Shown in pieces: positions 1 to 32,287 of a DNA stretch of 32,287 bases (position 1 is its first letter; each line of letters opens with the position of its first letter). This DNA comes from Armatimonadota bacterium (GTDB lineage: Bacteria; Armatimonadota; Armatimonadia; Armatimonadales; Armatimonadaceae). Under the pieces are notes generated by a model. The model was not told the DNA's origin and ran no database searches. It saw only the letters and a program-made list of their open reading frames with translations. The DNA is taken from positions 1-32,287 of the forward strand of contig JAYUUO010000186.1 in the NCBI GenBank assembly GCA_043754515.1. Direction: 5' to 3'. The translations under genes and the position numbers were made by a program.

Positions 1-57
1 ACATTTCGCGCGTCGCCGCTCCCCTTCAATCATGCCGCGCGAGCGGCAGGATCCTGA

Positions 58-726
58 TTACGCGGCGCGTTTGCGTCGCGCGAGCACCAGTCCCGCGAGG
101 GCAGGTATACCCGCCACCAGTAGCACCGTGCTACCGGCTTCGGGAACCGCGACCGCGCTGCCGTTGACGCGGAATGCCGGAGCGGTGCTGCCGATGCCCG
201 CGTTCCACCCCGAGTTGCCGTTGTTCGTCGAGATGCCGTTCACGCCCTGTGTGTTCCCGAACCAATTGTGTAAGGCACTGCCCGTCGTGACCGTCGGCTT
301 CAATACCAGCCAGTAGTTGGTGCCAGTGACCAACGCGAGAGACGGCGTGAACGTGAAGGTGTAGACAGCGGCGGTGTTGATGTTGTTGCGACTCGCCGTG
401 CCCAGGATGGATACGTCGCTCGGATTGCCCCCGTTATTGTTGACGATGCTCGCGGTGATGTTATTCGTTCCGCTCCCGAAGGCGAGTGCTAGATCCGCGG
501 TTATGCCGTTGGAGTTGGCATTCACGGTAAACGGCGCGGCGATATAGTTGGCTTGGGCGAGAGACGAGGTATCGCCGGCGATCTGATAAATCACCGAGCT
601 ATCGAACGTGTTGCCCGCGCCGAACGTGCTGTAGAGCGACGCGGCGTTCGCGGGTGCCGACGCGACGAGGGCGGCGAGCGCGAAGCTTGCCACGAGACCA
701 AACATCATGGATTGAAAAGTACGCAT
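58..726 (-). CDS. Secreted PEP-CTERM (exosortase-sorted) surface protein
   Basis: Signal peptide MRTFQSMMFGLVASFALAALVASAPANA and a Ser/Thr/Asn/Gly-rich body containing GTNYWLVL. The C-terminus has VPEAGS, a TM helix and RRKR. Start moved from 765 to the ATG at 726, which has AGGAAG upstream. Confidence 0.9.
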   Translation of the reverse strand: MRTFQSMMFGLVASFALAALVASAPANAASLYSTFGAGNTFDSSVIYQIAGDTSSLAQANYIAAPFTVNANSNGITADLALAFGSGTNNITASIVNNNGGNPSDVSILGTASRNNINTAAVYTFTFTPSLALVTGTNYWLVLKPTVTTGSALHNWFGNTQGVNGISTNNGNSGWNAGIGSTAPAFRVNGSAVAVPEAGSTVLLVAGIPALAGLVLARRKRAA

Positions 727-1036
727 GAGAACGTTACTTCCTGTCGCGCCAGTTGAATTCGGCAAAATTGCCCCGGTGTAGCTAGGCGGCGACAGGACTT
801 GTTTCCCCTTCCATACCTGCTACTCCTTTATTTTTTATTGGGCACACTATTTATTTTTAGATATATCTTCCGGGGCGGCTTCTTTGAGCGTCACTGCTCA
901 TATCCTTTCCGTCACTCTCGCGAAAGACGGTCGTCGCGCCACGCGACGCCGAGCGGGGTCAGGAATATCGGCGTGTCGCGGTTGCGGGAACCATGCCGGA
1001 ACTCCCGGACGTAAAGCCGTTGCGACTACATACATA

Positions 1037-1765
1037 ATGACTGATTCAGTAGCCTACTATTCCGAGAATCTGACGGAACTGCCGTACAAGACGATACTCG
1101 GGGCGGACTCGGGAATGCCGTTCGCGAGGCGCGTCTGGGTAGCGTTCCGCAAGATGACCGGTTTGCGCGGCATCCCGCCGAACGGCCGCGCTACGTCGGT
1201 CAACCGGAATCTTCTCGAAATCGCGGATCTGCCCCCGTCGCTCCGCGCCAGTTTCACAAGCCGGACTCGTGAACTGGAAGCGCAAGGATTCGAAAGCGTC
1301 ATGCTGAGTAAAACAGACACGGTCGGGGCGTGGGCGCAATACACCTCCGTGTTGTGTAGCGGGGACCGGACAACCCTGGCGATACTGAGCGCGGCGCGTC
1401 TATGGGACGGTTTATCACGACGAGAAGCGCATGCCTCGGTGTTCCGCACGGATTTACAGGACGGCACCGTGTTAACCACCGGGATCAGCCCGCCGTTGCC
1501 GCCGTACCTGATCCGACCGCGCCGCCTCGTAGAAACCTTCCCCGAAACGACGCCGGTCCCGGAAATACTCGCGCATCATCGGGATCGTCTCATCGGGATC
1601 GTGCCCGTCCGGATCACGCCGATACCCGAAGTGGACACTATAGACTTCCTTCGTGATCTCTTCAATGACGATTTACAAGAACTGTTCGCCCCGCCGTCGC
1701 CGTTCCGCCGCCTGACGGACACCGAAGTGGAACGGTTACGGCGTGTCTCCTTCGACTTCAACTGA
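1037..1765 (+). CDS. Hypothetical protein
   Basis: Long ORF (884-1765) with protein-like composition from the ATG at 1037 (MTDSVAYY). No recognisable motif; start uncertain. Confidence 0.65.
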   Translation: MTDSVAYYSENLTELPYKTILGADSGMPFARRVWVAFRKMTGLRGIPPNGRATSVNRNLLEIADLPPSLRASFTSRTRELEAQGFESVMLSKTDTVGAWAQYTSVLCSGDRTTLAILSAARLWDGLSRREAHASVFRTDLQDGTVLTTGISPPLPPYLIRPRRLVETFPETTPVPEILAHHRDRLIGIVPVRITPIPEVDTIDFLRDLFNDDLQELFAPPSPFRRLTDTEVERLRRVSFDFN

Positions 1766-1816
1766 CGCGGGTCGGCGCGTTTAGCAACGCCGTCCCGCCG
1801 CGCTATATGGGTCTTC

Positions 1817-3145
1817 GTGTACGAAACTATCCAACGTATTAATGGCGTCGCCGCGCCCACGGCACGCGCCGTCTCCCTCTATGACTGGCGCGAGGAGTGC
1901 CTTCTGGCGTCGCTCAAGGGCAACCATTACGGCGAGTTTTTGGAGGCACTCCTCGCCGCGATCCGCCGCCACGGGACCGGGAACGCGACGCTGGTGCTCG
2001 ACCTCGACCGGCTACAACTGCTCGACTTCATGCGCGAGACGATGCCCGACCTGCGCCCCTTATGCGCCCTGACGGAGAGTTATGACCGCGATATTTCCGA
2101 GCAGCCTCAGCCGTTTCTGGGCTGGTGGGGCGGGACATTCGGTGGCGGCTGGCTCGAAGTCGCCTTCATCGGGTCGTGGTTCCCCGAGGCGGCGGTGGTC
2201 GCGATGGGCGAAACCGCGTCGCTGTTGCGGGACTTCGGCTTGGCGGCGACGCAACACGCGAACCGCCCGCGGAGCCGAACGCTTCTGTACGCGGGTTGCT
2301 GGAAAAACGCGCCGCAGATGGACGCCGAGATCGGGAAGGTTACCTGGGACGATGTGATCCTGCCGACGGAAATGCTCGGGCAGATCCGGGAGGCGGTGGA
2401 GGGCTGGGCAAACGGCAAGGCGATCTACGAAGGGATGGGGTTCGCCTGGCGTCGTGGGATTCTGCTGATCGGCCCCCCCGGTACCGGAAAAACCATGATC
2501 GGGAAGGCCGCCGCGTCCGCGCTACCGGATCTGCCGGTGCTGTACGTACGCGACCTGCGTGAGGACAGCCGCCGCGACGCGATCAACGCCATCTTCCGCC
2601 GCGCCCGCGAAATGAAGCAGTGCCTGTTGATCATTGAGGACGTGGACACGCTGATTACCGAGGAGAACCGGAGCGTGTTCTTGAACGAGTTGGACGGGTT
2701 CGTGTCGAACGAGGGCATTTTGCTGATCGCATCGTCAAACCACCCGCACAAGATAGATGAGGCGTTCCTGAAACGCCCGAGCCGCTTCGACCGCGTCTTC
2801 CACATCGGGTTGCCCGCCGACGCAGAACGCGCCGCGTTCTGCCGGACGATCCTCGCCCGTAGCGCGTTCGCGGCGCGGTTCGCGCCCGACTTCGACTTCG
2901 CGGGCCTGATCGGGCGTGTGGTCGAGAAGTCGAAGGGTTTTACGCCCGCATATTTAAAGGAGGTCCTGACCGGTGCCGCGCTGTCCCTCGCGCACAAGGG
3001 GCAGGCCGATGTGCTGGACGGGCGGTACGAAGAAGCCGTCGTCGCGCAGGTGGACGAACTGCGCAAAACGATGCGCCGACTGAAAAACCCCGCCGCACTC
3101 GCGGAAATGACCACGGGCGATACGGGGATCGGGTTCAGGGAGTAG
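1817..3145 (+). CDS. AAA+ ATPase (single AAA module, BCS1-like signature)
   Basis: YEGMGFAWRRGILLIGPPGTGKT (Walker A), LLIIEDVD (Walker B), SNHPHKIDEAFLKRPSRFDR (second region of homology with Arg fingers). Confidence 0.92.
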   Translation: MYETIQRINGVAAPTARAVSLYDWREECLLASLKGNHYGEFLEALLAAIRRHGTGNATLVLDLDRLQLLDFMRETMPDLRPLCALTESYDRDISEQPQPFLGWWGGTFGGGWLEVAFIGSWFPEAAVVAMGETASLLRDFGLAATQHANRPRSRTLLYAGCWKNAPQMDAEIGKVTWDDVILPTEMLGQIREAVEGWANGKAIYEGMGFAWRRGILLIGPPGTGKTMIGKAAASALPDLPVLYVRDLREDSRRDAINAIFRRAREMKQCLLIIEDVDTLITEENRSVFLNELDGFVSNEGILLIASSNHPHKIDEAFLKRPSRFDRVFHIGLPADAERAAFCRTILARSAFAARFAPDFDFAGLIGRVVEKSKGFTPAYLKEVLTGAALSLAHKGQADVLDGRYEEAVVAQVDELRKTMRRLKNPAALAEMTTGDTGIGFRE

Positions 3146-3258
3146 TTTCCGGTAGGGGCTTTTCAGGCGGTGCTGGCGGAAGAGTCTGGCCTCGCTGGTT
3201 CGGCCCCCGGTGCGGGAGGCCGGACAGCCAAGCGTGAAGGCCCAACTTCCCCATCCCC

Positions 3259-3287
3259 TTGACAGGCCCAGGTCTCTGTGTTATGAT
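3259..3287 (+). promoter_or_regulatory. Sigma70-type promoter of the regulator/prepilin/GH locus
   Basis: TTGACA (3259-3264), 17-bp spacer, TATGAT (3282-3287), with extended -10 TG at 3279-3280. Confidence 0.85.
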
Positions 3288-3406
3288 TACAACTGTACTA
3301 TGTCTGTAATACATAAACCGTTGTTGGTGCCCCACGTCGTGGACACCGCCGATCCCGCTCGCGACAAATCACTGCGGCTAACTCCCGCCGGAAACGAGGC
3401 GCGATA

Positions 3407-4717
3407 ATGTCCGCCGTAGAAACGCCGTCGCGAGAGAAGGTCCGGCCCACCAGCCAGCGCGCTCGGGGTGGAACCTTCACCGCCGTCGAGCGTCTGTTGC
3501 GCGACCGTGTCTCCAGCGGGCAGTGGCCGGCTGGGACCATGATCCCGGGGCGACGCCAGCTCGCGCTGGAGCATGGGGTAGCACTACGCACCGTGGAGCG
3601 TGCGATCTCCAGCCTCCTAGAAGACGGCACACTGCGCGCGGATGATCGGCGTGGGACCTTCGTCGCGCGGGGCGGTGACGCCGGGGTAGTGCGAGTGCCC
3701 TCCGGGCGCGAAGTCACTCCGGGCCACGCGACGCTCGGGATAGTCGGTGTGTTCGCGCCGGCCGCGGTCCCGCTCCCCGGCGTGGATGAGTACGGCTGGG
3801 TGCGCTCTATTATCACGGCGGCGGAACGGTCGTGGGCAGTTCAGGCCGGCCCGAGTCCGGGTGGCGCGAATAGCGACATCATCACGTTCAACCGGTTTGT
3901 GATGGATGGTGCCCCGATGATTCCTGTCAGCGATGCGATCCTGTCTCTGCGGCAGAGCGGGGCGGAAGCCGTGGTCGTTGTCGGCATCCACGACGCGGCA
4001 CTGGCGGCGGACGCGGTCGCATCCGCGCTTGCCGCCGCCGGGGAGACGTTCCCGCTGGTGTACATCTCCTGGCACGCGCTGGAGACGCACCTGCCGCATC
4101 TGTTTTATGATAACGAGAGCGCGGGCTATCAGGCCGCGCTTCATCTGCTCCAGTCGGGGTATCGCTCGCTTCTTTTTCTGGCACCGTTTCAGCCGGAGTG
4201 GGTCGCGCTTCGCCTGAAAGGGGCGCGACAGGCGGTGAGTCAGTTCGGCCTGGCGGAAACGGCGTTGCGTCTGTATCCGGGCGATTCGCCGCCGGAAGAT
4301 CCGGCTCAGTCCGACGTGCGTGATCGGCAGGCGATCCGGACGCGTGAGGTGCTGGCGGACGCCGACCGTGGCGGGCTGTTCGCGTCCGAGCTGAACGGGG
4401 CGAACGTCGGGGTGATCGCCCCGAACGATTTCGTCGCGCTGATGCTGATGGAGACCGCCGGGGCGCGGGGGCGGGTGGCTGGGCGCGACTACGGCCTGGT
4501 CGGCTTCGACGACGAGCCGCGGTCGCTAGGCATGGGCTTGACCACGCTCCGGCCGCCGCTTGAGGCACTCGGGGAACAGGCGGCGTTGCTACTGCGGAGC
4601 GCGTTGCGCGGCGACGAGACCGCGCTTCAGATACGTCTGCGTTCGCACCTGATCCCGCGCGCGTCGTCGCGTCCGCTGGTCACCGCCGCGCACCCGCGAG
4701 ACTGGAAAATCTCATAA
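3407..4717 (+). CDS. GntR wHTH / LacI-type sugar-binding domain transcriptional regulator
   Basis: N-terminal [37 protein letters not shown]...RRGTFV (GntR HTH). C-terminal [37 protein letters not shown] (periplasmic-binding-protein-like LacI effector domain). Confidence 0.93.
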
Positions 4718-4761
4718 TATGGTGCCAACAGAGCGGCACTAAATCCGAGGAGGGAAGAAAA

Positions 4762-5751
4762 ATGACTGTTGATACCAACATGTCCGACACATCGTCGGCA
4801 CCGACAAGACTGAACAGCAGACACCAGCGGGCATCTACAAGGCTACAAAGTGTCCGGGCGGGCATCACCCCGAACACACCGGCGTTCAAGAACGCGACAA
4901 CGGCGTTCACGCTGATCGAACTGCTCGTGGTAATCGCGATAATCGCGATCCTGGCCGCGATCTTATTTCCCGTGTTCGCGCAAGCCCGCGAGAAGGCGCG
5001 GCAAACATCGTGCCTTTCCAACATGAAGCAGATCGGGACGGCGTCGGTGATATATGTGCAGGACTACGACGAGACGTTCGCGTCCACGACGTGGGGTGAC
5101 GCGTGGGGCGATTACACCGGTGCCCGCAAATATACGAACGCCCTCGGGGCGACCACTTATAACGGCGCTCCCGTCGGGAACGAGTGGGGCGGGACCCCCG
5201 CGTGGCAGCTGGACCCGTACATCAAAAATAAACAGGTCTGGGTCTGCCCGTCGAAAGGTCGCGGCGCGCCCGACCCGTCACTCACGAGTCTTATCTCCTA
5301 CGGCTTCAACTTCATCGGAGTGTTTACCCATCTCGACGGCAACTACCGCATCAAAACCACCAAAATGTCGGAGATCCAATCCCCCGCTGAGACAGTAGCA
5401 CTCGCGGAGGCGACGTCCCCTACCAGTACGGGCAATCTGGATGGTGCCTGGCTCGACCCGTACTGGTGCCAGAACTCGTTCCCGCGCAACACCGATCCGT
5501 ACGGTGGCACGAACACGAGGATGCAAACGCAGTACGGGAAGCACCAGAACTTCGTCAATATCTGCTGGGCGGACGGTCACGCGAAGTCGGTGCGTGTCAG
5601 CCGCCTCAAGTGGGGCAACATCAACGGGGCCGTGAACGGGCCTGACCCGGCATTCCCCTGCGGCGACACCTGGGCGGGTGGGCAGGGGATAGACAAGTTC
5701 GATCAGCCCATCGCGCCGCCGGAGTGGGATACTTTGCAGTCGAAGCAGTAA
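4762..5751 (+). CDS. Prepilin-type N-terminal cleavage/methylation protein (DUF1559, H-X9-DG motif)
   Basis: [89 protein letters not shown] lies upstream of ATG 4762. Confidence 0.93.
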
Positions 5752-5795
5752 CGGTCGGGCCACCGCGCCCGGCACCCGCCGGATCGTTTATTACA

Positions 5796-5978
5796 TAGGA
5801 GTTACGCGGTTGGCGGTTTCGGATGCCCGGATCTGTCCGGCCCACCCGCAAGCGGGTACCCGACATCCAGCTCGGAACGCGTCTAGACAGGCAATCGTCA
5901 AAACTTGTTTTGACTGTACTTATTTCGCCGATGACGTGGGTTTCAACCCGCGTTCCTTGACGAACCGCGTAACTCCTA
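5796..5978. mobile_element. MITE-like non-autonomous element (183 bp)
   Basis: Perfect 16-bp terminal inverted repeats TAGGAGTTACGCGGTT (5796-5811) and AACCGCGTAACTCCTA (5963-5978), flanked by the direct repeat TTACA (5791-5795 and 5979-5983). Internal palindromes; no credible ORF. Confidence 0.8.
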
Positions 5979-6005
5979 TTACAAAGAAAGTTGAGAGGAA
6001 ATAAC

Positions 6006-6848
6006 ATGTTCCCATACGAGTTCCCCCCCGCCACCGTGGGCAAATTCCGCGCGACGGCGTTCAAGAACACGACCGCCGCCTTCACGCTGATCGAGCTGCT
6101 CGTCGTCATCGCTATAATCGCGATACTCGCCGCGATCCTGTTTCCCGTGTTCGCCAAGGCACGAGAGAAGGCCCGGCAGGTCTCCTGCGCCTCGAATATG
6201 AAGCAGATCAGTCTCGCCGCGCTTCAATATGTCCAAGACTACGACGAGTCCTATTTCAACCGGCTGACGAACCCCGCGCTCGGCTATCCCGACGGCGAGA
6301 GGTTCACCTGGCGGCTCGCGCTCGATCCGTATGTCAAGAGTAGCGCGGTCTACCGTTGCCCCTCGAACCCGTATAACAACAACCCGACCGGAGCCTACGC
6401 CGCTAACCCGACTGTGCCGGTCGCGAACTGTCCGTACTGGGACGGAGCGTACACCTCGTACGCCTGCAACTTTTTCGCGATCTGTCGGGACACGGGCGCG
6501 GACCCGTATGTGCTAGCGGACGTCGCGAAGCCTTCGTCTACCATCGCTTTCGTCGAATTCACTATGCAGTGGTCGGAATACCGCGTGGACGACGGGTACC
6601 CGAATCGCGCTCTTTACGCGGGTCACACGGGACTCGCGAACTTCGCGTTTTGTGACGGTCATGTGAAAGCAATGAAGGCGGGGGCGACCATGAACGACAA
6701 GAACGACTGCGACGCTACTAAGTCGTCGCGGTCGAACCTCTGGTACGCTAGCGGTAGCCCGATCTGCACGCCGGGCAGCAACTACGCGCAGGCGGTTGCC
6801 AACCTCAGCGACGCCGATCAGGGCTTATTCGATAAGGCACCCTGGTGA
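6006..6848 (+). CDS. Second prepilin-type DUF1559 / H-X9-DG protein
   Basis: [82 protein letters not shown] 6006 is preceded by GAGAGGA. Confidence 0.93.
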
Positions 6849-6875
6849 CCCGCCGGGCGCGACTCCGCGAATTAT

Positions 6876-6899
6876 GGCTCCGGGACGGAACCCGGAGCC
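6876..6899 (+). other. Intergenic GC-rich stem-loop (possible mRNA stabilising/processing hairpin)
   Basis: GGCTCCGGG-ACGGAA-CCCGGAGCC forms a perfect 9-bp stem with no U-tract, directly upstream of the next RBS. Confidence 0.5.
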
Positions 6900-6917
6900 G
6901 ATAAGGAACACGAAACC

Positions 6918-7226
6918 ATGCCGAAAATCCCTCGCCGCTTTGTGCCCCTCCCTGCCCTCGCGCCGCTCGCTTTGTTCCTGCTCTGCGCCGGTTGCAGGAG
7001 CGAGGTAAAGGTGACGGCACCCCCCGCGCCTCGTGGTGCTGGGGCGGGTCAGGCGCAGAAGGAGGTAGACCAGCGACTCAAAATGATGGACCACAACCCG
7101 ACCGTTACCGCGGAAGATAAGGCCAAATACCGCGCGATGATCGAGGGCGCGACGAAGCCGCCCCCCCCGGTGCCCGCGAACGGGCAGAACCCTTTTTACC
7201 AGGTTGCCCCCGGCGGCAAACGCTGA
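6918..7226 (+). CDS. Small exported protein, probable lipoprotein
   Basis: AAGGA RBS, basic N-terminus, hydrophobic stretch ending LLCAGC (lipobox-like), Pro-rich linkers around a short helical core. Confidence 0.75.
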   Translation: MPKIPRRFVPLPALAPLALFLLCAGCRSEVKVTAPPAPRGAGAGQAQKEVDQRLKMMDHNPTVTAEDKAKYRAMIEGATKPPPPVPANGQNPFYQVAPGGKR

Positions 7227-7275
7227 CCGAATGTGCCGCGCGGTCGCCAGGCGACCAGCACTCGTAACGAACTAT

Positions 7276-10200
7276 ATGAATCAATCCCGACACCCTCTTC
7301 GGCAGTTCACCCTGCTCCCTCATCTGACGCGCGGCATACTCGCGTTTGTGCTACTCGCCTGCTTCGTACCACGTGCCAACGCACAGGCACCGCTGAGCGT
7401 TGACTCCGTCTCGGACGCGACGGGGTTTGTGATCGCGCCCGGCGGGACGGACACGCTCCGCTTCGATGTCCGCAACGCTGGGAATACGCCGGTGAAGGCG
7501 ACCGCGCGGTGGGAAATAGTGGACGGCGATGGCAAGCCGCTGAGCACGCTCGACCAGCCCGTCGCGCTCGCCGCCGGAACCGTTAGCCACCTGCCGTTCG
7601 AGTTCTCCCCGAAAAACCTGGGTGCCGGCGAGTACGGTGTTCGCCTGTCCGTCGAGACCAGCGAGGATCACAAAGTTGCCTTCCGCTACGAGCAGTCGGT
7701 CGCCGTCGCGGGGCCGCGCGACGCGTTTATCCTGTTCAACAAAGAGCCGGTGATGCGCGGGATGGATTTTGACAGGGCCGGGATGTCGCCGGTTCTGCTG
7801 ACCGTGAACGGCGTCCAGCACTGGGCCTGGCAGGGCGGCGAGTCGCGCGGTGCCGAGACGTGGTGGCATGCCCTGATGTTGAGGATGACCGACCCGCGTT
7901 TCCGTGATTCCGCGATGCCCGCCGTGGATATAACGGTGAACTTCCGACACGCGCCGGACGCCCCGGTGAACCTGTTCGGCGACACCGCCACCGGGTCGCG
8001 GGAAGTGGCGTCCGGCTGGGGCCGGAACGAGGGCTGGCAAACGATGCGCACGGAAGTGGACGACGCGAAGTTTGCCCGCACGGACTACCACAGCGAGCCG
8101 GCGCAACGAAAAAGCGACGGCTTCGATCTGCGCTTCAACTCCTGCAACGCACCGGTCGAGGCGCGCTCCGTCTTCGTTCGTGGGTACGACCGGGATGTCG
8201 CCCCGGATTTCAGGCGGCTTCTTCGCTTCACCTCGCTGGACATGGGGCGCGAACTGTTCATCGTCCGCCCCGGCGAAAAACTCAAACTGTCGCTGAACCT
8301 GCGCAACCTCGCCCGCGTCCCACTCAAAGGCGACTACGCGCTCACGCTGACCGACGACCTCGACAAGGTCCTCTGGAAGCGGGGCGCGGCGACCGAGATC
8401 GGAAGCGGTGCCTACGCTCTGCTTGTCGCGTTCGACGCCACAGGACTCAAGCAGGGCTTATATACGCTTTCCCTGGGCGTCGGGCGTGCCGACAAAGATG
8501 GCAACCGCGAGGAACTCCTGAATCCGGCGATCAACCTGCTGATCTCCGAGCAGAGCGTGATCCCGAAGGCGAAACCAGGTGACTTCCTGTACGGCGTTGA
8601 TCCGGGCGTTGACTTTCGCGACGACCGCTGGATGCAGTGGCTCGATTTCATGGGGTGCGACATCACGCGCGGCAACGGGGCGAACGAGAACCCGGACGAG
8701 TGGACGGCGGCGTTCGCGGCGTGGGACCGGCACGGCATACAAAACTCCGTGTTCTGGAACGTCCCTTATGACCGTGACCCGGCGGTGCTGGAGACCAAAA
8801 CGCTGGCGGCCGTCGCGAACGCCGAAGCCGTGGCGCGTAAGTTCGGCACCCGCGCCCGCTACTGGGAACTCGGAAACGAGCCGGATCTTTTCTTCTTCTA
8901 CCCCGACATCGAGCTGTATGAGAAGGGGATGACCCGGATCGCGAAAGCCGTTAAGCACGGCAATCCCGACGCCGTGGTGATGAACGGCGGGCTGGCGAAC
9001 GGCGGCGGCCCCGAGGCGCACCCGAACTCCGCGAAGTTCCTCCACCTCGTGCCCGCCGACGCGCTCGACGCGATCGCCTACCATGGCCACGGCCCGCTCG
9101 TCAGCGCGGAGCGGTCGGCATACAACAATATACGGGCGATGCTGGTGGAGAACGGCAAGGGGAAATTGCCGCAGATGGACACCGAATCCGGGGTGTCCGC
9201 GCGCACGCCGGGGCAGATGCGGATCCAGGCGCGCACCGCCGTGGAAAAGACCGTGTTCGCGCAGTCGGTCGGCTCGCCGACGTTCATGTGGTTCCGCCTG
9301 CACATCGAGGGCGGCGACGGCGACTATACCAGCACGAAGAACGTCCACGAGCCGCGCTCCGTCGTGCTTTCCTACCGGACGATGGCCAGAGTGCTCAAAG
9401 GGCTACGCTTCGTCCGCGCGCTGGATTTGGGGATTCCGGGCGCGGAAGGCTATCTGTTCGCCGAACGCGGGGGGGGGCGGCGCGCGCTCGTCACGTGGGC
9501 GAACGATCAGGGCGGCGGAACGGCCACGCTCAGGCTGGGCGGCGCGGGTGGCCCTGGCGTCGCGAATGTCCGGCAGGTGGACCTTTTCGGGAACGTGACC
9601 GCCCGGCGTGACGCATCCTCCGGCGTGACGACGGTGCCGGTTGATCTGGACCCGGTCTACCTGGCCTGGAGCGACCCCGGCGCGACTGGCGGCGTGACGG
9701 TGCTACCGAACCCGTTATCGGTGTCCCCGACGGTATACGTGTCGCCGGGCGGCTCCGACGCGGTCACGGTGCGCGTCCGAAATACGGAGCGGACGCCGCT
9801 CGTGGCGACGCTTACGGCGAGGGCGGGCGCGGCGTCGGGCGTTTCACCCGTCTCCGCTGCGACTCCTATACGGGTCGGCGCGGGTGCGACGCAAACCGTC
9901 TCGATCCCGGTGCGGGTCGCCGCAAAGCAGGGCGGCCTCCTCTGGCCCCGCCGCTGGACGGTGTTCGCCCCGGTCCCTACGGGTTCCGTCCCCGTCGCGG
10001 ACTTTCCCGCCGACATCCCGGCGCGGCTACTCGTCAACGGAGTGCCCTTGCTCCCCCGCGCGGTGACGCTGGTGAACGACCGCGTTGACCTCGCGCCGAT
10101 TGGTGGCGGGGTCGCGGAAAAGCGGGAGGCGATTTTATTTGCCACGATAGACAGCCCGTCCGCGCAAACCGTACGGATTGGCTCCTCCGCCGACTGGTGG

Positions 10201-11133
10201 GAGCAGTGGTTCGTGAACGGCGTGCCAGTTTTCGACACGCTCGAAACCGGGAACGGGGGGCCGCAGTCTATCCTGGAGCATACGTTCACCGCGACATTGA
10301 GGGCGGGTCGTAACCTGCTAGCGGTCCGGGTACTCAGCGGTTCGGGCGGCTGGAAACTGTACTGCGGCGGCCCCGAGCAGATCGCCGAGGCGCGAGGTGC
10401 CAGCGACGGCGGCGGTAGCATGACGATAGAACTGCGCCGGGATGGGGCGGTACTTGCCCGAGCGAAAGCGCGGGTCGCGCGTCGGGTTCGACTCCTGGCG
10501 CCGCTCCCGCTCGCCGCCGGCGATTCGACTGCGCTGTACGAGCGGGCTGACCCCGCCGGCGCGCTCCGCGAGGAGGGTGTGGTCAACGAGTGGGCAAAGC
10601 AACCCGATTCGGCGCGCTGGTGGCACGGGCCGGACGATCTATCCGGCGACCTCTGGTGCCGCGCGGACGCGGCAGCTATTTATGTCGTCGCCGCGGTCCA
10701 CGACGACGCGTTCCGACCCGGAGAAGGGGCGGCGGGCATTGATTCCGGCGACTCCCTGCGCATCGCGCTCGCGGACCCGGCGGGGAAAGTGATCCAACTA
10801 GGCGTTCCCGGAGCGGGCGGTGCCGTATATTCCCGCGCAGGCGCATCCGGCGCGGGAACCGCCGCGACGGCATGGGCCGCGCTCCCCGCCGGGCGCGCGT
10901 CAGCGGTCGTCGAGCGCGTCGGCTCCGTTACCTATTACCGGGTGCGAGTGGCGCGCGAACTATGCCCCGCCGAACGGTTCGCGGTGAACATCCTGGCGAA
11001 CGACGACGACGGCTTCGGGCACAAGCAGTCGGTGACCTGGTTTCCCGGAATAGATGACCCCTTTCCGCCCACGGATCGCTGGTGGCAGTGCGAGGTAGGT
11101 AAGGCAGTGGATGGAGTTAAGCGCGAGAAGTAG
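7276..11133 (+). CDS. Large secreted multidomain glycoside hydrolase (clan GH-A, GH39-like) with Ig-like domains and a C-terminal CBM9/DOMON-like sugar-binding domain
   Basis: Signal peptide ending PRANA-Q. YWELGNEPD (acid/base), DAIAYHGH, QMDTESG (nucleophile). C-terminal WHGPDDLSG...IYVVAAVHDD...GDSLRIAL...FAVNILANDDDG. Start set at ATG 7276. Confidence 0.85.
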   Translation: MNQSRHPLRQFTLLPHLTRGILAFVLLACFVPRANAQAPLSVDSVSDATGFVIAPGGTDTLRFDVRNAGNTPVKATARWEIVDGDGKPLSTLDQPVALAAGTVSHLPFEFSPKNLGAGEYGVRLSVETSEDHKVAFRYEQSVAVAGPRDAFILFNKEPVMRGMDFDRAGMSPVLLTVNGVQHWAWQGGESRGAETWWHALMLRMTDPRFRDSAMPAVDITVNFRHAPDAPVNLFGDTATGSREVASGWGRNEGWQTMRTEVDDAKFARTDYHSEPAQRKSDGFDLRFNSCNAPVEARSVFVRGYDRDVAPDFRRLLRFTSLDMGRELFIVRPGEKLKLSLNLRNLARVPLKGDYALTLTDDLDKVLWKRGAATEIGSGAYALLVAFDATGLKQGLYTLSLGVGRADKDGNREELLNPAINLLISEQSVIPKAKPGDFLYGVDPGVDFRDDRWMQWLDFMGCDITRGNGANENPDEWTAAFAAWDRHGIQNSVFWNVPYDRDPAVLETKTLAAVANAEAVARKFGTRARYWELGNEPDLFFFYPDIELYEKGMTRIAKAVKHGNPDAVVMNGGLANGGGPEAHPNSAKFLHLVPADALDAIAYHGHGPLVSAERSAYNNIRAMLVENGKGKLPQMDTESGVSARTPGQMRIQARTAVEKTVFAQSVGSPTFMWFRLHIEGGDGDYTSTKNVHEPRSVVLSYRTMARVLKGLRFVRALDLGIPGAEGYLFAERGGGRRALVTWANDQGGGTATLRLGGAGGPGVANVRQVDLFGNVTARRDASSGVTTVPVDLDPVYLAWSDPGATGGVTVLPNPLSVSPTVYVSPGGSDAVTVRVRNTERTPLVATLTARAGAASGVSPVSAATPIRVGAGATQTVSIPVRVAAKQGGLLWPRRWTVFAPVPTGSVPVADFPADIPARLLVNGVPLLPRAVTLVNDRVDLAPIGGGVAEKREAILFATIDSPSAQTVRIGSSADWWEQWFVNGVPVFDTLETGNGGPQSILEHTFTATLRAGRNLLAVRVLSGSGGWKLYCGGPEQIAEARGASDGGGSMTIELRRDGAVLARAKARVARRVRLLAPLPLAAGDSTALYERADPAGALREEGVVNEWAKQPDSARWWHGPDDLSGDLWCRADAAAIYVVAAVHDDAFRPGEGAAGIDSGDSLRIALADPAGKVIQLGVPGAGGAVYSRAGASGAGTAATAWAALPAGRASAVVERVGSVTYYRVRVARELCPAERFAVNILANDDDGFGHKQSVTWFPGIDDPFPPTDRWWQCEVGKAVDGVKREK

Positions 11134-11158
11134 AGGCGGGACTCGCGCGGGAACGCGC

Positions 11159-11441
11159 GGCGCGGGGGGGTGCGGACAATGGGTCCGGGGAGCGGGCGAT
11201 GAGTTGTTCACGGCCCGCCGCCCGCGAACGGCTCGCCGCGTGTCCCGCGCGACCAGCCCCACTCCCCAAACCAGCCCGACGCGAAGCGTCCACCCGGTCT
11301 TTTTCGCCGCGAAAAAACCTATGCACGCAGTGCTTCCTGTTCGCGAGCCGCGAACGGGAACAATTCATTGTCCGCTCGGGACGGCCACCGGAACAATTCA
11401 TCGCCCGCTCCCCGGACCCATTGTCCGCACCCCCCCGCGCC
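11159..11441. repeat. 283-bp element bounded by 51-bp inverted repeats, built from REP-like units
   Basis: Arm 11159-11209 is the reverse complement of 11391-11441 with one mismatch. Internal hairpins at 11296-11319 and 11334-11360. Confidence 0.85.
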
Positions 11442-11536
11442 CTCTCTCTGCCGCAAGCGCATCATCCCTCACCGACGGCTCACCGACCCCGCGCCTCGCG
11501 CCCCTGGCCCGAACGAGTATGTAGTATCATAGCCTC

Positions 11537-12154
11537 ATGTGGCTTATCTGCGCGGCGACGGCGGGGGAACTGGCGACCTGGGATGACGGCATATTCCCGG
11601 GGGACGAGCGGTTCGTCTCCGGCGTCGGCATCCCCGAAACGCTCGCGCGGCTACTCCCGAAGGTGCTCGCGGGCGGCTACGAGCGGATCGTGAACATCGG
11701 GATCGCCGGGGCGTACCCGTCGAGCGGCCTGGTTGTCGGCGACATCGTGATCGCGCGGCGGGAGGTGTACGGCGATGTGGGAATGGAACTGCCCGATGCG
11801 CCCGGCTTCTGGGCTATCTCGGCGACCCCGTTCGGTGCCGCCTACGCCGACCCGTTCGTTCTCGATTGCCCGAGCGAACTGCGCGGCGGGTCCGCGATCC
11901 CGGCGACCGGCGCGACGGTGAACGTCTGCGCGGGCACGGACGCGACCGGGCGGCTCCGGGAGGCGCTGTTCGATGCCGGGTTCGAGACGATGGAGGGTGC
12001 CGCCGTCGCGCACGTCGGGCGCGTCGCCTTTGTGCCGGTCACCGAGATACGCGCGATCAGCAACATTGCCGCCCACCGCGACATGCGCCCCGAGAACATC
12101 CGCCTCGCGCTTTCAAACTTGCGGGAATACTTCGCCGCCCGTGCGCGTACCTGA
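11537..12154 (+). CDS. mqnB: Futalosine hydrolase (PNP/MTAN fold)
   Basis: LICAATAGE, SGVG, VNIGIAGAY, GATVN, ETMEGAAVA, EIRAISN. Immediately upstream of mqnD. Confidence 0.88.
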   Translation: MWLICAATAGELATWDDGIFPGDERFVSGVGIPETLARLLPKVLAGGYERIVNIGIAGAYPSSGLVVGDIVIARREVYGDVGMELPDAPGFWAISATPFGAAYADPFVLDCPSELRGGSAIPATGATVNVCAGTDATGRLREALFDAGFETMEGAAVAHVGRVAFVPVTEIRAISNIAAHRDMRPENIRLALSNLREYFAARART

Positions 12155-12157
12155 AGG

Positions 12158-12958
12158 GTGACAACGCTTAGCCTGGGCATTTCGCCGTGCCCGAACGACG
12201 TTTATATCTTCGCCGGTCTCCTGTTCGGCGCGTCCAACCCGCATGGGCTACGCTTCGACCCGGCGCGGTTCGAGGACATCGAGACGCTAAACGCCGCCGC
12301 CGCCGTCGGCGACATCGCCGTCTGCAAGATCTCCTACGCGAACTACCCGCGCATCGCGGGCCGGTACGAACTGCTCCCGTGCGGCGGCGCGCTCGGTCGC
12401 GGCGTCGGGCCGCTACTGCTGACGCACGGCGCGTCCGGCGACTTCGACCCGAAGGCGGAGATTCTGGTGCCGGGCGAGTTTACCACCGCGAACTTCCTGC
12501 TCGATTTTTACCTGCGACAGGGCGGCACGCGCAAGCGGTACGCGCCGTTCGACGCGCTCTACGCCGAATTATGCGAGCGGCCGGGCGCGCAGGGGGTCGT
12601 CATCCATGAGAAGCGGTTCACGTATCAGAACGACGGATTAACGCTGGTTCGGGACCTGGGCGACTTCTGGGAAGCGGAGACCGGCCACCCGATCCCGCTC
12701 GGTGCCATCGCGGCGCGGCGCGACCTGGGCGCGGACACGATCGGCGCGGTCACTCAGGCCGTGCGCGACTCGCTGGCGTGGGCGGACGCGCACCGCGCCG
12801 AGGCGTTCGACCTGTGCCGACGCCACGCGCAAGACCTTTCGGACGGCGTGATCGAGGCACACATCGGGCTATATGTGAACGAATATTCCCGCGATTTGGG
12901 CGCGGACGGGGCGGAGGCCGTGCGCTATTTTCTGGGCGCGGCGGGGGATAGAACATGA
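12158..12958 (+). CDS. mqnD: 1,4-dihydroxy-6-naphthoate synthase (futalosine menaquinone pathway)
   Basis: LGISPCPNDVYIF, DIETLN, KISY, GGALGRGVGPLL, PGEFTTANFLL, VIHEKRFTY, DLGDFWE..TG.PIPLG, HIGLYVNEYS. Confidence 0.95.
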   Translation: MTTLSLGISPCPNDVYIFAGLLFGASNPHGLRFDPARFEDIETLNAAAAVGDIAVCKISYANYPRIAGRYELLPCGGALGRGVGPLLLTHGASGDFDPKAEILVPGEFTTANFLLDFYLRQGGTRKRYAPFDALYAELCERPGAQGVVIHEKRFTYQNDGLTLVRDLGDFWEAETGHPIPLGAIAARRDLGADTIGAVTQAVRDSLAWADAHRAEAFDLCRRHAQDLSDGVIEAHIGLYVNEYSRDLGADGAEAVRYFLGAAGDRT

Positions 12959-13932
12959 ACTTCTGGCGAAAACTCTGGGGCGGGACGGCGGGTGCGGGGC
13001 AACCGGTCGAGGACGACTTCGACCCGGCACTGCTACTGGAGCGGGCGCAACGCGAAATGCAGGAGATGCACGCGCGGAATCGCGAACGCGCGGTGCAAGC
13101 GATCACTCAGAAAAACGGGTTGGCGCAGATGGTCAGCGATTTAGAGAGTAAGCTAGCTACAATTCGGGAAAGGGCTGAGACCGCCGCGTCCCGTGGCAAC
13201 CCCGCGCTAGCCGAGCGGCTCCGCGAAGAAGCCGACAGTTGCGAGACCACGCTCGAATCCACCCGCCGATCACTTGACCAGGCCGTTCAGGCGACCGAAC
13301 ACATTAAGGTGGCGATCCGGCGGGAGGAAGAGCGAATCCGCAAAAAGGCGGCGGAAGCAATGCTCCTCAAAGCGCAGTGGAACACGATGCAGGTACAACG
13401 CTCGCTGTTCGCGTCACTGGTCGAGATCAATACCGGCAGCGTGCGCGACATCCCCATCGCCGACCGCGCGGTGCGTCACGTGATGAATCGCCGCTTCGTC
13501 GAGAAGGCGATGGCGCAACGCGACAACCTGCGCCAGATGGAGGCCGACGCGAAGCAACGGGTCGAGACGCTACGCGGCAACGCCCGCGAGGCGCGGAGCC
13601 GCGAGAACGACGACTTGGAGAACGCGCTGCTCCGGGAGATGGAGCAGTACGAAGCGATTCTCGCGCAAGCCCGCGCCGCCGCCCATCAGGCGGATGATAT
13701 ATCCGGGCGCGCCATGTCGTTACTAAGGAGCGAGGAAGAGTCGCTCCGCGCGGGCGGATTCGACCCCCGAACCGTCTCCGACGAGCAGATCGAGTTGTAC
13801 GAGGCACGCGCCGCGCTCGCCGAAGCGGAAGGAAGCCGCGACGCACGCCGCGCGGAACGGCGCGGTAACTTAGCAGTGATCGCGCTCGTCGTCTTCGCGC
13901 TGGCAATCGCGCTCGCCGCGCTGTTCCTGTAG
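12955..13932 (+). CDS. PspA/IM30-family protein with internally duplicated coiled-coil hairpin and C-terminal TM helix
   Basis: MNFWRKLW amphipathic start and DPALLLERAQREMQE (PspA-like), long coiled coils, C-terminal LAVIALVVFALAIALAALFL. ATGA overlap with the mqnD stop. Confidence 0.8.
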   Translation: MNFWRKLWGGTAGAGQPVEDDFDPALLLERAQREMQEMHARNRERAVQAITQKNGLAQMVSDLESKLATIRERAETAASRGNPALAERLREEADSCETTLESTRRSLDQAVQATEHIKVAIRREEERIRKKAAEAMLLKAQWNTMQVQRSLFASLVEINTGSVRDIPIADRAVRHVMNRRFVEKAMAQRDNLRQMEADAKQRVETLRGNAREARSRENDDLENALLREMEQYEAILAQARAAAHQADDISGRAMSLLRSEEESLRAGGFDPRTVSDEQIELYEARAALAEAEGSRDARRAERRGNLAVIALVVFALAIALAALFL

Positions 13933-14023
13933 AGAAGTTCTTCAATATTCGCCCGGATTGTGGCATGATGAACGCGGGGTAGAAAAAGGAGAAAGTACCT
14001 CCACTCCCGCCCCGTTTACACTC

Positions 14024-14248
14024 ATGTGGATTTACCTCGAACACGAAGCCAACTGCCTGAACTGCGACCACATCACGCGTTTATACGTCGAAGTGACCGG
14101 GAGCGGGGCGGCACTCAAAGCTGACCTCGCCGGCAAGACGATGATGCTGGGCTACTACGACAGCAAGGACGCCGCGCGGAACGCGCTGGCGGAACTGATC
14201 GCGTCGCGCGAGGCCGGAGCCGCCGTCGTGCGGCTTGGCAGGGCGTGA
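14024..14248 (+). CDS. Small hypothetical protein
   Basis: ORF 13958-14248; the globular-looking part starts at MWIYLEHEANCLNCDHI (ATG 14024). Start uncertain. Confidence 0.6.
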   Translation: MWIYLEHEANCLNCDHITRLYVEVTGSGAALKADLAGKTMMLGYYDSKDAARNALAELIASREAGAAVVRLGRA

Positions 14249-14323
14249 CGCTGGCGTGTGACGTTGCGCCCGCGGTAGAGCGGACGAATCGCCCGCGGTC
14301 GAAAAGCAGACGACGGACCGCGA

Positions 14324-14412
14324 GGAGCGGACAATGAATTGTTCCCGTTTGCGGCTCGCGAACAGGAACAATTCATTGCCCGCTCCCCACCGCAAGTGCA
14401 TTGCCCGCTCCC
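14324..14412. repeat. REP-like long palindrome between convergent genes
   Basis: 30-nt arms 14324-14353 and 14357-14386 (27/30 Watson-Crick pairs) around a 3-nt loop, plus an extra partial unit at 14399-14412. Nearly identical, in reverse orientation, to 11334-11377. Confidence 0.85.
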
Positions 14413-14422
14413 TCAGAGCCCG

Positions 14423-16765
14423 CTACCGACGCGGCTCGCTTCCCGTGCCCGCCGTGGTCGCGCCGCCGTTCTTGCCGCGTATCCACGTGCGGCTCGTATC
14501 TTTGGCGCGAGCGAGTATTTCGTAGCCGCCGCTCGGGAGCGTGCGGTACGACACCAGTTTCCCGCCCTCGAAGTTATCCAGCATCCGTTTCCTGTCCGCC
14601 TCGGGTAGCGTCAGCGGCGCGAGCGTGCGCGTGTCCAGCGACTCGGGCGCGCCGCTGTCCGTGGTCGCCATCAGGGAGCAGAGGGCCTGCATGGACGCCG
14701 TGGCGACCGCGATATTCTTGCCGTTGCTTATGCTCCAGGGGATCGCGAGAACGCCCTTCGCCCCTTCCACGATCGGTAGCACCGTGTTCTCCTCCACGGC
14801 GGACAGGAGGCGCGCGATACCCGACGGGCTTGGTACGGCAGCGAGTGCTTTAGTCTCCTCGGCGAGGGTCGGGTCCCCCGGTGTCTGCGCTTGGGTGACA
14901 CCTTGACCGCCCGGCAGACGGATAAGAACCCGCTCGCCCGTTTTGACGTCCGCCATCCCCCCCGAATATTCCACGTGCGTGGTGCCCGTAGGTGCCGCGA
15001 CCAGAACGACGCGCACGCCCTGCCCTAGGCTACCGTTCGCCAGTTGCAAGCGCGTGTCGCCGGTCACGTCGCACTTCACGCCCTCGCCTGTTTCCGCCGA
15101 GAACTGCTCCTTGCCACGCGGCGCGGGTTGCGCCCGTATCGCGACGCGCCCGTTCCAGAGTATGACGCGGCGGAGCGGCCCGTTGTCATACCCGAGTTCC
15201 CGCACCTCCACCGCACTGCGCCCGGCGATATAGATCGCCTCGCCGTTCGCAAGAGCGAGTGTCGCGGAACCGCCGTTCGGCGTGGCGATATACAAAGGTA
15301 GGTCGCTCGCGCTCAGTCTCTGCCCGAGTACGAGCGGCTTCGGCTTCGGCGCGTCTTCCGGCTTCGCGTCGGGCGCGGGCACCGGCTGTCGCGTTACCTT
15401 GCCGGACATTTGCACCACCGTCGCCCCCTGATACGACGGCACCACCGTCGCCCCGTGCCCGAAAACGAACGCGGCGGTGGCGGCGAGGATGCCCCACTTG
15501 ACTGTCGGTTGCCAACGTTCGCGGGAGATCTCCCGCGCGGCGTCGGCGCGTTTCTTCGCCTGTTCCGCCTTCCACTTGATCTCCAGAAGGTCCATCTCCG
15601 AAAGGCGGTACTCCTGCAAGGCGGCGCGCCCGCCGCCCGCCATGCCGCCGCCCAGCGCGAACGCGGCCATGTTCCGGCCCGCCGCTGGTCGCGCTGCTGC
15701 TCCCGCCTGACTCGCGGCCCCTTCCTGCCGCGCACGTTCCTGATCCTCCGCGTCGCGCCACCCGACACGGAGCGCGTCTTCGGCGGTGCCCGTCTGTTTT
15801 CGCCCCAACTTCTGCTCACCCAGTAACGCGGCGGTGTTCATCTCCACCCCGTCGAAGCGGTCCGCGCCGTCGGGGCTGCGTTTGTTATCCAGGTCCTCTA
15901 TCGCCCGCCCGACGCCGGAGTAGCGGAAGCGCGGCTCTTTCGCCAGCATCGCGCCCAGCACATTGCGGGCGTACGAAGGGAGGCTGACCGCCGTCTTCAG
16001 CGGATCGTCCGCGCGCGCTTTTTGCGCGATCTCCTCGGGCGTGGTGCCGGTGAATATGGGCTTGCCGGTTACCAGTTCCAGCAGAAGCGCGCCGACGGCG
16101 TAAACGTCCGAGCGGTGGTCGCCCTCGAACCCGTCTTGCTGTTCGGGGGCGGCATAGCGCGAGCCGTATTTTGGGCGGGCGTGCGCGAGGCCGAAGTTGA
16201 TCACCCGCACCTCTATGAGATCGGGTGCCTCCGGATGGTTGACTAGGAGAACATTGTAGGGTGTCAGGTCGGTGTGGGCCAGGCCCTGTTCGGCGGCGAA
16301 GTCAACCGCGTCCGCCACCTGCTTCATCACCGCGACGCACCACGCGATCGGTTGCGCGCCGCCCGACGCCATGATCTGTTGCAGGGTACGCGCCTCGAAG
16401 TACTCGGTGGCGATCCAGAACAGCCCGTTCTCCTCGCCGAACCCGATGATGTCCTGAATCACCGGGTGGCGGTCGCGTTTTTGTTGCTGTTCGAGGAGGC
16501 CGCGGAACTGCTCCTTCGCCGCGTCCCACTTCTCCGAGTCCGCCCCGTCGGGGCGCGTGAAGCCGCGGAAGACGACTTTCTCCCCGGTCTCCACGTTTTC
16601 GGCGCGGTATATTTTGCCGAGGGGCCCCTGTCCCATCTCGGCACCGACCCGGTAGCCGGCCACGACCGGGTTGGGGTCGGGCGCGTTTGGTAGGGGCGTC
16701 GCGTCGCTCGGCGCGGTTCGCGCGTCGCTGGGCGTGGTATTCTCGGTGGTATCGGGTACGGACAT
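14423..16765 (-). CDS. Hanks-type Ser/Thr kinase-like domain (probable pseudokinase) + TM + FecR-like extracytoplasmic domain
   Basis: MGQGPLGKIYRA, HTDLTPYNVLL, INFGLA, YAAPEQ, SDVYAVGALLLELVTGKPIF. TM WGILAATAAFVFG. FecR-like ATVVQMSGKV...IATPNGGSATLALANGEAIYIAGRSAVEV...LWNGRV. SD GAGGT. Confidence 0.85.
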   Translation of the reverse strand: MSVPDTTENTTPSDARTAPSDATPLPNAPDPNPVVAGYRVGAEMGQGPLGKIYRAENVETGEKVVFRGFTRPDGADSEKWDAAKEQFRGLLEQQQKRDRHPVIQDIIGFGEENGLFWIATEYFEARTLQQIMASGGAQPIAWCVAVMKQVADAVDFAAEQGLAHTDLTPYNVLLVNHPEAPDLIEVRVINFGLAHARPKYGSRYAAPEQQDGFEGDHRSDVYAVGALLLELVTGKPIFTGTTPEEIAQKARADDPLKTAVSLPSYARNVLGAMLAKEPRFRYSGVGRAIEDLDNKRSPDGADRFDGVEMNTAALLGEQKLGRKQTGTAEDALRVGWRDAEDQERARQEGAASQAGAAARPAAGRNMAAFALGGGMAGGGRAALQEYRLSEMDLLEIKWKAEQAKKRADAAREISRERWQPTVKWGILAATAAFVFGHGATVVPSYQGATVVQMSGKVTRQPVPAPDAKPEDAPKPKPLVLGQRLSASDLPLYIATPNGGSATLALANGEAIYIAGRSAVEVRELGYDNGPLRRVILWNGRVAIRAQPAPRGKEQFSAETGEGVKCDVTGDTRLQLANGSLGQGVRVVLVAAPTGTTHVEYSGGMADVKTGERVLIRLPGGQGVTQAQTPGDPTLAEETKALAAVPSPSGIARLLSAVEENTVLPIVEGAKGVLAIPWSISNGKNIAVATASMQALCSLMATTDSGAPESLDTRTLAPLTLPEADRKRMLDNFEGGKLVSYRTLPSGGYEILARAKDTSRTWIRGKNGGATTAGTGSEPRR

Positions 16766-16904
16766 AGGTTACCTCGCTGAATAAATATTTTATGAAGCAG
16801 GTTTCAACGCAATGGTCGCGGAAACCTTCCTGACGCCTGGACCGGAGAGGTTTTTCACACCGCGCGCCGAAATAGTTCTCGCGGGTGTCTAATATCTACG
16901 GGCG

Positions 16905-18068
16905 ATGACTCACGTCTCGACACGAACCCGCGCCCGACGAAAACAAATGCCGCGCGACACTCCCATATTCCTACCGCTCCCGCCGGATCTATCCGTGCCG
17001 GACGGCACTGGCCTGCTTTTCGACGGTGCCATGTCCGTCACTCCGACAGGACCACCGCTTGTGGTCAGCAACTCGCCGGAGCAGATGGCCGGATCGGAGC
17101 CGGTTTTGGTGTTGTGCCGGGTTCGGCTCCCCGAATGGCGGGCGCGTCTCTTTTTCCACCACCAGAACATCGGTGGTCCGCTACGTATCGCGCCGTTTTT
17201 CCTGAACCACGGCACCGCGCCGCTTGAACTGTATGTCGCCCGCGCGAGCGGCGATTCGGCGGAACGGCCTGGCGGGGCGGTTGACGGCGACCCCGCCGTC
17301 GCCGGTCTGAACACGCTCCGATCCTACTTCGAGTCGCGCTCCGATGGCGGCGAGGTTGACCACTATCTGGCCACGGTCGCCCCCGGTAGCCGCGTGTTGA
17401 TCGCGGCGCGGGATGTTCCGCGCGGGCATACGGCCTCCGGCATGTTCGACTTCGCGCTCCGCCCAGTATCCGGGCGCGGCGGCGTGGGCGCGTTGGCGGT
17501 GGAGATGGGTGTCGTAGCGTGGCGCGGCACGACATTGCCGACCCGCGAGCAACTCCTGGGGGCACCCGCGAAAGCCGACGATCCGCGACAAGCGCGGACG
17601 CGCGGCGTGTACCGCTATGGCGGGCGGCGCGGGAAGATCGGCTTTGTGGTACCCGAGGATGGGTTGCCGCGCTGGCTCGACCTCGCGGGACCGGAGAGCG
17701 GGGTTTATTCGCGCCCACTACCGGGCGAGTTCCCCCGCGACATTGTCCGGGGGAACGGGCGGCTCGACACCAACCCCGGTAACTACGGCGTGGTCTACGA
17801 TCTATCGGTCACGCTCGGCAACCCGCGGGCGTGGGGGACGCGGGTGGTATGTCTGCTAAATCTGGCGGGCGGCGCGGGCGGCTCCGTGGTCGCGGTTGAC
17901 GGAGCATGTCTGCCGCCGCGTGGCGTGCTCCGAAAGGCGTTCGGCTCCTATGTCTGGCACGAGGCGCGGCTCGCGCCGGGCGGGTCGGGGGCGGTGCGGC
18001 TACGGTTCAGTCTGCCGGGCGGGGCATCGGGGGCACACCGGCTCTACTTCTGGTGTCGGCCTTTGTAG
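16905..18068 (+). CDS. Hypothetical protein, DUF3370-like motifs
   Basis: VVSNSPE, RLFFHHQN and GNYGVVYDL recall DUF3370-type proteins (recognised from memory, not verified). Confidence 0.7.
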   Translation: MTHVSTRTRARRKQMPRDTPIFLPLPPDLSVPDGTGLLFDGAMSVTPTGPPLVVSNSPEQMAGSEPVLVLCRVRLPEWRARLFFHHQNIGGPLRIAPFFLNHGTAPLELYVARASGDSAERPGGAVDGDPAVAGLNTLRSYFESRSDGGEVDHYLATVAPGSRVLIAARDVPRGHTASGMFDFALRPVSGRGGVGALAVEMGVVAWRGTTLPTREQLLGAPAKADDPRQARTRGVYRYGGRRGKIGFVVPEDGLPRWLDLAGPESGVYSRPLPGEFPRDIVRGNGRLDTNPGNYGVVYDLSVTLGNPRAWGTRVVCLLNLAGGAGGSVVAVDGACLPPRGVLRKAFGSYVWHEARLAPGGSGAVRLRFSLPGGASGAHRLYFWCRPL

Positions 18069-18100
18069 GCGTGCGCGGGAGGAGCGGCGACGGCGGCACG

Positions 18101-18144
18101 AAATTAAAAAGACGCCCCGCGCGCTACGGTACGGGCGGGGCGTC
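18101..18144 (-). terminator. Rho-independent terminator for the minus-strand micro-ORF
   Basis: 10-bp perfect stem GACGCCCCGC (18111-18120) / GCGGGGCGTC (18135-18144), followed on the minus strand by TTTTTAATTT. Confidence 0.85.
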
Positions 18145-18151
18145 ATCGGGG

Positions 18152-18208
18152 CTACTTCTTGCCCTTCTTCTTATCCTTCTTGTCTTTCTTATCTTTCTTC
18201 TTAGCCAT
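18152..18208 (-). CDS. 18-aa lysine-rich micropeptide MAKKKDKKDKKDKKKGKK
   Basis: ATG at 18208 preceded by GAAAGGAGGGTAATCATC (strong SD). TAG at 18154-18152 with the terminator stem 7 nt downstream. Too short for the ORF track. Confidence 0.75.
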   Translation of the reverse strand: MAKKKDKKDKKDKKKGKK

Positions 18209-18378
18209 GATGATTACCCTCCTTTCTGACATGCGGTGCAACGTTGTCATGATGTCAACTGTGGTTCATGTACCCTTAGGCGCGGATAATAAACCGTTAA
18301 TTTTAATTAACACCTCCGTAGCCATCCACAACACCGTGAATTACCTGGCATAAAAGGTGCTAACCCGCCTTATCACCT

Positions 18379-18406
18379 ATTGTATCGCCGAAAAAACGGC
18401 TGTCAA
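18379..18406 (-). promoter_or_regulatory. Sigma70-type promoter for the micropeptide transcript
   Basis: Minus strand TTGACA (18406-18401), 16-bp spacer, TACAAT (18384-18379). Confidence 0.7.
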
Positions 18407-18981
18407 GGACGAGACGGGACAATAATGTCCCGCCGGATGCGCGGGGGCACGCATAGCTCATTCCTACCCTTCCGCCGACACCGCCGCCAACCCGCAGTCC
18501 GAGATGCCGAACCCGCATAGACGGTGCCGTCGGGGCCGAGGGTGGGCGCGCAAATCCTTGACCCGGACGAGCGAGCGGCGAACTGCCACCGGCAGTGCCC
18601 GTTAGTCGCTCCGAGGGCGGGGAGCTTGCCGTTCCCGGAGCCGATGTACACCGTGTCGTCGTGTCCTACCGCGCAATCGGCGGTCGCCCCGTCGCTGCGG
18701 CCGATGGGCACCTCCCACACCGGCTTCCCGGTGCGCTCGGAGAAGGCATACAGGCTCCGGCGGACGGACAACACGAACGCCAGCCGCGCGTCGCGGTGCC
18801 ACGAGCCGACGACGGGCGAGGAGTAGATGGGGCCGTCCGTGGGCGCGTGCCATCGCAGACGGAGCCGGTGATGACCGGCGGCGCGGCGTCCTTTGGCGTC
18901 CCCCGCCCACAGATTCGAGTTCGCGAGGTCGCCGTGACTTTCGCGCCACAGGGGTACGTTTTCGGTGTCGGTTGGCGTACT
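18403..18981 (-). pseudogene. Truncated PQQ-binding-like beta-propeller remnant
   Basis: One open frame encodes WRESHGDLANS, LRWHAPTDGPIYSSPVVG, LYAFSERTGKPVW, VYIGSGNGKL..L....G..RWQF and PTLGPDGTVYAGS. It is closed upstream by TAA (18984-18982), has no start codon before the first repeats, and contains only about 3-4 blades. Confidence 0.6.
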
Positions 18982-19266
18982 TTATCCTTGGATCAACCTG
19001 AGTTCATGGGGCCGTCTGTGCCAGGACCGGAGCCGGAGTGAACCCCATTCACCGGATGCAGCTTCATAATACGCTCTCGCAGTCTTGTATCTGAAGTAGG
19101 GCACCATACCATGCCAGGACGAATCTATATGACTTGCTGTCTGGTGAAAAAGGTTCACTCCACGCCTCCCGAGTCGGCACTTTAGCCCGCGCTCAACCCG
19201 AACTCGCGTTATTTCAGGGCGCGTCGAAAATAGTTTCCAAAAATGGCCTGATTCCGCCGCGCCGCC

Positions 19267-19293
19267 TGTCACATAATATGTCAGAGGTACGTT
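19267..19293 (+). promoter_or_regulatory. Putative ECF-sigma promoter upstream of the TPR-peptide-ECF cassette
   Basis: TGTCACA (19267-19273), 16-bp spacer, CGTT (19290-19293). Close to the TGTCACA-N16-CGTC consensus I recall for ECF41-type sigmas. Confidence 0.55.
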
Positions 19294-19336
19294 TATAAGG
19301 GAAAGCCTCGCTCCGAGGCAGGAGACATGACAGCCA

Positions 19337-20170
19337 ATGTGGGAATGGTACAGCAAAGCAAACGCGCCCGTGCCGGTCCAGGAAAAGAAGTCCTGCGCCG
19401 CGCTCTCGTTCCGCGTCACCCGCGAAGGGAAACTGATGCCGATACCGCCCGAACAGATCGTCCCGTCCGACCTACCCGCCGGCGCCTACCCGCGTCACAT
19501 AGTCACCGACGACCTCCCGACCGGCGAGCAGACGCTTTCCGCCCGGTTCTTCGAGCGCAACCCGGCCCACCTGATCGGGCGGCGCACCGGGAGCGGGGTC
19601 TGGCCCGACGATTCGCCGGACGCCCAGGCCGTGCGCTCCTTCGAGGCGGGCCAGACCGCGCTGTACCAGGATAAGGACCCCGTGGCCGCGATCACGGCGT
19701 ACGAAGCCGCCGTGGAGCGGGACGCCGGGTATATCAAGGCGTGGGTCGCGCTGGCGATCTCGTACATCACTGACAACACGCCGGGGTCGCTCGACCGCGC
19801 GACCGAAGTCCTTTCGTTCCTCGCCGAACTCGCGCCGAGCGATTGGCTGACCGAGGAGGCGAGCGGCATCGTCCACCAGAACCGGGCGTACCTGTCCGTC
19901 CACCGGTTCCGGCAGGGCGGCGAAACCGACGCGACGCTTCTGGCCGACGCCGACGCCGACTACCGCGTCTGCGACGCGCGCACCGCGCCGGAGCGGGAGC
20001 GTCTAGAATACCTATGCCCGTGGGCGTACGTGAAACTGTGTCTGCGCGAAACGGAGTCCGCCCGCGCCTTGTGGGAGCGCGCTGCCGCCCGCGCGGACGT
20101 CCTGAACGCTTCCGGCATTCTCGCCGAGTACGCCGCGAAATACGCGCCTTTACGAACTCTAATGAACTAA
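19337..20170 (+). CDS. Cytoplasmic TPR-repeat protein with unknown ~90-aa N-terminal domain
   Basis: TPR-like helical pairs: AVRSFEAGQTALY..KDPVAAITAYEAAVERDAGYIKAWVALAISY, GIVHQNRAYL, YLCPWAYVKLCLRETESARALWERA. No signal peptide or TM. AGGAG upstream. Confidence 0.8.
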   Translation: MWEWYSKANAPVPVQEKKSCAALSFRVTREGKLMPIPPEQIVPSDLPAGAYPRHIVTDDLPTGEQTLSARFFERNPAHLIGRRTGSGVWPDDSPDAQAVRSFEAGQTALYQDKDPVAAITAYEAAVERDAGYIKAWVALAISYITDNTPGSLDRATEVLSFLAELAPSDWLTEEASGIVHQNRAYLSVHRFRQGGETDATLLADADADYRVCDARTAPERERLEYLCPWAYVKLCLRETESARALWERAAARADVLNASGILAEYAAKYAPLRTLMN

Positions 20171-20205
20171 ATCGATCCCGCCCACGTCTGATAAAGAAGA
20201 AAACC

Positions 20206-20376
20206 ATGAAAAATAACACCGTTCTTAAAACAGCGTTTATCGCCGCCGTTGTCGCCGTCGCCGCTCTCTGCGGCACCGTCCGCCCTGTATTAGCCGACCT
20301 GACCGGACCCAAGCCACCGAAGGTGATCGCGGACAGCCCGGTGTTCGTCTCCCAGGCACAGGCGGAAACCCGCTAG
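20206..20376 (+). CDS. 56-aa secreted peptide (candidate signalling propeptide)
   Basis: MKNNTVLKTAFIAAVVAVAALCGTVRPVLA|DLTGPKPPKVIADSPVFVSQAQAETR: basic n-region, hydrophobic h-region, P-V-L-A cleavage site. It is hidden at the 3' end of the track ORF 19843-20376. Confidence 0.75.
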   Translation: MKNNTVLKTAFIAAVVAVAALCGTVRPVLADLTGPKPPKVIADSPVFVSQAQAETR

Positions 20377-20440
20377 CACCCACCGGACATTTAGAACGCG
20401 TCGCCCGCGCGACCACAACGAGGAGGCGAAATAAAAAGCG

Positions 20441-21187
20441 ATGAGTGCCAACAATAATAACCCGATCACGAACGACACAAACCGACGCCCCGGCGGCGCG
20501 GTATTAGTCGGCCTCGCCGCCCTGCGTAGCCGCGTCATTGACGGCGCGGGCGCGGCGGTTTCCGCGCCCGAGACCGCGACGCCGCGCCGCGCCACGAACG
20601 CCGAACTGCTCGCCCGCACCCGGAACGGCAAGACGGAAGGGGAGAAGAACCGCGCCGCCGAGGAGTTGCGACGGCGTGTCAAGACCCTGTGCGCCGCCGC
20701 GCTGGACCGCTACACCGGCCACCTGACCGCCCAGGAAGCCGACGACCTTACGCAGGACGTGATGGTGCGATTGCTGTGTGCGGGCGACGAAAATGCGCCG
20801 GGGGAGATCACGCCCGCTTATGTCCAGCGGGTAGCTGTGAACCTGCTGATTGACAAGCGCCGCCATCTGGACCGGCGCGGCTTGAACAAGCCGGGGATCT
20901 CCGTGGACGATTCCGAGGCCGCCATCGCCGTCCCCGACCCGCGACCCACTCCCGCCGAGACGGCCGCGTCGAAGTTCCAGGAATACCAGTTGCACGCCGC
21001 TATCGCGAAAACGCTCTCGCCGACCGAGGCAAAGGTGGTCTGGCTACGCGTCGCTGGTGACCTGAGCCATGCCGAAATCGCCGAGGAACTAGGCATCAAA
21101 GAGGCGAACGCCCGCAAGCATTACGAGCGCGGCTTGAAGCGGTTGCGCGGGCAGGTCGAGGCGGGGGCGTTCGCGACGGTCATCTAG
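20441..21187 (+). CDS. ECF-family RNA polymerase sigma-70 factor
   Basis: Region 2: QEADDLTQDVMVRL and YVQRVAVNLLIDKRR. Region 4: LSPTEAKVVWLRVAGDLSHAEIAEELGIKEANARKHYERGLKRLR. AGGAGG upstream. Confidence 0.92.
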   Translation: MSANNNNPITNDTNRRPGGAVLVGLAALRSRVIDGAGAAVSAPETATPRRATNAELLARTRNGKTEGEKNRAAEELRRRVKTLCAAALDRYTGHLTAQEADDLTQDVMVRLLCAGDENAPGEITPAYVQRVAVNLLIDKRRHLDRRGLNKPGISVDDSEAAIAVPDPRPTPAETAASKFQEYQLHAAIAKTLSPTEAKVVWLRVAGDLSHAEIAEELGIKEANARKHYERGLKRLRGQVEAGAFATVI

Positions 21188-22472
21188 CCGCCGCGACATC
21201 CCGCTCGGTCGCGCTCCATATCCAGAGCGAGAGGGCGACGAAGAAGGTAAGCCCGGCGGCGACGCGGATCGTTGGGAGCACGCCGTAATAGTGGGCGAGG
21301 AAGCCCAGTATCAGACCGCCGAGCGGCATCAGGGCGTTGGCGACCAGCGAGTACATCGCCATCACGCGCCCACGCAATTCGTTCGGCACCTCCGTTTGTA
21401 CCTTCGTATTGGCCGTGGTCGTAAAGATGACCATACCGATACCGGCGGCGAAAAGGCAGACGAGCGCGGACAAAAACGCGGTCTGGAACGAGAGCAGAAG
21501 CAGGGCGGCGCAGAACGCGCTCGCCCCGCCGTAGACCAGGTACCGCCCCCGCACGAGGCTCCCGAGCGTGACCACGGTGACGCCGCCTATCGTCGCGCCG
21601 ATGCCGTTCACCGTGACCAGCGTACTGAATCCGCTCGCGCCGCCGCGATACGCCGCCGCCAGCACCGGGTACAACGTGGACACCGAGAGCACCAGCAGAC
21701 TCGCGACCCCAGTCAGGAGTGTCACCCGAAGCAGGCTCCCCATCCCGATCAGAAACCGCGCGCCTTCCCACGGTGATACCGCCCCGCCCACACGCTGGTT
21801 CTCCTTCGCCCGCGCCTCGCGCATCAGGGACAGCGAGACGATCACGGCGATGAACGAGATGCCGTTAAGCAGGAAGCACCAGGGCGCGCCGAGTTTGACC
21901 AGCGTGACGCCCGCGAACATCGGGCCTAGAAAACGCGCCAGATTGAAGCGGAGCGAGTTAAGCGCGATGGCGTTCGGCACTGCTTTCGGGTCATCCACCA
22001 TCTCGGTCACAAACGCTTGTTGCGCGGGCATATTAAACGCGTTGACGATCGCGCCCAGTCCGGCGAACACGGCGACATGCCACGCGGCTATCGGCACGAG
22101 CCGGTTGGTCGCCAGCAACGCCAGCACGAACGCGAGTAGCATCGCCACGGTCTGTGTCCAGAGTAGGATGGCGCGGCGTGGGTGCCGATCCGCGACGGAG
22201 CCGCCCCAGAAGGCGAAGATCACATAGGGTAGCGCGGTCGCCCCGGACACGACGCCCAGCCAGACCGCCGAGTGGGTCAGTTCGTACACGAGCCACTGTT
22301 GCGCTACCATCTGCATCCACGTGCCCGCGACGGAGATGAGTTGCCCGAAAAAAAACAGCCTGAAGTTCGGGAAGGAGAAGGCGTACAAAGACCCGCCCGG
22401 CGCGAGGATGTCGGGCGGGTGGCGCGCTTCGGGGAGGTCTGTCGCGGGGTGGGGGTGGGGGTGGTCTGCCAT
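21180..22472 (-). CDS. MFS transporter (EntS/macrolide-efflux-like, MFS_3)
   Basis: NFRLFFFGQLISVAGTWMQMVAQQWLVYELT, GGSVADRHPRR, NAIALNS..FNLARFLGP, VPNELRGRVMA; about 12 hydrophobic segments. Confidence 0.92.
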   Translation of the reverse strand: MADHPHPHPATDLPEARHPPDILAPGGSLYAFSFPNFRLFFFGQLISVAGTWMQMVAQQWLVYELTHSAVWLGVVSGATALPYVIFAFWGGSVADRHPRRAILLWTQTVAMLLAFVLALLATNRLVPIAAWHVAVFAGLGAIVNAFNMPAQQAFVTEMVDDPKAVPNAIALNSLRFNLARFLGPMFAGVTLVKLGAPWCFLLNGISFIAVIVSLSLMREARAKENQRVGGAVSPWEGARFLIGMGSLLRVTLLTGVASLLVLSVSTLYPVLAAAYRGGASGFSTLVTVNGIGATIGGVTVVTLGSLVRGRYLVYGGASAFCAALLLLSFQTAFLSALVCLFAAGIGMVIFTTTANTKVQTEVPNELRGRVMAMYSLVANALMPLGGLILGFLAHYYGVLPTIRVAAGLTFFVALSLWIWSATERDVAAAR

Positions 22473-22588
22473 AATACCGCCGTTTTACCCGATTTACGCC
22501 CCCCCATCGTGCGCAGGACGAAACGGATCCGCGCGGACGGCGAGCCGCGTCCGTCGCGACCGAGTGGGGACCGTTCCGCCACCCGTCC

Positions 22589-25500
22589 CTAACCGCCCGC
22601 CGCGAACGACGACAGCGCGAGTACGACGCGATCCCATTCCATGCGTACTGCGTCTAGTTCCCCGCGTCCGGGAAGGACGCCTGTAAATGCCGCCCGTTCA
22701 ACACTCTCGCACAGGATCGCCAGCATTTCCGCCCCGATGGTCTCGCTACTGCCCCGCAGTGTATGAGCGGCGGCCCGCGCTGCGGTCGCGTCGCCCGCCG
22801 CGCCCATGGCGATGAGGAGCGTCGGGACGCTGTCCCGGTAGTCGGCGATCACTTCGGCGATCACTTCGGCGTCGTCCCCGCACGACTCCCGTAGGCGCGC
22901 CGCGTTGAATGAGGGCCGGGCCGGGCGAACTACTTCACCGTCCTTGCCCGCCCCGACTGGCGGGGCGGGGCGGGGAACCAGCCACTTTTGTAGCACCGTT
23001 TTGAACGCGTCCGGGCGGACTGGTTTCGCCAGGTAGTCGCTCATGCCGGAGGCGAGGCAACGCTCGCGGTCACCCGTCATCGCATGCGCGGTCAGAGCGA
23101 TGATGGGGACCGGTTTCGCGCCGCGCGCCTCTTCGTCATCCCGTATCCGCGCGGTCGCGGTCAGTCCGTCCATCTCCGGCATCTGCACATCCATCAGCAC
23201 GATATCGAACTCGTCTGGTGTCCCCGCCACCTCGCCGAGTTTTTCCACCGCCAGCCGCCCGTTCTCCACCGCCATCGTGTCGGCGCATCCCCATTTGGCG
23301 AGGAGCGCGAGCGCCACCTTCTGGTTCACCGGGTTGTCCTCCGCGATCAGGACGCGCACGCCCGCGAGAAACATGCCGCCGCTCACACCGATGCCACCCG
23401 CCGTTTTCGCCGCCACGAGTTCGGTCGCCGCGGGGGTGCCCACCGGGGTAAACGTCTCGTCGCGTGCGAGGGCGGCCAGTACCCCCGTAAGCAGATCCGC
23501 CTGCCGTAGCGGTTTTGACAGCACCGTCGCGAACAGCCCGCTGTCGCCCGCCGCGCCGCGCCCGTACTCGCGCGCGGCGAAGCCCGAAGATAGGAGCACG
23601 ATGGGCAGTTCGCCGAACCGAGGGTCTCCCTTGATTAGTTGCGCGGTGGTCTTCCCGTCCATGCCCGGCATGTGCATATCCATGATCGTGAGCGCGAACC
23701 CATCCGGGTCGCTCCCGCTCCCGCCCGTGCTTTGCAACAGCCGGATACCGTCCATGCCATTTTCCGCCTCGTCCACGCGCGCCCCCCACGCCGTGAACTG
23801 CTCGCGCAGGAGGCGGCGGTTCGCGGGGATGTCGTCTATCACCAACACCCGCCGCTGCTTCAGCAGGTTCTCCACCCGGCGCACCCGGTCCTTGTCCAAG
23901 AGCGAGGCTATCGCCTGGGCGGATATGGCGACCGCCGCCAGATTGAGATCGGTCTCGACCCGAAGGGGAACCTCCAGCGTGAACGTGCTGCCGATCCCGA
24001 CCGCGCTCGTCACGGAAACGTCGCCGCCCATTAGTTGCGCGAGTTGCCGGGAGATCGTCAGCCCCAGCCCGGTGCCCCCGAACTTACGGGTCGTGGTCGC
24101 GTCCGCCTGGGTGAAACTCTGAAATATAGCCTCCTGTCGCTCCAGCGTAATCCCGATGCCTGTGTCCGCGACCACGAAGCGCGGGTGGAGGATGTTCCCA
24201 TCGTCGTCCTCATCGAGCGGCGGGGCGGAGACGGTGACCTCGATGTGACCGGACTCGGTGAACTTAACGGCGTTCCCGCCCAGGTTCAACAGTATCTGCC
24301 GCAACCGGCCCGGGTCGCCCCGCAGGATGGGCGGCAGAAAGGGAGACACGGAGCAGGTGATCTCGATCCCTTTCTCCATGGCGCGCGGCGCGAGCAGTTC
24401 GGCGGTCTCCTCCACCAGGGTGCGCAACACGAACGGCACGTCGTCCATCTCCAGGTTGCCCGATTCGATCTTAGACAGGTCTAAAACGTCGTTGATGATC
24501 CCCAAGAGTGCCTCCGACGAAGTGCGGATCGTGCGCGTATACTCCTGTTGCTCCGGCGTCAGAGTGGTTTCCTCGAGAAGCCCGGTCATCCCGATCACGC
24601 CGTTCATCGGGGTGCGTATCTCGTGACTCATGTTGGCCAGGAACTGGGATTTGGCGCGGGCCGACGAGACAGCGATGTCGCGCGCCTTTTCCACCTCGGC
24701 GGTTTGCCGCTTTAGTGCTTCCGCCTGCGCCTTCAGCACCCGCGCCTGCGCCTTCGACTCGGCCTCGGCCCGCTTCTGCTCGGTGACGTCGGTGTGCGAT
24801 CCGGAGAGCCGGACGACCGCGTTCGCCCCGTCACAGAACGCGATCGCGTTGACCCAGACCCAGCGGAACGTCCCGCTCCTGGACCGGAGCCGGTACTCGT
24901 CGGCGTACTCGTTGTCGCACATCGAATCGCCCGTCACCCCCGCCGCCTCCGGCAGGGCGCGCACGGCGGGGAACGGGTTCGGGGTGCCGCCGCACAAGAG
25001 GAGAAAGGCGGCAAGTTTCTCCGCCACCCGGTCGTAGTCTTCGGGGTGGATCAGCTGTTGCCAGGTCTGCACCGTGTCGCCGAACTCCTCCTCGGCGTAC
25101 CCGAGCATCGCCTTCGACTGCGGCGAGATATACGCCCTGCCCGTGCGCATATCCCACTCCCACAAGCCGTCGCGCGAGCCGCGCACCGTCCGCCGCAGAC
25201 GCGCCTCGGCTTCACGCAGAGCGCGGATCGTGTCGCGCATCTCGATCTCGACCATCACGGACTGCGCTAGTTCCGTCAGGACGGCGATGTCATCGTCCGT
25301 CCACTGGCGCGGCACGTTATCTATGACGCAGAGTGACCCGAGCGTCTGCGAGCCGTCCCTAGATGTAATGGGGGCACCGAGATAGGCGACTGCGTCCAGA
25401 TCGCGTATCGCCTCGTTGCCGCTGAAACGGGCGTCCGTCGGCACGTTGCCGATGGCGAGGGGACCACGCTGGGCGACGACATGCTGGCAGAACGAATGTG

Positions 25501-25768
25501 AAAGCGGCGTTTCCCGCGCGGTCGCCCACGGCTCCTGCAAACCGAGCGAGGACTTGAAGAACTGCCGATCCGAATCCACCAGAGTGATAAGTGAAATCGG
25601 GGCGTTGAAGATACGGGCGGCGAGCCGCGTCATGCGGTCGAAGCCTCCCTCCGGCGGCGTATCGAGGAGTCCGGACTCCCGGAGCGCATCAAGCCGGGCG
25701 GGGTCGGAAATGGCATCTACAACGGCCTGGTCGGCTCCGAACGGGGGGGATACTAATTCTTGCGACAT
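22589..25768 (-). CDS. Cytoplasmic hybrid sensor histidine kinase GAF-PAS-HisKA-HATPase-REC-REC-Hpt
   Basis: GAF ([25 protein letters not shown]), PAS (DGLWEWD, IHPED), [33 protein letters not shown], two receiver domains ([20 protein letters not shown]), Hpt AHTLRGSS. Start set at ATG 25768. Confidence 0.95.
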
Positions 25769-26035
25769 AACTTGTTCAGGTCCCCCGGCGGGCGAGCGCG
25801 ATCTGATCAAGCAGTGGCGGCATGGGGAACAATTCCGGGGATATTCTATCGCGAATTGGGCGGTAGATGTTCAAATCATCCCCCGATAACAGGGCGATTG
25901 CGCCCTTTCACATAGGCAGAGCCTCGGTCGTGCCGACTCCGTATTTTCCGATCCGCTAACCGTGGAAGTACGTCGCGCGGGCAGAGTCACCGGGGCACCT
26001 GCCGTCATGCGCCACCGGGGTACAGCGGTAAGTCG

Positions 26036-26126
26036 AGCGCATCTAAATAGTCGGCCACCCGCGTTCGGTTGATCACCCCGACCGCCCGACGAACCGAACG
26101 CGGGTGGCCGACAATTTAGATGCGCT
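26036..26126. repeat. 35-bp inverted repeat with 21-nt spacer
   Basis: AGCGCATCTAAATAGTCGGCCACCCGCGTTCGGTT (26036-26070) versus 26092-26126, one mismatch. Confidence 0.85.
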
Positions 26127-26203
26127 TGCCCGGAGTATAGCAACTCCGTGCTTGTCCGCGCCCCAACAGGGATATGGGATAACACCGCGAAAGGACAACT
26201 CCT

Positions 26204-26635
26204 ATGACCAACGCTTTATGTTGCTCGTGCAGCGAAATCAAGCACGGCGCGCTCAACCCGTGCCCGCGTTGCGGCGCGGAGGCGACCGGCAACACGACCC
26301 TGAACATCAACTTCAGCGATCACTTCCTGGTACTCACCACGCTGGAGCAGTTCGGCGCGATCATCAAAACTATCAACCGGGCCACGGACGATCCCCAATT
26401 GCGGTTCTATACCTTTATCGAGTACGTGTTCGAGCATCACCCGACGATCCTCACCTACGCCCCGTCCGCGCCCGTCGCCGAACGCATATGGGCGTTGCTT
26501 TCCGGGATGTCGCTACCCTCCGTGGAGATCGTGCCGGGGTACCGCGTGCGCAACGAAGGCGAGAAGCGCGATAAAGCCGCCGAGCGTGACGACGGGAAGC
26601 CGCCCTGGTGGCAGTTCTGGGGACGCGGCTCGTGA
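26204..26635 (+). CDS. Hypothetical protein with N-terminal CxxC...CxxC zinc ribbon and C-terminal KPPWWQFW tail
   Basis: CCSC...CPRCG, AAGGA RBS, terminal KPPWWQFWGR motif. Confidence 0.8.
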   Translation: MTNALCCSCSEIKHGALNPCPRCGAEATGNTTLNINFSDHFLVLTTLEQFGAIIKTINRATDDPQLRFYTFIEYVFEHHPTILTYAPSAPVAERIWALLSGMSLPSVEIVPGYRVRNEGEKRDKAAERDDGKPPWWQFWGRGS

Positions 26636-26985
26636 ACGCCGGGGGCAGGGTCGCGTCGTAAACGATTCACCGCCCTCCGTGACGGCCGCCCCATCCGCCC
26701 CTGCCCCCCTCGGAGGAGCCACTCCGGGGGGCACGCCCCTCGCTCCGTCCGCCGCCCACCGGAACGGCTCACCGTCCGCACCCGCCGGAACGCCGCCCCG
26801 CGGGTGGGAACGATTCACCGACCGCCGGAGGGACGGAGGAGGCCCGGCGCCGAAATCGTCCAGCCGCGTGACGGCTACGCGATGACACGGGGTGGCCATG
26901 GAAGGGCGCGAAAGGTAACTAATTTGGCGTGTCGCTTCGCGGACCCCGCCTGTGTCGGCAGGCGGTTTCGTGTTACCATAGCCCC

Positions 26986-27762
26986 GTGATTGATACACAC
27001 GTTCACTTCAACGGCAAAGACCTCGGCGATCCCGCGATCCTGCCCAGCGTGCTCGAACGCGCTAAGTTCGCCGGGGTCCACGGCTTCGTCGTCGTCGGCT
27101 ACGATCTAGCGTCCTCGGAGCGGGCGGTGACGCTCGCCGCAAGCGATCCCCGGATGTGGGCCACGGTGGGGGTGCATCCGCACGACGCCGCGCATTATTT
27201 GCCGGGAACGGAGAGCCGCCTGCGTGAGCTCGCCGCCCACGAGCGGACCGTGGCTGTCGGCGAGATCGGGCTGGACTTCTACCGCGACCTGTCGCCGCGC
27301 GACGATCAGGAGCGTGTATTCCGGGCGCAGATCGCGGTGGCGCGGGCGGCAAATCTGCCCATCGTGATCCACTGCCGGGACGCGTACCCGGAGACGCTGG
27401 CGGTTCTCGAAGCGGAGGCGGGCGGGATCGGGGTCATCCTGCACTGCTTCGCCGGGGACATGGGCGACGCCGAACGCGCACTGTCGCGCGGCTGGTTTTT
27501 GGGCGTCGGCGGCACGGTCACGTACAAGAAGAATGACGCGCTCCGCGATATTGTTCGCGCCGCCCCGCGTGCGTCGCTCCTGCTGGAGACGGACGCGCCG
27601 TATCTGTCTCCCGAGCCCCTACGCGGGAAGTTCCCCAACGAACCGGCGCGGGTCGCGCTCGTCGCGCAACGAATCGCGGCGGTTCGCGGCGAATCGGGCG
27701 AGACGGTCGTCTCGTATACCACCGACAACGCGGCTCGGGCGTTCCCGCGCATGATATTATAG
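26986..27762 (+). CDS. tatD: TatD-family metal-dependent nuclease
   Basis: IDTHVH, TVGVHPHDA, VAVGEIGLDFY, LPIVIHCRDA, ILHCF, LLLETDAPYLSP, NEP. Start reassigned to GTG 26986. Confidence 0.95.
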   Translation: MIDTHVHFNGKDLGDPAILPSVLERAKFAGVHGFVVVGYDLASSERAVTLAASDPRMWATVGVHPHDAAHYLPGTESRLRELAAHERTVAVGEIGLDFYRDLSPRDDQERVFRAQIAVARAANLPIVIHCRDAYPETLAVLEAEAGGIGVILHCFAGDMGDAERALSRGWFLGVGGTVTYKKNDALRDIVRAAPRASLLLETDAPYLSPEPLRGKFPNEPARVALVAQRIAAVRGESGETVVSYTTDNAARAFPRMIL

Positions 27763-27793
27763 GCGCGTCGCTATGTAAGGACGCTTTTCTACT

Positions 27794-28798
27794 ATGTCCG
27801 AAGACTCGCCTGTTGATGCCCCAGACCGCTCTCTGGAGCCGTCCGTCTTCCCGCCTGCCGAGCCGATCGCTCCCGAATCGGGCAAAGAAATCTTTCCCTT
27901 GTCACTGCTCGCCGCCTGTATCGTCGTGCCTCTATCCGCATTGGTGGCCGGGTTCGCCTGGCATGCCGTCAGTTTCCGCACCTCCGACCTGCTCCTCATC
28001 TCCGCCCTGATAGTTGGGGTTGTGGCGGGCATCGTTGTGGGCATTCTGCTATCACAGACTCGACCTCCTCATCTGTCACCGACCCAACCACCTCATGTCG
28101 CCGTGCTGATGATAAGCGGTTGCATCGCCGCGCTTTTCGCCATGCCGGTTCGTTTCGCGTTCGATGCGAACTCCCACCGGCTGAGCATGATCGTGGAGCT
28201 GAGGCAGTCGATCGCGGATAGCCATCCGTCACGCTCTAAGAAAAGGGTTTACGCACAGGCCGAGGTGGCACTAACGCCGTGGAGGACGTTCACTGTCTAC
28301 ATGGAACACCTTTCCGAGAACGGCGTCAGCATCGGTTCAAGTCGCGGGCGAGGGGGCGTCGGGTATCGGTCCGAACGGCTTCGACTGCGCGGCGGATGGC
28401 TTGGGGGGATGTACGTTGTGGAGGCGGCCGCGATGGCCTGCGCCGGAGGGTTCGGCGCACTCATCGGCACCCAAGTGAGTCCGAAGAAGTGCGCCGTCTG
28501 CGGTCGGTCGCTCACGGAGTATCTGCTCTTCCGGCGACACAGCAGTCAATCTGGGACGGTTCATGCCCTCGCGGAAGGACAACACTGGGTGGAGTTGTCG
28601 CTTACAAAGCGGGAGGCGGGCATCGGCGATAAGAACGCCACCGAGGTGACGATCCTGCGTTGCGCGAACGCGACCTGTCCCGCGACGGTGTTCGTTGACA
28701 CGCAAGTGGACACCGCGATTAAAACGCGCCTGTTCCAGGCGCGAATCTCGCCTGAGTCGGGGGACGCGGCGCGTGTGGCCTCGCTCGCGGAACTTTAG
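27794..28798 (+). CDS. Hypothetical membrane protein (~4 TM) with C-terminal Cys-containing domain
   Basis: Three N-terminal hydrophobic helices, a fourth before KKCAVCG, and a later CANATC. Confidence 0.75.
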   Translation: MSEDSPVDAPDRSLEPSVFPPAEPIAPESGKEIFPLSLLAACIVVPLSALVAGFAWHAVSFRTSDLLLISALIVGVVAGIVVGILLSQTRPPHLSPTQPPHVAVLMISGCIAALFAMPVRFAFDANSHRLSMIVELRQSIADSHPSRSKKRVYAQAEVALTPWRTFTVYMEHLSENGVSIGSSRGRGGVGYRSERLRLRGGWLGGMYVVEAAAMACAGGFGALIGTQVSPKKCAVCGRSLTEYLLFRRHSSQSGTVHALAEGQHWVELSLTKREAGIGDKNATEVTILRCANATCPATVFVDTQVDTAIKTRLFQARISPESGDAARVASLAEL

Positions 28799-29119
28799 TT
28801 GTCGCGTAGGCTCCGTGGTGCTATCCCACTCTCAAAGCGACTCGTCCATGATGCAATCGCCTTACCCCACCCCGGCGAGTTCGTTCATCATATCGAGCGT
28901 GATTTTCGCGCTTTTGGCCCAGGAATAGTTGTCGAGGCGTCGCGTGCTCCGCGCCACCAGCGAGAGTTTAGTAGGGAATCAGGTTCCCTGGAGAGAGGGA
29001 GACCGACAACAAACCAGCCCCATCCCCAACCACGAGCGCACCGGAAATATTCGCTCACCAAAAACATTCGTTCACTGCATCGCTAACCGCCCCGCCCGGC
29101 GCGATATAATGAACCCGTT

Positions 29120-31759
29120 ATGCCCTCCCCCGTGGTTCCCATCGAAAAGCTGACGCCGATGCTCCGGCAGTACGTCGAACTCAAAGCCGAGCGACCGGAT
29201 GTCCTCCTGCTCATGCGCGTCGGCGACTTCTACGAGGCGTACGGCGAGGACGCCGAACTGATCGCGGGCGTGCTTAATATCACGCTCACTGGGCGCGAGG
29301 TGGCGGGACTCGCCGAGCGGTACCCGATGGCGGGCGTTCCGTACCACGCGCTCGACCGCTACCTGGCGCGGCTAGTGAAGCGGGGCCACAAGGTCGCGGT
29401 CTGCGATCAGGTCGAGGACGCCAAGTTCGCCAAGGGTCTGGTCAAGCGGCGCGTGACCCGCGTCGTCACGCCGGGGACACTGGTGGAGGACTCGCTTCTG
29501 GATGCCAAGTCGAACAACTACTGCGTCGCGGCGGTGTGGGGCGAGACCGTTTCCGGCGTGTCGGTCGCCGACGTTTCCACGGGCGAGTTTCTGGTCACCG
29601 AAATCGCGGTCGGCGCGGGAATGGACAAACTCGTCGAGGAGGTGGCGCGGCTCTGCCCCTCCGAGTGCCTCGTGCCGGAGGGGATGGATGAACTGGCACT
29701 GGCGATCGGCGGGGCGTGCCCCGCGACGATCACGCGAATGGCGAAGCGCGAACTGCCACGCGACTCGCGGCTCGCCCTGCTGGAGCATTTCGGCACCACG
29801 ACCCTGCGCGGATTCGGGTGCGACGACTATTCGGCGGGCTTAGAGGCGGCGTCCGCGCTGCTCGTTTACCTGAAGCAGACGCACCTCGGCGCGGTCGGGC
29901 ACATCCGGACGATGGCGACGTACTCGACCGGCGATGCTATGGTGCTGGACGCGGCGGCGCGGCGCAACCTGGAACTGACGGCGGGCCTCGCGGATGGCGC
30001 GAAGAATAAGTCGCTCCTCACTGTGCTGGACGCGACGCAGACCTCGATGGGCGGCCGGCTCCTGAAGAAGTGGCTGGACGCGCCGCTGCTGTCCGTGGAG
30101 CGGATTTCGCACCGGCTTGACATGGTAGAAGCGTTCGCGACCGACCCGCTCGTGAGCGGCGATGTCCGGGACGCCTTGCGCGGGATCGCCGACCTGGAAC
30201 GGCTTATCGCCCGCCTTTGCACCGGCACCGCGAACGCCCGCGATTTAGACGCGCTCCGTTGCTCGCTGGAAAAGGTGCCGCAAATCGCCGCGTACGCGTC
30301 CGTGATCGAAACGCCCGCGATCCGCGCCCTGTGCGCCGAACTGGACGGTCTGCCGGAACTATCCGAACTGCTCGCTAGTGCCGTGATCACCGACCCGCCG
30401 GTTTCACTCCGCGAGGGCGGTATTATCCGCGACGGCTACGACGCCGAACTGGACGAGCTGCAAGCCATCAAGCGCGGCGGCAAGGGATGGATCGCGGAGC
30501 TAGAGGCGGCGGAGCGGGAGGCGACCGGCATCAAGTCGCTGAAGATCGGGTTTACGTCGGTTTTCGGCTACTTCATTGAGGTCACGAAGTCGAATCTGTC
30601 GCACGTCCCGGCGTCCTACATCCGCAAGCAGACGACGTCGCTGGGCGAACGCTACATCACGCCCGACCTGAAGGAGATGGAGGCGAAGGTGCTCGGCGCG
30701 GAGGAGAAGATCGTCGGGCGCGAGTACGACCTGTTCTGCGCGCTCCGGGACACGATTGCGGAGCAGTACGCACCGTCGGTTCTGAAGGTGGCGGGCGCGG
30801 TCGCGCGGCTCGACGTGGTCGCCGCGCTCGGCGAGGTCGCGCGTTCCAACCGTTATGTACGCCCGCTGATTGACGACGGCAACGTGATCGAGATTCGGGG
30901 CGGGCGGCACCCAGTGGTGGAAAAACTGACCGGTGGGAGCGCGGTGTTCATCCCGAACGATACCCTGCTTGACGACGGCGCGCATCAGGTGCATATCATC
31001 ACGGGGCCGAACTCGGCGGGCAAGTCCACTGTGTTAAGGCAGGTCGCGCTGATCACGCTCCTCGCACAGGTCGGCGCGTTCGTGCCCGCCGACTACGCGC
31101 GCATCGGGATTACGGACCGCATTTTCACCCGCATCGGGGCGCACGACGATCTGGCGGCGGGCCAGTCTACGTTCATGGTCGAGATGACGGAAACGGCGGA
31201 GATTCTGAACAACGCGACCGAGCGGAGCCTGGTGATTCTGGACGAGATCGGGCGCGGGACGTCCACGTACGACGGCGTTTCTATCGCGTGGGCGGTGGCG
31301 GAGTATCTGTCGAAACTCGGCGCGAAAACACTGTTCGCGACGCACTACCACCTTCTGAACGATCTGGAGAAGCAGCATGCGAACGTCCAGAACTTCCGCG
31401 TCGCGGTGAAAGAGACGAACGACCGGATCGTATTCCTGCGCAAGATAGTCGCGGGCGGGACAGACCGCTCGTACGGCGTGCAGGTGGCGCGGATGGCGGG
31501 CCTGCCGCCGGAGGTGGTCGCCCGCGCGACGGAGATTTTGCTGGGTCTTGAGAAGGACGGCAAGCAGAAGCGCGACATGACGCCGGGGAACGGCGAGAAC
31601 AGGGTTCCGGTCAAGGCGTCGAAGATGCAGATGACACTGTTCGAGGCCGAGCCGCACCCGGTGCTGGAGGCGATCAAGAGGGTTGATCTGTCGGTGCTGT
31701 CGCCGATAGAGGCACTGAACCTGCTGTATCAGTTGCAAAGGGACGCGGGCGCGAAGTAG
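29120..31759 (+). CDS. mutS: DNA mismatch repair protein MutS
   Basis: LTPMLRQY, RVGDFYE, PMAGVPYHA, GRHPVVE, ITGPNSAGKSTVLRQ, GQSTFMVEM, LDEIGRGTSTYDG, FATHYH, SYGVQVA. Confidence 0.98.
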   Translation: MPSPVVPIEKLTPMLRQYVELKAERPDVLLLMRVGDFYEAYGEDAELIAGVLNITLTGREVAGLAERYPMAGVPYHALDRYLARLVKRGHKVAVCDQVEDAKFAKGLVKRRVTRVVTPGTLVEDSLLDAKSNNYCVAAVWGETVSGVSVADVSTGEFLVTEIAVGAGMDKLVEEVARLCPSECLVPEGMDELALAIGGACPATITRMAKRELPRDSRLALLEHFGTTTLRGFGCDDYSAGLEAASALLVYLKQTHLGAVGHIRTMATYSTGDAMVLDAAARRNLELTAGLADGAKNKSLLTVLDATQTSMGGRLLKKWLDAPLLSVERISHRLDMVEAFATDPLVSGDVRDALRGIADLERLIARLCTGTANARDLDALRCSLEKVPQIAAYASVIETPAIRALCAELDGLPELSELLASAVITDPPVSLREGGIIRDGYDAELDELQAIKRGGKGWIAELEAAEREATGIKSLKIGFTSVFGYFIEVTKSNLSHVPASYIRKQTTSLGERYITPDLKEMEAKVLGAEEKIVGREYDLFCALRDTIAEQYAPSVLKVAGAVARLDVVAALGEVARSNRYVRPLIDDGNVIEIRGGRHPVVEKLTGGSAVFIPNDTLLDDGAHQVHIITGPNSAGKSTVLRQVALITLLAQVGAFVPADYARIGITDRIFTRIGAHDDLAAGQSTFMVEMTETAEILNNATERSLVILDEIGRGTSTYDGVSIAWAVAEYLSKLGAKTLFATHYHLLNDLEKQHANVQNFRVAVKETNDRIVFLRKIVAGGTDRSYGVQVARMAGLPPEVVARATEILLGLEKDGKQKRDMTPGNGENRVPVKASKMQMTLFEAEPHPVLEAIKRVDLSVLSPIEALNLLYQLQRDAGAK

Positions 31760-31768
31760 GAACCTGTT

Positions 31769-32155
31769 GTGAAAACAAACACGGGTAGCCTGTGGCTTTG
31801 GCTGTGGACGATTACGCCGATGTTGCTGGTTGTGTACGCGGTATATGATGCGGATTCCTGGTCGCGGCAACCGGGTACGGCGGCGTATTCGCCGAACATG
31901 ACGACGTGCGTCCTTGCCGCGTTAACTCTCGTTAGTCCCTTCGTGCGAAACTCAAGTGGTGAAAAGCGAGCGCAACGTCATGGACGCCGCCGCATTGAAG
32001 CGGAATCAGTACGACTTTCATGTCGGGTGGGTGGTTCTGGTTCTGTTGGTGGGCACAACCGCCTGGGTATCACTCGCTTGTTGGATGGTGGCGGGTTTTC
32101 GCGGCGTCAATTAGACAACGGGCGATGTCGGCAACGAATTGAGGATCATATATAG
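31769..32155 (+). CDS. Small hypothetical membrane protein, possibly frameshifted
   Basis: Two hydrophobic segments in the first 60 aa. The tail looks non-coding, while another frame (31959-32114) encodes a clear TM helix. Confidence 0.4.
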   Translation: MKTNTGSLWLWLWTITPMLLVVYAVYDADSWSRQPGTAAYSPNMTTCVLAALTLVSPFVRNSSGEKRAQRHGRRRIEAESVRLSCRVGGSGSVGGHNRLGITRLLDGGGFSRRQLDNGRCRQRIEDHI

Positions 32156-32287
32156 CAAATCCAACTAAAGTTGTTCCTCGCGTGAGCATCCACAATGTTC
32201 GTAAAACGCTCGCATTTGCTCGGCTGTCACTCCCGTCAAGGCTTGCTCAATTCCCGGACGCAACGTCGCGTAGTACCGATACTCTTC

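Follow-up and report, generated by a model that had tools for sequence, protein, structure and literature searches.

A lysine-rich micropeptide gene and its transcript

The stretch of DNA analysed here (the window, 32,287 nucleotides of an Armatimonadota contig) carries on its minus strand a compact gene for a micropeptide, MAKKKDKKDKKDKKKGKK, whose features are collected in Table 1. Promoter, Shine-Dalgarno (SD) site, the 18-codon ORF and the terminator all lie where an earlier note on this DNA had placed them. The two promoter hexamers agree with 11 of 12 consensus positions, promoter-like sites between 16500 and 20000 number three as against 0.7 in shuffles, and transcription is predicted to start at about 18372. 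With 12 lysines and 3 aspartates, the peptide has a net charge of +9, and both AAG/AAA and GAT/GAC are in use. It has the highest lysine fraction among the 171,813 start-to-stop frames of 10-60 amino acids in the genome and is the only such frame that combines at least 40% lysine with an SD; ORFs with at least 50% lysine number two in the real genome and none in each of five block-shuffled genomes.

Table 1. Features of the micropeptide unit and its neighbours in the window, with the positions of the kdp-leader motif.
Feature	Position	Strand	Basis or remark
-35 hexamer TTGACA, sigma70-type	18401..18406	-	sequence scan
-10 hexamer TACAAT, 16-nt spacer to -35	18379..18384	-	sequence scan
Structured 5′ leader, ~164 nt, promoter to SD	18209..18372	-	folding, z -2.7
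Shine-Dalgarno AAAGGAGG	18218..18225	-	9 nt before ATG at 18208
Micropeptide ORF MAKKKDKKDKKDKKKGKK, 18 aa, stop TAG	18152..18208	-	start-to-stop frame and SD
Intrinsic terminator: 10-bp GC stem, internally paired loop, U tract	18101..18144	-	fold
Convergent 387-aa ORF, without Pfam match	16905..18068	+	downstream neighbour
PQQ-type beta-propeller gene fragment, looks frameshifted	18403..18900	-	upstream neighbour
kdp-leader motif, this genome	L167:3878-3940	-	G000:C242
kdp-leader motif, further copies	L040:1936-1997; L034:2338-2396; also L283-L301, L304-L308		

The terminator stem pairs 18144-18135 with 18120-18111 and is followed by TTTTTAATTT to 18101; a simple terminator scanner with a loop limit of 8 nt missed it because its loop is longer, and it was the fold that showed it. 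The downstream neighbour is convergent, so no downstream gene is co-transcribed and the window holds no target for attenuation. On the upstream side, the stop codon of the beta-propeller fragment overlaps the -35 box of the micropeptide promoter. Elsewhere in the window (14423-16765, minus strand), a Ser/Thr kinase is fused to a FecR-like domain.

The leader has a GC content of 45%, compared with 62% for the genome, and 2 of 300 shuffles gave a fold as extreme as its own. It has no counterpart in 60 relatives, in which blastn matched only the SD-ORF-terminator part, and a scan of 17000-19500 with the Rfam 15 covariance models returned a single hit, with an E-value of 1.2 and outside the unit. 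The SD AAAGGAGG is predicted to be about two-thirds unpaired across 4-50 °C, and this predicted accessibility barely shifts over the range, which speaks against thermometer-like masking. The leader also contains a perfect 16-nt AT palindrome (18297-18312) and an inverted repeat (18227-18257), which are possible operator sites.

A sequence search of sequencing runs with 17700-18900 identified four metatranscriptome runs, all from one sample of one study. Across 17500-19100, the RNA-library contigs cover solely 18133-18365, 18161-18358, 18164-18358 and 18167-18354, one per run, and in each run leader and ORF share one contig. These contigs are 95-99% alike to the window and derive from a near-identical relative. 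Their span is that predicted from start to terminator, with ends at 18354-18365 compared with the predicted start; they carry no strand, start or level information, may include DNA and cannot rank expression, so that they lend no support to the high expression supposed in the earlier note, and silence of the flanks, on which no RNA contigs were found within 17500-19100, does not follow. One of the two listed differences abolishes the in-frame ATG at 18250, and a longer ORF from this upstream ATG, which has no SD, was rejected; the other converts a G-U to a G-C pair in a leader hairpin. We conclude, with moderate support, that the micropeptide gene is transcribed in this one sample as the discrete unit that had been proposed for it.

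A micropeptide family within the phylum

Blastn recovered the SD-ORF part from each of the three congeners and from both of the order's families. When 401 genomes of the phylum were searched with a codon pattern for KKDKK...KK-stop, 21 of them matched, and the reversed pattern matched one. All 22 matches have a length divisible by three, a property that 6 of the 16 permitted gaps would preserve, and 18 of the 20 loci fetched are short ORFs with an SD and a start, neither of which the pattern demands. The matches at L037 and L038 proved to be C-terminal ends of long proteins and were set aside. A relaxed, SD-anchored pattern gave extra, untranslated matches in the genomes of the order and no new confirmed copies.

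In total, the phylum set holds 25 copies of 13-23 amino acids, at most one per genome. Each of them has an SD-like site, frame, start and stop are kept across the set, changes in length preserve the frame, and every copy has a hairpin 3′ of the ORF; 23 begin with ATG, one with GTG and one with ATA. The 427 residues after the first are made up of 292 Lys, 69 Asp, 31 Gly, 17 Ala, 14 Ser, 2 Thr and 2 Asn, so that Arg, Glu, Gln and hydrophobic residues are wholly missing from them; seven residues per copy are set by the pattern and a 50% lysine filter was applied, neither of which excludes Arg or Glu. These two residues account for 8.2% (Arg) and 5.3% (Glu) of the long ORFs of this genome, and each is one transition away from lysine codons. 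Codons are mixed in 22 copies (AAG 153/AAA 106, GAC 53/GAT 10), extending to the family what had been noticed for the window, where the amino acid pattern is kept while the codons vary. The copies show a conserved coding ORF under selection that favours lysine and disfavours Arg, Glu and any hydrophobic residue, which bears out the protein-level selection proposed from the window gene. Beyond KKDKK there is no invariant motif and no fixed length, and the net charge is +7 to +12; variable length and free residue order argue for bulk charge rather than a fitted surface.

An antisense hydrophobic gene, in which the opposite strand would encode a Leu/Phe/Val run, was considered and rejected. Such a gene would use CTT and TTT and never CTG or CTC, which provide 68% of the Leu codons genome-wide, and a start with an SD is present in only 1 of the 25 copies; this codon use and the missing starts identify the lysine strand as the gene.

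As had been suspected, the gene escapes standard annotation: four homologues of 21-23 amino acids are absent from a collection of 15 billion predicted proteins. The same four gave no Pfam or NCBIfam family at E-values up to 10, a negative that the HMMER filters make weak for low-complexity peptides, and one homologue searched against the PDB had no match. A further suggestion, that the peptide is a tiny ribosome-associated protein, did not hold up for the COX24/mS38 and Thx types, as the COX24_C and Thx profiles found no match at the window locus at E-values up to 1.

Several minor features of the family can be added. The stop codon is TAG in 22 of the 25 copies, mostly as TAG-CC, compared with 41% TAG genome-wide, with kin among the copies that are not independent; outside the phylum set it is TAG in 15 of 24. 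Two kdp-linked loci bear signs of ongoing loss: ATA replaces ATG at L041 (G057), and L187 (G414) retains only an SD and a three-codon remnant.

Association with potassium-uptake genes

Sixteen of the 25 copies adjoin K+-uptake genes, 14 of them following kdpC and two preceding kimA clusters. The window gene does stand alone, as the earlier note had described it, and this arrangement is not the norm of the family; all three congeners carry the peptide in a K+-uptake cluster. The ORF was directly 3′ of kdpC at 12 of the first 18 loci. Within the order, KdpC is present in 47 of 71 genomes, and a survey of 48 kdpC loci, 46 of them with sufficient downstream DNA, found the peptide at 13 of the 46, 31-88 nt past the kdpC stop; one of the untestable loci has the decayed copy at L187. 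The short gap would leave scant space for a promoter of the peptide's own. Family f8 has the peptide in 7 of 42 genomes and at 1 of 29 testable kdpC loci, and the copy in G094 lies 172 nt after kdpC.

At the kdp loci, kdpD, a kinase, kimA or a second kdpA follows the peptide on the same strand. Of the two remaining linked copies, one (G001) immediately precedes a kinase-kimA-regulator-kdpD cluster located at a contig end, and the other (G387) immediately precedes kimA. The KimA-like permease was recognised from a homologue in G003 that matches PDB 6S3K at an E-value of 2e-113, and the protein encoded in G387 shares 67% identity with this homologue. Nine of the 25 copies, including that of the window, have no adjacent K+ gene, one of the nine being at a contig start.

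Since two genera supply 13 of the 16 linked copies, these amount to some three to four independent linkages. A quick tree of KdpC, in which G050 was scored as lacking the peptide though untestable, separates the families with a support of 100, has loci with the peptide in either half of the split and forces at least four changes. It lends no support to a single recent transfer of a kdp-peptide cassette, and peptide-bearing KdpC on both sides indicates that the K+ link is either old or repeated.

Regulatory sequences at these loci differ. The kdp promoters of family f2 contain CTTTACA/CTTTATA direct repeats, which we take to be akin to the KdpE box, and at several f2 loci a separate promoter of the KdpE type lies beyond the peptide terminator. 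The leaders of stand-alone copies share nothing with kdp upstream regions, and the window promoter contains no recognisable K+ element. This genome (92.7% complete) has kdpF-kdpF-kdpA at L167:1624-3800 (G000:C242) and two kimA-like genes; kdpC, a close kdpB and kdpD were not found in it. The K+ cluster of the congeners looks dispersed here, with the peptide gene kept on a promoter of its own. The link to K+ uptake is strong but partial.

The kdpA of this genome has neither kdpB nor kdpC behind it, and its product may function by itself or together with a different partner. In several family-f2 genomes, a second kdpA likewise stands on its own, under a direct-repeat promoter that belongs to it.

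Look-alikes outside the phylum

Lineage specificity, which the earlier note had thought possible, is not supported for the peptide type: look-alikes occur in one MAG of the Chloroflexota and on numerous metagenome contigs of high GC content. The strict pattern matched 1 of 201 Chloroflexota genomes, and this match is a longer Lys/Asp/Glu run. A metagenome scan returned at least 118 stretches, most of them chance matches or parts of long proteins; among the matches listed, 23 short SD-led lysine ORFs were picked by eye, with four duplicates and four AT-rich phage-like ones excluded. Across their 379 residues, these 23 and the MAG copy are likewise free of Arg and Glu, and kdp genes lie beside one of the 23 (L084), again among the matches listed.

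At 8 of 17 examined high-GC metagenome loci from the matches listed (L062, L063, L071, L100, L104, L121, L136 and L141), the peptide is divergent from an HTH-like gene of 82-98 amino acids across two to four GTCAAC-N5-GTTGAC palindromes, which lie 30-130 nt upstream. This palindrome is identical to the operator of the ClpC2 autorepressor module of mycobacteria and other actinobacteria, as described in the excerpted text of one report (PMC10030653), where it controls an HTH-Clp_N protein; in the look-alike loci an HTH-like gene without Clp_N faces the lysine peptide instead. One of the HTH partners is labelled as coming from a Pseudonocardiales MAG. A weak search found no Clp_N fusion of the partner and no plasmid or phage hits, and the operator is absent from the window. 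The look-alikes may be homologous or convergent, their low complexity preventing proof of homology, and they count against a purely K+-specific role.

The AT-rich phage-like contigs (L073, L083, L106 and L158) carry SD-led Lys/Asn peptides of 21-24 amino acids. One of them adjoins a ribonucleotide reductase small chain gene, and three of the peptides end in Arg.

A leader motif of kdp operons

In families f1 and f8, kdpF is preceded by a conserved RNA element made up of GGUUGCC, a variable hairpin and GGAGGCC, the last overlapping the 5′ arm of a terminator. An alignment was made of 20 copies, taken from 19 of the 23 loci: 92% of its cells are paired, double changes occur at 6 of the 11 pairs, none of 500 shuffles reaches the observed covariation and slid controls pair at 17-58%, the structure having been drawn from the same sequences as were tested. 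The model also matched before kdpA in G001, G008 and G014 and before a kimA-like gene in G008. G387 lies outside the training set, and its sole match heads the operon ORF-peptide-kimA; G241 gave no match. A second copy lies between kdpA and kdpB in G002. We considered the window leader as a worn copy of this motif and rejected the idea, as it is absent among the 14 hits at E-values up to 5. The motif has no Rfam match, and literature on c-di-AMP riboswitches and KdpDE, judged by titles and the opening lines of abstracts, contained nothing on it. The motif has the look of a K+-regulon riboswitch, or of a site where an antiterminator binds, that has not been described before.

Ahead of the element, families f1 and f8 share a conserved small gene (L167, L040, L034 and L290-L302), which may resemble DUF2294/MpsC. 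A group I intron match above the gathering score lies at L040:15480-15687 (G002).

A possible stand-in for potassium, and its alternatives

We tentatively propose, at somewhat short of an even chance, that the peptide, with a net charge of +7 to +11, is a soluble, unstructured poly-lysine counter-ion, made when K+ is short and serving to neutralise ribosomes and nucleic acids. Low K+ would switch on the kdp and kimA operons, through KdpE-type boxes or a terminator-coupled leader RNA, and the strong SD would yield many copies of the peptide. Lysine ammonium groups could then take over a share of the charge neutralisation that K+ provides for rRNA, tRNA, DNA and other polyanions, an action that may be likened to that of polyamines and basic amino acids, and the interspersed Asp, Gly and Ser would keep the peptide a loose counter-ion, not a condensing agent. 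Lysine carries less nitrogen per charge than arginine and binds RNA more loosely. This genome, with no kdpB, kdpC or kdpD found, would drive the kept gene from a near-consensus promoter, possibly constitutively. Induction, abundance and counter-ion action are each steps that we infer.

There is precedent for such substitution. In Bacillus subtilis, as set out in excerpts of one study, positively charged amino acids, lysine among them, substitute in part for K+ as a charge buffer for nucleic acids, while K+ remains essential for the ribosome despite this substitution (PMC5573677). The model of organic cations, basic amino acids or polyamines, buffering charge at low K+ is shared with our proposal, with the difference that the B. 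subtilis substitutes are metabolites and the micropeptide is gene-encoded. A lysine side chain also takes the place of K+ in pyruvate kinases (PMC5501398) and in membrane pyrophosphatases (PMC10897367), according to passages of the respective papers. No ribosomally made peptide with a K+-substitute role was found in the literature searched.

Several points weigh against the counter-ion proposal. By simple reasoning, an 18-mer would need a high concentration relative to a K+ pool of hundreds of mM. Most kdpC loci are without the peptide (it is carried by 13 of 46 in the order and 1 of 29 in family f8), one locus has a decayed copy, 9 of 25 copies have no K+ neighbour, and the linked copies amount to some three to four independent cases. 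In addition, the window leader is unlike the kdp-leader model and, among the matches listed, 1 of 23 look-alikes is kdp-adjacent and 8 of 17 examined lie under ClpC2-type operators.

A fuller version of the proposal would be that a dedicated K+-substitute peptide is co-induced with Kdp and KimA, that the same type exists unannotated in several phyla under ClpC2-type wiring, and that its host operons in two families are under an undescribed RNA switch; all of this together we regard as possible rather than probable. Literature searches on peptide strings, kdp with lysine-rich proteins, ORFs past kdpC, actinobacterial lysine-rich sORFs, and K+ starvation with polycations returned no description, and supplementary sORF catalogues or subscription papers could list function-less entries. 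As a system, a gene for a lysine-only peptide lying within operons for K+ uptake appears to be new, its mechanism being a proposal. If the proposal is true, the bacterial response to K+ starvation would have a third arm besides uptake and metabolite substitution, in which the missing cation is supplied as a gene product, and nucleic-acid charge buffering under K+ scarcity would become a one-gene question. Even on a weaker reading, this is a new and strongly selected micropeptide family that gene callers, profile searches and also tryptic proteomics fail to see, and kdp operons, some of the best-studied operons for transport, gain a new component.

Alternatively, the peptide may be a general stress-protective or nucleic-acid-, ribosome- or polyphosphate-binding basic peptide that has been recruited to various stress regulons, of which K+ shortage is one. 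Binding is plausible on charge alone, at +7 to +12 in all copies, and the 9 of 25 copies that lie apart from K+ genes agree with such recruitment, as do the ClpC2-type operators at 8 of 17 metagenome loci among the matches listed, which would point to proteostasis stress. The kinship of these actinobacterial-type peptides to the family cannot be proved with low-complexity sequences, however, and repeated placement in kdp and kimA operons is left unexplained. The small basic ribosomal proteins COX24/mS38 (PF08213) and bTHX (PF17070) are also very short, strongly basic, preceded by a strong SD and often unannotated; bS22, bL37 and eL41 are further small basic ribosomal proteins. The micropeptide differs from these in its lack of Arg, its patchy distribution (21 of 401 genomes) and its position away from ribosomal genes in the annotated loci, to which the absence of a COX24_C or Thx match at the window locus can be added. 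We know of no small RNA-binding basic protein that is wholly without Arg, and by that comparison the peptide is atypical. Closer in setting are FbpA/B/C of B. subtilis, small basic peptides in an ion-limitation regulon (iron, Fur); according to excerpts of one paper, they are 29-54 amino acids long and are predicted to be sRNA-linked RNA chaperones (PMC10730256), whereas no partner sRNA was seen for the micropeptide. On balance, we consider a general basic peptide rather unlikely.

It is less probable still that the peptide is a specific cytoplasmic partner that tunes the activity of KdpB, a split KdpD/kinase or KimA, as a soluble counterpart of KdpF. Its position between kdpC and kdpD, a kinase, kimA or a second kdpA would suit such a partner, and small proteins are known to regulate P-type ATPases and KdpD; KdpF itself is likewise a tiny ORF of kdp operons missed by annotation (both from partial text of PMC10730256). 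KdpF is, in contrast, a hydrophobic membrane helix encoded upstream of kdpA, and the micropeptide has no hydrophobic transmembrane helix, is wholly hydrophilic, lies past kdpC, is absent from most kdpC loci and also occurs alone. Peptide-bearing kdp loci already hold two kdpF-like ORFs upstream of kdpA. Moreover, the gene is kept and transcribed in this genome, where kdpC and a close kdpB or kdpD were not found (at 92.7% completeness), and a length of 13-23 residues with free residue order is unlike a docking motif.

A cis-acting role is improbable. The ORF would here serve as a leader in which ribosome speed on lysine codons, sensitive to K+ or Lys-tRNA, sets read-through of the hairpin; the hairpin behind every copy, the TAG stop in 22 of 25 and the same-strand kdpD, kinase, kimA or kdpA at kdp loci would fit, and the leader peptides of amino-acid attenuators are likewise short ORFs rich in one residue and followed by a hairpin. 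Against it, the gene that follows the window copy is convergent and offers no target, as are the neighbours in G015 and G241 and those of several copies from metagenomes. No co-oriented gene lies behind the window terminator, no lysine-pathway genes follow the copies examined, and several f2 loci have a KdpE-type promoter of their own past the terminator.

A storage role for lysine or nitrogen, or a role as a sink of lysine modification, would fit lysine as the sole basic residue and is very improbable, as there are no lysine-metabolism neighbours among the annotated loci and the kdp linkage would be unexplained. The least credible explanation, and one largely refuted, is that no peptide is made and the locus is a purine-rich repeat, a non-coding RNA or an opposite-strand hydrophobic gene: the structured leader, the antisense Leu/Phe/Val run and the one ATA start (G057) could be read in this way, against which stand a leader that is neither conserved nor matched in Rfam, an antisense frame without CTG or CTC and with a start and SD in 1 of 25 copies, and the 22 of 22 pattern matches divisible by three and the SD and start at 18 of the 20 loci fetched.
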